Shown here piece after piece: positions 1 to 64,000 of a stretch of 64,000 bases of DNA. How positions within the stretch are numbered: the first letter of the stretch is position 1; every line of letters starts with the position of its first letter. Origin of the DNA: Bdellovibrionota bacterium (lineage in GTDB: Bacteria > Bdellovibrionota_C > UBA2361 > CAKMMH01); NCBI GenBank assembly GCA_050952645.1, contig JBMNLI010000012.1, positions 32,001 to 96,000 of the forward strand, read 5' to 3'. The position numbers and the translations under genes were made by a program. A model generated the notes under the pieces. It was not told the DNA's origin. It made no database searches and worked only from the letters and a program-made list of their open reading frames with translations.

Positions 1-111
1 TTATATATTTACACTAATATTTAATTGATATAAAATCAAAATCAAGTTTTTCATAAGCTTTTTGTAAGCTTTAGCCTATGGATTATTTCAAAAGTTTTAT
101 CTTAATAACGG

Positions 112-3100
112 GTGATTTTGTTTAATATGCATTTCTTAAAAATTTTAAAATCTAATAATAAATCTAATAGCAAATTTAATAATAAAGCTTTAAAGATGAG
201 TAGAAATTCAAAAGGAGAGGTCCTTGTAAGTTTCGTGCTTGCTGCAATAGTTTTTATTGCTATTGCGTTTGGTATTATGGAGATGGGCATCTTTGCATAC
301 AAAGAGGTTGTAGCTAGCGATAAACTTAAAACGATCGTAAGAAAAGCTGAGTCGAGAAGCGAACTGTTTATAGACTTAAGTGCTAGTGAGCTTTTAAATA
401 TAAGAGATAGAACTTGGTATCCTTGCACTCCTGTATGCGATGATAAAGGGGTGGCTTCATGTGTAGAAGATTATAGGCTAGTATTGCCAGGAAGTCCCGT
501 TACTTGTAAAGAGGTATGTGATTTTTGGAAAACATCGTATGAGTTAGCAAAGTCTGAAGGAGATATGCGTGGCATACTTAATAATGATGTGCCAGATGTG
601 GTATACGATAAAAATGGGACTTGTAAAGCAAAGGTCGCTTTGGTGCTTCCAGGGTTTGAAAGCAAATCTATAAACCCAGATGACCCTAGTGCAGTAAAAG
701 AGTTTAAGGCTATTAATACGACTCATACCGTGTTAAGACTATTACAAGGCAAAGGGAGTATAATAGCAAAAACGAATGTAATAAAAACGAAAGGCTTATT
801 TTCTTTTTATAGCGATGGAGTATTTAAACATGAAACGTTTCACGTTGGAAAGCCTAGAATGGCGATAGTAATAGATGATGATGTTCCACCGCTAAGTCCG
901 TCTAGTTCTAGTAGTTCAAAGAGTTCGCCTAGTAGCTCGTCAACGATTAGTCCTTCTTCTAGCTCTAGTAAGAGTAGTTCTTCTAGTAGCAGGTCTAGTA
1001 GTAAGAGTAGTTCATCATCTAGTAGTTTATTAAGTTCTAGTTCTTCTAGTAGCTTATCGTCTAGTAGTTTATCGCTAAGTAGCAGTAGCAGTTTATCTAG
1101 TAGCAAAAGTTCTTTATCGTCTAGTATCTCATTGCTAAGTAGCAGTAGCAGTTTATCATCGCTAAGCTCGTCAAGCTCTTCGTCTAGTTTAAGTAGCTCT
1201 TCTAGTTCGAGTTTAAGTAATGGCAGTTCATTATCTAGTTTAAAGAGTTCGCCTAGTAGCTCGTCAACGATTAGTCCTTCTTTTAGCTCTAGTAAGAGTA
1301 GTTCTTCTAGTAGCAGGTCTAGTAGTAGGAGTAGTTCATTATCTAGTAGTTTATTAAGCTCTAGTTCTTCTAGTAGCTCATCGTCTAGTAGTTTATCGTT
1401 AAGTAGCTTATCGCTAAGTAGCAGTAGCAGTTTATCATCGCTAAGCTCGTCAAGCTCTTCGTCTAGTTTAAGTAGCTCTTCTAGTTCGAGTTTAAGTAAT
1501 GGTAGTTCATTATCTAGTTTAAAGAGTTCGCCTAGCTCTAGTAAGAGTAGTTCATCGTCTAGTAGCTTATCGCTAAGTAGCAGTAGTAGTTTAGCTAGTA
1601 GCAAAAGTAGTTCTAGTAAGAGTAGCTCTTTTAGTAGTTTATCATCTAGTCTAAGTATCTCTTCTAACGGTAGCTCGTTATCTAGTAAGTCATCTAGTAA
1701 ATCTTTAGCTTCTAGTAGTTTTTCTTTGTCTTCAAAAGATGTTGATTTAAGTTGGTCTTCTGAATTTAGTAGAATTTCATCATCTAATAGAAGCAGTGAA
1801 ACTTCTAATAGTTTTAGTGTAAGCGAAAGTTTTGATTCTTATAGTTTTAGTGATAATAGTTTTAGCGATAATAGTTTTAGTGATGCTAGTTCTAGTTATA
1901 GCAATGATGGAAGTTTTAGTAGTTTATCATCGAATGGTGGGGGCTGTAAGTGTCCTAGTGGTTATGTATGTTTAGATGATATAGAAGGGGACGATAATCC
2001 TAGTGGCGTAGGCAATAGATGTTGCAATAAAGAAGATGGCACGCCAGGGACTGGCTGTTGTAAAGAAGATAATTATTTTATAGGAGATAATGGCGAGCAA
2101 CTATGTTGCGAAGATGGAGAAACTCCAAAATACGTTATAGATGTAAACGGCAACTCGGTTTTTGTATGTAATGCTAGATGCCCAGATGGAAGCGTAGAAA
2201 ATGAAACGGGTAGAGTTATAGTAAGTGATGAAAAAAGTTATAATGAAAAAATTTGTTGCCCAGCAGATATTCCAGACTTTAAGGGATTTGGATATTTTAC
2301 TGGCGTTCCAGTATGTTGCAAAGAAGAGGAGATTTTTTGTCGTAGTGCATGTTGCAAAAAAGATGAATTTTGTGCTGATATAGCAGGCACTTTAAGGGCT
2401 TTTCACGATAACAAAAATGGCTCGCTAGAGCCTTTACCTGCTCAAACGTGTTGTAAAAAAGAGGGGCAAGTTTTTTGTGGTGGCACGTGCTGTGAGGCTG
2501 ATAAGTGCATAGCTCCGCTAGGGACGATTAGACCTAATCAGCGAATTAGCGAATATGTGTGCTGCCTTGGTAGTATTATAACGCATGAAAGCGGTGTGTT
2601 AGAATGCTGTGATACAACGGAAGATAAAAATGTAGTAATAGGTGATATATGTTGCAAAGCTGAGCTCGTATACACGGAAGATAATGAGCAAAAATGTTGC
2701 GATGGAGATTTACAAGAGGTTGAAATAGGAGGCGTTAATGCTAACACTAGCGACAAAAGTGTTTCTGTTGCTTCTTTTAGTTCTACTGCTTCTAAAATAA
2801 AAGAAAGTGGCGATAAGGGAGCTTATAGCATCGATTCTAACACTAGCAGTGTTAGTTTAGATGATAACAAATCTACTATTAAAGTATGTTGTCCTATGGG
2901 GCAGACTGCGTTCGTTGATACTTATGGCAATCCTAGATGTTGCGATGGAACTGCTTATAGAAATCTAAGCGGCAACATGGAATGTTGCCAAACGAATGAA
3001 AGAAAATCATCAACTAATTATTTAAAAAAATATAGTCTAGTAGAAAGAGTAGACGCTACGGGACACACGCAATACGCTTGCTGCCCTAATATGGTTAATA

Positions 3101-4107
3101 ATGCGTATGCGTATTTTAATAATGGTATTTTAACTTGTTGTGGAGAGCATAGAAAAAATTACACATTAGCTGGGCAGGAAATATGTTGTGAAACGAAAAA
3201 TCATGAAGATGCAGATGGCACAGTTTTTATAAATAGCGATGGAAAGATAGAATGTTGTGATAAAGAAAACCATAAAATAAAAGAAGCAGGGGGTAAAAAG
3301 ATTTGCTGTATTGGCAATTCAACGGCTTATATAGATGGTAGTGGTAGCATTCAGTGTTGTGAATATACAGGCGAAGGGGATTATGTAGGAGGTAAGGGAC
3401 ACGTTCAGCATAGAGTTATAGGGAATGTATGTTGTGAAGCGGAAAGAGTGTATACGGATTACCAAGGGTTTGTTCGTTGTTGTGAAGCCGATTTAAAGAC
3501 TATTCCTAATGATGATAAGAAATATTGTTGTAAAGATGGCGAGCTTCCTTATATTGATAGTGATGGTAGTGGTGAGTGCTGTGATATTAAAAAAATATAT
3601 TTAAAAGATGGGAAGCGAGAATGTTGCGAACACGACTTGTGTGGCGATAAGTGTTGTAAAAAAGATGAAAGTTGCATAGATGGTGTGTGTGCAAGGGTTA
3701 ATGAAGATGAAAATTGTCTAGGTGATGCGTGTAAGGAAGATGAGGATAGTAAAGAGGATAGTAAAGAAGATAGTAAGGAAGATAACGAAGAATACAATTG
3801 TATGCTTAGAGAGAGTTTTAAATCTGTAGATTGCACGCCAGGCGATAAGACTAAAGAATGTTGTGGAGGTAGTTGCATATGGTTTGATGAGGTTAAAAGA
3901 TATATGTGTTCGCTTCCTGAAAAGAATTATGGTAAGCCTTGTGAAAGTGATGCGGATTGTGATGATGACACTTATAGGTTAAAGTGTGAAAGTGGTAAGT
4001 GTGTTTTTTCTAAGTGTCCTATTGCACGTTGTATTAGAAATGATGGCTCTACTTATATGGCTCCACTTTGTGGAACTTGCGAGAAGAATGGAATGACTAC
4101 ACCTTAA
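112..4107 (+). CDS. Large surface protein: TadE/pseudopilin-like N-terminus, Ser-rich stalk, Cys-Cys repeat region (start may be ATG 196)
   Basis: SRNSKG|EVLVSFVLAAIVFIAIAFGIMEMG hydrophobic helix; ~340-aa Ser tract (nt ~895-1932); about 28 CC dyads counted in the C-terminal half. Confidence 0.75.
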   Translation: MILFNMHFLKILKSNNKSNSKFNNKALKMSRNSKGEVLVSFVLAAIVFIAIAFGIMEMGIFAYKEVVASDKLKTIVRKAESRSELFIDLSASELLNIRDRTWYPCTPVCDDKGVASCVEDYRLVLPGSPVTCKEVCDFWKTSYELAKSEGDMRGILNNDVPDVVYDKNGTCKAKVALVLPGFESKSINPDDPSAVKEFKAINTTHTVLRLLQGKGSIIAKTNVIKTKGLFSFYSDGVFKHETFHVGKPRMAIVIDDDVPPLSPSSSSSSKSSPSSSSTISPSSSSSKSSSSSSRSSSKSSSSSSSLLSSSSSSSLSSSSLSLSSSSSLSSSKSSLSSSISLLSSSSSLSSLSSSSSSSSLSSSSSSSLSNGSSLSSLKSSPSSSSTISPSFSSSKSSSSSSRSSSRSSSLSSSLLSSSSSSSSSSSSLSLSSLSLSSSSSLSSLSSSSSSSSLSSSSSSSLSNGSSLSSLKSSPSSSKSSSSSSSLSLSSSSSLASSKSSSSKSSSFSSLSSSLSISSNGSSLSSKSSSKSLASSSFSLSSKDVDLSWSSEFSRISSSNRSSETSNSFSVSESFDSYSFSDNSFSDNSFSDASSSYSNDGSFSSLSSNGGGCKCPSGYVCLDDIEGDDNPSGVGNRCCNKEDGTPGTGCCKEDNYFIGDNGEQLCCEDGETPKYVIDVNGNSVFVCNARCPDGSVENETGRVIVSDEKSYNEKICCPADIPDFKGFGYFTGVPVCCKEEEIFCRSACCKKDEFCADIAGTLRAFHDNKNGSLEPLPAQTCCKKEGQVFCGGTCCEADKCIAPLGTIRPNQRISEYVCCLGSIITHESGVLECCDTTEDKNVVIGDICCKAELVYTEDNEQKCCDGDLQEVEIGGVNANTSDKSVSVASFSSTASKIKESGDKGAYSIDSNTSSVSLDDNKSTIKVCCPMGQTAFVDTYGNPRCCDGTAYRNLSGNMECCQTNERKSSTNYLKKYSLVERVDATGHTQYACCPNMVNNAYAYFNNGILTCCGEHRKNYTLAGQEICCETKNHEDADGTVFINSDGKIECCDKENHKIKEAGGKKICCIGNSTAYIDGSGSIQCCEYTGEGDYVGGKGHVQHRVIGNVCCEAERVYTDYQGFVRCCEADLKTIPNDDKKYCCKDGELPYIDSDGSGECCDIKKIYLKDGKRECCEHDLCGDKCCKKDESCIDGVCARVNEDENCLGDACKEDEDSKEDSKEDSKEDNEEYNCMLRESFKSVDCTPGDKTKECCGGSCIWFDEVKRYMCSLPEKNYGKPCESDADCDDDTYRLKCESGKCVFSKCPIARCIRNDGSTYMAPLCGTCEKNGMTTP
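919..1600 (+). repeat. In-frame internal duplications in the Ser tract
   Basis: aagagttcgcctag block starts at 919, 1243 and 1522 (periods 324 and 279 nt) with long near-identical stretches. Confidence 0.85.
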
Positions 4108-4180
4108 ATGAAAAGGTGATATTTAATATAATCTATTTATATATAATTTAAGTTTATATAATTTAAGACTATTTATATTT

Positions 4181-4915
4181 ATGCAAACATCGATAACTCC
4201 ACAGCAAAAAAAATATGCAAGTGCTAATAATGCACTAAAGTTGTACAAGTCTTATATAGTTGGGGAAGAGAGTTCTTATATAACTTTAATCATCTATGAG
4301 TTTCTAGTTTTTTTAGGAAATTTTACACCTAGTATATTTGGTGTGGCGATTAGAATTTTAGTATATAAAATTTTTCTTAAAAAATTAGGCAAGAAATCTT
4401 ACTTTGGAAAAAATGTAGAGATAAGAAATCCATCGAAAATTAAAATTGGTAAAAAGGCTATAGTCGATGATAATGTATTAGTAGATGCTAGAGGAGAAAA
4501 TGCTAATATCGATATAGGAGATTTTACGCTTATCGGGAAGAATACGATGATAATTTCTAAAAATGCAGATATTAAATTAGAAGATGGAGTTAATATTAGT
4601 TCTTTTTGTAGGATTGCTTCTGAGTCTAAAATTCATATAGGAAAAAGCACTCTTATTTCTGCTTATTCATATATAGGCCCTGGGAACCATAGTATAAAAG
4701 CGGATGAAAATAGCCAAAGGGCTAGTGAAAAAATGGATATTAAAGGGGGAGTCTATATCGGTGATAACTGCTGGGTAGCGACTAGGGCTACCATCTTAGA
4801 TGGAGTAAAAATTGGCAACAATTCGATAGTTGCAGCTCACTCATTCGTTAACAAAGATGTCCCTGAAAATGTTATCGTAGCTGGCACTCCTGCAAAGATT
4901 ATAAGGTATTTATAA
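4181..4915 (+). CDS. Hexapeptide-repeat (LbH) acyltransferase, probably glycan O-acetylation
   Basis: IGKKAIV/IGDFTLIG/IGDNCWVATRATILDGVKIGNNSIVAAHSFVNKDVP...AGTPAK. Confidence 0.85.
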   Translation: MQTSITPQQKKYASANNALKLYKSYIVGEESSYITLIIYEFLVFLGNFTPSIFGVAIRILVYKIFLKKLGKKSYFGKNVEIRNPSKIKIGKKAIVDDNVLVDARGENANIDIGDFTLIGKNTMIISKNADIKLEDGVNISSFCRIASESKIHIGKSTLISAYSYIGPGNHSIKADENSQRASEKMDIKGGVYIGDNCWVATRATILDGVKIGNNSIVAAHSFVNKDVPENVIVAGTPAKIIRYL

Positions 4916-4928
4916 AATAAAATTTTTT

Positions 4929-5026
4929 GGTTCTTTCACGTTTTAGGTGGGTTAAGAAAATTGTTTCTTTTGGGCTTCGTGGATGAGTGATTATGAGAGC
5001 AAGCTAACCTTAAAATTGTGAAGAAC
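4929..5026 (+). mobile_element. Internally deleted copy of the MITE at 57290
   Basis: Starts ggttctttcacgttttaggtgggtt, contains tcttttgggcttcgt, ends aaccttaaaattgtgaagaac. Confidence 0.7.
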
Positions 5027-5158
5027 TTTTTTTTTACTTTTTTACGTTTAGGGGGAGGGATTTTAGTCTTGTAAGTTTTAGGTTAATGATTATATAATAT
5101 TTTTACTTAAGTTTTTTTATTACGGTATTTTTTTGAAAAAAGCAAATTGTTAATTTAA

Positions 5159-5904
5159 CCCCAAACTTCTTGTTGCAAGCTTGGAGAGTGTTGTGCATAT
5201 AGCAATTGGGAAACAGAGATATTTGTATGTTGTCCATCTGGTGAGACATATGATGAAAATACTGGTAGGTGTACAAATGAAAGTGAAGGTAGCACATGTA
5301 GCGGAAGTTATAATAGTTATGAAACGGAATCTGTAAGTAGTGTATCTAGTAAAAGTTCAGAAAGCCAAGCGAGTTGCGAAAGTGGCTCTTATGCTTGTGG
5401 AACTAATTGCTGTTCTAGTGAGCAAGATTGTTATAATGATAGAAGTGAATGTTGTGATGGTAAGTTTGTAAATGGGACGTGTTGCCCAACAGAGAGAGTT
5501 TACGATGGTTCTAAATGTGTGATGAGGGTAAGGTTGCTTATACATCATACTTAGGAAGTGGTTGCTGTGAGATAGATCGTATATATACGCATGATATTTA
5601 TGAATATTGTTGTCGTGAACCGTTATGTGGTGGTGAATGTTGTGGCGAACTAAGAGAATGTAATAATGGCGAATGTGTAGATAAAGAAGGATACTCGGCT
5701 AGTTCAGGCTCTCAAAGTATTTGCTTTCAACTGATTCAATATCAAGAAGAGTTGCTAAAGACAAAAAGTTCGGAGTTGGAAAAGCTTGATTCTATTTTAA
5801 GAATTGAAAAAGGAAAGATCTTTTTTCAATCAAGGAAAGACAGAGAAATTGAAATTGCTGAAGCTTTAGCAGGTGAAAACAAGGCGATGGGTAAGCAAAA
5901 TTAA
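5159..5904 (+). pseudogene. Start-less, frameshifted fragment of a Cys-Cys repeat protein
   Basis: Frame from 5162 reads QTSCCKLGECCAY...CCPSG...CGTNCCSS...TCCPTERVYDGSKC and joins ORF 5515..5904 after a 1-nt loss at ~5516; in-frame TAA at 5156 and no start codon. Confidence 0.7.
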
Positions 5905-5919
5905 TTCCTTAATATTTTG

Positions 5920-5959
5920 AGCTCTTTTTACTTTTTATAGTAGGGGGCTCTTTTTTTTT
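5920..5959 (+). terminator. Intrinsic terminator
   Basis: gagctcttt...agggggctc followed by T9. Confidence 0.6.
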
Positions 5960-6199
5960 ATTCGTCAAGTTTTACTTTTCAAAGTTAATACTGCTTCTTA
6001 AAGGCAATTTTTTTCGTCATTAGTGTTGTAGAAAAACTTATTTAATGATATCTTAAGTAGTGGAGCTTTTTTGCATGATAAATCCTAATATAGTGTATTA
6101 GTTGCTACTTTGACGCTAATTTTTAGTGCGTTATTTTTAAGTATTTATTTTGCAAATATTTTAAAAAAGTTTTTATTTTATTATAAGGGAATTTTTATT

Positions 6200-6778
6200 A
6201 TGGAAAAATCGTTAAAGGGAACGCAAACGGAAAAAAATTTATTGACGTCTTTTGCTGGTGAGTCTCAAGCAAGAAATAGATATACGTATTTTGCTAGCGT
6301 AGCTAAAAAAGAAGGATATAGACAAATAAGTGAAATTTTTGAGGAGACTGCAAACCAAGAAAGTGCACACGCTAAAAGAATGTTTAAATTTTTAGAAGGT
6401 GGCTCGGTAGAAATTACTGCATCATACCCAGCAGGAGTTATCGGGGATACTTTAGCAAACTTAGAAGCTGCCGCTAAAGGCGAACATGAAGAATGGGAAA
6501 TGGATTATCCAAAATTTGCTGAAATAGCTAAACAAGAAGGCTTTAATGAAATTGCCGCTATGTATAGGGCTATCGCAATATCTGAAAAACAACATGAAAA
6601 AAGATACATAGCACTAGCTGAAAATATTAAAAATGGCACAGTATTTAAGAAAGCTGAAAAAATTAAGTGGTTCTGCAAGAATTGTGGCTACGTCCACGAA
6701 GGGGAAACGGCACCTGCAACTTGCCCAGCTTGTGTGCATCCTCAAGCCCATTTTGAGATGTTAAAAGAAAATTGGTAA
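6200..6778 (+). CDS. rbr: Rubrerythrin
   Basis: LKGTQTEKNLLTSFAGESQARNRY, ExxH pairs, C-terminal CKNCG...CPAC rubredoxin site; ATG 6200 after AAGGGA. Confidence 0.95.
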   Translation: MEKSLKGTQTEKNLLTSFAGESQARNRYTYFASVAKKEGYRQISEIFEETANQESAHAKRMFKFLEGGSVEITASYPAGVIGDTLANLEAAAKGEHEEWEMDYPKFAEIAKQEGFNEIAAMYRAIAISEKQHEKRYIALAENIKNGTVFKKAEKIKWFCKNCGYVHEGETAPATCPACVHPQAHFEMLKENW

Positions 6779-6795
6779 TTTAAAAGTTTTTGTTT

Positions 6796-6831
6796 AAGCC
6801 TCTTAAAAAAAAACGTTTAAGAGGCTTTTTT
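6796..6831 (+). terminator. Intrinsic terminator
   Basis: aagcctcttaaa...tttaagaggctt + T run. Confidence 0.8.
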
Positions 6832-6869
6832 AATTAAAGTAATTTAAAAAATATATTTGGAGTGTTTAT

Positions 6870-8348
6870 ATGAATAACGCAAAACGATTAAAAGTTCTTA
6901 TTTTTATTATTAGTTATAATCATGAAAATTTATTAGGAAAAGTTCTAGATAGAATTCCTGAGTCTCTTCACACAGATTATCCTAATGTAGATTTTGAAGT
7001 TTTAATAATTGAGGATGCTTCAAAAGATAAAACGTTTGAAGTTGGATACGAGTTTTTAAAAACATACAAAAAATTTAAAACGACACTCCTTTCTAATCCT
7101 ATAAATCAACAATTCGGAGGAAACCAAAAAATTGGGTATACGTATGCTATACAAAATGATTTTGATCACGTAGTGCTTCTTCACGGTGATGGGCAATACG
7201 CCCCAGAGATGATTCCAACGCTTGTAAAACCTTTAATCGATGGCGAGGCTGATGCTGTGTTTGGTTCTCGTATGATGGATCCTAAGGGGGCGTTAGAAGG
7301 TGGTATGCCTAAATATAAATTTATAGGAAACAAAATCTTAACAAAAATTGAAAACTCGATGATAGGTAGTAAACTTTCTGAGTGGCACTCAGGTTTTAGA
7401 TTGTACTCGGTAAACGCTTTAAAGAAGATGCCTTTTCAATATAGTTCAAACTATTATGATTTTGATACACAAATTATTATTCAATTAGTAGGTCAAGGGC
7501 TAAGAATAACAGAGATTCCTATTCCTACATATTATGGAGATGAAGAATGTAATGTTGATGGATTCAAATATGCTAGAAAAATTTTAATCGCTTGTATGTT
7601 ATTTAAGATTCAAGATTGGGGAATTTTTCATCATCCATGTTATTACTTAGAAGATAGATACAAAAAGAAACCTAGCAGGCTTTCTTTTGATACGTCTGCA
7701 AAAAGATTAGTAGATAAGCTAAAAACTGTAAAAGGGCTTTCTCTAGTAGTTTTAGATAAAAAAGAATATCAAATAAAAGAGTACCTAGATAACGAAAAAC
7801 TAAATATAGAAATCGTAGAACCTGAGTTTGATTTAGCTATTTTAGATGAAGATAAAGAAAAGTTTGAAGCAGTATTTTTTATAGATAGCTTCGAGTGTTT
7901 TTCTAATCCTGAAGAATTGCTAGTAGCTTTAAGAGAAAGCAAGAGAACTTGCGATAGTAAGTGTTATGGTGCAGTTTCAAATGTTGCCTTTATTTTTACT
8001 AGATTGATGCTCCTTTTTGGAAGCTTTAATTATGGTATTAGAGGGATTTTAGATTTTAGACATAAGAGATTATATACACGTAAGTCTTTAAGAAGATTGC
8101 TACAATACCATGCTTGTGAAGTAGAAAAAATAGAGAGCATATCCGTTCCTTGGAAACTAGTGTTTAAAAGTAAGATAATGGTAGCTTTAGCTTCATTTAT
8201 TTGGAGCTTCGGATACATACCATTTAAGGGATTATTTTCTTATCAATACTATTTCGAGTTTAAAACTCTTCCATCTATAAAAGCATTGCTTAAGAGAACT
8301 AAAGAGTATACTAAGCAAAGAGAAGAAGAGATAAAAAATAAGAAATAA
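6870..8348 (+). CDS. GT2 (DPM1-like) glycosyltransferase with degenerate C-terminal methyltransferase-like domain
   Basis: IISYN, IIEDASKDKT, LHGDGQY, VFGSR, HSGFRLYS, EIPIPTYYGDE. Confidence 0.85.
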   Translation: MNNAKRLKVLIFIISYNHENLLGKVLDRIPESLHTDYPNVDFEVLIIEDASKDKTFEVGYEFLKTYKKFKTTLLSNPINQQFGGNQKIGYTYAIQNDFDHVVLLHGDGQYAPEMIPTLVKPLIDGEADAVFGSRMMDPKGALEGGMPKYKFIGNKILTKIENSMIGSKLSEWHSGFRLYSVNALKKMPFQYSSNYYDFDTQIIIQLVGQGLRITEIPIPTYYGDEECNVDGFKYARKILIACMLFKIQDWGIFHHPCYYLEDRYKKKPSRLSFDTSAKRLVDKLKTVKGLSLVVLDKKEYQIKEYLDNEKLNIEIVEPEFDLAILDEDKEKFEAVFFIDSFECFSNPEELLVALRESKRTCDSKCYGAVSNVAFIFTRLMLLFGSFNYGIRGILDFRHKRLYTRKSLRRLLQYHACEVEKIESISVPWKLVFKSKIMVALASFIWSFGYIPFKGLFSYQYYFEFKTLPSIKALLKRTKEYTKQREEEIKNKK

Positions 8349-8579
8349 AAATAAGAAATAGGAGATAAAAAAAAGGGAGTAGTTTTAAAAGACGAATTTC
8401 TTTTACAACTACCCCCTACTTGCAAAAAGGATGGTATATGCCTAACAAATAACACTATCGAACGAAAAATAGTTTTCATTATATTTTGTATCTTTTTTTT
8501 CTTGCCTATTGTATTTTTTAAGATAACTTGTTATATTTAAAAGAATATTTTTTCAATTAAATATTTTTCAATTAATTGA

Positions 8580-8652
8580 GGCTCGATAGCCAAGTGGTCT
8601 AAGGCAGTGGTTTGCAAAACCATTATCTCCGGTTCGAATCCGGATCGGGCCT
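8580..8652 (+). tRNA. tRNA-Cys(GCA), CCA not encoded
   Basis: Acceptor ggctcga/tcgggcc, D arm gcc-aagtggtctaa-ggc, anticodon loop ttGCAaa, T loop ttcgaat. Confidence 0.95.
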
Positions 8653-8793
8653 ATAACTCATTTTATATAGTTTTGTGCCTTATTATATTTAAAAAAATTT
8701 TGGATTGATAAAAGTATACGGCTAGAGCTATGCTTTCTAAATTATCTTATTTAATATTTTAATATTCTTACTTAATATCGTTATTTAATATTG

Positions 8794-9372
8794 TTATTTT
8801 ATATCATCACCAAGTAAGTCGATAAAAAATAGTCCCGTTCCAAAGTCTAGTATTTCTTCCGTGCAAACTCCTGCATATACCCCAAATAGTAAAAGGTCGA
8901 CGCCAGCTCCTAACTCCCCAGGGCAAGTATTTCTAGACTGTGATTCCGAAAAAAAGGGACCTGCACCAATTTCTTCACCTATTTCTAATTTCACAGGAAC
9001 ATCTCGACCAAAATTTCCAAACCTTAATGATGCTGGTATCATTTCCCTATAACCGAACTGCCCATATTTAGTAATCCTTACTACGGCTCCAACCGATGGC
9101 CCTACGCCAATATCAAACTTAAAAATATCTATAAGGTCTAACACTCTATTTATAGGCCATAAGAGGACTTGCTTAAAAATAGATGGCGACTCTTTTTTCT
9201 TTGGCTCTGAGATATCACTCCACGGCCTTTTAGGACTTACCTCTACTTTATTTTCTGAGTTTTCCACGGCAAAAGAATAGCTTGTTATAAAAAGCGAACT
9301 TAAAAAAATAAAAAATAAGATAGATAAAAAATTTTTTGCTATATATGTAAATTTTTTAAATTTAGTTTTCAT
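8794..9372 (-). CDS. Hypothetical exported/membrane protein
   Basis: 192-aa ORF with signal peptide ending SYSFA and a Gly-rich beta-like region. Confidence 0.65.
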   Translation of the reverse strand: MKTKFKKFTYIAKNFLSILFFIFLSSLFITSYSFAVENSENKVEVSPKRPWSDISEPKKKESPSIFKQVLLWPINRVLDLIDIFKFDIGVGPSVGAVVRITKYGQFGYREMIPASLRFGNFGRDVPVKLEIGEEIGAGPFFSESQSRNTCPGELGAGVDLLLFGVYAGVCTEEILDFGTGLFFIDLLGDDIK

Positions 9373-9593
9373 AAGATATATGCTAACAAAGAAAAGTTAT
9401 TAAAGAAATATAGAAAAAATCGACCTCTTTCACGTTTTAATATTTGCCTTGTTGATTGCCAAATTAAACTAGACACTAAAATAAAAATATCCTATTTTTA
9501 TAAATCTTACCATCTTTAATTTAAAACGCCGTTTCCTTTTTTAAAAAATATTTCATCAAATTTTAAAAAAATAAATAAAAAACAATTTTGTGC

Positions 9594-9658
9594 TTGACGA
9601 TTCGTTAAAAAACTAGTATCTTTCAAACATTAGGTGGGTTAATGTGGGATTTTGTGGG
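9594..9658 (+). promoter_or_regulatory. dcw promoter with MraZ boxes
   Basis: TTGACG-17-TATCTT followed by three GTGGG repeats at 9634, 9644 and 9654 (10-bp period), upstream of mraZ. Confidence 0.8.
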
Positions 9659-9783
9659 AGAATTGGATAAATTCTATAAAATTAGGAAATAAGTATGTAA
9701 TTAGCTTAAATTGTTAGGTTTTTTAACTAAATTTAAAAAATATTTATAAATATAAAGAGTAATTTGCATATAATTATATATGA

Positions 9784-10443
9784 ATGGAAGAGAAATTTTC
9801 TAAAAATAACAATTTAAATGGTAAGAATGGCGAAAATGTGGGTGATGGTAATGTAGGTGATAATGTAGGTGAAAATAAAGACCTTTCACTAGAGTTATCT
9901 GAAACATCTTTTCAAGCATCTTTGCAGTCATCTTTGCAAGCATCATTAGAGAAGCAAGATGCTTTAGAAGGAGGCTTTGCTACTTGCTCGTCTTTCCATG
10001 GCAATTTTACTCATGCGATAGACTCAAAATTTCGTGTAAATTTACCTGCTGAATATAGGAGAGTTCTTTTAAGTTCTAATCAAACTAGCGTGGTAATTAC
10101 TAACTACGTTAGTGAAGGGGCAAAATGTTTAGAGGGGTTTTCTTTGTCTTCTTGGATAGAGTTTGAAAATAAATTACGTTCAAAAAGTAGGTTTGACGCA
10201 AAGCTCCAAAGATTAGAAAACTTTTATTTAAGTAGGGCGTGTGAGTGCCAAATAGATAAAAGTGGAAGAATTTTACTTCCTGAGTATTTAAGAGTTTATG
10301 CTGGGCTTTCTAAAGATGTAACTTTTACATCTTCGATACATGGCTTTCGTATATGGGATAGTAGGGTTTGGGAATACGTATTTAAAGAGGCTGAAAAGGC
10401 TCTGCTTGCCGATCCTAACCTTTTTGCTGAGATCGATATTTAA
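9784..10443 (+). CDS. mraZ: Transcriptional regulator MraZ with low-complexity N-terminal extension
   Basis: FHGNFTHAIDSKFRVNLPAEYR and IDKSGRILLP motifs; heads the dcw cluster. Confidence 0.9.
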   Translation: MEEKFSKNNNLNGKNGENVGDGNVGDNVGENKDLSLELSETSFQASLQSSLQASLEKQDALEGGFATCSSFHGNFTHAIDSKFRVNLPAEYRRVLLSSNQTSVVITNYVSEGAKCLEGFSLSSWIEFENKLRSKSRFDAKLQRLENFYLSRACECQIDKSGRILLPEYLRVYAGLSKDVTFTSSIHGFRIWDSRVWEYVFKEAEKALLADPNLFAEIDI

Positions 10444-10522
10444 ATATAGAATTTGCGTTTTTTTCATATGCTTTCTATGTATTTTTTTAGGGTATTCTTT
10501 TAACTTAGGCTAGTTGTAGCAA

Positions 10523-11446
10523 ATGATGTTAGAAAAAACTACTCATATATCGGTAATGAAAAAAGAAGCCACTAAATACTTAGGAGCTAAAGAAGGTGGT
10601 GTTTTTTTAGATTGCACACTAGGCGGTGGGGGGCATACTAAAGCGCTACTTGATGCTAATAAAAACAACATTGTTTACGCAATAGATAGAGATATAAACG
10701 CAATAGAAAGAGCAAGAAAGTTTTTAAAAGATTATAAAGACAGATTATTTCTTTATAATTTTGAATTTTCTAAAGCCGATAGTGATGTTTTTAATGGCAT
10801 TAAGTTTGATGGGATTTTAGCAGATTTAGGACTTTCAACAGATCAACTAAAGGAAGATAGAGGGTTTTCTTTTAATGATGAAAGTTTCCTTGATATGAGA
10901 ATGGACAAAGAGGCTAAGCTTACTGCAAATGAAATAGTTAACGAAACTGAAAGTAAAGAGCTTTTTCGCATTTTAAAAGAAGGTGGCGTTGGAAAAGAGG
11001 CTAGTAGTATCGTAAACGTTATATTAAAAAATAGACCGATTGAGACGTCTAAAGAGCTTGCAGATATTATAAAGTCGGTTTCTTATAAATTTTTTAAAGG
11101 AAAGAAAGTCCATCCTGCAACGGTTGTGTTTCAAGCTATAAGGATAGCGGTAAATAATGAGTTTGAAGAAATAAAAAAACTCTTAAGCAACGTTCCAGAT
11201 ATGGCTAAAGCGAAAACTAGGCTAGTAGTTATAAGTTTTCATTCTCTAGAAGATAAGATAGTCGCTTCTACTATGAGACGTTGGCAAAAAGGAGAAAATG
11301 ATAACTTATCACTTATTCCGATTAAGGAAACGGCAAAAGGGTTAGGAAAGCTTATTACTAAAAAATCATTAGTGCCAAGCGATGAAGAGGTTTTAAAAAA
11401 CCCTGCATCGAGAAGTTCTTTAATGAGAGTTTTTGAGTTTTATTAA
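10523..11446 (+). CDS. rsmH: 16S rRNA m4C1402 methyltransferase
   Basis: DCTLGGGGH, ADLGLS, LDMRMD, HPATVVFQAIRIAVNNE, ISFHSLED, NPASRS. Confidence 0.95.
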   Translation: MMLEKTTHISVMKKEATKYLGAKEGGVFLDCTLGGGGHTKALLDANKNNIVYAIDRDINAIERARKFLKDYKDRLFLYNFEFSKADSDVFNGIKFDGILADLGLSTDQLKEDRGFSFNDESFLDMRMDKEAKLTANEIVNETESKELFRILKEGGVGKEASSIVNVILKNRPIETSKELADIIKSVSYKFFKGKKVHPATVVFQAIRIAVNNEFEEIKKLLSNVPDMAKAKTRLVVISFHSLEDKIVASTMRRWQKGENDNLSLIPIKETAKGLGKLITKKSLVPSDEEVLKNPASRSSLMRVFEFY

Positions 11447-11529
11447 ATTTTTTTAGTTAGTTTAAAAAATTTTTAAAGTTAAAAATTTTAAGTTTATTAA
11501 ATTGTAAGTTTGTAGTTTAGGAGGAGTAA

Positions 11530-11844
11530 ATGGCTGTTTGTCTTGATTATCAATCTGTTTACGTTAAAAGAGAAAAAGTAGTTGGCAATAAACTTTTAAT
11601 ATGTGCAGTTTTGTTATTGATGTCTGTGCTAATTTTTCGTGTGTGGATAAGAGCCGAAAAAGTAGCGTTAGGATACCAAATCGCAGAAGCACAAAATAAG
11701 ACTAAGGAATATAGCACTATAAAAAAAGACTTAGCAACGCAACTTTCAGTACTTAAAAGATACGATAATTTAATGGGATTAGCGCAAACGAGACTTAATT
11801 TTAATATAGAAGCTCATCCGCAAGTTTTTACAGTAGAGTATTAA
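11530..11844 (+). CDS. ftsL: Cell division protein FtsL-like
   Basis: TM helix plus coiled coil; lies between rsmH and ftsI; GGAGG RBS. Confidence 0.7.
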   Translation: MAVCLDYQSVYVKREKVVGNKLLICAVLLLMSVLIFRVWIRAEKVALGYQIAEAQNKTKEYSTIKKDLATQLSVLKRYDNLMGLAQTRLNFNIEAHPQVFTVEY

Positions 11845-12094
11845 GATATTAAAAATATATTAGACGGCTTAGTGATATTAAACTTAGTGATATTAAAAAG
11901 TCCAAAGATTATAAGAGAAAGGGGGATTTTTTAAAAACTTTAAAGCAAGCATTAAGGAAGAGTTATTAAGGAAAGAGTTTAGATAAAAACATTAAGATAA
12001 AAATATTAAGTTAAAAAAAAATAATAATAAAAAACTTAAGAATAAATAAACTTAAAGAAGCGTATTAAAGTTTTAGGCGGTAAGGTTAAAGGGG

Positions 12095-13837
12095 ATGCTA
12101 TCTAAGAATAATAAGACAAGTGGCATATTTATAAGTAATAATGAAAGTCGTTATAGGGGAAAGGACTTTGAAAAAATTAGAGTAGGGCGTTCTTCTTTAA
12201 TAGTATTTTTTTCTATTATCTGGTTTTTTGCTCTCATTATAAGATTATACTACATTCAAATTTTAGATATCTATCATTTACAAGATAAAGGAGAAAATCA
12301 GCATTACAAATCTATAACTATAATGTCTGAGCGTGGCACAATTTTCGATCGCTTCCAAAAACCTATGGCAGTTTCGATAGAAGCTCCGTCGGTTTTCGTT
12401 CATCCTCATAAACTTAAAAATAAGAAAGAGGCTAGCAAAGTTTTAGCTAAAATATTATCTATGGACGAAGAAGAGATTTTAAACAAACTCGATACGAAGT
12501 CGCCTTTTGTTTGGATAAAAAGGCAGTCTTCAAGAAACGAAGCAGAAAAAATACTACAATTAAAAGATGAAGCGATTGGTGTGCAAAGAGAATTTAAAAG
12601 AATATACCCTTACTCTAGAGCTGCAAGCACTTTAATCGGAAAGGTTGGAACCGATGGTTATGGACTTTCAGGTCTAGAAGCAGTTTTTGATAAAAAGCTA
12701 AGAGGCACTTCTATAAAAGAAGTTATAGAAAAAGATGCTTTAGGAAAAACTATAAAATCAAAAGATGCAAGTTTGTTTGTAGTTCCTAAGGGAGAAGATA
12801 TAAGTATAACTATCGATGCAGATTTACAATTGATAGTAGATGAAGAAGTGCAGAATGCAAAAGAAGATTTAAATGCAAAAGCAGTTATTGCAACGATGAT
12901 CGATGCATACACGGGGGATATTTTGGCAATGAGTCAAAGTTCTAGTATAAATTTTAATGTTGATTCTATTAGCTCAAATAAGGATTTAAAAAATTTAGTA
13001 ATAGAAACCGTTTTCGAGCCTGGGTCTATATTTAAGCCCATAGTTGCAGCTATCGCTTACGATTTAGGTTATGTTAAAGAGGATGAAATGTTCGATTGTG
13101 AAAATGGTAAATATTATTATGGAGGAAAAATCATAAAAGATGCGCACCCATCTGGAGTGCTTTCTTTTAGAGATGTAGTTATAAAATCTTCAAATATTGG
13201 TATGGTAAAGATAGGTGATAGGCTAGGCAAAGAGAAGCTTTATAAAGCACTGTCGGTTTTTGGAATAGGTAAGCTTGTAGATTTAGATTTTTCTGGGCAG
13301 ACTGCAGGTATTTTTCGCAATTATAAAAATTGGGCAAAAGTAGATGTTGCCACGCATTCGTTCGGGCAAGGGGTTGCCGTAACGTCTCTTCAAATACTTA
13401 GAGCTATCGCTCCGTTTGTTAATGGGGGATATTTACCAACTCTTCGCTTGTTAAAGTCTAAGCCTATAAAAAAAGAAAAAATTATTAAAGATAAGACTGC
13501 AAACTTTATAAAAGGTGTTCTTATAGATGTAGTTAATGCTTCTTATGGAACTGGTAAAAGAGCGAGAATAGAGAATTTTGTAGTAGGCGGTAAAACTGGA
13601 ACGGCACAAAAAGCTAAAAAGGACGGGAGAGGCTATGAAGAAGGAAAATATATAGCATCTTTCGTTGGGTTTTTAGACACTACAGATTTAAATATTCCTG
13701 TAATGCCACTTCTTATAGTAAATGTAGATGAGGCAAACGCTGATAGTATTTATGGTGGTGCATTAGCAGCCCCAGTGTTTAAAAAAATTATGGGAAGAAG
13801 TATTGTGAATTTACAAAAAAGAGTGTTGTTAAATTAG
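12095..13837 (+). CDS. ftsI: Penicillin-binding protein 3
   Basis: RGTIFDR, FEPGSIFK (SxxK), SSN, KTGTAQK. Confidence 0.92.
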   Translation: MLSKNNKTSGIFISNNESRYRGKDFEKIRVGRSSLIVFFSIIWFFALIIRLYYIQILDIYHLQDKGENQHYKSITIMSERGTIFDRFQKPMAVSIEAPSVFVHPHKLKNKKEASKVLAKILSMDEEEILNKLDTKSPFVWIKRQSSRNEAEKILQLKDEAIGVQREFKRIYPYSRAASTLIGKVGTDGYGLSGLEAVFDKKLRGTSIKEVIEKDALGKTIKSKDASLFVVPKGEDISITIDADLQLIVDEEVQNAKEDLNAKAVIATMIDAYTGDILAMSQSSSINFNVDSISSNKDLKNLVIETVFEPGSIFKPIVAAIAYDLGYVKEDEMFDCENGKYYYGGKIIKDAHPSGVLSFRDVVIKSSNIGMVKIGDRLGKEKLYKALSVFGIGKLVDLDFSGQTAGIFRNYKNWAKVDVATHSFGQGVAVTSLQILRAIAPFVNGGYLPTLRLLKSKPIKKEKIIKDKTANFIKGVLIDVVNASYGTGKRARIENFVVGGKTGTAQKAKKDGRGYEEGKYIASFVGFLDTTDLNIPVMPLLIVNVDEANADSIYGGALAAPVFKKIMGRSIVNLQKRVLLN

Positions 13838-13880
13838 TTTTAAAGAAAGATTTTTTAAATTTTAAAAAAGGTAAGTAGTA

Positions 13881-15362
13881 ATGAGTCAGCCAATTATGAT
13901 TAAAGAAATTGCAGAAGCCATTAATGGAAAGCTCGTAAATTATAGTGAAAATTTGCGAATAGATTACGTGAGTATGTCTAGTCAGCAAATAAAAGACAGC
14001 ACGCTGTTTGTTGCAATTAGAGGCTTTAGTGTTGATGGTCATAATTTTATAGATGATGCTTTTAAAAAAGGTGCTATTGCAGTAGTTTGCGAAGATGAAA
14101 GTTATTTGCATGGAAGAGTAGGGATAGTAGTAGAAAATGCTAGATATGCGTTTTCAAAGATAGCTTGTATGCATCACGGGAATCCATCATCTAGGATGTT
14201 TTTAGAGGGCGTCACTGGAACTAATGGAAAGACTACGGTTAATTGGATATTATACCATCTATATACGCTACTTAATGAGAAAGCGTTAAGGCTTGGAACT
14301 CTTGGTGCATATTCTGAAGGGTTTATAAATAAGGAGTTTGCAACGGGTATGCCCGACTCTTTAACTATACAAGGGCTCTTTGAAGATTTCGTAAATGCTA
14401 ACGGAAGTTATGGAGTGCTTGAATATACCTCTCAAGGAGGTTCTCAATATAGAGGGGATTTTCTAGAATACGACTCGGCTATTTTTACTAATCTTACGCA
14501 AGATCATTTAGATTACCATGAAACGATTGAAAATTATTTTTTAGCTAAACAAAGATTTTTTGATTTGCTTTTAGAAAGTCCTAAGAAAGATAAGAATGCG
14601 ATAATAAATATCGATTGTCCTTATGGAGAAAGATTATACGATTATTTAAAAGAAAGCGAGCTAACACTATATAGTTATGGAAGTAAAGAGGGGGCAGATA
14701 TTTATATAAAAAGTTTTGAACAAGATATTAAAGGGAGCAAGCTAGTTTTGAGTTTTTATGATGTAGATTATCTTATAGAGTCTAGTTTTATAGGAGAGTT
14801 TAATGCTCATAATATAGCTGCAGCCTTTGGGGCTTTCGTAGCAAGAACTAACGATCCGCATAAGTTTGTAGAAATATTCGAGTTTGTGCCTCCAGTTTTA
14901 GGTAGGTTAGAGCCTGTGTCGAATCCTCATTTTGGTATTTATATAGATTACGCACATACCGACGATGCGCTAAAGAATGTTCTTCAAACGCTAAGAAAAG
15001 TTGTAAGACCTGATGCGAAGCTATGGTGCGTTTTTGGTTGTGGTGGTGATAGAGATAGAACTAAGAGACCGAAGATGGCAAAGGTAGCATGTGAGCTTGC
15101 AGATAAGGTAGTTATGACTATGGATAATCCAAGAACGGAAGATCCTAATCAAATTTTATCTGATATGTTAGATGGTTGTGAAAATCCTGATATAGTAGAG
15201 TTAGATAGAAAGATTGCTATTTATGAAACTTTACATAGAATGCAAGAAGGAGATGTAGTGCTTATTGCGGGTAAAGGGCATGAAAACTACCAGATAATAG
15301 GCACTGAGAAAATTCCTTATTCTGATAAAGAAGCGGTTGAAGAAATTTTAGCTACTATGTAA
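13881..15362 (+). CDS. murE: UDP-MurNAc-tripeptide synthetase (meso-DAP type)
   Basis: GVTGTNGKTT, FTNLTQDHLDYH, DYAHT, FGCGGDRD, DNPR, AGKGHE. Confidence 0.95.
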   Translation: MSQPIMIKEIAEAINGKLVNYSENLRIDYVSMSSQQIKDSTLFVAIRGFSVDGHNFIDDAFKKGAIAVVCEDESYLHGRVGIVVENARYAFSKIACMHHGNPSSRMFLEGVTGTNGKTTVNWILYHLYTLLNEKALRLGTLGAYSEGFINKEFATGMPDSLTIQGLFEDFVNANGSYGVLEYTSQGGSQYRGDFLEYDSAIFTNLTQDHLDYHETIENYFLAKQRFFDLLLESPKKDKNAIINIDCPYGERLYDYLKESELTLYSYGSKEGADIYIKSFEQDIKGSKLVLSFYDVDYLIESSFIGEFNAHNIAAAFGAFVARTNDPHKFVEIFEFVPPVLGRLEPVSNPHFGIYIDYAHTDDALKNVLQTLRKVVRPDAKLWCVFGCGGDRDRTKRPKMAKVACELADKVVMTMDNPRTEDPNQILSDMLDGCENPDIVELDRKIAIYETLHRMQEGDVVLIAGKGHENYQIIGTEKIPYSDKEAVEEILATM

Positions 15363-15475
15363 AGTAATATATGTAAAATATTATACGTAAAATTAAATAA
15401 AATAAGTTAAATAAAAAAAGTTAAATAAAATTAAGTTAAGAAAAAAATTAAACGAATTTAAGGTGTGAAAAAAAT

Positions 15476-16555
15476 ATGTTATACAATTGGCTATATACCT
15501 TTCATCAAGATTATTCATTTTTTAATGTATTTAAGTATCAAAGTTTTAAAGCGATGTCCGCTTTTTTATTCTCATTTTTTCTTGTGCTATTTATCCAGCC
15601 AAGGCTAATAAATTGGTTAAAAAAACAAGGATTAAAAGGACAACCTATAAGAGAAAATGGGCCTAAGTCGCATCAAGCAAAATCTGGCACTCCTACGATG
15701 GGGGGATTGTCTATAATCTTTGCGATAATCGTCTCGATGTTTCTTTTTACAGATATTACGAATTTGTACGTTATTCTTTCGATTTTTGTGCTTATCTCTT
15801 ACGCAATATTAGGTTTTGTAGATGATTGGAGAAAAGTCACGAAACAAAACACTAAGGGAGTTTCAGGAAAGGTAAAGATTTTTTGGCAAGTGTTAATAGC
15901 TACAATCTTTGCAAGCGTTTTAGTTTACAATGGTTTTTCGACTGAATTACATTTCCCATTTTTTAAGCATTTTTATATCGACTTAGGATATTTTTTCATT
16001 CCTTTTGCAGTATTAGTTATAGTTGGAACATCTAATGCGGCAAACCTTACAGATGGTTTAGACGGGCTTGCGATAGGTCCTATAATGACCGTAGCTCTTT
16101 TATACGTTATATTAACTTACATAGCAGGACATAGTGAGCTTGCAAAATACTTATCAGTTTTTTATTTACCACAAGCTGGTGAACTTAGCATTCTTCTTAC
16201 CTCTCTTATAGCTACTGGGTTAGGTTTCCTATGGTATAATACTTTCCCTGCAACAGTTTTTATGGGAGATTTAGGCTCGCTTTCTCTAGGAGCGTTTTTA
16301 GGGGCTATCGCAGTTTTAATAAAGCAAGAGCTTTTATTAGTTATTGCTGCTGGAGTTTTCGTAGTTGAAGCGTTATCAGTGATTATTCAAGTATATTACT
16401 TTAGGCTTAGTGGTGGAAAGAGAGTGTTTAAGATGGCTCCTATTCATCACCATTTTGAGTTAAAGGGGCTTTCTGAACCTAAGCTTATAGTTAGATTTTG
16501 GATAGTCTCAATACTGCTTGCAGTTATTTCGCTAGCAACATTAAAATTAAGGTAA
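15476..16555 (+). CDS. mraY: Phospho-MurNAc-pentapeptide transferase
   Basis: KSGTPTMGG, NLTDGLDGLA, VFMGDLGSL, MAPIHHHFE. Confidence 0.97.
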   Translation: MLYNWLYTFHQDYSFFNVFKYQSFKAMSAFLFSFFLVLFIQPRLINWLKKQGLKGQPIRENGPKSHQAKSGTPTMGGLSIIFAIIVSMFLFTDITNLYVILSIFVLISYAILGFVDDWRKVTKQNTKGVSGKVKIFWQVLIATIFASVLVYNGFSTELHFPFFKHFYIDLGYFFIPFAVLVIVGTSNAANLTDGLDGLAIGPIMTVALLYVILTYIAGHSELAKYLSVFYLPQAGELSILLTSLIATGLGFLWYNTFPATVFMGDLGSLSLGAFLGAIAVLIKQELLLVIAAGVFVVEALSVIIQVYYFRLSGGKRVFKMAPIHHHFELKGLSEPKLIVRFWIVSILLAVISLATLKLR

Positions 16556-16635
16556 AAGTCGATCTTCTTTTGGGCTTCGTCGAGGTGAGTGATACTAATT
16601 TTAAGGTCTAAAATCCATTTAAAACGTAAAGAGCC
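16555..16635 (+). mobile_element. Right-hand fragment of the MITE
   Basis: 81 nt colinear with 57431-57511, ending aaaacgtaaagagcc. Confidence 0.75.
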
Positions 16636-16705
16636 AAGAATTTATAAAACAAATAATTTATGAAACAAAGAATTTATGAAACAAAGAATTTATGAAACAA
16701 AGAAT
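16636..16705 (+). repeat. 16-bp tandem repeat spanning the ftsW start codon
   Basis: aagaatttatgaaaca-type unit, about 4 copies. Confidence 0.85.
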
Positions 16706-17820
16706 AAGTTATAGAGATAAAAATTTAAAAACGCCTTTTTTGTTAGAGCCTGCTATCGTTATATTAGTAATGGTTTTAAGCTTCTTTGGCTTAATTATGA
16801 TTTATTCTACAAAGTCTGTAACTGATAGTGAGAATTTATATTTTTTTAAGCAACTAAATGCTGTGATAGTTGGCATTGTATTGATGTTTCTAGTGTCGAG
16901 AGTGAAGATTAGATTTTTATATAAAATTTCTAAATCTATGCTTCCTCTTTTAATAATTTTTATGCTCTTACCGCTAATCCCAGGAATTGGAAGTGATGCT
17001 GGAGGGGCTCAGCGCTGGGCAAAGATAGGTTTTTTTAGATTTCAGCCAGGGGAGTTTGTAAAAATATTTTTTATCATATACTTAGCTGGTTATTATGCTA
17101 GACATGAAGATAAGATAGAAGAATTTTTAGGAGGGTTAATAAATCCGCTTTTACTAATTTCGCTAGTTGGAGGACTGTTTTTACTACAGCCAGATTTAGG
17201 AAGTGCTATAATAGTAGTAGGAGCTAGCCTTACAGTGGCATTTGCAGTAGGGGGTTTCTTTAAGGTATTTTTTGTTAGGTGCCATATTGTTTGGTGTAGC
17301 AGGAGTTTTTGCTATTATTTCTGCTCCTTATAGAATGAAAAGAATTGAGGCTTTTTTTCATCCTTTTGAAGATACATCGGGGAAAGCTTACCAGTTAGTG
17401 CAATCTCTTATAACTATCGCTGGTGGTGGATTTAGTGGAGTTGGCTTAGGAAACAGTCAGCAGAAATTACATTTTTTACCAGCTTCGCATACAGATTTTA
17501 TATTTGCGGTAGTAGCGGAAGAGTTAGGTTTTTTAGGTGCTATAACGCTAATGACGTTATTTATATGTTTATTTTATCAATGTATGAAAATTGTAAGAAA
17601 AACTACTCATGATACGTTTGCATATTCGCTATCTATCGGCTTAACGTCGTTAATTTTTATTCCTGCCTTTTTTAATTTTGGTGTAGTTACGGGAATGCTA
17701 CCTACTAAAGGGCTAGTGCTACCTTTTATAGGCTACGGTGGGTCTAATATAATAGCTACCTTTTTAATAGTAGGCTTGTTATTAGCCATAGTTAGAGGCG
17801 TATATAAAAGAGAGATATAG
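16692..17820 (+). CDS. ftsW: FtsW, split by one extra G in a G5 run (17250-17254); probable assembly error
   Basis: GAQRW, FQPGEFVK, LQPDLG in the first ORF; HTDFIFAVVAEELG, PTKGLVLPFIGYGGS in the second; removing one G fuses them. Confidence 0.9.
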
Positions 17821-17910
17821 AGATATAAAAAAGAAATATAGCGTAATGCTACTTCTCTGTGTAGGGAGGATATATCTTTTAAGTTCTTATTTTCTTTTTT
17901 GTTTTTTTAT

Positions 17911-18810
17911 TTATCTTTCTTTTACGAAATCTTTTATTAAATCTTTCGCTTTAGTTTCTTTAAAATCGTTAAATAAATTTTTAGAAATCTCAAAATCCCA
18001 AGGCATATTAGAAACTTTTACAATATATTTATCATCGATTTTCTTAAAACTTAATGTGATAAGCGTTTCAGTTTCTTTTAATACATCTATTTTAAAATCA
18101 GGGGCATCTAGTTTTATTTTATCGACGCTTAGTATATCTAAAAATTTTAAAGAGAATAATTTATTTAAAAGAAAATCCATTTTTTCTTCATCTATAACTT
18201 TTTTATCTTCTAATTTATCAATCGTAAATTTTTCTCCATCTTTAATAATAGAAAACGAGTTAAAAGATACTTTCGTAACTAATTCTTTTGAAAAACCTAA
18301 GAAATCTTTTTGATACCACGAGGTTACATCTACTCCTAAATCAAACTTTGATAAATTAGCTACAAAGCTATCTTTACTATTTTTATTTCTTATATAGACT
18401 TTTTTAAATTCTGGAGTATCGCCTAAATAAAGAGTATCTAGTTTTTCATTTTCAAATAAAGCAATTTCTTCTACGTGTTTCTTTTCAGTTAGCTTAAATT
18501 TTTCTAATGCATTTTCACTAGTTCCAACTCGTCTGATTTCATGCGTATTAAAAACGGCATTTAGAATATTGCTAACTTTTTCTTGAGAAGCTGGAAATTT
18601 AAACTTATCTTTTAAAAGCCAAATATCGTTTTCTTTTATAAGTTCTAATTTTTCTTTATCTTCCTTAAGTATTATTTTAGTAATATTTTCTTTTTTTAAG
18701 TGTGATAGAGCGTGTTTATCTTTAACGTTTTTACTAGTTGGGTATGTTAAAAAAATAAGTAGCACTATTTGTAAAAGTAATGTAATTTTTAAAAATTTTT
18801 CTAAATTCAT
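17911..18810 (-). CDS. DUF4340-like accessory protein of a Gld-type ABC transporter
   Basis: N-terminal TM, W...FPA...KVSNIL, LYLGDTP; follows gldG-like gene. Confidence 0.7.
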   Translation of the reverse strand: MNLEKFLKITLLLQIVLLIFLTYPTSKNVKDKHALSHLKKENITKIILKEDKEKLELIKENDIWLLKDKFKFPASQEKVSNILNAVFNTHEIRRVGTSENALEKFKLTEKKHVEEIALFENEKLDTLYLGDTPEFKKVYIRNKNSKDSFVANLSKFDLGVDVTSWYQKDFLGFSKELVTKVSFNSFSIIKDGEKFTIDKLEDKKVIDEEKMDFLLNKLFSLKFLDILSVDKIKLDAPDFKIDVLKETETLITLSFKKIDDKYIVKVSNMPWDFEISKNLFNDFKETKAKDLIKDFVKER

Positions 18811-18857
18811 TTATAATTTCTCCTTGTTTTTTTATTTTATATATTTTTTCTCAACTA

Positions 18858-29922: not shown

Positions 29923-30549
29923 ATGGCAAGATATACAGATGCAAAATGTAAATTATGTAGAAGAGAGGGCGAAAAGCTTTTTCTTAAAGGTGAGCGTTGT
30001 TATACGAATAAATGTTCGCTAGAAAGGAGAGATGGAGTTCCAGGGCAACATGGTAAAAGAAGACAATCTTTTTCAGAATATAAGCTTCAATTAAGAGCTA
30101 AGCAAAAGGTTCGTCGTATTTATGGTGTTTTAGAAAAACAATTTAGAAAATATTATAAAAAGGCTGCTAGTGCAAAGGGCGTAACGGGAACGGAAATGCT
30201 TATTTCATTAGAGCGTCGTTTAGATAATATAGTTTATAAGATGGGATTTGGCTTATCTAGGGCTCATGCTAGACAATTAGTAAGCCACGGTCTTATTTTA
30301 GTCAATGGAAAAAAAGTTAATATTCCATCGTATCAAGTTTCAGTTGGTGATACTGTTGAGGTTTTACCTAAAAGCAAATCAAATGCAGATATCCAGTCGG
30401 CAATGTCGTTTGCACAAAGTCGTGTAATTCCTGAGTGGCTATCTCTTGATAAAGATAATGTCAAAGGTGTTGTTAATGCTTTGCCAGTGCGTGAAAACTT
30501 ACCTTCAACTATAAACGAACAACTTATTGTTGAATTGTATTCACGATAA
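29923..30549 (+). CDS. rpsD: 30S ribosomal protein S4
   Basis: MARYTDAKCKLCRREG, LERRLDNIVY, EQLIVELYSR. Confidence 0.98.
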   Translation: MARYTDAKCKLCRREGEKLFLKGERCYTNKCSLERRDGVPGQHGKRRQSFSEYKLQLRAKQKVRRIYGVLEKQFRKYYKKAASAKGVTGTEMLISLERRLDNIVYKMGFGLSRAHARQLVSHGLILVNGKKVNIPSYQVSVGDTVEVLPKSKSNADIQSAMSFAQSRVIPEWLSLDKDNVKGVVNALPVRENLPSTINEQLIVELYSR

Positions 30550-30586
30550 TTTTTTTAACTACTTAACTAAATAAAAGAGGGTGTTA

Positions 30587-31603
30587 ATGAAACGTATAAA
30601 TCTTATGGATTTGATTACTCCAAAAAGAGTAGAGGTTACTAATGAAATTGAGGATAAACAATTTGGAAAGTTTGTTGCAGAGCCATTAGAAAGAGGCTTT
30701 GGCATAACACTTGGCAACGCTTTAAGGCGTGTTATGCTATCAACCTTAGAGGGAGCTGCGATAACTTCCGTAAAAATTGATGGCATAAGCCATGAATTTT
30801 CGACGATCCAAGGCGTAGTCGAAGATGTTACCGACATTGTCCTAAATTTAAAAGAAGTTGTTTTGACCATAGATGGAAAAAACGAGGCTCAACTTTCGTT
30901 AGACGTGCAGGGACCTTGTGATTTAGTAGCAGGAATGTTTACGGGCGATAGCGCTGTTACTATCATTAATCCAGAATTAAAGATAGCAACTTTAGGTGAA
31001 GGAGCTCGTGTTAAAATTGATATTTCAGTTAAAAAGGGGCGTGGTTATGTTCCTGCTGAGAATAACAAAATAGAAGGTGCCCCAGTTGATACGATTTTTA
31101 TCGATTCAATTTATTCACCTGTAAGAAAAGTTAATACTATAATAACTAATGCTCGTGTAGGTCAAAAAACAGACTATGATAAATTAACACTAGAGGTTTG
31201 GACCGATGGTAGCATCGACCCTAGATGTGCAGTAGCAGAGGCAGCTTATATACTAGTAGAACAGTTTAATCTTTTCGTTGGTGAGAATCTAATAGTTGAA
31301 GAAAAACCTGAGATAGTAGAAGCTCCTAAAGCTAAGTTCAATGAAAACTTATTTAAGAGAATCGATGAAATTGAGCTAAGTGTTAGAAGTGCAAACTGTT
31401 TAGAGAATGCAGATATTAAATATATCGGTGAGCTAGTAACTCGCACTGAGAGCGATATGCTTAGAACTAAGAATTTTGGTAGAAAATCTTTAAACGAGGT
31501 TAAAGAGATTCTTGCTGAAATGGGTTTAAAGTTAGATATGAAATTAGATGGATTTCCTACTAGAGAAGAGCTAAATAATATGAGAAATCCAGTAGGGAAA
31601 TAG
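30587..31603 (+). CDS. rpoA: RNA polymerase alpha subunit
   Basis: EPLERGFGITLGNALRRV, ARVGQKTDYDKL, LSVRSANCL, NFGRKSLNE. Confidence 0.98.
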   Translation: MKRINLMDLITPKRVEVTNEIEDKQFGKFVAEPLERGFGITLGNALRRVMLSTLEGAAITSVKIDGISHEFSTIQGVVEDVTDIVLNLKEVVLTIDGKNEAQLSLDVQGPCDLVAGMFTGDSAVTIINPELKIATLGEGARVKIDISVKKGRGYVPAENNKIEGAPVDTIFIDSIYSPVRKVNTIITNARVGQKTDYDKLTLEVWTDGSIDPRCAVAEAAYILVEQFNLFVGENLIVEEKPEIVEAPKAKFNENLFKRIDEIELSVRSANCLENADIKYIGELVTRTESDMLRTKNFGRKSLNEVKEILAEMGLKLDMKLDGFPTREELNNMRNPVGK

Positions 31604-31744
31604 TAATATAATAATTTAAAAGATATATATATATTTAAGTGTCTTAAAAAGTTTTTTGCGTTTTATAAACTTGACTTAAGAGCTTACTTTTATAATATTT
31701 TTGTGATATTTTTTTTGATATTTTGTGATGTAGGAAAAGTTAAA

Positions 31745-32095
31745 ATGAGGCATTTAAAAGCAAGAAGAAAATTTAATAGAACCCCAGCTCATAGAAGAGC
31801 GTTATTTAGAAATTTAGCAACGGCGTTATTAAAGCATGGTAGAATTGAAACTACTGTGGAAAAAGCTAAAGATCTTCGTGGCGTAGTTGAGCGTCTTATA
31901 ACTATGGCGAAAGTAGATAATTTACATAATAAAAGACAGGCTTTTAGTTATTTAGAAGAGAAAGAAATAGTAAGAAAGCTTTTCGATGAGATAGCTCCAA
32001 AGTATCAATCTCGCCCTGGGGGTTATACACGTGTGATAAAAACTCGCACTAGGGCTGGCGACGCTGCTGAGCTTGCGTTTATAGAGTTAGTGTAA
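31745..32095 (+). CDS. rplQ: 50S ribosomal protein L17
   Basis: MRHLKARRKFNRTPAHRRALFRNLA, RPGGYTR. Confidence 0.97.
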   Translation: MRHLKARRKFNRTPAHRRALFRNLATALLKHGRIETTVEKAKDLRGVVERLITMAKVDNLHNKRQAFSYLEEKEIVRKLFDEIAPKYQSRPGGYTRVIKTRTRAGDAAELAFIELV

Positions 32096-32179
32096 AATTT
32101 TAAGATATTAATATTATATTGACAATTTGTAATATAAGCTAAACTTTGACTATCCATAATCTTTAAGGATTAAGTAGGT

Positions 32180-32494
32180 TTGATGTTAGAAGATTTATTT
32201 AAATTACTTGCAGATGCTAAGAAAGAGAGTGATGTCGATAAAAAGATATCGCTATTTGAAGAGTATTCTGATAAGTTAAAAACTTTTTTAAAGCAACCTA
32301 AAATCCAAGAAAAGTATTCAAAAAAAGATTTAGAAACATTAAATACGATGCATGATGAAGTTTTAAAAGAAACTGAAAGAATTTTTTCATCGTTTAAAGA
32401 TGATATAAAAGATTTTCAAAAAAAAAATAAAGGGATAAAGGCGTATATGAATATGCCTAAAAATGTAGCTATAACTAATTATAAAAAAGGATAA
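32180..32494 (+). CDS. Small helical hypothetical protein (weakly FliT-like)
   Basis: All-helical, ends KNKGIKAY; the FliT resemblance is only an impression. Confidence 0.5.
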   Translation: MMLEDLFKLLADAKKESDVDKKISLFEEYSDKLKTFLKQPKIQEKYSKKDLETLNTMHDEVLKETERIFSSFKDDIKDFQKKNKGIKAYMNMPKNVAITNYKKG

Positions 32495-32497
32495 ATT

Positions 32498-33088
32498 ATG
32501 GGAGGGATATTACGTATATTATTACCGTTATTAATTTTCATAACTGGTTGTGGTTACACTTTTATAGGTAGTGGCTCGTCGCTTCCTGCAGACGTGCGTT
32601 CGGTGTATATTCCCTTTGTTACTAATTTAAGTTCAGATACGTATATAACATCTTTATTAACTGAGGCTTTAAGAGAAGAGTTTGAAAAATATGGTGCTCT
32701 TAAAGTAGTAGATTCGACTGAAAACTACGATGCGGTGTTAAACGTTACTATACTTTCAGTAGGTGATGGCTCTAGAACCGTGACTGCAAATACCGAAACG
32801 GAGCTTCAAAGCGATTTAACTTTAACGCTTCAAGCAGAGCTTTTAAGGCGTGATGGTACTGTTCTTTGGGCAAATCCTAATTTGTCGCAATCTCGCTCTT
32901 ATGCTTCAGATTTAAGCACTGTGCTTACTGGGTCTGCTAATTTTGCTCAAAGTGGTATGAGTGCTGGAGACTTAAGAAATTTAGGGGGTAATGAGATTTC
33001 TCGTTCTCAGCAAAGAATTACTATGGAAAATCTTATAGCTGAAACCTCAAAAAGAATGTACATGCAAGCAGTAGCTCCTAGTTTTTAG
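32498..33088 (+). CDS. lptE: LPS assembly lipoprotein LptE-like
   Basis: Lipobox ITGC-GY, SLP..VRSVYIPFVTN, LTEALREEF. Confidence 0.75.
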   Translation: MGGILRILLPLLIFITGCGYTFIGSGSSLPADVRSVYIPFVTNLSSDTYITSLLTEALREEFEKYGALKVVDSTENYDAVLNVTILSVGDGSRTVTANTETELQSDLTLTLQAELLRRDGTVLWANPNLSQSRSYASDLSTVLTGSANFAQSGMSAGDLRNLGGNEISRSQQRITMENLIAETSKRMYMQAVAPSF

Positions 33089-33126
33089 TAAGATATATTT
33101 TTAGTAAGATGTGTTTTTAGTAAAGA

Positions 33127-33876
33127 ATGAGTAAGAAAGCAAAAAATGGATATTTATTACTAGATATTTTACTTAAAAAAAATCTTGCAGATTCTCGTTT
33201 AAAAGCTAAGGCGTTGATAAGTGCCTCAAAGGTTTATGTAAATGGAGAAGTGGTAAACGATGTTTCGGCCGTGTTTGATAGTGATGATTTAGATATTCAA
33301 ATTTTTCAAAAATTATTCGTAAGCCGAGCTGGCTATAAATTAAAAAAAGCGTTAGATGAGTTTAAGATAGATTTAAAAGGCAAGGTATGCATAGATGCTG
33401 GCTCTTCTACGGGTGGATTTACAGATTGTATGCTTTTGTATGGTGCTAGTAAAGTTTATGCGGTAGATAGCGCCTATAATGAGCTAGCTTGGAAGCTAAG
33501 AAGTGATAAAAGAGTAGTAGTAAAAGAAAGAACTAGGATTTCCGATTTAGTAATAGATGAAAAAGTCGATTTTATATCCGTTGATTTATCGTTAATTTCT
33601 ATTAAAAAAGTTTTGCTCGATATTAAGAAACATCTTAAAAAAGATGCTCAAATGGTTATCTTAATAAAGCCACAATATGAAATTGAAAAAGACAAACTAC
33701 CTAGCGGTGGAGTTATAAAAGATAGTGATACGCATTTTAAAATTTTAAATGATCTAATAGATTATTTTAAAGCAAATGGTCTTATAGTTTTAGGTAAAGT
33801 AGTTTCCCCAATAAAGGGAGCGCTTGGTAATACTGAATTTTTAGTCCACGTAGAAAATAATATTCTTGCAAAATAA
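33127..33876 (+). CDS. tlyA: TlyA rRNA methyltransferase
   Basis: S4 domain, FVSRAGYKL, DAGSSTGGFTD, LIKPQYE, SPIKG..GNTEFL. Confidence 0.93.
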   Translation: MSKKAKNGYLLLDILLKKNLADSRLKAKALISASKVYVNGEVVNDVSAVFDSDDLDIQIFQKLFVSRAGYKLKKALDEFKIDLKGKVCIDAGSSTGGFTDCMLLYGASKVYAVDSAYNELAWKLRSDKRVVVKERTRISDLVIDEKVDFISVDLSLISIKKVLLDIKKHLKKDAQMVILIKPQYEIEKDKLPSGGVIKDSDTHFKILNDLIDYFKANGLIVLGKVVSPIKGALGNTEFLVHVENNILAK

Positions 33877-34004
33877 ATACAAGAATAAATTCTTTTTAAT
33901 AAAAAATATTTTTTCAATTCTTTCTTATAATATTTCTTATAATATTCCTTATAATATCTTGAAAAATAATAGTTTTTTTTATTGAAAATTTTTAATAAAA
34001 CTAT

Positions 34005-34031
34005 TAAGTTTTTTTTCGTATTTATCGATAC
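34005..34031 (+). promoter_or_regulatory. Putative sigma28 promoter
   Basis: TAAG-N15-ATCGATAC; predicted start ~34038 matches the 5' end of the closing helix. Confidence 0.5.
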
Positions 34032-34037
34032 ATAATT

Positions 34038-34480
34038 TACAGGGTGGATGTTAGGTTATGTTTAGAACGGTTAGTAAGTTTAGGTGAGTGTAATCCTAGA
34101 AAAAGCTTATAGTTCTAAAATGTCAGAGTGTTAATACATTCTATTGTTTGGTTATGGGTACTCTAAACAAGACTCGTAGCGAATAGAAAAAAAGTTTAAT
34201 GCTTTGAAGCCTTGCGATTTATTTATGCAGCGGTTAAGGAGCATTTACTTGGTGTGGTAAGTGTCCATGCTTTTAGTAGAGTTTCTTTTACGTTATATAA
34301 AGATATTATATAAAGATATTATATAAAGATAATGTCGGCAAGGTCGTGGCTTAAAATATAAAAATATTTTTTTTAGGTTTTTAAAAAGGTTAAAATCTTT
34401 TTTTAAATTTAGAGTAACATTCATGTTATTTAAATGTGTAATAACGAAAGTTATATGCGTTTTTAACATAAAATCCTGTA
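34038..34480 (+). ncRNA. Candidate large structured non-coding RNA
   Basis: Ends pair (tacagggt/atcctgta; atgttagg/tttaacat); several internal helices with G-U pairs; GAAA tetraloop hairpin at 34432-34462; no ORF of 60 aa or more. Confidence 0.65.
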
Positions 34481-34490
34481 TTTGCGAGTG

Positions 34491-34550
34491 GGGGCAGCAG
34501 GCTATTTTTTAAAAAGAAAAATACTTGTTGCCCTTTTTTTATTTATCTCC
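34491..34550 (+). terminator. Intrinsic terminator
   Basis: ggggcagcagg...cttgttgccc + T7. Confidence 0.75.
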
Positions 34551-34852
34551 ATTTCCAAATAAGCTATGTAAAGCTTTATGCAAAAAATCAAAACAACTTT
34601 AAGGTAGATAATCTTAAAATTCCTTAAGTATCTCTCTTTACTTTTACTAAAAGAAAATGTAAAAATTAAGGTTAAGTTTTTAAAAAAATATCAAAATATT
34701 TTTGTTAAAGTTTGGATTTATTGCAAAGATAGTGTATACTAACTAAATGCGCTGAGCGTAAGTTTGTATACATTTTTTATGTGTATGTTTATTTAGGCAT
34801 CATACATACATACATACATACATATATTTATTTTTATTGGAGTAATTTTAAA

Positions 34853-35539
34853 GTGTCTGATTTTGTTATACAATTAAAAGATAGATCTCAGTTTGGTTCT
34901 TCAAATGCTAATCGTTATAGGAGAGAAGATTTAATACCAGTTTGTGTTTCTTTTAAAGGTGAAGAAAGTGCTTTAGCAGTGGTTGCTTATAATGAGTTTT
35001 TTCATATGGCAGAGAGAGCAAAGACTTCTCAAGTTTTTACTTTTAAGAGTGATAATAAGAGATTAAATGGCGTTAAAGCGATAGTTAAAAATATACAAAA
35101 AGAATATTTAAAAGATAAAGTTCTTCACGTCGATTTTCAAGCTTTAAAGCCAGGGGAGCACGTTACGGTAAAAGTTCCTTTACAAATCGTTGGAGTAGCA
35201 CAAGGAGTAAAAGTCCAAGGTGGAATTTTAACCCCAGGGGCTAGAGAGGTAAAGCTACGTGTTTTAGATGAAGCTATCCCAGAAATTTTAGATGTTGATG
35301 TAAGCGCTCTTCGTATAGGCGAGACTATATTAGCAAGCGATCTTAAGCTACCAGAAGGGGCAACGCTACTTAGTAGCCCAAGAGAGGCATTAGCAGGCGT
35401 AATCGAAAGCCGTGCTAGTAGACTTGCTGAAATAGCAGCTTCAACGGCTGCTAAGGGGCAGAAAGCTACGACAAAGGATAAAGCGGCAACTGCACCAGCA
35501 GCAGCAGCAACTAAGCCTGCAACGAAGAAAGATAAATAA
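34853..35539 (+). CDS. rplY: 50S ribosomal protein L25/CTC
   Basis: GTG after GGAG; LHVDFQ, VKVPL..VG...GVK.QGG, IPE.L.VDVS.L.IG. Confidence 0.92.
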   Translation: MSDFVIQLKDRSQFGSSNANRYRREDLIPVCVSFKGEESALAVVAYNEFFHMAERAKTSQVFTFKSDNKRLNGVKAIVKNIQKEYLKDKVLHVDFQALKPGEHVTVKVPLQIVGVAQGVKVQGGILTPGAREVKLRVLDEAIPEILDVDVSALRIGETILASDLKLPEGATLLSSPREALAGVIESRASRLAEIAASTAAKGQKATTKDKAATAPAAAATKPATKKDK

Positions 35540-35542
35540 AAA

Positions 35543-36181
35543 ATGTTAAATCCTTTCGTAATAGTTGGTTTAGGAAATGTCGGTGCAAAGTATGATTTTA
35601 CGAGACACAACGCAGGTTTTTTTATTTTAGATTACCTTATGCCTTTGTTTAACGTTGTAAGTAGCTCTGAAAAGTTTAATGGAGATTTGCAAACCGTTTC
35701 CTTTTTGTTAGAAAGTGATAATTTGCTAGAAAGTGATAATTTAAAAGGATATTTACTAAAGCCTAAAACGTTTATGAATCTTAGTGGTGAATGTGTAAGG
35801 CCGTTTTTAGATTATTATAAGATCTCAGTTTCTAATTTGCTCGTTATTCATGATGATATAGACTTGAAATTAGGCTCTATGAAATTTAAATGCGGTGGGG
35901 GAGATGCTGGTCATAACGGTTTAAGGTCGATTACGAGCCATTTAAACACTAATAATTATTATAGATTGAGAGTAGGTGTTGGAAGAAAGGAAGATGCAAA
36001 AGGGGAAGCACAAGTGGCTGTAAAAGGAGATGTAAAAGATTGGGTTTTAGGAAAGTTTAATAGTAGTGAAAGAGAAAAACTTAAAAATGTAGCTAGTAAA
36101 GTTAAGGAGTATTTACCTTTGTTTTTAGCTGGAGATTTTCAAAGATTTCAAGAAAAAATAAACGGTATTAAGGAAGTTTAA
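35543..36181 (+). CDS. pth: Peptidyl-tRNA hydrolase
   Basis: IVGLGN, TRHNAGF, KPKTFMNLSG, HDDID, GHNGLRS. Confidence 0.96.
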   Translation: MLNPFVIVGLGNVGAKYDFTRHNAGFFILDYLMPLFNVVSSSEKFNGDLQTVSFLLESDNLLESDNLKGYLLKPKTFMNLSGECVRPFLDYYKISVSNLLVIHDDIDLKLGSMKFKCGGGDAGHNGLRSITSHLNTNNYYRLRVGVGRKEDAKGEAQVAVKGDVKDWVLGKFNSSEREKLKNVASKVKEYLPLFLAGDFQRFQEKINGIKEV

Positions 36182-36374
36182 GGCAAAGAAAGAAAGACAA
36201 AGTTAAAACGAGTAAAAAAAATAAGATAAATAAAACTAGACCAAGATTTAAGTTAAGTTTATTTAAAATTTTTTACATTGGTAGTCTTGAAATTTTTTGC
36301 TAATATATATAGCATTATGCTTGTATGTATTTTATTTGTATGTATTTTAATTTAATAAATTAGGTAAATAGATT

Positions 36375-36779
36375 ATGAGAAAGTATGAGACGATAGTTAT
36401 TTTTAGCCCTGAGTTAAATAAAAGTCAATTGACTGCACAAATTTCTAAAGTAAAGGAAGTTTTATCGAATGAGAGTGTTGCAGATGTTTTTGTTGAAGAG
36501 TGGGGAAAGAGAAAGATCGCTTACAAATTAAATAAACAAACCTCTGGGCATTACGTTTGTTTTTATTATGAAACTAACAATAGAAAAGCGGTAGATGAGT
36601 TAAATTATAATTTACGAATAAATGATGTAGTTTTAAAGTTTCAAACTCACTTTGTTAGTGATAAGCCTGAAAAATATAGAGGCAATATGGTATTTGTAGA
36701 TTTAGCTAAAACTAATGAAATGATTGCTCCTGATATAGATGATGATTTAAGTATGGCTGATGCTGATTTTAATGATTAA
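36375..36779 (+). CDS. rpsF: 30S ribosomal protein S6
   Basis: MRKYETIVIF.P, EEWGKRKIAYKL. Confidence 0.93.
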   Translation: MRKYETIVIFSPELNKSQLTAQISKVKEVLSNESVADVFVEEWGKRKIAYKLNKQTSGHYVCFYYETNNRKAVDELNYNLRINDVVLKFQTHFVSDKPEKYRGNMVFVDLAKTNEMIAPDIDDDLSMADADFND

Positions 36780-36946
36780 TAGTTAATAGCTAATATAATG
36801 TTTCTTTATTTAAAGTTAAAATTTAAGCTTTAAAAATTATTTATTCTAATAAAGCGATAAAGAAAAAACGATAAGAAAAAAAGATAAAGAAAAAGATTTT
36901 TTTGACTAATTTAAATAACTAATTAAATAAATGGAGTTAGATAGAA

Positions 36947-37546
36947 ATGGAAATTATATTAAAGGAAGATTTTCCACAGCTTGGTTTTGTAGGTGATACA
37001 GTAAAAGTAAAATCAGGATATGCTAGGAATTTTTTAATCCCTCGTGGTTTAGCAGTCGTTGCTAATTCAGCACAAGCAAACGTAATTAAGCATGAAATGC
37101 AAGCGATAAATGCTAAGAAAGCTAGATTGAAAGAACTCGCTGAAGAAAAGAAAGGAAAGATTGGAGAGTTGTCATTAGAGTATAAATTAAAAGCAGGCGA
37201 AGATGGAAAAGTTTTTGGTTCTATCACTTCTCAAAATATCGAAGAATCGATGAAAAAAGAGGGCGTTCAAGTCGAAAGAAAGCAAATTAAACTTTCTGAG
37301 CCTTTAAAAGATGGTGGAGAGTTTGAGATTCCTGTTAAACTTCACGCAGATGTAGTAGCAAATTTAAAAGTGCTAGTAGAAATCGAGAAGTACCAAAGAC
37401 CTACAAGAAAAAAAGTTGATAAAAAAGCTAGACATCAAAAGCAAGATAAGAAAGTAGCTAGCAAAGAAAAGGTAGCTTCTATGGTGCAATCAGAAGTAGC
37501 TTTAGAAACGATTGATAAAACGGATAGTGTGGCTACTGATGAGTAA
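36947..37546 (+). CDS. rplI: 50S ribosomal protein L9
   Basis: LG..GD.VKVKSGYARNFLIPRG, GKVFGSIT. Confidence 0.96.
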   Translation: MEIILKEDFPQLGFVGDTVKVKSGYARNFLIPRGLAVVANSAQANVIKHEMQAINAKKARLKELAEEKKGKIGELSLEYKLKAGEDGKVFGSITSQNIEESMKKEGVQVERKQIKLSEPLKDGGEFEIPVKLHADVVANLKVLVEIEKYQRPTRKKVDKKARHQKQDKKVASKEKVASMVQSEVALETIDKTDSVATDE

Positions 37547-37579
37547 TGCCTATTTTAGCTTGAATGCTAGTTAATTTTA

Positions 37580-37614
37580 AAGGCAAAGTTTTTTACCGAT
37601 AACTTTGCCTTTTT
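37580..37614 (+). terminator. Intrinsic terminator
   Basis: aaggcaaagtt...aactttgcctt + T run. Confidence 0.75.
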
Positions 37615-37712
37615 AATTATTAAGTTTTAATTATTGAGTTTTAATTATTGAGTTTAAACTGTTGAGTAGTTTTTTAATTAGAGAAAACTTAAATTAGAGA
37701 AAAAATAAAAAT

Positions 37713-38532
37713 ATGCAAAATGTAAAAAAAATACTTACTCCGTTTTTGTTTTTCTTAACCTTTATTTTACCTGTAATAATTTTATACGTTTTTTTATAAG
37801 TTTTATTACAGCTCATCAAAAGAAATCTTTGTAAAGGAAAATAAATTTGTTAAATGTTCGTTTTCTGCAAAGCCAGGGCATAGTTTTAAAATAGAAGATA
37901 ATAATTTGTTAAACCCAGAAGAGGGAAAAGATTTTATATTAACTAGTTGGTTTAAATTTAGAAAGCTTCCTAAAGATGGCGAAAGAGCGGTGCTAATAAC
38001 TAAATACGATGCAAAGACCGCTTATAAACAAGGCTACGCTTTAGCAGTAGAAAAACAAGCTTCTACTGGTTATAGAGGAAGTTTGTTTTGGCAAGATATT
38101 CATAATAATGGCAGGTGGTATACTTACGGTGAGATCCCTCTAGTAACTGGCAAATGGTTTATGTTCACAGCTAGTTATACCTCAAACAAATATCTTGCAC
38201 TTTATTATACCCACGAATTAAATGGTGAAATAATAACTGAGCTTATAGGGGCTTACAAAGTATCTGCAACGCCAGCTAGTAAAAGTGATTTTAAAGTGGG
38301 TTCTCTACTATCACGAGTATTCGATGGAAGAGTTGGCACTGTTTCAATTATAAAACCTGCGAATGTAGATAAAAATTTAGAAAATATAATAAAAGCTAAT
38401 TTTACTAAACCTAGAAAATTTTCAAAATTATACAAAAAAGAAGACGTAGCCTTATGGACAGTAGGAGCAGGGGAAGATTTAGGAAAAAATAATTTAAAAA
38501 TAATTAAAGTAGGAAAACCTAAAAAGAAATAA
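37713..38532 (+). CDS. Membrane-anchored LamG/concanavalin-like protein; N-terminus frameshifted in a T run near 37790
   Basis: ATG 37713 with TM segment; DFILTSWFKF, LITKYD, GKWFMFTASY, FKVG...FDG. Confidence 0.55.
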
Positions 38533-38570
38533 ACAAATATCAAAATAATAAAAAAATAAGTTAAAGAAAA

Positions 38571-39754
38571 ATGTTTTACAAAAATTACACTTCCGATATT
38601 TTAGAAGATATTAAAAACAAAAACAAAGAGAAAGACAAAAACAAAAGCGAAGAGGAAAATAAAGAGAAAATCAAAGAGAAAAATGGCTCACTTTCTCTAT
38701 CGCTGAGTGCAGGTAAATTTAAAATCTTTTTACCTAAATCTTTTGGTTTTTGTTTTGGTGTTAGAAACGCTTTGAAGATAGTTTCAGATGTAGTTTCTAA
38801 AAATAAAGGGAAAAACATATATTTACTAAGTGAGATTATTCATAATGAAAAATGTAAATAGCGACCTAATTAAAGGCGGAGTGAATTTTATTTTCGGGCG
38901 TAATGGCGAGCAACGAATTCCCTTTGATAAGCTAAAAAAAAGATGATATATGCATTATTCCAGCTTTTGGTGCGACTAGAGAAATTAAGGATATTTTAAA
39001 TCAAAAGTTTGAAAAAAATAATATATACGATACTTGTTGTCCGTTCGTTAAAAAAGTTTTAGAAGCGGCAAAAAATATAGGAAAGAGTGGAGGCACAATT
39101 GTTATTCACGGAAAATATAATCACGAAGAAACTAGAGCTGCATTTTCTTTCGCTAGACAATATGGAGAGGTCATCGTTATAAAAGATATTTTAGAGGCTA
39201 CTTTTTTAGCAGACTGTATAAAGGGCAAATTTTCAAAAAAAGATTTCTATAATAAATTTAAAGACGTTATAACTAAAGATTTTGATTTTGAAAAACATTT
39301 AAAAAAAATGGGGATAGTTAATCAAACTACGATGCTTGCTAATGATACGGTTTTAATTACAAACATTATAAAAGATGCATTAAGTAAGGTTAAAGGAGAG
39401 TTTGTCGATGTGGGTTTTACGCTCTGTTATGCTACTACTAAAAATCAAAAAGCCGTTAAAGCATTAGTAAAAGAAAAACTAGATATAGTGTTAGTAGTCG
39501 GGGGTTTTAACTCGTCTAATACTACTAATTTATATAAAATAGCAAAGCAAAATTTTGAGAGGACTTATTTTATAAAAGATGAGAAAAGCATAATATCCGA
39601 TACTAAGATCGTATGCTTCGATGTGGAAAATAAAAAAGAGAACATTAAAGAAAATTATTTAAGCTCAGTTAAAAACATTGGCATTATCGCAGGGGCTAGT
39701 TGTCCAGATATATTGATAGAGAATGTAATAAAAAAATTAGCATCGTTTTCTTAA
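38571..39754 (+). CDS. ispH: 4-hydroxy-3-methylbut-2-enyl diphosphate reductase, with two extra As in A runs (~38850, ~38940)
   Basis: GFCFGV, IIHN, PAFG, TCCPFVKKV, HGKYNHEET, NQTT, LCYAT..NQ, VGGFNSSNT, AGASCP all in order after correction. Confidence 0.9.
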
Positions 39755-39756
39755 GT

Positions 39757-40458
39757 TTAACCTTCATAATCTATAAATAAAATATTTTTCTTATACGTAG
39801 GAACAAAAGAAAAAATAAAAGAAGGTGGTTCTTTTATTACAATTACATTACTCTTAGATTTTACCGTAATATTATTAGTGCTACTTTTAAAAATTACAAA
39901 ATACATTTGAGTAGGGTCGTTTCCTATGATATCGAGTATCTTTATATCGCCTAAAGAAATTATAAAAGAAACGTTTTGTGTAAGTATAATATTTTCTAGT
40001 GCAATATTCCCAGAAGAAATAAGTATAGCGGAGTTTAAAGGGAGCAAGGCTTTGTTCGAGACTATATTGCCTAAATAAGCGTTATGCTCAAATTTAGAAA
40101 TATTACAAAATTTTTCTGAGATAAAATCTTCATTCGCAAAAAAGGGTTTGCTTTCTTTACAAGTAAAAGAGTTTTTTAGTATCTTATTAAAATTAAATTT
40201 TAATTTATTATCAGCAGGATAAGTTTTTATTTTCTTACTTAAATTATTCTTAGGATTTAAATAATTATTAAACTCTTTTTCATTTAATTTATGGTTTTTT
40301 ATTATCTCTTCACTAGAAAGATATATTTTAAATGATAATAAAAATATAAACTCAATAATGATAATAAAAACGAGAACTACTATTAGAATAGTTCCTTTTT
40401 GATTTTTATTTTTAATTTTATTTGCAGTTTTATTTTCAATATCCATTTTTATACTCAT
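39757..40458 (-). CDS. PilX/GspK-like pseudopilin
   Basis: NQKG|TILIVVLVFIIII leader without Glu+5; last of four overlapping genes. Confidence 0.6.
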   Translation of the reverse strand: MSIKMDIENKTANKIKNKNQKGTILIVVLVFIIIIEFIFLLSFKIYLSSEEIIKNHKLNEKEFNNYLNPKNNLSKKIKTYPADNKLKFNFNKILKNSFTCKESKPFFANEDFISEKFCNISKFEHNAYLGNIVSNKALLPLNSAILISSGNIALENIILTQNVSFIISLGDIKILDIIGNDPTQMYFVIFKSSTNNITVKSKSNVIVIKEPPSFIFSFVPTYKKNILFIDYEG

Positions 40459-41317
40459 TTATATAGGCTATAAAGTTAAAAAAGTTATCACGAGCGAGCA
40501 AATTATCTAAAGAATAAATCATATCTTTTTTATCTTTTGCATAAATTTTTAATTTACAGAAAAGGGTATAAAAGCCATTATTTAATTTATGAGAAAAATT
40601 AATATTAGAAATGTTTTGCATTAGTGGTTGATTTTCAACTATTTTATTATTTTTATAAGTTACGAAACGCAGAGTTTTATTTTGTGCTAAGTATATAGTG
40701 TAAGTAGATGAGATGGGGATAAATGCAAGAAATTTTATATTACTCGGGGCTTTTTTAGTTAAGATGCTTTTAGAGTTAGAAACTTTTGCAATGTAGCAAT
40801 TTTTATCTTTAGTTAAATTTAATGATACCTCAAAAAAATCGTCGCTTGTTAAGGCTAGGAACGTTCTAACGGCATCTATATTAGTTTTCTTTTTGAAAAA
40901 TGGGCATATATAGAAAGTATTTTTAAAGTAATGATTAGTTTTTAATAAGTCTATACTTTCTAATTTAAGGTAAGTAATGGCGTCGCTATTTTTGTTTTTT
41001 GCTAAATCGTCTTTTCTTTTTGAAATTTCGCTAAGTGAGTTATCTTTATATCGAATGTCGCTACTGTGAATAATAGGGTATATATGGAAGCTATGGGCGT
41101 CTAAGTCTTTTATGATTTTTAATAATATATTATTAGTTTTAGAAGTGGCGTAAATTTTATGCAAAAACTTTTTTGCGTAGTATAAATCATTAAAGCTGAT
41201 TTTAGTTAAAATAGCTATGCTTGCTAAGATACTAGAGCTTAAAAATAGGCTTAAGAGTATTTCTAAGTATGTAAAGCCTTTATTGCAATGTTTTAATCTT
41301 ATAAGTAGTTTTGCCAT
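40436..41317 (-). CDS. PilW/GspJ-like pseudopilin
   Basis: NKG|FTYLEILLSL prepilin motif. Confidence 0.7.
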   Translation of the reverse strand: MAKLLIRLKHCNKGFTYLEILLSLFLSSSILASIAILTKISFNDLYYAKKFLHKIYATSKTNNILLKIIKDLDAHSFHIYPIIHSSDIRYKDNSLSEISKRKDDLAKNKNSDAITYLKLESIDLLKTNHYFKNTFYICPFFKKKTNIDAVRTFLALTSDDFFEVSLNLTKDKNCYIAKVSNSKSILTKKAPSNIKFLAFIPISSTYTIYLAQNKTLRFVTYKNNKIVENQPLMQNISNINFSHKLNNGFYTLFCKLKIYAKDKKDMIYSLDNLLARDNFFNFIAYINEYKNGY

Positions 41318-41525
41318 ATTTATTTTTGCATTTTAAAACGGTAAGTGAATTTACGTTTCTAGATGTGCATATATTTGAAGAGTTATCTAAAGTGTCTAAA
41401 AATTTTATTTTATTTTGAGTTTGAATTTTGTAATCTTTTAAAGATGAGTTTACTATGCATGGAACGATTAGTAGAAGCATTAAAAGTGCTATACAAAATT
41501 CCAAAAATATTATTCCTTTTTGCAT
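41280..41525 (-). CDS. PilV/GspI-like small pseudopilin
   Basis: MQKG|IIFLEFCIALLMLLL. Confidence 0.65.
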   Translation of the reverse strand: MQKGIIFLEFCIALLMLLLIVPCIVNSSLKDYKIQTQNKIKFLDTLDNSSNICTSRNVNSLTVLKCKNKYGKTTYKIKTLQ

Positions 41526-41899
41526 ACTTTTTTTATCTGCCCCCTTAAAGAAATTATTATTTTACAAGTATAGTTTTTTAGGCTTAAGTTTATAGTGCTA
41601 GGAGTGCAAGTTAAGTTTTTGCAGCAAACCTGCGTAGTCGTTGTAGTAAGCGAGATTTTTTTATCTACATTAAAAGTTTTTATTTTTGCTTTCGTTTCTT
41701 TATTAAATATGCTGATTTGTTTCCCTGCAGTTTTAAGACAAATATTCTTATTTTGATTTAAGCTTAGCAAACTTAAATTGTTAAAAATATTTTGTGCTTC
41801 AGCTTCTATGGTAAATTTATTTTTCATAGAAGCTAAATTTACGATTCCTAAAACTCCGATACTAGTAAATATAATTATAGTTATTATAGTTTGATTCAT
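41510..41899 (-). CDS. FimT/GspH-like pseudopilin (no clear leader)
   Basis: N-terminal TM; C-terminal TPSTI.L...C.IIISLRGQI; first gene of the cluster. Confidence 0.5.
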   Translation of the reverse strand: MNQTIITIIIFTSIGVLGIVNLASMKNKFTIEAEAQNIFNNLSLLSLNQNKNICLKTAGKQISIFNKETKAKIKTFNVDKKISLTTTTTQVCCKNLTCTPSTINLSLKNYTCKIIISLRGQIKKVCKKE

Positions 41900-41940
41900 A
41901 TAAAGTTATATCGAAAGTTTAGTAAAGAAAATTCTTTTTT

Positions 41941-42030
41941 TAAGGAAATATAGTTTTAAGGAAATAGTTTTAAGGAAATAGTTTAAAGGAAATAATTTAA
42001 AGCAAATAATTTTAAGAAACACAATTTAAA
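41941..42030. repeat. Degenerate tandem repeat
   Basis: taaggaaatagttt-type unit, about 5-6 copies. Confidence 0.7.
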
Positions 42031-42137
42031 GAAATAAAGAAAGGGGAATTCGATTTAAGTTTAAGTTTTTTTAAAATATTTTTAAGTTGGTCTTTAAGCT
42101 TTAGTAAAAATTAAAAGAAAAAATTTAAAAGAAGAAA

Positions 42138-42182
42138 TAGTCGAGGAAGGAACTAAAACTCCTTCCTCTTCTTCCTCGACTA
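42138..42182. terminator. Hairpin downstream of the 42279 gene
   Basis: tagtcgaggaag / cttcctcgacta perfect 12-bp inverted repeat. Confidence 0.65.
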
Positions 42183-42278
42183 GAGAATTAATGAGGTTAA
42201 ACCTTATTGTCTCTTTTTATGTGTCTATTTCTGAGAGAGCTTAAAACCTCCATGCTGCTAAAGTCGGTGAAAATTCCC

Positions 42279-42626
42279 TTAAGCGTTACGACGGCGACCA
42301 TTTTTTATCGCACGTTTCGTATTTCTCGGGCTTTCCCCAGCGATGAGTCCACTTTCTTCCAAGATGCGAAGCACGTGTTTGCAGATGTTTTTGCTGGTGA
42401 TGCCACGGTTTTTAAGCCAATCTCCAACTTCTCTTTTGGCAAACATCTTGTTAGGGTGTTCTTTTACAAGCTCACTAAAGAGTTTACGAGCTTGTTTCTT
42501 AGCGCTAGGATTTTCAGGGTTTCCATTGCGACTACTCTCCCTCCGACCATTCCCACTATTAGGAACCATCGTCGCATTAGAAACCATCATCGCCGCGCCC
42601 GAATTAACGCTTCCAGTAGCATTCAT
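42279..42626 (-). CDS. Basic hypothetical protein, possibly winged helix
   Basis: AAGGTG then ATG 42626; LFSELVKEHP...KREVGDWL...HVLRILEESGLI; terminator downstream. Confidence 0.5.
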   Translation of the reverse strand: MNATGSVNSGAAMMVSNATMVPNSGNGRRESSRNGNPENPSAKKQARKLFSELVKEHPNKMFAKREVGDWLKNRGITSKNICKHVLRILEESGLIAGESPRNTKRAIKNGRRRNA

Positions 42627-42848
42627 GTTTTTCACCTTTTCTTTCTGTTGTGAAAATAGCCTATCAAAGACCATTCTTTTTAGGCTATTTTTGAAGCATC
42701 TTTTAAATATAGCAAACTTTTGATATTATGCAAATATATAATTTGCTTTAAAGGTAAAAAATTATTTAGAATTTTAATTAGTTATAAAAAATTTTATTTT
42801 TTATAAGAATATTTTTAATTTTTCCTAAAATAAGTATAATAATTTTCT

Positions 42849-43913
42849 ATGGAGAAAATAAAATATATATTAGGAATTGAAACTAGTTGCGATGATACGG
42901 GCGTTGCTATATGTAAAATAGAAGGTAAAAAAATAACGCTAATAGATGCAATGTTATCTTCTCAGATAGATATCCATAAAGAATACGGAGGTGTAGTCCC
43001 CGAGGTAGCTTCAAGACTTCATTTAGAAAACTTGCCAATATTATTTAAGGAAATTTTAAATAGAAATAATATAACTAAAGAGATGCTTGACGCTATAGGA
43101 GTAACTCAAGGTCCAGGGTTAAAAGGTTCGCTTTTAATGGGAATGAATTACTCTAAAGGTTTGAGTTTCGCTTTAAATAAACCTCTAATAGGTGTTAATC
43201 ATATTAAAGCACATATCATGGCAGCCTTACTAGATAATCAAGAGTTATCATTTCCCTTTCTTGCCGTTGTGGTTTCAGGGGGGCACACAGAGATAATAAG
43301 CGCTAACTCGCTTAGCGATATGAAAGTTTTAACTAAAACTATAGATGATGCAGCTGGTGAGGCATTCGATAAATCTGCTAGCCTTTTAGGTTTCGATTAC
43401 CCGGGAGGAGCTTCGCTTTCACGCCTTGCAGATACAGTTTCGGATGCTTACAAAGGAACAGTGAGTTCTAATAACTTAAAAGAAATAAAAAGCAAGTTTG
43501 CACTTCCTAAAGTTATGAGAGAGGCTAAAGGGTTTAGCTTTTCAGGACTTAAAACTGCCATTTCTCTTCTAGTAAAAAAATATCAAGATGAGCTTCAAGA
43601 TGAAAATATAAAAGCGTGCCTCTGTTATGCTATACAAGATGCAATAGTAGATGCTATAATTTATAAAACTAAAAAAATACTAAAAACGCCAAGCTATAAA
43701 AATTATAAAAACGTAGTACTCGCTGGGGGAGTAGCCGCTAATAAATGTTTAAGAAAAAGATTTGAAAATTTACAAGGCGTAAATTTATATCTTCCAGATT
43801 TTAAACATTGCCAAGATAATGGAGCCATGGTCGCTTACTTAGCTTCAAAAATGTATTTAGAAAATGATTTTATTTCTCTCGATGCGAAAGTATATCCTAG
43901 ATGGGAATTGTAA
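42849..43913 (+). CDS. tsaD: tRNA threonylcarbamoyltransferase
   Basis: LGIETSCDDT, YGGVVPEVASRLH, VSGGHT, DDAAGEAFDK, FSFSGLKTA, DNGAMV. Confidence 0.97.
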   Translation: MEKIKYILGIETSCDDTGVAICKIEGKKITLIDAMLSSQIDIHKEYGGVVPEVASRLHLENLPILFKEILNRNNITKEMLDAIGVTQGPGLKGSLLMGMNYSKGLSFALNKPLIGVNHIKAHIMAALLDNQELSFPFLAVVVSGGHTEIISANSLSDMKVLTKTIDDAAGEAFDKSASLLGFDYPGGASLSRLADTVSDAYKGTVSSNNLKEIKSKFALPKVMREAKGFSFSGLKTAISLLVKKYQDELQDENIKACLCYAIQDAIVDAIIYKTKKILKTPSYKNYKNVVLAGGVAANKCLRKRFENLQGVNLYLPDFKHCQDNGAMVAYLASKMYLENDFISLDAKVYPRWEL

Positions 43914-43916
43914 TTT

Positions 43917-44744
43917 ATGTATGTAAAAGAAAAATTAAAAGAACTAGACGTTAGAGCTTCAAAAGCTAGAGGACAAAATTTCGTAATAAACGATAGGCTA
44001 ATAGAAAATATAATGAGCTTTGCTAATCTTAATGAGGATGAAAATATTATTGAAATAGGGCCAGGGCTTGGTGCTTTAACTAAAGAGCTTTATAAATTTA
44101 AAAATTTAAAAGTTATAGAAATAGAAGAAAAATTTGCTGAAGATTTAAAAAAAAGATTTCCTAATTTAGAAATTATAAATAAAGATGTTAGAAGCGTTTC
44201 TCTGTCGGATTTTGGAGATAATTTAACAATTTTAGGGAATTTACCCTATTCATTTTCTTCAGATATCATTTCTCATCTTATCGCTTACGCTCCGTATATA
44301 AATAGGGCAATTTTGCTTTTGCAAAAAGAGTTTGCGATGCGTCTAGCTGCAAGCCCGAGCACGAAATCTTACGGCTCTTTGTCCGTAGCTTGTCAACTAT
44401 GGGCAGAGCCAAGGCTTGGTGCCGTTTTTAAGGGAGGTTCTTTTCATCCCCCCACAAAAGTAGACTCGCAAATAATAGAGCTTAAATTTTATAAAGACAC
44501 TAGGTTTAACGTCAAAGATGCTTTTTGGCTTCAGCGTTTCGTTAGAGCATGCTTTTCAAAGCGAAGAAAAAAAATTATAAATAGCTTGAAGTCGACTTCC
44601 ATCTTTCCAATAGATAAATTAGAGCAAGCTTTTAAAGATACTAATATAGACGGCAATCGTAGACCTGAAACTTTTTCTATACAAGAGTTTATCACTCTTT
44701 CTGAAGCATTTGGAAAAATTTTATACGATATAGAGAAAAAATAA
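43917..44744 (+). CDS. rsmA: 16S rRNA dimethyltransferase KsgA
   Basis: GQNF, EIGPGLGALT, GNLPY, QKEFA.RL, F.PP.KVDS. Confidence 0.96.
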   Translation: MYVKEKLKELDVRASKARGQNFVINDRLIENIMSFANLNEDENIIEIGPGLGALTKELYKFKNLKVIEIEEKFAEDLKKRFPNLEIINKDVRSVSLSDFGDNLTILGNLPYSFSSDIISHLIAYAPYINRAILLLQKEFAMRLAASPSTKSYGSLSVACQLWAEPRLGAVFKGGSFHPPTKVDSQIIELKFYKDTRFNVKDAFWLQRFVRACFSKRRKKIINSLKSTSIFPIDKLEQAFKDTNIDGNRRPETFSIQEFITLSEAFGKILYDIEKK

Positions 44745-44849
44745 AAAACTATAAAAATATTTTATAAATATAATATATCTTTTTAAATCGGGTAAAAATA
44801 GTATAATAAGACCGTTATCGTTTAGTCTTTTTTAAAAGGAAAAATTTTT

Positions 44850-46301
44850 GTGAATAATAGTTTAAGTGATAATTGCCTTGAAGGGCTGTATAAAGAAATA
44901 TCAGAAAAAATAAAGTGTGAAATAAATGAAAAGGGTGGCACTTTAATAAACTTTAATCCGATAAAGCTTGATTTTTGCGACGATGTAGAGGCAGGAGATT
45001 TAAGGCAATCGGACTATTTAAAAAACGTAAATATCGGATACACCTATCCTATGGGGCTTATGAATTTAAACAACGTGTCAACGCCAAGAAAGGGGATAGT
45101 CGGAAAGGTTATATTAAAAACAAAGCGAAGAATTAAAAAGTTCCTAGTAGGAATTTTAGATGAATATCTTAAAGCGGAAAAAGAGCAAAATGAAAATATA
45201 GTTTGTTTTTTAAATGAAGTGCCGAGATACGTAGATAAGAGAGATAATTATATATTTTTAGAGTTAATAAGAAAAGTCGATAGCGATTTATGCACTCTTA
45301 ATAAAAAAATAGAAGAACTCGCAGATAAACAATGGGTATTAGAAGAGAGCGTTCAAGAAAAACTAGAAACCTACCATAAAGATTATAATGTAAATTTTGT
45401 AAATGAAACTAAGGCTAGAGACAATCATACTCAAATAAGACTTAATACTCTTTTTTCTATCGTAGAAGAATTAGAAAGGATAATAAAGAGTTTTTCTAAA
45501 GAGCAAAAAGATAGTTTTAGTAAAGATAATAATAATAATAATAATAATAATGATAATAATGATAATGATAATAATAACGAAAGAATACTTTTAGGTGATG
45601 TAGATTACGGTTATCTGTTCCACGAGCTTAAGTTTAGGGGGAGTAGTAAGGATATTAAGGAAAGGCAAAGAGTTTATATAGATATAATAAAAGAAATCGA
45701 TATTAAAAATGGTGATGTAATAGACATAGGCGCCGGGAGAGGTGAGCTTTTAGAGCTACTAAAAGAAAATAATATAGATGCAATAGGCGTTGAAACTGAT
45801 GATGGAATGCTAGATGTCTTAAATGAAAAAAATTTAAAAGCTATAAAATCAGATGGACTATCTTACTTAAAATCATTAAAAGATGGTGAAGTGCCTTGTA
45901 TTATCGCTCTTCAAGTAGTAGAGCATTTATCGTTTGATTATTTACATAGTCTTATAAATGAAGCAAATAGAGTGCTAATAAAAGGAGGAAAACTTATATT
46001 AGAAACTATAAATCCACTTTCATTTTTCGCTTTAACATCTAGCTTTTTTAAAGACTATACTCATAAGTGGCCTATTCACCCCGATGTTCTAGAGCAATTT
46101 TTAAAGCTAGGCGGCTTTCAAAAAGTAGATAGTTTAAAATTATCTAAGGTTCCTAATGAGGTCTCGCTAAAAAATATAGAGATAAGCGAGTTTATGCCAC
46201 CTAGCCAAGTTAATTTTGTAAAAGAATACAATGATAATATCTCTAAATTAAATAATCTTTTGTATGGATTTCAAGATTACGCACTTATAGCAAGAAAGTA
46301 A
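44850..46301 (+). CDS. Coiled-coil class I SAM methyltransferase (glycan-associated type) with Asn microsatellite
   Basis: FRGS...IKERQ..Y, DIGAGRGE, QVVEHL, LETINP, F..D.TH; (aat)n at ~45526-45577. Confidence 0.8.
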   Translation: MNNSLSDNCLEGLYKEISEKIKCEINEKGGTLINFNPIKLDFCDDVEAGDLRQSDYLKNVNIGYTYPMGLMNLNNVSTPRKGIVGKVILKTKRRIKKFLVGILDEYLKAEKEQNENIVCFLNEVPRYVDKRDNYIFLELIRKVDSDLCTLNKKIEELADKQWVLEESVQEKLETYHKDYNVNFVNETKARDNHTQIRLNTLFSIVEELERIIKSFSKEQKDSFSKDNNNNNNNNDNNDNDNNNERILLGDVDYGYLFHELKFRGSSKDIKERQRVYIDIIKEIDIKNGDVIDIGAGRGELLELLKENNIDAIGVETDDGMLDVLNEKNLKAIKSDGLSYLKSLKDGEVPCIIALQVVEHLSFDYLHSLINEANRVLIKGGKLILETINPLSFFALTSSFFKDYTHKWPIHPDVLEQFLKLGGFQKVDSLKLSKVPNEVSLKNIEISEFMPPSQVNFVKEYNDNISKLNNLLYGFQDYALIARK

Positions 46302-46371
46302 AAGAAATCAAAAGTAAGTAAAAAAGATAGTAAAAAAGTAAGCGAAAAAAAGTAAAAAATATTTAGTTTTT

Positions 46372-46386
46372 TGGTATACCATTTGC
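46372..46386 (+). promoter_or_regulatory. sigma54 promoter of flgKL
   Basis: TGGTAT-ACCAT-TTGC matches TGGCAC-N5-TTGC spacing exactly. Confidence 0.65.
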
Positions 46387-46450
46387 AATATCTATTTAAA
46401 AATGTTTTAAACGGAAAGATTTTCCTATTTTATTTTTTTTGGATATTGCT

Positions 46451-48097
46451 ATGGCTTATAATTACGGTTCAAGAATTTTAAACAATGCTGTTAGTGGTTT
46501 ACACGCTCAACAAGGAGTTATAGCGACTACTGGTAATAATATAGCAAACGTCGATACGGAAGGATACACGAGACGAGTTGCAAGAATAACGAACAGAACG
46601 GAGGAAAATTCTGCCTCACTTCGTATAGGAAATGGGGTAGAGATAGGAGAAATTCAAAGATACTCAGATGCATACATAGAGGGCAAATTAAGGGATGCGT
46701 TAGCTTTTAAAGAAAAAGGAGCTACTGAAGATGAATTTGTAAGTCGCATAGAGTCGCTGTTTGATTTAACGGGCGAGTCTCAAACTATTGGAAGCTCTTT
46801 AACCGCTTTTTATAGTGCTATAGATGATTTAAGTGTTAATCCATCAAATATAGAGCTAAGAACTAATCTATTAGAAAGCGCAAAGACTTTAATAAGCTCT
46901 ATAAAGTCGACTTATGAAGCAGTGGCGGCTCTTCAAGATGAAGCGGATGTTAGGATTGCAAATGAGTTAAATACTGTAAATGCACTTACTAGGTCTATTG
47001 CTAATTTAAATTTAAGAATATCATCTATCGAAAGGTCGGGGATTAATCATGCTTTTGATGAAAGAGATGAGAGAGATAAATTGCTTTTAGATTTATCTGA
47101 AAAGATAGACTACGATTTGATAGAAAATAGTGATGGCTCGGTTACCGTTTCTCTTTCTAATGGTTTCTATTTAGTTCATAGTGGAAATTACCATGAACTT
47201 TCCGTAGATAAAACTCCAAGCTTTTTAAAAGGAAATCTCCCTGCTGAGTCGCTTTCTGGTGGAAATTTAAGCTATATTACTTATGATTATAGTTATGGAG
47301 CAGGAACTGGAGATATAAATTTAACTAATATTATAGCTAGAGGCGGTGGTTCTATCGCTGGGCTTTTAAATGTAAGAGGTGTTCAATCACCTACAGACGA
47401 TTCGCCTTTTGATGCAAACGGTCATTTAGTCGATATAGCACAAAGGATAGAGGGAGTTACGAGAAATTTACTTACGAGATTTAACGAGGTTTACTTAGGA
47501 CCAGATCCTCAAAATGGTTTATTTTCAGGCGATTTAGATGGTAATAATCCTGCTACTTTTGGTTTTTTTACATTTGCTGGAGCTACTGATTTTGATGGAG
47601 ATAACATACCGACTAACGCAGATTTAGATGCGACTTTAACTAACATTCATTCTTATTCTAGATATTTAGAGCTTGGCGTTAAAAATGCTAGAAATATTGC
47701 TGCTGCATATCCAAGCGAGGTTTCTCTTGGTGTTTATGAATACGCCCCTGGGGATTCTAGAAACTTATCTGCTATTTCAGATCTTAAAAATGATAAGACC
47801 ATGGTATTTAATGTGCCACAAGGAAACGGGACGTATTCTTTTATGGGAACTTTTGAAGAGTCCTATCATGAGATGGTAAACTTTGTAGGAAATTTAAGAT
47901 CTAGAACTATGGTAAATAAATCTGTAAGTGAAGATAAGTATATTTCGACGCTTAATGAACACGACCAAGTGTCTGCCGTAAGTCTAGATGAAGAATACAC
48001 TAGACTTATAACTGCACAACAATCTTACCAAGCTTCTGCAAGAATGATTAGAATAGCACAAGAATTATTTGATGAGATTATCGCTATGTATTCATAG
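46451..48097 (+). CDS. flgK: Flagellar hook-associated protein 1
   Basis: SGL.AQQ..I.TTGNNIANVDTEGYTR; C-terminal VSAVSLDEE...LI..QQSYQASARMI. Confidence 0.93.
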   Translation: MAYNYGSRILNNAVSGLHAQQGVIATTGNNIANVDTEGYTRRVARITNRTEENSASLRIGNGVEIGEIQRYSDAYIEGKLRDALAFKEKGATEDEFVSRIESLFDLTGESQTIGSSLTAFYSAIDDLSVNPSNIELRTNLLESAKTLISSIKSTYEAVAALQDEADVRIANELNTVNALTRSIANLNLRISSIERSGINHAFDERDERDKLLLDLSEKIDYDLIENSDGSVTVSLSNGFYLVHSGNYHELSVDKTPSFLKGNLPAESLSGGNLSYITYDYSYGAGTGDINLTNIIARGGGSIAGLLNVRGVQSPTDDSPFDANGHLVDIAQRIEGVTRNLLTRFNEVYLGPDPQNGLFSGDLDGNNPATFGFFTFAGATDFDGDNIPTNADLDATLTNIHSYSRYLELGVKNARNIAAAYPSEVSLGVYEYAPGDSRNLSAISDLKNDKTMVFNVPQGNGTYSFMGTFEESYHEMVNFVGNLRSRTMVNKSVSEDKYISTLNEHDQVSAVSLDEEYTRLITAQQSYQASARMIRIAQELFDEIIAMYS

Positions 48098-48149
48098 CGT
48101 TAAAATATTTTAATATTTTATATAAAGATTTTTAAAGGATAAATTTTTT

Positions 48150-49151
48150 ATGAGAGTAACTGAATCGCAAACGAGAAGAACGTTAGTTTCACAAATTACT
48201 ACAAATAGATTAAATGTCGATAAGTATAGTAATCAAGTGACTACAGGGCTAAGCGTGCAAGAGCCTGGGGACTCTAAACAGTCTGGCACGATTTCAAGAT
48301 TTAATGAGAGTTATAATAGAAACGAATCTCATATTCAAAGAATATCGATGGTAAAATCGCTTTTAGAATACCAAGAAGGGATAGTAACCTCTCTTAGTGA
48401 TTACGTTATTCGTGCTAAAGAGCTAGCTGCGCAAGGCGCTAATGAAACTTATGGAGTAGAAAAGAGGCGTGCTTTAGCAAGCGAGGTTTTTGCGATGCGA
48501 GATAGTGTTGTATCTTTAGCAAACTCTAAATATCAAGGTGTTTACATATATGGCTCGGCCGATGATGACGACCCTCCTTATGATAGGGTGGCAGACTACG
48601 TGCCTGCATCTAACGGGTTGGCCGATGAAAGGTATGCTTTCGATAAAGAGGCTGGAACGGATGTGGTAAAGCAAGTCGTTATTACGGACTCGCTTACCAT
48701 TAACGTATCTACTAGAGGAGATAAGATTTTTGATAATCTTATAACTTCTTTAGAAAGATTAGGAAGAACTCTATCTGGATATAAAACTGATGTAGATGCT
48801 GATGGCAAGTCCTTAGGAACTGGCGATCCTTACGACTTTGAAAATGATTATAAGAATGCTTACACACAGCAAACTGAAGATATAAGAAAATGTTTAGACT
48901 TAGTAAATAAGTCTAGCACTGAAGATATTTTACCTGAACAAGCAAGCCTTGCAGGAAGACTTACTAGGCTAGATATTTCTAAATCGATTTTAAATATTAC
49001 TAACACATCTACTAAAGAGGCTTTATCTACGCTCCAAGAGGTAGATGCTTATGAGGCTGCTTCAAATTTAGTTAATGCTCAAACTGCACTTAATGCATCT
49101 TTTTTGGTAACTAGTAGAATTTTAAGGCTAAGTTTTTTAGATTATATTTAA
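48150..49151 (+). CDS. flgL: Flagellar hook-associated protein 3
   Basis: MRVT, QVTTG, LANSKYQGVYIYG, LSFLDYI; follows flgK. Confidence 0.9.
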   Translation: MRVTESQTRRTLVSQITTNRLNVDKYSNQVTTGLSVQEPGDSKQSGTISRFNESYNRNESHIQRISMVKSLLEYQEGIVTSLSDYVIRAKELAAQGANETYGVEKRRALASEVFAMRDSVVSLANSKYQGVYIYGSADDDDPPYDRVADYVPASNGLADERYAFDKEAGTDVVKQVVITDSLTINVSTRGDKIFDNLITSLERLGRTLSGYKTDVDADGKSLGTGDPYDFENDYKNAYTQQTEDIRKCLDLVNKSSTEDILPEQASLAGRLTRLDISKSILNITNTSTKEALSTLQEVDAYEAASNLVNAQTALNASFLVTSRILRLSFLDYI

Positions 49152-49237
49152 AGTATATTTTAAAGCGGTATCTGTTATTTTTTTAATTATTTAGTTCTTA
49201 ATTATATTCTTTAATTATGTTTTTTTAATTATGTTCC

Positions 49238-49723
49238 TTAATTATAAAGCATTCCCGATGTGGCGGTTTGGAGTGCGTTTTTATATCTAATAATTTCTTG
49301 GTTAAGTGAGTTAACGTCATCTATATTTCTTAATGTAATTTCGATTTCTGATGTGCTAGCAGTAGAGATTTGAAGGTCGCCATATCCAACTAAGCGTCCT
49401 AAAATGGTTTGGTTAGTCTTTATTTCTCTAATATCTATATAGTTGATAGTATTTCTAGTTAAATGAAAAGAGATTATGCCTTGAACGGAAATGATTTTAT
49501 CGGAGTGGATAACGTACTTATCGTTAAAATATCTTCTAATTACCTCTAGAACGCATATCGCCATTAAGACGTAATACACGGCATCTATTTGAACATTGCC
49601 AATTTTACAATCGACTGCGCAAGTTGCGATAGCATAAATGTAAAGAAAGGAAATTGGTAATGTAGCAAAAATAAAAAACAATAGTAGTGCTTTTATAGAT
49701 GGGCGAACCGTTTTTATTTTCAT
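49238..49723 (-). CDS. Bacterial PH-domain membrane protein
   Basis: Two TMs, then Y.I....I....GI, I.Y.DIREI...QTILGRLVGYGDLQISTA. Confidence 0.75.
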   Translation of the reverse strand: MKIKTVRPSIKALLLFFIFATLPISFLYIYAIATCAVDCKIGNVQIDAVYYVLMAICVLEVIRRYFNDKYVIHSDKIISVQGIISFHLTRNTINYIDIREIKTNQTILGRLVGYGDLQISTASTSEIEITLRNIDDVNSLNQEIIRYKNALQTATSGMLYN

Positions 49724-49932
49724 AAGTGAAATATTATATTATCTATTATTTTATGCAAGTAATCTTTTATAATCTTTACGTTTTATTTGTATTCTTTCTT
49801 TTTAATTCAAATATCGTTTTTATTAAGTTTTTTATTAACTTTTTTAAAATGATTTAAACTTTAATAATTCTTTTTATTCTCGTTTAAGCCTTGCAAAAAA
49901 AATAATTTTATTGTATAAATTTTTAACATTAT

Positions 49933-50005
49933 GCACCAATAGCTCAGCTGGTAGAGCAGGAGACTCTTAATCTCTTGGTCGTGGGTTCGAATCCCCCTTG
50001 GTGCA
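49933..50005 (+). tRNA. tRNA-Lys(CTT), CCA not encoded
   Basis: gcaccaa/ttggtgc acceptor, gctc-agctggta-gagc D arm, ctCTTaa loop, ttcgaat T loop. Confidence 0.93.
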
Positions 50006-50853
50006 TATTTTTTTTATATTTATTTGAATTTATCTGTATTTATTTTTTATTTTTGTTTTTATTTTTATCTTTGCTAGTCTATTTGTCTTAAATTTATCAA
50101 TAAATTCTATCAAATTTTTCTTTAGCGTTTTTTCTTTAGCGTTTTTTCTTTAGCGTTTTGTTTCCCCATGTTTTTTAGTAGTTTGTTATATCTTTATAAA
50201 AAAACCTTATAAAAAAAACTTATAAATTAAGCTAGTTGTGGTTTTTTTAGAAGAATTTAGAAGCATAGTGCTAAGTTATTAAGATAGAATAACTACATTA
50301 AGGATGGCACTTATATCTTGATTTTTTTAAAAAGGACACTTAATTTATGATTCCACAAAATGTATTAAGAGATTTTAAAGTAGTTGATATCGATATAACT
50401 AAACATCCTGATTATCAAAAATTAAAAAAAGAAATAGAAACATTAGAAAAAAAATTAAATGAAAAAAGACACTACTTAATTTTTAAGAGTTAAATTTTTT
50501 CTATCTCTGATTTTCTGTAATTTTCTTATAGCTTATTTTATAGTTCTTTTTATAATTGATGTATAAACTAAATGTTAAAGCTATATTTAGTAAAAAAGTT
50601 AAAGAATACTAGAAAGGTAGTTTTGTTTTTATAATTTTTTTTAAAAGAAACTTTTCTTAATCTTACGTTAATCTTACGGTTTTTTTCTATTATCTTTAAT
50701 AAATTTATTTACGAAAAAAGCCTTTAAAGAAGCTTCTTTATCGTTTTTCGTCTTAAAATCTTATCAAAAATTCCTAGTAATTTTAATAACATAAATTTTA
50801 TTCTTATTTTTTTTATAGTTGACTAATTTCTTTAGTTAGTGTAATTTTTTTAG

Positions 50854-51028
50854 TTGACTACTTAAGATTTTTTAGGCGTCTTGAAGCAAGAGTTCTTGCA
50901 TAGTAAAATTTCGAGATTTTAATTTTATAAATAAATATCTTATAAATAAATATCGAAGAGTTGTTATGCAAGAACTCTAATGTTTTTCAAGATGTTTTAA
51001 TTATCTAACTAGATTGTTTTGTAGTCGA
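50854..51028 (+). promoter_or_regulatory. Long structured 5' leader of the porin gene
   Basis: Four nested helices with G-U pairs, downstream of TTGACT-17-TAATTT. Confidence 0.55.
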
Positions 51029-51071
51029 AAAAATTAATTAATTAATTTTATTATTTTTGGGAGAATAAAAT

Positions 51072-52262
51072 ATGCGAAAAATAATTGCATTAGCAGGATT
51101 ATCTCTCCTTCTTCCGTTTACATCTCAAGCAAGAACGCTAGAAGATATCCTAGTTGAAAAGGGTATCGTTACTAGAAATGAACTTGCTTTAGTTAAGGAA
51201 GAAACTGCTGAGGAACCTGTAAAAATTTATTGGAATGAAGGAAGCCGTGTGGAATTTCCTGATGATGGATTTACTGCAAGGGTTTACACTAAATTCCGTT
51301 CAAGATATGAGTTCATCGATAACGATGGTGATGTAGAAAATGAGGATAATTTTGAAAATACCGACTTAACTTTAGGTATCGATGGAACGGCCCTTTATAA
51401 TGACTTTTACTATAAGTTTGATGCTAACTTCGCTAAAGACGGTAGCGATATGATTGAGGATGCTTACGTTCAATGGCAACCTTGTGATAATATGTACGCT
51501 CGTCTAGGTCAGTGGAGAACTGAGATCTCAAGACAAAGCAATACTAGCTCTAGCAAAAAGCAATTTCTTGATGATACAGTTGCTTCAAGCATTGTAGATA
51601 AAGGATATTTACATGGATTTGGAGCTGGTGGAGACGTATTAGATGGCAAAATTAAGTTCGGTGCATCTGTAAGAGGTGGAACTAGCGATGGTGAAGGAAG
51701 CAACAGACCTGGTATTGACAATGATGTTGCTGGCTATGCTTACGCTAGATGGGACGTATTAGGAGAAATGGATCCATTTGAAGAAGGCGATCTTGCAAAT
51801 ACTGAAGATTTGGCTATCAATGTTGGAACGGCTTATGGCTATTCTGATATGAATGCTTTAGGTGATGTGTATGCTGACCAAGCATTAAGTGCTGATATTA
51901 ACTTAAAGTATAGAGGGCTTTCACTAGCTGGTGAATATTTCTACGATAAGCTTGATGCAGAAATTACAGACGATTCTGCTGATTACAATGGCTTCTACGT
52001 TCAAGCTGGCTACTTTGTATTACCTCAACAATTAGAACTTGCTTCTCGTTTCGGTTATTCAGACTGTGATGGTGGAAGAATGTGGGGACAATGTGCAGGT
52101 AATGATAACATCAAACAAGCTTCTGTTGTAGCTAACTACTACTTTTGGGGACAACACCTAAAAGCACAAGTTGGTTATGATATGATTCAAGAAAAAGATG
52201 CTTCTACTAGAAGAAACGATAATACTAATAAATGGTTAGTAGGTGTTTCTACTTGGTGGTAA
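51072..52262 (+). CDS. Outer-membrane porin, OprO/OprP-like
   Basis: Signal peptide, LEDILVEKGIVT, DAYV, GQWR, GFYVQAGYF, aromatic C-terminus. Confidence 0.75.
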   Translation: MRKIIALAGLSLLLPFTSQARTLEDILVEKGIVTRNELALVKEETAEEPVKIYWNEGSRVEFPDDGFTARVYTKFRSRYEFIDNDGDVENEDNFENTDLTLGIDGTALYNDFYYKFDANFAKDGSDMIEDAYVQWQPCDNMYARLGQWRTEISRQSNTSSSKKQFLDDTVASSIVDKGYLHGFGAGGDVLDGKIKFGASVRGGTSDGEGSNRPGIDNDVAGYAYARWDVLGEMDPFEEGDLANTEDLAINVGTAYGYSDMNALGDVYADQALSADINLKYRGLSLAGEYFYDKLDAEITDDSADYNGFYVQAGYFVLPQQLELASRFGYSDCDGGRMWGQCAGNDNIKQASVVANYYFWGQHLKAQVGYDMIQEKDASTRRNDNTNKWLVGVSTWW

Positions 52263-52296
52263 GAAATATCTTTTAGCTTGAGCAGAAAGCTATTTT

Positions 52297-52337
52297 AAGG
52301 GATATCTTGCAAAGTTTTTGTGGGATATCCTTTTTTT
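52297..52337 (+). terminator. Intrinsic terminator
   Basis: aagggatatcttgcaaa...tttgtgggatatcc + T run. Confidence 0.8.
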
Positions 52338-52390
52338 ATGTTTTTTATTTATATCTTGTTTATTTAGCAAATTATTTTATTATATAAATT

Positions 52391-52753
52391 ATGAGTAAAA
52401 CTATTTTTAAAAAAATTATCGATAAAGAAATTCCTGCGACGATAGTCTATGAATCCGAAACGGTTCTAGCTTTTAAAGATGCAAATCCAGTGGCTCCCGT
52501 TCATATATTAGTAATTCCTAAAAAAGAAATAGAAAGTGTTGATAGCTTAAGCTCTAATGATTTTAAAGACTCTGATGATGGAGAAATTCTCTTAGATATG
52601 TTTAAAGCTATTAAGAAAATAGTTGCCGAGCAAGGCATTGCTAAAACTGGATATAGGCTAGTCGTAAATAATGGAAAGGATGCGCAACAATCCGTTAATC
52701 ATTTACATATTCACGTAATAGGTGGAAAATTTTTAAAATGGCCTCCTTGTTAA
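52391..52753 (+). CDS. HIT family (HinT-like) protein
   Basis: IFKKII.KEIPA, P.APVHILVIPK, QSVNHLHIHVIGG...WPP. Confidence 0.93.
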   Translation: MSKTIFKKIIDKEIPATIVYESETVLAFKDANPVAPVHILVIPKKEIESVDSLSSNDFKDSDDGEILLDMFKAIKKIVAEQGIAKTGYRLVVNNGKDAQQSVNHLHIHVIGGKFLKWPPC

Positions 52754-52813
52754 AAGTATCAAATATATAAAAATTATTTATAATTTCTAATTAAATATTT
52801 AATTAAATATTAA

Positions 52814-53305
52814 GTGAAAACATTAAGTGAAAATATTAAGGAATTAAAAGATATGTTTAAAAAATTAAGTGGCGGTATTTTTTTACTGTTTATAAGCGTT
52901 CTAGTTTTATGTTTAGATGCTTGTGTGTTAGTGCCTTTTATCGATTCGTATAAACAAATAGGAGTGTCTGAGGGAGATAGACAGGCTTTGCTTCCTAAGA
53001 CGTTAAAAAAATTTCAAGACTTTGTATACTGGGGACAATACTCTAACGCTTTAGCTTTTGCTAAAGAAGACGAGGTGATGAACATTAGAGAATCTTTAAA
53101 AAGGTATAAAGAAATAAAAATAGTTTCCATGAAAGTAGACGATATTTTATTTGAAGATGATTCAAAAAAAGCAACGGTCGATATAGTAGTTAGCTATTAT
53201 AAAATTCCACAATACGTAGTAGCAAAAGAGAAAGTAAGGGAAGTTTGGGAGTTTAGTTTAAGCGATTGGAAGATAAAAGAAAGGGTGATGATAAGTGAGG
53301 AATAA
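52814..53305 (+). CDS. Hypothetical lipoprotein
   Basis: Hydrophobic leader ending LDAC. Confidence 0.6.
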   Translation: MKTLSENIKELKDMFKKLSGGIFLLFISVLVLCLDACVLVPFIDSYKQIGVSEGDRQALLPKTLKKFQDFVYWGQYSNALAFAKEDEVMNIRESLKRYKEIKIVSMKVDDILFEDDSKKATVDIVVSYYKIPQYVVAKEKVREVWEFSLSDWKIKERVMISEE

Positions 53306-54251
53306 GAGGAATAAAACTAGTAATAAATTAAATGTAAATTTTAAAATTAAAAAAAACTACTTATTATCGTTTGTAGTAATTTTTAGTTTTGTAGTTTTTA
53401 GTTTCACAGCCTGCAATTTTAATAATATACCATTCTTGCAAAAGAAATTTTCTAAAACTGAAAATGAAAAAATCAAAACTACCGAAAGTGAAAATTTATT
53501 TTCTATGAGGATCGTAGAAAAAGTTAATGATGGCGAGAAAGTTTATATTTTAGGCGAGGCTTTTTCTAATGAAGAAATTCAGGTAGATAAAGTGTCTGTA
53601 AAATTAAGATTACTTAAAGGAAATGGAGAAACGAGTTTCGAGAATGTGTACGAATTTGCAGATTTGATGGGTAAAGATAAAAGTAAATTTTTTGAAAAAA
53701 AAGTTCCAAAGAGATTTTTAATCTCTTTAGATAATGATTTTTTAAAGCTAAATAGTGCTACAGATTTTCAATTAGAGCTTTTATGGAACTTAAATGAAGC
53801 TAACTTAAATGAAGCTAAGCAAGATGAAGTTAAACAAGGTGAGGATAGGCAAAGAGAGATTAAAGACGAGAGTTTAACTAATAGCGTAGCGAGCGTAGAT
53901 AATTTTTCAAATTTAAGCACGCTTCCTAAAGAGGCGTTAAAGATGGTTAATCTATCTTTTGAAAAAAAACTTGTGTCTTTAAATGATAAAGAACCTAAAT
54001 ATTACTTTTTAATAAGTGGAGAGCTTGAAAATTTATCAGATAGGGTAATAAATGAAATCACCATTACAGTTTCTTTTAAAAGCAAGTTAAGCAATATTAA
54101 GTTAAATAAAGAAGAAGAGTTCTTGGAAATTAAAGGTATTCGGATTAAACCTCATAGTTCAAAAAAGTTTGAGATGGAGTTAGACACCGTTTTAAGTAGT
54201 CAAGATGCGAATATTTATAAACCAGAAATAAAGATATTAAGTTTTAATTAA
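53295..54251 (+). CDS. Hypothetical lipoprotein with C-terminal Ig-like (FxLYD-like) domain
   Basis: FSFTAC lipobox; ISGELENLS...I.ITVSF...I.P.SSKKF. Confidence 0.55.
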   Translation: MRNKRNKTSNKLNVNFKIKKNYLLSFVVIFSFVVFSFTACNFNNIPFLQKKFSKTENEKIKTTESENLFSMRIVEKVNDGEKVYILGEAFSNEEIQVDKVSVKLRLLKGNGETSFENVYEFADLMGKDKSKFFEKKVPKRFLISLDNDFLKLNSATDFQLELLWNLNEANLNEAKQDEVKQGEDRQREIKDESLTNSVASVDNFSNLSTLPKEALKMVNLSFEKKLVSLNDKEPKYYFLISGELENLSDRVINEITITVSFKSKLSNIKLNKEEEFLEIKGIRIKPHSSKKFEMELDTVLSSQDANIYKPEIKILSFN

Positions 54252-54290
54252 ATTTCTTTTGTAAAATAAAATTGCTTTAAGTAGTAAGGT

Positions 54291-55619
54291 ATGAAAAAAA
54301 AATTATATATAAGAACGTATGGCTGTCAAATGAACACGTACGATTCTAAGAGAATAGCTAGTTTATTAGAAAACGAATATGAGACTACGGATACCGCATT
54401 AGATGCAGATTTAATAATCATCAATACTTGTAGCGTTAGAAGAAAGCCTGAAGAAAAGCTTTTTGCAGTCTTAGGCTCTATAAAACCTTTAAAGCAAAAT
54501 AATAAAAATTTAATTATCGGCGTTGGAGGTTGCGTAGCTCAACAATATGGGAAAAGTCTCTTAGAAAGAGCCTCACATGTAGACTTTGTTTTTGGGACTC
54601 ATAATTTATCTTTAATACCTAAGTTTATAGAAGATATAAACAAAGAAAGAGATAAGAATAGTGATAATCAAAAATATGTAGGCGTAGAATTTAGAGATGC
54701 ATGGGAAGAGCTTCCTATTTTAAATTCTAGTAAAGGCGCCTTGTCGATTAGTGTTGCGATAAGTAGAGGGTGTGATAATAAGTGTGCCTATTGCATAGTG
54801 CCACAAACTAGAGGTAGGGAAGTATCTAGACCGCACAGTGAGATTATAGATGAAATTTTATCATCCGTAGAGATGGGAGCTAAAGAGGTGCTTCTTTTAG
54901 GGCAATGCGTCAATTCGTATAAAAGCCCAGTTGATGAGAGCGTATCGTTTGAAAAATTATTAGAAAAAATTAGTGATATTAAAGGCATCGAGAGGATACG
55001 TTTTATAAGTCCTCATCCTAAACATATTACAGACGAGTTTATAAATCTCGTATGTTCTAATCCTAAGATTTGTAGGCATATTCACTTGCCCTTACAAGCA
55101 GGAAGCGATAGAGTTTTAGAGCTTATGAATAGAAAGTATACCAAGGAGCGCTATTTAGATATAGTAAATAAAATTAAGAGCAAAGTTCCCGACATGGCTT
55201 TTACGACGGATATAATAGTAGGGTTCCCGACTGAAACTGAGAGTGATTTTTTAGAAACGGTGAATGTGGTTGAAAAAGTGGGTTTTGTAAATAGTTATTC
55301 CTTTGTGTATTCTCCTAGACCTAATACGGAAGCATTAAAATTAGTTGATGATGTTCCGTATAGTGAAAAATTAGGCTGGCTTAATTTTTTGCAAGATAGG
55401 CAATACGAAGTGTCTGCAAGGGTGCTTAAAGATTTTATAGGCAAAACTACTAGTATTTTAGTTGACGGTTTTTCAAAGAAAGATGATACTTGTTATAAGG
55501 GAACTAATTCTCAAAATATTACGGTCAATCTTTCTAGTGACTATTCAAGTGTAGTAAAGCTTGGTAGTATTATAGATGTGAAAATAAAGGATATTTCTAG
55601 ATTAACATTAAAAGCGTAA
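54291..55619 (+). CDS. miaB: tRNA methylthiotransferase
   Basis: TYGCQMN..DS, NTCSVR, GCVAQ, CDNKCAYCIVP, HLPLQAGSD, TDIIVGFP.ET. Confidence 0.95.
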   Translation: MKKKLYIRTYGCQMNTYDSKRIASLLENEYETTDTALDADLIIINTCSVRRKPEEKLFAVLGSIKPLKQNNKNLIIGVGGCVAQQYGKSLLERASHVDFVFGTHNLSLIPKFIEDINKERDKNSDNQKYVGVEFRDAWEELPILNSSKGALSISVAISRGCDNKCAYCIVPQTRGREVSRPHSEIIDEILSSVEMGAKEVLLLGQCVNSYKSPVDESVSFEKLLEKISDIKGIERIRFISPHPKHITDEFINLVCSNPKICRHIHLPLQAGSDRVLELMNRKYTKERYLDIVNKIKSKVPDMAFTTDIIVGFPTETESDFLETVNVVEKVGFVNSYSFVYSPRPNTEALKLVDDVPYSEKLGWLNFLQDRQYEVSARVLKDFIGKTTSILVDGFSKKDDTCYKGTNSQNITVNLSSDYSSVVKLGSIIDVKIKDISRLTLKA

Positions 55620-55658
55620 AATAAAAAATAAGTCTTATTTTAAAAAGGTTAATAGTTT

Positions 55659-56450
55659 ATGAGTAAAAAAAATAAAAAAACAAAAAACGTTAAAGAACTT
55701 AAAGAAAATGTTGCTAGCAATACAGAGCTTGAGCAAGTTTTTGTAGAGGATCCTTTGTTTAGGTTTTTAAAAAAATGGCAAAATGTTATTTTCTGGGTAC
55801 TTTTACTCGTAGTAGTAGGGTATTTTGGGCATCAAAAATACACTGAAACTAGGTTAAGTGAGCAAAGAGAAGATGCAGATTTATTTGAAGAGTTTAGACC
55901 AATTTATGCTAATATTATAACTCTTAATAAAGATATTAGGGAAAAAGAGTTAAGGATAGAGAGAGAAAAAAAAGAAAACAAGGATGTAGTAGGTGCTAAG
56001 AAAGATTTAGAAAATTTACAAGAGCGTTTAAGTAAGTCTTTAGTAGAGGCTAATAGTCGTATTAAACCGCTAATGGCAAGCAGGCATTATGGTTCTATAT
56101 CAAAATTATATTCGGCTCAATTAAAAAGAGTTCAAGGAGATGATAAGGGCTTTGAAAAGATAGTTGGCTCTTTAGATTATAATAATTTTCAAAATGAAAA
56201 AAATGATTCTAAAAGATTTTACAAAGAGCTTACTTGTATAATAGTAGCTAAGACTTATTTAGAAGATAAATCAAAAATAGAGGAAGGAAAAAAACTTTTA
56301 ATGAATTTAGCAAAAAATGGAAAGTTTTTTAACGTTGTAGCTTTTAACTCGCTAGAGATCGTTTCAGGTAGAAAAGATGTAGATGCATTAAGTGCTTTAA
56401 AAAGTGAGATCTTAACGGTATATCCAGAACAGGCAGAGTTGTTAAAATAG
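55659..56450 (+). CDS. Membrane-anchored helical/TPR-like protein (YfgM-like)
   Basis: Single TM followed by a helical domain. Confidence 0.5.
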   Translation: MSKKNKKTKNVKELKENVASNTELEQVFVEDPLFRFLKKWQNVIFWVLLLVVVGYFGHQKYTETRLSEQREDADLFEEFRPIYANIITLNKDIREKELRIEREKKENKDVVGAKKDLENLQERLSKSLVEANSRIKPLMASRHYGSISKLYSAQLKRVQGDDKGFEKIVGSLDYNNFQNEKNDSKRFYKELTCIIVAKTYLEDKSKIEEGKKLLMNLAKNGKFFNVVAFNSLEIVSGRKDVDALSALKSEILTVYPEQAELLK

Positions 56451-56721
56451 AAAAAAAGTTTTTTTTAAAATGCATTAAAAAATTTATCAGCAAAGGGAGT
56501 ATTAGAAGCATTTAGGTGTTTTCGGTAATACTTTAAATTTATCTATCTCTGTTAGTTTTAAGTTTTTTATATTGTTATTTATAACTTGAAATTGTATAAT
56601 TAGTTTTGTAAGTTTTTGTATTACGTATATTGCTTCGATACGTGTTTTTAGAAAATTTTAATTTAAGCCCAAAATTTTTTTTAAAGAGTGTGTAAGTAAA
56701 ATTAAAAACTAGATTTTTATT

Positions 56722-58684
56722 ATGTTAAAATTCCTTTTAACCTCAAACAGTCGATTGAAAAATTTCTTTAAAAATTTCTTTCAAAATAAAAATTTGATGA
56801 AAAATAAATATAAAAAGTCTCATTCGAGTCGTGGTAGTATTTTAACAGAAACAGGCTATAGTTTGTTTTTATTATTTTGTACTTACATGGGTAGTGACGA
56901 ATGTTTTCGTATTTGTTTTTCATGTGGTATGTTTAAATGAGAGAAATCTAGACTTGTTAATAGCTGTAGAAAATAGGCCAGTGCAATTTGTAGTCGATGT
57001 TTCACCTCATTTTATGGTAGCCTTAAGAGAGTATTGCCTAGACGGTTTAAGAGATACAGACGTTCCTAATTGTGAGTCTGTAAGGGGGAAAACTCGAAGT
57101 GAAATAGATGAAGTATGCGAAGTGCCTGAGGTGCAAGCTCTATCTAAAGATTGTCCTACTATATGTAAATTTTGGATTACGGCTTATAATTTAGCATTAT
57201 CGAAAAAGGTAGCGACGCCTAAGCAGCTAGGCTTTAAATATTTTGAGTTAAGAGGGGAGCCGTGTATAGCTAAGTATGGTATTTTAATTGCTTCTTCACG
57301 TTTTAGGTGGGTTAGAAAAATTGTTTTGGGGGTTAGCTTAAAAGAAAATTGGCTTTTATAGAAAACTATCTATAGTTTAAAGAAAAATTACAACTATATT
57401 TAAAGTAATTTATTTTATGCAAATTTCTTTAAAGTCAATTTTCTTTTGGGCTTCGTGGGGCGAGTGATACTAATTTTAAGGTCTAAAACCTACCTTAAAA
57501 CGTGAAGAGCCTTTTAATTCCTGATATAAAATTAGATAATGATAGTATAAAGACTACTAAACTCCCTCGAGAGTTTGTGGAGAAAGGAAAAATATGTAGA
57601 TTTTGTTCCCGTTGATAAAGAAAGTGAGACGATAAAACTTAGGACAATGAAGGGAGGGAAGATTTTTATTAAGTCTGGTATAATATTAGATATATTTAAG
57701 TTGTTAGATGATGAGCCTCTCATAGCAGATTCGTTTCATGTAGGTTTTTTTAGGACTGCGCAAATTTTCGATACATCTAGTTCACCTAAGGGGAGTTCGT
57801 CTAGTAGTAGTCCATCATCTAGTAGTTCATCGTCTAGTAGGAGCAGTTTATCTAGTAGCAGTGCATCTAGTAGTAGCATTTCTTCAAGTTTTTCTAGTAG
57901 TAGTAGTTTAAGTAGTTCTAGCTCATCTTTAAGTTCACCTTCAAGTTCATTATCTAGTAGCAAAAGTTCTAGCAAGAGTAGTTCTTCTAGTTCTTCTAGT
58001 TCTCTAAGTTCAAGCTTATCGCCAAGTAGTAGTAGTTCGTCTAGCTCTTCTAGTAAGAGTTCATCATTAAGTAAGAGTAGTTCGCCAAGTAGTAGCTCAT
58101 CTAGCAAGAGTTCGTCATCTAGTAGTAAGAGTTCGTCGTCTATTAGTTCTAGTTTAAGTAAGAGTAGTTCTTCAACCAAAAATCAGGGTAGCAATTATGG
58201 AGCTGATGGAGTGTGTTGCCCTAGGGAGTTTGATATAATGTGCGGTGGTGAAGGACAATGTTGTCCTGTAAATAGATGTATAGGCGAAGGTGGTGGTGCT
58301 AGGTGTGGTTGTTCTAGCGATGAAACAGAGTATACAGATAATAGCGGTAAAAAAGCGTGTTGTAAAACTGGTAGAATATATAACGAACAATATTGTTGCT
58401 CTCAGGATTTATGTAATGGAGTATGTTGCGAAGATGGAGAGACGTGTGATAATGGTGAATGTAAAGGAGAGTATAATTGTATGTCTGGGGAGAATTTTAA
58501 AAATGAAGGTTGCACGCCAGGCAATATGACTGAAGAATGTTGCGGAGGTAATTGTATGCGGTTTGGGGATGATATATACAGGTGTTCGCTTTGGGAAAAG
58601 AATTATGGTAAACCTTGCGAAAATGATGTAGATTGTGATAATTATAGACTAAAGTGCGAAAGTGGCAGGTGTGTAATTTCTTAA
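56722..58684 (+). pseudogene. Paralog of 112..4107, interrupted by a MITE and two 1-nt frameshifts
   Basis: SRG|SILTE TadE motif; CPTICKFWITAYNLA, CIAKYGILIP and DSFHVGFFRT match the first gene; Ser tract; CC repeats; shared C-terminal EYNCM...EKNYGKPCE...YRLKCESG.CV. Confidence 0.85.
57290..57511 (+). mobile_element. 222-bp MITE with ISL3-like ends and an 8-bp target duplication
   Basis: Imperfect ~24-bp TIRs gcttcttcacgttttaggtgggtt / aacctaccttaaaacgtgaagagcc; ttttaatt at 57282-57289 and 57512-57519. Confidence 0.85.
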
Positions 58685-58706
58685 GTGTTCTTATTATATA
58701 TTTTTC

Positions 58707-58735
58707 TTGTCTAAAAAGCTTATTTTCAGTATAAT
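58707..58735 (+). promoter_or_regulatory. sigma70 promoter
   Basis: TTGTCT-17-TATAAT. Confidence 0.7.
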
Positions 58736-58850
58736 AAAGTTTAATTTGTGTCCTTTAAAGGACGGTTTTTTTAGGATTTGCAGTTCAGTTAAGATTTAAT
58801 TGAGTTGCAAATTCTTCACCTAATCTCTACTAGAAAGGAGAGATAGGATT

Positions 58851-59714
58851 ATGAAAAGGATTTTTGGTGTTGCCGTTTTGGCGTGTACTATTTTCTTTGG
58901 TGCTACTTGCTTTGGGCAAAAAGAAAATCTTGTTCCTAAAGGCGGAGAGAAGATTGAGAAAGTTATCCCGCAGGATAATGCACAGAATAACGCTCCGAAT
59001 ACTAATCTGACGCAAGAACAACTTAACTATAATCATCAGACGCTTATCTATGCTGAAATGATGGAGAAAGATAAGGCTACGTATTCGGGAGAATCTTTGT
59101 ATAGAAGGCTTGGCTTCCTTGAAAAGGGCATCACTAAATTTCAAAGTATGGTAGATGAAATTCAAGCCATTGGTGTTGATGCTAATGACATTCGAGTTGT
59201 GAATGGGTGTGATAGTCTTAAAAATTCTAACCTTCCAGTTTTAATTAAGAACGCTGCTGAAATTAGGTCTAGAATGCAAGAAGGCGTGCCTAAAAGACGG
59301 CCAGCAAGGAAGCAACTAGAAGCGAGTTTGTGGAACGACCCTGAGATTCTATATATTGTTGCAGAAATAAAGTTTTTTTGCGAATGTTCTGTTCGGGGTT
59401 GGGAAATAACAAAAAAGTACTCGCGAAAAGCAGCAGATGAGATAAAAGAGCCGATAGATAAAGCGGACAAAGTACTCAAACAGATGGAATATATCTGCAC
59501 TGGCATTTGTATGCAATTTTCCGAAGATAGTAAAGCTTACTGGGGAAATAAGCTTGGTATGGGTAAGCCAAAAACAGTCTACTACTTCAAGTCAGTAAAT
59601 GGAGAACGTAAAGCTTATGTTATGGGTAAGAGAGAAGGCACTGACGAAATACCAGAGGCAGTAATGCCAAACGACAACCGTAAGAACGTCAATAACCGTA
59701 GACGTGATCAGTGA
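58851..59714 (+). CDS. Hypothetical secreted helical protein
   Basis: Signal peptide MKRIFGVAVLACTIFFGATCFG; AGGA RBS; own promoter and terminator. Confidence 0.7.
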   Translation: MKRIFGVAVLACTIFFGATCFGQKENLVPKGGEKIEKVIPQDNAQNNAPNTNLTQEQLNYNHQTLIYAEMMEKDKATYSGESLYRRLGFLEKGITKFQSMVDEIQAIGVDANDIRVVNGCDSLKNSNLPVLIKNAAEIRSRMQEGVPKRRPARKQLEASLWNDPEILYIVAEIKFFCECSVRGWEITKKYSRKAADEIKEPIDKADKVLKQMEYICTGICMQFSEDSKAYWGNKLGMGKPKTVYYFKSVNGERKAYVMGKREGTDEIPEAVMPNDNRKNVNNRRRDQ

Positions 59715-59727
59715 TGATCCAACATTT

Positions 59728-59771
59728 GAGCTCCTTTTTATACATCTGTATTTTAAAGGAGCTCTTTTTTT
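59728..59771 (+). terminator. Intrinsic terminator
   Basis: gagctccttt...aaaggagctc + T run. Confidence 0.75.
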
Positions 59772-60000
59772 ATTAATTTTTTATTACAAAAAATTTTCAC
59801 TTTTACTAAAAGTTTTATCGATACTCCTATTTTCTTTCTATCATTTAGTTTCTTTCTACCATTCTTGCTCCCTTTTATTCTTACCATTTATTGAAAATAA
59901 TCTTTAATTTTCGTATAATATACATTTACTCTAAAGAAAATAAACTAGGTAATATAAAAATATATAAGGAAATAAATTATATAAGGAAATAAATTAAAGA

Positions 60001-62730
60001 GTGAATACGGCATTTGAGATTGAACAATATGGGAAACTTCCCCCAATGCTTGAGCAATATATCGAGTATAAAAATGAATACCCTGATTGCTTGATATTTT
60101 GTCAAGTAGGCGATTTTTATGAATTGTTTTTTGAAGATGCTAAAGTAGTAGCAAAAACCTTAAATTTAACATTGACTAGTAGAGATAAAAATAGTGAGAA
60201 TCCCGTGCCTATGTGCGGAGTGCCAATTTCAGTTATAGATGGCTACATAGATAGATTAGTAGACCTTGGTTTTTCAGTGGCAATCGTAAGTCAGGCAGAA
60301 TTAGCCTCCGAGGCTAAAGGTATGGTAAAAAGAAAGCTAGAAAGAATAATAACGCCAGCAGTAAGACTTTTAGGAAGCGATAAAGCAGAGTCATGCGTTG
60401 CGGCTTCCATATATTTTGATAATGAGAAAAATATGTCGATAGCTTTTTTAGATGTGCAAAATGCTACGCTCTTTTATAGAGAAAATATATCGCTAGAAAG
60501 TTTAAAATCTGAACTCAGTAGAGTCTCCCCTAAAGAAATTATAGTGCTTCAAAACTTAGGCGGAAAAAGAATAGACAGAAGAACACTCTGGTTTAGAGAT
60601 ATAGAAAGAAGCTTTAAAGATGCCATTATAAAAATAAAACCCGAAACTTATTCAAGCTTAGATTTAAATCCTTTAAGAAAATTTAGCGAGCTTCAAGGAT
60701 ACGCAAGCCTATCAAATGCTACTAAAAAAGCGGTTAGAATACTTATAAACTATATAGATGAGATCACTATAGAAAAAACACTTGCAATTTCAGAAGTTTC
60801 AAAATGTAATTACGATAATATTATGAGCGTCGATGCTAGCGCTAGACAAAACTTAGAGCTTATAACTAATATAAAAGATGGGAGTAAAAAAAATACTCTC
60901 TTTGATTACATGGATAAGACGATTACTCAAGGAGGAGAAAAGCTTTTAAGAACTTGGATCTTATCTCCTTTGTTAAATGTCAAGCAAATAAAAGAAAGAC
61001 AAAACGTTATCAAGTTTTTCTTATCAGAGGTTTTTATCCGCTCGAAAGTAAGAAATATTTTAAAGTATATTTGTAATTTCTCTAAAATAGCTTCAAGACT
61101 TGAAATGCAAATAGTATCTCCTAGAGAACTTGGAAGCTTAAGAGATAGCTTAAATAAAATTCCAGAAATTATTTTCCTTTTTAAAGAAACATTAGATGAT
61201 ATCCCTAGCAATTTAAGAAATATCTTAGATAGCCTTATAGTGCCAGAAGAGTTAAAAGTTATTTTAGATAACACTCTAATAGAAGAACCTAGCAACTCTA
61301 TAAATGAAGGAAATATTATAAAGGAAGGCTTTAGTAAAGAGGTAGATAGACTAAGAGATATAAGGCAAGGGGGTTGCTCTTGGATTTTAGAGCTAGAAGC
61401 TAAAGAAAGGGAAGCAAGCGGAATAAACTCTCTTAAAATTAAATTTAATAATGTGCTTGGATATTTTATAGAGGTTACGAAAGTAAATAAGGATAAAGTT
61501 CCAGATTATTTTATTCAAAGACAAAGCACTTCAAATTATGAAAGATTTTTTACACCCGAACTAAAAGAAAGAGAAAAGGAAGTTCTAGGAGCCGAAGCAA
61601 AACTGTTCGCTTTAGAAAGAGAGCTTTTTGCTAACTTAAAAAATACTTTGCAAGCTTACATTCCACTTTTAAGAAGCTTAAGCGATACTATTTCTCTTCT
61701 CGACCTTTATGCATCGCTAGCAGAACTCGCAGAAAATGAAGCGTTAGTCTGCCCTAATGTTACTTCTGATTACGCTTTAGATATAAAACAAGGTATGCAC
61801 CCAGTTTTAAAAAAAGTCCTAAAGAGCGATTTTATCCCGAACTCTTTAAACTTATCTTCGCTTGAAACGCTTGTAGTGCTCACAGGGCCTAATATGGGCG
61901 GTAAGTCTACATTCCTTAGGCAAGTAGCCTTAATCGTTATTATGGCTCAAATAGGAAGCTTTGTGCCTGCAAAAGAGGCTGCCATAGGACTCGTAGATAA
62001 GATTTTTGCTAGACTAGGAGCAAGCGATGATATGGAGGAGGGAGAGTCTACTTTTATGGTAGAAATGAGAGAAGCGTCAAATATTTTGTCTAACGCAACA
62101 GAGCGATCTTTAGTGCTAATAGATGAGATAGGAAGAGGAACGGCTACTACCGACGGGATTTCCATAGCAGAGGCTATTTTAGAATATTTGCTATTAAAGA
62201 TAAAATGTAAAACCGTTTTTGCTACGCACTTTCACGAACTAACAGAGCTTGCTAAAAAATATAAACAATTAAAAAATATTTCAGTAGGTTCAATAGAGCT
62301 AGAAGGAGAGGTAGTCTTTACTCATGAGATAGTAGATGGTGCTGCAAAAAAATCTTACGGTATCCACGTTGCTAAACTTGCAGGAATAAATAAGGTGATT
62401 TTAAATAGGGCAAGAGAAATTTTAACTAAGCTAGATGCTAAAAATAATCTAGTAAAAGAAGCGCAGATGTCCTTTTTCGATGATAGCTTAAGTGGCACGC
62501 TAGGCGAAAATTTAGAAGATATGAGAAGCGTAGGAGATATAGAAAATATAAAAGACTTAAATGTAAAAGATTTATTTAAAGAAGATTTATTTAAAAAAGA
62601 CATAGCTCTTCCTGATGATTACGAGGAATTAAAAGGGGTTGCAGAAAGTATAAAAAATATAGATATTAATTCTATGACCCCAATAGAGGCACTAAAATTT
62701 TTAAACGATTTAAAAAATGAAATAATTTAA
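60001..62730 (+). CDS. mutS: DNA mismatch repair protein MutS
   Basis: GDFYELFFEDA, PMCGVP, TGPNMGGKSTFLRQ, STFMVEM, DEIGRGT, FATHFHEL, SYGIHVA. Confidence 0.97.
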   Translation: MNTAFEIEQYGKLPPMLEQYIEYKNEYPDCLIFCQVGDFYELFFEDAKVVAKTLNLTLTSRDKNSENPVPMCGVPISVIDGYIDRLVDLGFSVAIVSQAELASEAKGMVKRKLERIITPAVRLLGSDKAESCVAASIYFDNEKNMSIAFLDVQNATLFYRENISLESLKSELSRVSPKEIIVLQNLGGKRIDRRTLWFRDIERSFKDAIIKIKPETYSSLDLNPLRKFSELQGYASLSNATKKAVRILINYIDEITIEKTLAISEVSKCNYDNIMSVDASARQNLELITNIKDGSKKNTLFDYMDKTITQGGEKLLRTWILSPLLNVKQIKERQNVIKFFLSEVFIRSKVRNILKYICNFSKIASRLEMQIVSPRELGSLRDSLNKIPEIIFLFKETLDDIPSNLRNILDSLIVPEELKVILDNTLIEEPSNSINEGNIIKEGFSKEVDRLRDIRQGGCSWILELEAKEREASGINSLKIKFNNVLGYFIEVTKVNKDKVPDYFIQRQSTSNYERFFTPELKEREKEVLGAEAKLFALERELFANLKNTLQAYIPLLRSLSDTISLLDLYASLAELAENEALVCPNVTSDYALDIKQGMHPVLKKVLKSDFIPNSLNLSSLETLVVLTGPNMGGKSTFLRQVALIVIMAQIGSFVPAKEAAIGLVDKIFARLGASDDMEEGESTFMVEMREASNILSNATERSLVLIDEIGRGTATTDGISIAEAILEYLLLKIKCKTVFATHFHELTELAKKYKQLKNISVGSIELEGEVVFTHEIVDGAAKKSYGIHVAKLAGINKVILNRAREILTKLDAKNNLVKEAQMSFFDDSLSGTLGENLEDMRSVGDIENIKDLNVKDLFKEDLFKKDIALPDDYEELKGVAESIKNIDINSMTPIEALKFLNDLKNEII

Positions 62731-62759
62731 AAAAATAATTTAATAAAAAATATACTAAT

Positions 62760-64000
62760 ATGAAAAAATTAAACTTAAATATACTTTTCTTTGCATTTTT
62801 CTTTTTAACTTCCTTGCTATTAAGTACGCAAAAAGTAAGTGCGCAAAAAGGAGTCCCTAATGTATACGCTTTTAATGATGTTTATAATAATCAATATGAT
62901 AATCAATATAATAATTACGAAGCTATAAACACGAATGCGAGCGTGCAAGTTTTTGAAAGTTTAGAAAGTGAGTTTTTAAAATTAAGGAATTTAGATACAA
63001 AAGTAGAAAGGATAAAAGAATGGGAAACGCTAGCAAGAAAGTTTGAAGTGTTTTTCGATAAAAATGAAAGATTGAGCCAAAGTGCCGTAGCGATGCATAA
63101 TGCTTCGATATTATATGAAGAGCTATATAAAAAAACGCATCTAGAAAAATACTTAGATAGAGCTTTTATAGTTATAGATAAGTTTTTAAAAGATTATAAG
63201 AATCATTATTTAGCAGATGATATAATTGTAAAAAAAGGAGACATCTATCTTTTTTTATTAAACGATTTCGATAAAGCAAAGAAATGCTATGAAGAGGTTG
63301 TAAAGAATTATGTAGATAGCGATATGTTCGAGCTAGCAAAAGCGAGAGTAAAGCTAATATTAGATAGAAAAAATAGCAATGTTTTAGGAACAGTTTCTGA
63401 GCAAGTAAAAAATAACGGTGGGGAAGATAAATTTACTAATAATAATTACGTTATCGTTATAGATCCAGGGCATGGCGGTGAAGAGGTTGGAGCTAAAAAC
63501 GCTGCTGGGCTTTTGGAAAAAGATATAACTCTCGACATTGCACTAAAGTTGGAAAAAATCTTAAAAAGAAACACCGGGTTTAATGTTTTCTTAACTAGGT
63601 CGACCGATAAATTTCTATCTTTAGGAGAAAGAACCGAGTTTGCTAATGAAAAAGAGGCAGATCTTTTTTTAAGTCTGCATGTAAATGCTAGCGTGAAAAG
63701 AGATGCTTACGGAATAGAAACTTATTATCTCGATAATACCGACGATAAGTCTAGTAGAAAATTAGCAGAACGAGAAAACAAGTCGCTAACGTTTGGAAAT
63801 GGCGATATAGATGATCTGCAATTTATGATAAGCGACTTAATACAAAGTGGAAAGCAAGAAGAATCGATAGTGTTTGCAAACCACGTTCAAAGCGAACTTA
63901 TTAGACATCTAAATAAAAAATGGCGTGGTATAAAAGATTTAGGAGTAAAAAAGGCTCCTTTTTACATTTTAGTAGGTGCGCATATGCCTTGCGTGCTAAC
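62760..64000 (+). CDS. N-acetylmuramoyl-L-alanine amidase (Amidase_3) with N-terminal TPR-like region; runs off the window
   Basis: Own translation: IVIDPGHGGEEVGA, LEKDITLDIA, FLTRSTD, ERTEFAN, LSLHVNAS, KKAPFYILVGAHMP. Confidence 0.9.
   Translation, partial: MKKLNLNILFFAFFFLTSLLLSTQKVSAQKGVPNVYAFNDVYNNQYDNQYNNYEAINTNASVQVFESLESEFLKLRNLDTKVERIKEWETLARKFEVFFDKNERLSQSAVAMHNASILYEELYKKTHLEKYLDRAFIVIDKFLKDYKNHYLADDIIVKKGDIYLFLLNDFDKAKKCYEEVVKNYVDSDMFELAKARVKLILDRKNSNVLGTVSEQVKNNGGEDKFTNNNYVIVIDPGHGGEEVGAKNAAGLLEKDITLDIALKLEKILKRNTGFNVFLTRSTDKFLSLGERTEFANEKEADLFLSLHVNASVKRDAYGIETYYLDNTDDKSSRKLAERENKSLTFGNGDIDDLQFMISDLIQSGKQEESIVFANHVQSELIRHLNKKWRGIKDLGVKKAPFYILVGAHMPCVL

What the first reader, a model, noticed from the sequence alone, without database searches (positions are those of the whole stretch)
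112..4107. TadE-pseudopilin / Ser-stalk / Cys-Cys-repeat surface protein family
Seen: a prepilin-like leader and helix, a small Cys-containing globular domain, a ~340-aa Ser tract, about 28 CC dyads mostly 14-20 residues apart, and a compact Cys-rich tip. The same order recurs at 56722-58684 (canonical G|SILTE), and a fragment lies at 5159-5904. Known: TadE/G pseudopilins are usually short; Ser tracts are typical O-glycosylated spacers. Inference: a variable pilus-displayed or membrane-tethered adhesin family, perhaps for prey or host recognition. The adjacent acyltransferase and GT2 could modify the stalk. No Tad secretion genes are in this window, and this copy has Ser instead of Glu at +5.
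Basis: partly seen in the sequence, partly recalled or inferred. Interest (0 to 1): 0.72.

Follow-up and report, generated by a model that had tools for sequence, protein, structure and literature searches.

The report
Giant Tad pilin, swappable cysteine rod
An uncultured bioreactor bacterium encodes a 1,300-residue protein that starts like a Tad minor pilin and carries a serine stalk and a long cysteine-pair rod; it likely caps a pilus as an adhesin, and in a sister species the rod has likely been swapped between lineages while both ends stayed the same.

Summary
ORF 112-4107 has a class III-type leader (G|EVLVS), a ~220-aa TadE-family head (model pLDDT 83), a 347-aa stalk that is 68% Ser, 28 Cys-Cys dyads (shuffles give 8.3) and a Cys-rich tip. 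The head family was found in full in only 3 of 91 genomes of the order (relatives are labelled Bdellovibrionota). Two of its members pass the Pfam TadE cut-off. The genome has two Tad loci, one prepilin peptidase and a VKOR-DsbA fusion, but no RcpA secretin was found. Corrections: the copy at 56.7-58.7 kb is broken three times, and 5166-5722 is an orphan piece of another subfamily. Of 15 family loci, 2 are intact. This gene is single-copy and fliG-linked, and the loss of Glu5 is conserved in its orthologs. In the sister species one allele is a mosaic: common ends around a core matching a divergent relative (281 of 293 sites). No such swap was seen in this species. Best reading: a modular Tad tip pilin acting as a variable adhesin. 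Surface display, glycosylation and ligand are untested. The scan reported the sister subfamily before, on other DNA of this genome, and analogous proteins in Omnitrophota.

The parts
112..4107 (+). Intact giant TadE-like pilin gene (1331 aa from GTG 112; 1303 aa from ATG 196), single-copy, directly downstream of fliG (which ends just before the window)
   Evidence: the same fliG-gene-acyltransferase order in sister species G001
112..216 (+). Basic leader ending in Gly35 (predicted prepilin-peptidase site G|EVLVS)
   Evidence: Gly in register with Glu5-bearing homologs
217..876 (+). TadE-family pilin head, aa 36-255: hydrophobic helix, long alpha1, Cys-rich insertion, second helix, beta-strands; Glu at +1, Ser at +5
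   Evidence: PF07811 17.4 bits, below the 22.9 cut-off; two full-length-alignable homologs pass it; model pLDDT 83.1, pTM 0.77
898..1938 (+). Ser-rich low-complexity stalk, 347 aa, 68% Ser (Pro/Thr-rich in the G001 ortholog)
1945..3732 (+). Di-cysteine repeat region, aa 612-1207, with 27 of the 28 CC dyads
   Evidence: the ortholog has a weak sub-cut-off Galaxin_repeat hit
3796..4104 (+). Cys-rich tip, aa 1229-1331, after an acidic linker; 77-80% DNA identity to tips of paralogs
4181..4915 (+). Hexapeptide-repeat acyltransferase; neighbour, no specific link shown
5166..5722 (+). Orphan, frameshifted C-terminal piece of the G|SILTE subfamily, preceded by an inverted-repeat element remnant
56797..58684 (+). 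Broken, shortened, mosaic paralog of the G|SILTE subfamily (two +1 shifts and one insertion in the head)
57282..57511 (.). 230-nt miniature inverted-repeat element with an 8-nt target duplication, inside the paralog head
58851..59714 (+). Uncharacterised gene with a hydrophobic N-terminus, co-duplicated behind family tips elsewhere in the genome

Best explanation
The gene encodes a modular TadE-family minor pilin lacking Glu5, which is likely cleaved by the genome's prepilin peptidase, likely built into the tip of a Tad pilus, and would hold a disulfide-bonded cysteine-pair rod away from the cell on a flexible serine stalk as an adhesin for another cell or surface. Shown: the architecture, head homology, machinery in the genome, conserved loss of Glu5, mosaic paralogs and a mosaic allele in the sister species. 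Inferred: (1) cleavage after Gly35; (2) assembly first, as the Glu5-less cap, with small TadE/TadG partners encoded elsewhere; (3) exit through a borrowed PilQ- or GspD-type secretin, since no RcpA was found; (4) disulfide formation by the VKOR-DsbA fusion; (5) possible O-glycosylation of the stalk; (6) a change of binding specificity by homologous exchange of the rod between constant ends.
For: The head aligns over its length with G001:C43 and G003:C14 (E 3e-16 and 5e-11), which pass the TadE cut-off (26.3 and 23.1 bits). The model shows a 48-residue alpha1 followed by a helix/beta head. Two Tad loci are confirmed by Pfam; the one on the window's contig has Flp, RcpC, TadA, TadB, TadC and TadZ but no TadE/G gene. 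A separate two-gene tadE-tadG pair is conserved in G000, G001 and G002. There is one A24 peptidase, and PilD processes Flp1 in Bdellovibrio (10.64898/2026.07.08.737194, section 5). Tip complexes are capped by a subunit lacking Glu5, and modular pilins carry grafted adhesive domains (PMC10191384 passages). TadE/F/G-type tips with variable, disulfide-rich ends determine prey specificity in Myxococcus (PMC12075869 passages). All 5 of 10 heads lacking Glu5 have Glu+1, and 4 of them form one group (support 92/93, below the tool's star threshold). Giant Cys-rich TadE proteins of 1732 and 1553 aa sit inside tadE-tadE-tadG operons in G016. A VKOR-DsbA fusion is present. Mosaic allele P0001: 170 of 173 informative sites in aa 1-350 and 111 of 111 in aa 1151-1301 match the common allele, while 281 of 293 in aa 451-950 match P0070 and none the common allele. 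12 of 17 listed strain differences in the rod are synonymous (only 27 rows of a truncated table).
Against: The focal protein itself stays below the TadE cut-off. No RcpA N-domain was found in 4 of 4 family genomes, and there are only two secretins, GspD-like and PilQ-like, so the route across the outer membrane is unexplained. A charged residue at +1 is unusual among the genome's prepilins (1 of 19 listed). The gene is in no tad operon. G002 (92% complete, 130 contigs) has the tadE-tadG pair but no family hit. No core swap was seen in this species: one independent contig covers 1692-5116 with 49 differences, and the focal gene shares at most 80% DNA identity with its paralogs. The 9 full-length alleles listed from the sister species' main cluster all carry the same core, so swaps are rare there. 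No ligand, expression or lifestyle data.
Confidence: 0.55

Rival explanations
1. The pilin domain is only an inner-membrane anchor: the protein stays uncleaved or unassembled, and the stalk and rod work in the periplasm or in a short pseudopilus that never crosses the outer membrane.
For: No RcpA found; only two secretins in 6 of 6 order genomes tested; Glu at +1 and no Glu5; orphan position.
Against: The Gly at -1 and the whole pilin head are conserved in 10 of 10 heads examined. A mosaic core fits a surface-exposed part better than a periplasmic one (inference). Related giants lie inside tad minor-pilin operons.
Confidence: 0.2
2. It is surface-displayed, but the rod is structural or chemical (a cross-linked coat, spacer, or metal/sulfide-binding fibre, as proposed for di-Cys matrix proteins) and its variation serves evasion of phages or predators rather than recognition.
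For: Weak Galaxin_repeat similarity in the ortholog (20.3 bits, E 5.5e-4). Di-Cys repeat proteins are discussed as framework proteins (PMC2726143 passages). The rod is acidic. No known lectin or adhesin domain was detected.
Against: The Galaxin hit is below the 28-bit cut-off, absent for the focal protein, and plausibly compositional. A tip subunit would be present in one copy per pilus, too few for a coat (inference).
Confidence: 0.15
3. The family is a programmed antigenic-variation system in which the broken and headless copies are a silent archive feeding an expressed gene, and the focal gene takes part in it.
For: 13 of 15 loci are broken or headless; three headless copies sharing one 5' junction follow the intact paralog on C17; identical lesions recur in different combinations. 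Background frame changes affect 1 of 49 conserved genes.
Against: In run X4 one 823-nt contig carries the paralog head without any of the three lesions, so decay may be strain-specific. The genome is full of inverted-repeat elements (207 BLAST pieces). The focal gene is too divergent for exchange with these copies. G001 shows 2 family loci only (fragmented assembly). Switching was not observed.
Confidence: 0.1
4. A polymorphic toxin-immunity system: variable C-termini each paired with a co-duplicated small exported protein.
For: The headless copies on C17 alternate with a duplicated lipoprotein-like gene, and tips on C10 and at 58851 are followed by a duplicated exported-protein gene.
Against: The C-termini are short Cys-rich modules with no enzyme match. 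Three of the four lipoprotein-like genes on C17 are near-identical behind different tips. The focal gene has no such partner.
Confidence: 0.04

Closest known systems
TadE/TadF minor pilins (Pfam PF07811) and the KilL/KilM/KilN Tip complexes of Myxococcus xanthus (PMC12075869)
   Same: Class III-type leader, long alpha1 with a beta-rich head, C-terminal extension, many Cys, several dispersed paralogs, Tad machinery in the genome.
   Different: About 1,050 residues of stalk and di-Cys rod; orphan gene rather than a three-gene tip cluster; the large Glu5-less subunit is TadE-like rather than TadG-like; no RcpA found; variation by internal recombination.
Modular type IV pilins, Streptococcus sanguinis PilB/PilC (as reviewed in PMC10191384)
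   Same: A non-pilin domain grafted onto a pilin for display at the tip.
   Different: Tad rather than T4aP; the graft is an unrecognised Cys-Cys repeat rod behind a mucin-like spacer.
Galaxin-like di-cysteine repeats (PF24748; PMC2726143)
   Same: Tandem CC dyads about 15 residues apart in an extracellular, Ser-rich protein.
   Different: Animal matrix proteins with ordinary signal peptides; the match is below cut-off and absent for the focal protein, so homology is not shown.
Cassette-based antigenic variation such as Neisseria pilE/pilS or Borrelia vlsE (recalled, no call)
   Same: Constant ends around a variable core; headless partial copies next to an intact gene.
   Different: No switching shown; the one demonstrated swap has a divergent full-length relative as its match, not a silent cassette.

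Membership tests
TadE-like minor pilin (PF07811) | Basic leader ending in Gly, followed by a 20-25 aa hydrophobic stretch | tested here: met
TadE-like minor pilin (PF07811) | Pfam gathering score of 22.9 bits | tested here: not met
   14.3 bits for the whole protein, 17.4 for the head, 20.1 in the genome search; homologs G001:C43 and G003:C14 pass. So: a homolog of TadE members, not itself a curated member.
TadE-like minor pilin (PF07811) | Glu at +5 (often but not always, PMC10191384) | tested here: not met
   Ser at +5 and Glu at +1, shared with P0001, P0040, P0070; P0089 also lacks it
TadE-like minor pilin (PF07811) | Pilin fold: long alpha1 plus beta-stranded head | tested here: inconclusive
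   Confident model with that element order, but no significant structural match
Tad (T4cP) system | Flp, RcpC, TadA, TadB, TadC, TadZ and a prepilin peptidase in the genome | tested here: met
   (two loci; the C9 Flp by motif only)
Tad (T4cP) system | Dedicated RcpA secretin | tested here: inconclusive
   PF13629 in 0 of 4 family genomes; two secretins read as GspD-like and PilQ-like from context; genome 93.75% complete
Tad Tip complex (KilLMN type) | Three minor-pilin genes in one cluster | tested here: not met
   Orphan between fliG and an acyltransferase
Tad Tip complex (KilLMN type) | Cleavage by the peptidase and physical incorporation at the pilus tip | not testable with these tools
   needs experiment
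Galaxin-like repeat (PF24748) | Score of 28 bits | tested here: not met
   no hit for the focal protein, 20.3 bits for the ortholog
O-glycosylated Ser-rich stalk | Glycans on Ser | not testable with these tools
   the genome has one Wzy_C-family and 7 above-cut-off PMT_2-family proteins; substrates unknown
Programmed cassette antigenic variation | Observed conversion of an expressed locus from silent copies | tested here: inconclusive
   mosaic copies, but only contigs are available and no switch was seen

The most novel reading that the evidence does not exclude
An uncultured, small-genome Bdellovibrionota lineage uses Tad pili without their own secretin, capped by giant TadE-type pilins whose ~600-residue disulfide rod of undescribed fold is a host- or prey-specificity module exchanged between species at a fixed locus and diversified further from an archive of partial copies, so that host range is switched by cassette exchange at the pilus tip.
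Probability: 0.2. Interest if true: 0.85.

Novelty: new variant of a known kind. Interest (0 to 1): 0.58.

Why it matters
How predatory or host-dependent bacteria recognise their partners is largely open, and Tad tip pilins are the leading candidates (PMC12075869; 10.64898/2026.07.08.737194). This gene offers a concrete candidate in an uncultured lineage whose DNA was laid from four independent studies, three labelled bioreactor or anaerobic digester. It comes with natural alleles that differ only in the putative binding rod, which makes specificity directly testable with recombinant domains. It also extends modular pilins to about 1,300 residues with an unclassified di-cysteine repeat, and raises the question of how Tad pili cross the outer membrane when no RcpA is found.

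Tried and rejected
Structure searches with the head model gave nothing significant: Foldseek 0 hits at E<=0.001; VIA-align best Z 5.4, with a P. aeruginosa pilin at Z 3.8, rank 27; no PDB sequence match below E 1.4. The single-sequence head model was poor (pLDDT 40.6). The di-Cys rod was not modelled (both jobs went to the head). Complex prediction of the head with the C5 TadE and TadG returned no verdict. ESM Atlas gave no usable hit for aa 610-1331. PF24748 genome searches found 0 of 1 and 0 of 91, and in the order-wide search no control rang, so they are uninformative. The word-index search with the focal head found none among 1048 candidates, although 40%-identical relatives exist, so it is insensitive. 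Locus scans found one weak unrelated hit and none. No RNA holder was listed. Missing head cover in run X3 and loose ends at 2637 (X4) and 3677 (X5) were not interpreted. The apparent clustering of strain differences is not claimed, because the table was truncated. An alternative cleavage that would make the Glu the +5 residue was rejected, as no Gly or Ala lies at that -1 position. The idea that the inverted-repeat element specifically mobilises these genes was dropped because it is abundant genome-wide. Literature searches listed no paper describing this architecture; the library lacks most subscription papers, and supplements of the Tip paper (alignments of tip pilins) were not read and may bear on the Glu5 argument.
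Full report
Observation. ORF 112-4107 is open for 1331 codons. It has a basic leader ending in Gly35, one hydrophobic stretch at aa ~36-56, a head with six Cys, a 347-aa stalk that is 68% Ser, 28 CC dyads, an acidic linker and a Cys-rich tip. The dyads far exceed chance (8.3 +/- 2.3, maximum 17 in 5000 shuffles); 15 of 27 spacings are 14-20 aa. Contigs from four independent studies cover parts of the gene. One spans 1692-5116 with 49 differences, and a near-identical independent protein record differs mainly in the stalk. Among 27 listed differences, 12 of 17 in the rod and 2 of 10 in the stalk are synonymous (the table was truncated). The gene is real and apparently under constraint.

Organism and context. 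The genome has 1.95 Mb, about 31% GC and 17 contigs. Proteins of same-genus and same-order genomes are labelled Bdellovibrionota by their sources. The gene follows fliG, and the same fliG-gene-acyltransferase order holds in the sister species G001. In the other genus of the family the acyltransferase follows a gyrB-like gene (recognised by eye) and the GT2 lies elsewhere. G002 has both genes but no family hit. The proposed stalk-modifying role of these neighbours is therefore unsupported, though not excluded.

The head is TadE-like. It scores below the Pfam cut-off, but aligns over its whole length with G001:C43 and G003:C14, which pass it. A five-sequence profile hit 12 of 91 genomes of the order. 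Three match across the head, and nine match only the N-terminal ~80 positions. In 1.84 billion representatives it found 31 proteins: 11 family pieces, and 20 matching mainly the N-terminal helix; the 5 of those 20 that I read have TadE-like starts. With nine sequences, AlphaFold2 gave pLDDT 83.1 and pTM 0.77: a 48-residue first helix, a second helix and several strands. Structure searches were inconclusive. Of 10 heads, 5 have Glu5; the other 5 have Glu at +1 instead, and four of these (focal, P0001, P0040, P0070) group together with 92/93 support. A review states that tip complexes are capped by a subunit lacking Glu5 (PMC10191384, passages).

Machinery. Pfam confirms two Tad loci. One begins about 12.5 kb beyond the window and has no TadE/G gene; the other has its own TadE-like and TadG-like genes. 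A two-gene tadE-tadG pair is conserved in three of the four family genomes, and it is a natural partner candidate. There is one A24 peptidase; in Bdellovibrio the shared PilD processes Flp1 (10.64898/2026.07.08.737194, abstract and section 5). A VKOR-DsbA fusion could form disulfides. Against the simple picture, no RcpA N-domain was found in 4 of 4 family genomes, and 6 of 6 order genomes tested have just two secretins. Giant TadE proteins are not unique to this genus: G016 has 1732- and 1553-aa Cys-rich TadE proteins in tadE-tadE-tadG operons, with few CC dyads.

The rod. It was found in 2 of 41 related genomes and in 2 of 4 family genomes with a profile. A profile search of the large protein set returned 1 protein from 6522 candidates. 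The only library lead is a sub-cut-off Galaxin_repeat score for the ortholog. Galaxins share the CC spacing but little else even among themselves (PMC2726143, passages), so I treat this as analogy. The ortholog replaces the Ser stalk with Pro/Thr repeats, which suggests that the spacer's character rather than its sequence is conserved.

Variation. In the sister species, nine full-length alleles among the 15 listed members of a 22-member cluster are 87-100% identical per 100-aa block. The G001 allele P0001 matches them at both ends but only 20-38% over aa 601-1100. Over aa 401-1000 it is 90-100% identical to P0070, a protein whose head (41-71%) and tail (28-35%) are divergent. Informative sites are 170 of 173 common-type in aa 1-350, 281 of 293 P0070-type in aa 451-950, and 111 of 111 common-type in aa 1151-1301; aa ~1005-1120 match neither well. 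An almost identical sequence lies on a 4,591-nt contig of another source, which argues against, but does not exclude, an assembly chimera, since both may come from one sample. Whether P0070 is a paralog or another species is unknown, and the direction of transfer was not tested. No such swap was seen for the focal species.

Paralogs in this genome. I counted 15 family loci; only the focal gene and C17:323838-327083 have an intact leader, head and frame. The other subfamily has heads about 95% identical at DNA level, with shared lesions in different combinations: one +1 shift in five copies, an inverted-repeat insertion in four, and a second +1 shift in three with a variant in a fourth. C-terminal blocks are shuffled between loci. 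Three headless copies follow the intact one on C17. The window's second copy and the fragment at 5166-5722 belong to this subfamily. Background frame changes are rare (1 of 49 conserved genes), so the lesions are mostly real. However, run X4 has a contig with the head free of all three, so decay may be strain-specific. The focal gene shares only 66-80% DNA identity with these copies and stands apart as the stable, single-copy member.

Mechanism and verdict. Most likely this is a modular Tad minor pilin that caps a pilus and presents a variable disulfide rod as an adhesin (0.55), by analogy with Myxococcus Tip complexes (PMC12075869, passages). Cleavage, assembly, outer-membrane passage, glycosylation and ligand are all inferred, and predation by this lineage is not shown. 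It works like a modular tip pilin, but fails formal membership of PF07811 and of the three-gene Tip clusters. Five literature searches listed no description of the architecture. New variant of a known kind; interest 0.58.

Noticed in passing
window 39757-41899 (-): Four consecutive prepilin-like genes in the order expected of a type IVa minor-pilin operon (FimT/PilV/PilW/PilX-like; names from motif and order, recalled, no HMM).
   Followed up: no
G000, G016, G023, G033, G028, G012; family f1: Six of six order genomes tested have exactly two secretins, and four family genomes show no RcpA N-domain although G000 has two Tad loci: a possible secretin-sharing Tad system.
   Followed up: partly
genome-wide, e.g. 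window 57282-57511: Abundant ~230-nt miniature inverted-repeat element with 8-nt target duplications (207 BLAST pieces, 69 terminal-repeat matches), sometimes in tandem arrays.
   Followed up: partly
G000:C6:23380-25275: A ~1.9-kb insertion inside the inverted-repeat element within a family copy; its ends look like a group II intron (motifs recalled); a similar insertion lies at C7:128437-130334 with a reverse-transcriptase-like ORF.
   Followed up: no
L043:5344-13110 and L044:4156-11571 (G016): Two tadE-giant tadE-tadG operons with 1732- and 1553-aa Cys-rich TadE proteins whose repeats match no Pfam family.
   Followed up: partly
G000:C3:49137-51692: An ~830-aa orphan TadE protein without stalk or CC repeats, with counterparts in all four family genomes.
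   Followed up: no
L052 (G000:C17:312-328 kb); G000:C10:327-332 kb; window 58851-59714: Family copies are co-duplicated with uncharacterised lipoprotein-like or exported-protein genes with no Pfam match above cut-off in the two copies scanned.
   Followed up: partly
G000:C17:142080-144704: 875-aa protein with a signal-like segment, three ~60-aa repeats and a Cys-rich domain 33% identical to the focal tip.
   Followed up: no
G000:C17:311600-312253 and L043:4246-4848: The same DSBA-family gene lies beside the C17 array here and beside a giant-TadE operon in G016; possibly chance.
   Followed up: no
G000:C12:25915-27734: A gene intact in G001 shows a frame change here; the only such case among 49 conserved genes compared.
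   Followed up: no

Follow-up and report, generated by a model that had tools for sequence, protein, structure and literature searches.

A large sigma28-type structured RNA in one family of Bdellovibrionota and its likely short paralog

A locus between tlyA and rplY in the window, the whole 64,000-nucleotide stretch of Bdellovibrionota DNA that we analysed, is very probably a real stand-alone RNA gene of the sigma28 type. Its product (the long RNA) appears undescribed and, as far as it was found, restricted to one family. On the simplest reading of the sequences it arose within that family by duplication and expansion of the gene for a short RNA. These would be two RNA families absent from Rfam, one a large folded RNA of a single bacterial family, the other an sRNA that stays near-invariant over the order. 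The origin of the large RNA would be traceable to the sRNA, which is rare for big bacterial non-coding RNAs. A literature search that reached few subscription papers described neither RNA among the matches listed. Below, G000 is the genome holding the window (1.95 Mb, ~31% GC), G001 belongs to the same genus, and G002 and G003 belong to the family's other genus. The sequencing run that contains all words sampled from this DNA is an anaerobic-digester metagenome and may be its source; among the 12 runs listed there was no RNA run, which is uninformative about expression.

A sigma28-type RNA gene between tlyA and rplY

The locus is laid out as follows.

33127..33876, + strand: tlyA-like gene (S4 plus FtsJ methyltransferase), flanking the long RNA, outside the unit
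34004..34031, + strand: putative promoter of the sigma28 (FliA) type for the long RNA, assigned from its motif (-35 TTAAGTTT, -10 ATCGATAC)
34038..34540, + strand: long non-coding RNA, a 445-nt core plus terminator, ~503 nt, ends predicted
34853..35539, + strand: rplY (L25), flanking the long RNA, outside the unit

An earlier note on this DNA had proposed a stand-alone, sigma28-driven, structured non-coding RNA new to Rfam, and our analysis supports that proposal. The elements that it listed are present in the sequence: TAAG (at 34005), N15 and ATCGATAC (at 34024-34031), followed by a helix that begins at 34038; a terminator, consisting of a hairpin at 34491-34534 and a U tract up to 34540; and an interval free of reading frames, with no ORF of 60 aa or more between the tlyA-like gene and rplY. 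The terminator was visible in the predicted fold and was missed by a simple terminator scanner. Short tandem expansions flank the long RNA at window positions 33921-33957 (12-nt x 3.1) and 34801-34824 (CATA x 6), and together with the expansion inside it described below they indicate that slippage is common here.

FliA, flagellins, CsrA and FliW are all encoded in this genome. The same promoter form occurs upstream of two flagellins, fliD and motA in this genome and upstream of fliD in two relatives. A relaxed sigma28 pattern matched 183 sites in the genome, so the motif alone is weak evidence; 27 of these sites are intergenic, among them those before the two flagellins, fliD, motA and the long RNA. 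The motif is kept at equal distance before all four homologs of the long RNA. Flagellar genes of this genome have CCGATA as their -10 box; that of the long RNA is one base off, and in G002 and G003 it is CGAAA. With one mismatch, the promoter also fits the Bdellovibrio consensus TTAAG-N16-CCGATA given in PMC3627812. The long RNA shows what is expected of a sigma28-dependent non-coding RNA, namely a correctly spaced promoter motif, FliA encoded in the same genome and no conserved reading frame, and we infer that FliA transcribes the long RNA along with the late flagellar genes.

Folding of the long RNA

The predicted fold has the following parts.

34038..34069, + strand: conserved 5' strand with the 5' halves of P1-P4, a likeness to a ribosome-binding site plus AUG, and complementarity to the short-RNA seed
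34038-34045 with 34473-34480, + strand: P1 closing helix, pair probability 0.96, covarying
34046-34053 with 34415-34422, + strand: P2, competing with pairing to 34464-34469
34053..34352, + strand: P3, enclosing the variable arms P4-P6; G001 favours a different topology
34061-34119, + strand: P4 arm, variable, within P3
about 34123-34206, + strand: P5 arm, variable, within P3
34209-34344, + strand: P6 arm, variable, within P3
34293..34331, + strand: tandem expansion of a 13-nt unit in the P6 arm, 3.0 copies
34383..34403, + strand: P8 inner hairpin, conserved in G001
34423..34469, + strand: P9 hairpin with a GAAA loop, in the minimum-energy fold
34460..34540, + strand: 3' end homologous to the short RNA, with a degenerate seed, a UGCGAGU motif and an intrinsic terminator (stem 34491-34534)

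Compared with shuffled sequences, the + strand folds with z = -7.6 including the terminator and -6.9 without it, against -2.0 for the - strand. The locus thus beats its shuffles, but so do many others: z <= -8 is attained by 5 of 46 random intergenic windows of this genome, and 72 of 828 intergenic windows outdo the long RNA once composition has been regressed out. Because strong folding is common among intergenic windows, the z-score alone proves little. The same observation is what might favour regarding the locus as non-functional structured DNA. We give that reading very little weight, since the promoter, the 5' end, the covariation of P1 and the terminator persist over two genera and three gene arrangements, and the folding is strand-specific, unlike that of the single control window with a high score for which both strands were sampled.

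Only part of the internal architecture proposed in the earlier note stood. Mean pair probabilities were high for P1 (0.96), tttagaac/gttctaaa (0.95) and gccttgc/gcaaggt (0.88) and intermediate for atgtta/taacat (0.56), while ttctatt/aatagaa reached 0.29 and taagttt/aagctta (0.01), catttac/gtaagtg (0.0) and acgttat/ataatgt (0.0) were essentially not formed. The atgtta/taacat helix competes with a fold containing P2 and P9 (~0.35), which is the minimum-energy form and holds the GAAA-tetraloop hairpin that the note had pointed out. The 13-nt expansion that the note had seen is present as well, and it has no counterpart in the alignment of the three homologs. A strain variant in DNA contigs of four sequencing runs, which added few variants, changes A34416 to G and leaves a U-G pair in P2. 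Several interior helices, from the earlier note and from our own analysis, are unsupported.

A search of Rfam, with the c-di-GMP aptamers, ROOL, GOLLD and OLE included, found no family near cut-off for the long RNA. The models for tmRNA, RNase P and SRP RNA did not match it either, and each of these RNAs was located elsewhere in the genome, in keeping with the lack of their signatures remarked on earlier.

Homologs move as a promoter-to-terminator cassette

Homologs of the long RNA were found in all four genomes of the family, answering the earlier call for homologs in related assemblies and for covariation.

G001, L009:1541-1941, + strand: promoter, 5' end and terminator matched by BLAST
G002, L260:931-1308, + strand: located via the short-RNA model
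G003, L263:581-938, - strand: located via the short-RNA model

From G000 to G003 the cores measure 445, 350, 347 and 325 nt, with sense-strand z of -6.9, -3.3, -6.4 and -6.4 and antisense-strand z of -2.0, -1.2, -2.0 and -0.6. Aligned columns of the four cores are only 46-57% identical. All seven pairs of P1 are kept in the four genomes, with two-sided changes in three columns, and this covariation argues for a stand-alone RNA gene. The folds of G000, G002 and G003 are alike: within P1 lie P2 and a GAAA-type hairpin, and within P2 lies P3 with its three arms. A P9-type AAC-GAAA-GUU hairpin is also present in G002.

The interior is less certain. Because MAFFT alignments of the interiors were poor, eight helices of G000 and G001 were compared by hand-picked anchors, a procedure biased towards agreement, and gave 49 pairs that are identical, 9 changed on one side and 3 changed on both, while 11 of the 72 positions are unpaired in at least one of the two. 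The shared outline can be imposed on G001 only at a cost of 16.8 kcal/mol, which makes the interior homology of the long RNAs tentative.

The four genomes show three gene arrangements, one of them inverted. In G000 the order is tlyA>RNA>rplY>; in G001 the RNA is inverted relative to tlyA and rplY, with a 162-aa ORF between the RNA and rplY; and in G002 and G003 the long RNA lies between two genes that read, from their translations, as rne and prs. Movement and inversion as a cassette running from promoter to terminator argue for a trans-acting gene. They also bear on the reading of the locus as a cis-acting leader or attenuator of prs or rplY, or as a locked short-peptide mRNA like type I toxin messages. 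In three of the four genomes the RNA does precede rplY or prs on the same strand, and its 5' strand contains an AUG that 5'-3' pairing would hide, yet the inversion in G001, the lack of a visible anti-terminator competing with the terminator, and short 5' frames that differ between genomes in frame, length and sequence, and so are not conserved as in a toxin message, make this reading quite improbable. A 22-codon frame from +7 in G000 and G001 was considered and rejected: the two share only the region of its first seven codons, and it has no leader.

Flanking the inverted RNA in G001 are the 162-aa ORF (L009:855-1343), which has no Pfam match, and a long palindromic element (L009:2170-2282). 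Both are possible traces of rearrangement.

Wider searches for the long RNA yielded chance matches only, whether by a 12-mer in 91 genomes, by patterns in metagenomes (5 matches) and viruses (14 matches), by promoter plus 5' end, or by models R1 and R2. BLAST against G002 and G003 and synteny with tlyA and rplY did not find the long RNA. As these searches missed the true homologs of G002 and G003, absence from other families cannot follow from them. With the short-RNA model R3, no long 3' end turned up near tlyA in the loci of 15 relatives or beside the short RNA in 27 loci.

A short sRNA across the order resembles the 3' end of the long RNA

The short RNA lies 25.6 kb from the long RNA in the same window, next to tRNA-Cys.

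8367..8449, - strand: short sRNA, ~72-75 nt, with a near-invariant CU-rich 5' seed and a covarying terminator
8455..8481, - strand: putative sigma28-type promoter of the short RNA, assigned from its motif

It was first met, as a unit of ~72 nt with an end like that of the long RNA, when 20 of the 86 sigma28-like sites of G002 and G003 were checked. Model R3, built from five copies, had matches at E <= 0.05 in 53 of the 91 genomes of the order, a count that takes in a few weak or partial matches among 54 candidates scored per genome and includes G003, where the best match is the end of the long RNA and no short RNA of its own was found. The core pattern of the short RNA was present in 25 of 27 loci examined, and in nearly all of these the 26-nt core was identical; YCGAW stood in a fixed upstream window in 21 of the 25. 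The terminator covaries strongly in two alignments, the second of them fitted to the model. Rfam gave no match to the short RNA. A variant of the seed characterizes family f1, and second copies of the gene occur in G016 (L266), where the seed is changed, and in G031 (L267).

The last ~80 nt of the long RNA match R3 with 28.9 bits (E 8e-6). The 3' ends of G000 to G003 score 28.9, 28.8, 35.0 and 33.7 bits, part of which reflects a generic terminator, against 17.1 bits for the best unrelated site in 76 kb. Exactly two sites of the genome, one in each RNA, carry the motif ATCCT-n-TTGCRAGT. UGCGAGU followed by the terminator is common to the short RNA and three of the four long RNAs; that of G001 lacks GCGAGU. 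These likenesses make the short RNA a likely paralog and the predicted partner of the long RNA.

The seed is CU-rich and contains CAU, and it therefore complements Shine-Dalgarno plus AUG regions; its best pairing falls over start codons and their surroundings. When 1516 start regions were scanned with the seed there was no flagellar enrichment; proteins that read as pgk and groEL rank near the top, as putative targets. Hfq was found in none of the four family genomes, a situation like that in Campylobacter. Even if the decoy reading set out below fails, the short RNA is a well-conserved candidate regulator.

Given its likely descent from an apparent base-pairing sRNA, and a single-stranded stretch kept before the terminator, the long RNA could itself regulate mRNAs by pairing, or give rise to a 3' fragment with the activity of the short RNA. 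The stretch differs in G001, however, the remaining seed is degenerate and buried, and three segments of the long RNA compared with start regions of ORFs of at least 100 aa gave no coherent target set and no flagellar enrichment. We consider this alternative improbable.

The 5' strand of the long RNA complements the short-RNA seed

Sponges of sRNAs, or target mimics, are RNAs with a target-like site for an sRNA. The 5' strand of the long RNA is complementary to the short-RNA seed in all four genomes, and its first 32-nt window ranks 2 of 52, 1 of 41, 2 of 40 and 1 of 37 for seed pairing in G000 to G003. Of the shuffled seeds, 5 of 300 did as well as the summed energy of -66.5 kcal/mol, and of the shuffled 5' windows 0 of 300 did so. 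The test was chosen after the pairing had been seen and applied to four related genomes that amount to two genera and are not independent; since G003's own short RNA was not found, that of G002 was used for it. Taken per genome the same test is weak in G002 and G003, with 101 and 62 of 300 shuffles as good. Pooled over the four related genomes, the long RNA thus has the seed-complementary site of an sRNA sponge.

Duplexes of the whole long RNA with the short RNA were no better than shuffles (243 of 500 and 192 of 500 in G000; 117 of 300 in G002). The net cofolding gain was -1.1, -6.8, -2.0 and 0.0 kcal/mol in G000 to G003, clearly beyond shuffled seeds only in G001, and it is small because the seed-complementary site is buried in P1/P2; weak net binding is thus predicted in three of the four. 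The sponge function suggested in the earlier note is plausible, but the predicted partner is an RNA, the short paralog, where the note had thought of a ligand or a protein.

A possible locked decoy or protein scaffold

The reading we prefer, tentatively, is that the long RNA is an expanded paralog that acts as a self-locked decoy for the short RNA. The sigma28-type promoter would drive the ~500-nt transcript alongside the late flagellar genes, while the short RNA would pair over Shine-Dalgarno plus AUG regions and so repress translation. The 5' strand of the long RNA would mimic such a region and bind the seed. With the mimic site held shut in P1/P2, the decoy would need a window of access, and the short RNA would be captured only during transcription (the partner strand of P1 follows 320-440 nt behind the site), once the long RNA has been cleaved, or when it refolds, for instance through the two-state P2/P9 region seen in G000. 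The model starts from features observed directly, namely the promoter motif, the terminator, P1 covariation, cassette movement, 3' homology and 5'-strand complementarity.

If true, the decoy reading would mean that an sRNA gene has turned into its own inhibitor, and it would hint at a way in which relatives of predatory bacteria adjust motile-phase expression without Hfq. Two further points weigh against it. It would be unusual for a sponge to share its sigma factor with its target. In addition, since the 3' strand of P1 is the seed remnant, the complementarity to the seed could be a relic.

There is another reading that we hold to be somewhat less probable, though it stands close to the preferred one: the long RNA would be a compact protein-binding scaffold, or a motile-phase protein decoy, in which shape matters and the complementarity is left over from its origin. 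Nearly the whole long RNA is paired, the cores of G000, G002 and G003 share a nested topology at 46-57% identity, GNRA-capped hairpins recur in three of the four, and UGCGAGU plus the terminator, shared with the short RNA in the same number, is what a joint protein site would look like. G001 fits this poorly, given the 16.8 kcal/mol needed to bring it into the topology and its missing GCGAGU. CsrA and FliW are present, but the cores of G000 to G003 hold only 2, 5, 3 and 1 GGA triplets. With 1-5 GGA per core, and none in the predicted hairpin loops of G000, G002 and G003, the long RNA does not look like a CsrB/RsmZ-type sponge.

Comparison with known RNAs

In its working the pair most closely resembles, by analogy, the Campylobacter paralogs CjNC1/CjNC4, save that here one paralog is large and self-paired. 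In PMC4626219 and PMC11187230, CjNC1/CjNC4 (CJnc10 and CJnc170, the latter also FlmR) are stand-alone paralogous non-coding RNA genes with a CGAT-type -10 box, differing genomic positions, a conserved single-stranded 5' seed predicted over ribosome-binding sites and a variable terminator; they are Hfq-independent, and in PMC4626219 they repressed reporters without Hfq. The short RNA is built in the same way. Both Campylobacter paralogs are under 50 nt in these sources, whereas one paralog here is 370-500 nt, keeps what remains of its seed masked and has a strand that complements the seed of its sibling. Compared with the class of sRNA sponges in general, the proposed sponge is unusual in being a paralog of its sRNA and in hiding its site in its own helices; binding is predicted.

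UhpU, MotR, FliX and FlgO of E. coli are likewise sigma28-controlled non-coding regulators of the flagellar cascade; according to PMC10578931 they are UTR-derived and were studied with Hfq, whereas the long RNA has its own promoter and terminator in a family in whose four genomes Hfq was not found. OLE, ROOL and GOLLD are likewise several hundred nucleotides long and multibranched, with function largely open; the long RNA has a far narrower known distribution, little conservation of loop sequence and no match to their models or to any other in Rfam.

The earlier note had drawn a parallel with merRNA of Bdellovibrio bacteriovorus as a FliA-driven RNA, and this did not hold up. In PMC3627812, merRNA is intergenic, ~445 nt and equipped with its own terminator, as is the long RNA, and it comes from the same phylum, but it contains a c-di-GMP riboswitch, its entry in the FliA column of Table 2 is blank, and its printed sequence shows no likeness to the long RNA by eye. 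The note had seen no c-di-GMP-I aptamer in the long RNA; the Rfam search agrees, and RF01051 is found in none of the 41 genomes of the order searched. Shared phylum and size (445 nt for merRNA in PMC3627812) are thus what speaks for a merRNA-like sponge of a small molecule such as c-di-GMP; with no riboswitch match, few conserved loop bases and a merRNA that the source does not mark as FliA-driven, we rate this the least probable of the alternatives.

The lineage's missing 6S RNA, in highly expanded form, is scarcely a better candidate. RF00013 is found in none of the 41 genomes, so that 6S RNA in the order is either absent or too divergent for that model; this genome has long versions of RNase P RNA (502 nt) and tmRNA (431 nt), and the 5' and 3' ends of the long RNA pair. 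Against this, the fold is multibranched, with no rod and no central bubble on the 5' strand, the long RNA has no RF00013 match and is seen in one family only, and its 3' end is probably sRNA-derived. RNase Y, as a synteny anchor for 6S, was found in none of the four family genomes.

Other RNAs and loci in these genomes

A third candidate sRNA lies near rne, at G000:C10 about 202050-202115 (- strand), L260 about 690-745 (-) and L263 about 1235-1295 (+); in G002 and G003 this candidate and the long RNA are divergently oriented. A sigma54-like promoter precedes the hairpin of the candidate by about 70-80 nt. The hairpin loop pairs with the leaders of two of the five flagellin genes (L042, -22.6 kcal/mol; L046, -31.5 kcal/mol), with 0 of 200 shuffles as good for each. 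Pairing of the long RNA with this sRNA was no better than chance (109, 110 and 162 of 200 shuffles).

A speculative and rather unlikely extension of the decoy reading joins the three RNAs in an Hfq-free flagellar circuit, in which the sigma54-type sRNA would silence flagellin leaders, the sigma28 sRNA would block start regions, and the long RNA would be its sponge, with P1/P2 opening only during transcription or upon a signal. If it were true, an sRNA gene would have evolved into its own antagonist in an uncultured Bdellovibrionota family.

The flagellin leaders L042, L043 and L045 have AAGGA motifs before their start codons, some in small hairpins, and csrA and fliW are adjacent genes, which together suggests CsrA-FliW control of flagellin. 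At L125 (G000:C17 about 201900-202362, - strand) a sigma28-type promoter is followed by a leader like the 5' end of the long RNA (R1, E 1.4e-4) and a frame of ~107 codons that has no Pfam match and whose start is apparently out of frame. RNase P RNA (L016, 502 nt) and tmRNA (G000:C17:374943-375373, 431 nt) are unusually long, suggesting that the lineage tends to expand structural RNAs.

Other strongly folding intergenic windows were seen at G000:C11 44450-46060, C9 37091-37940, C12 187295-187745 and C17 395439-395890; some of these fold on both strands, like palindromic repeats. A ~36-nt unit repeated with unique spacers at G000:C16 about 27200-27330 is probably a CRISPR array.
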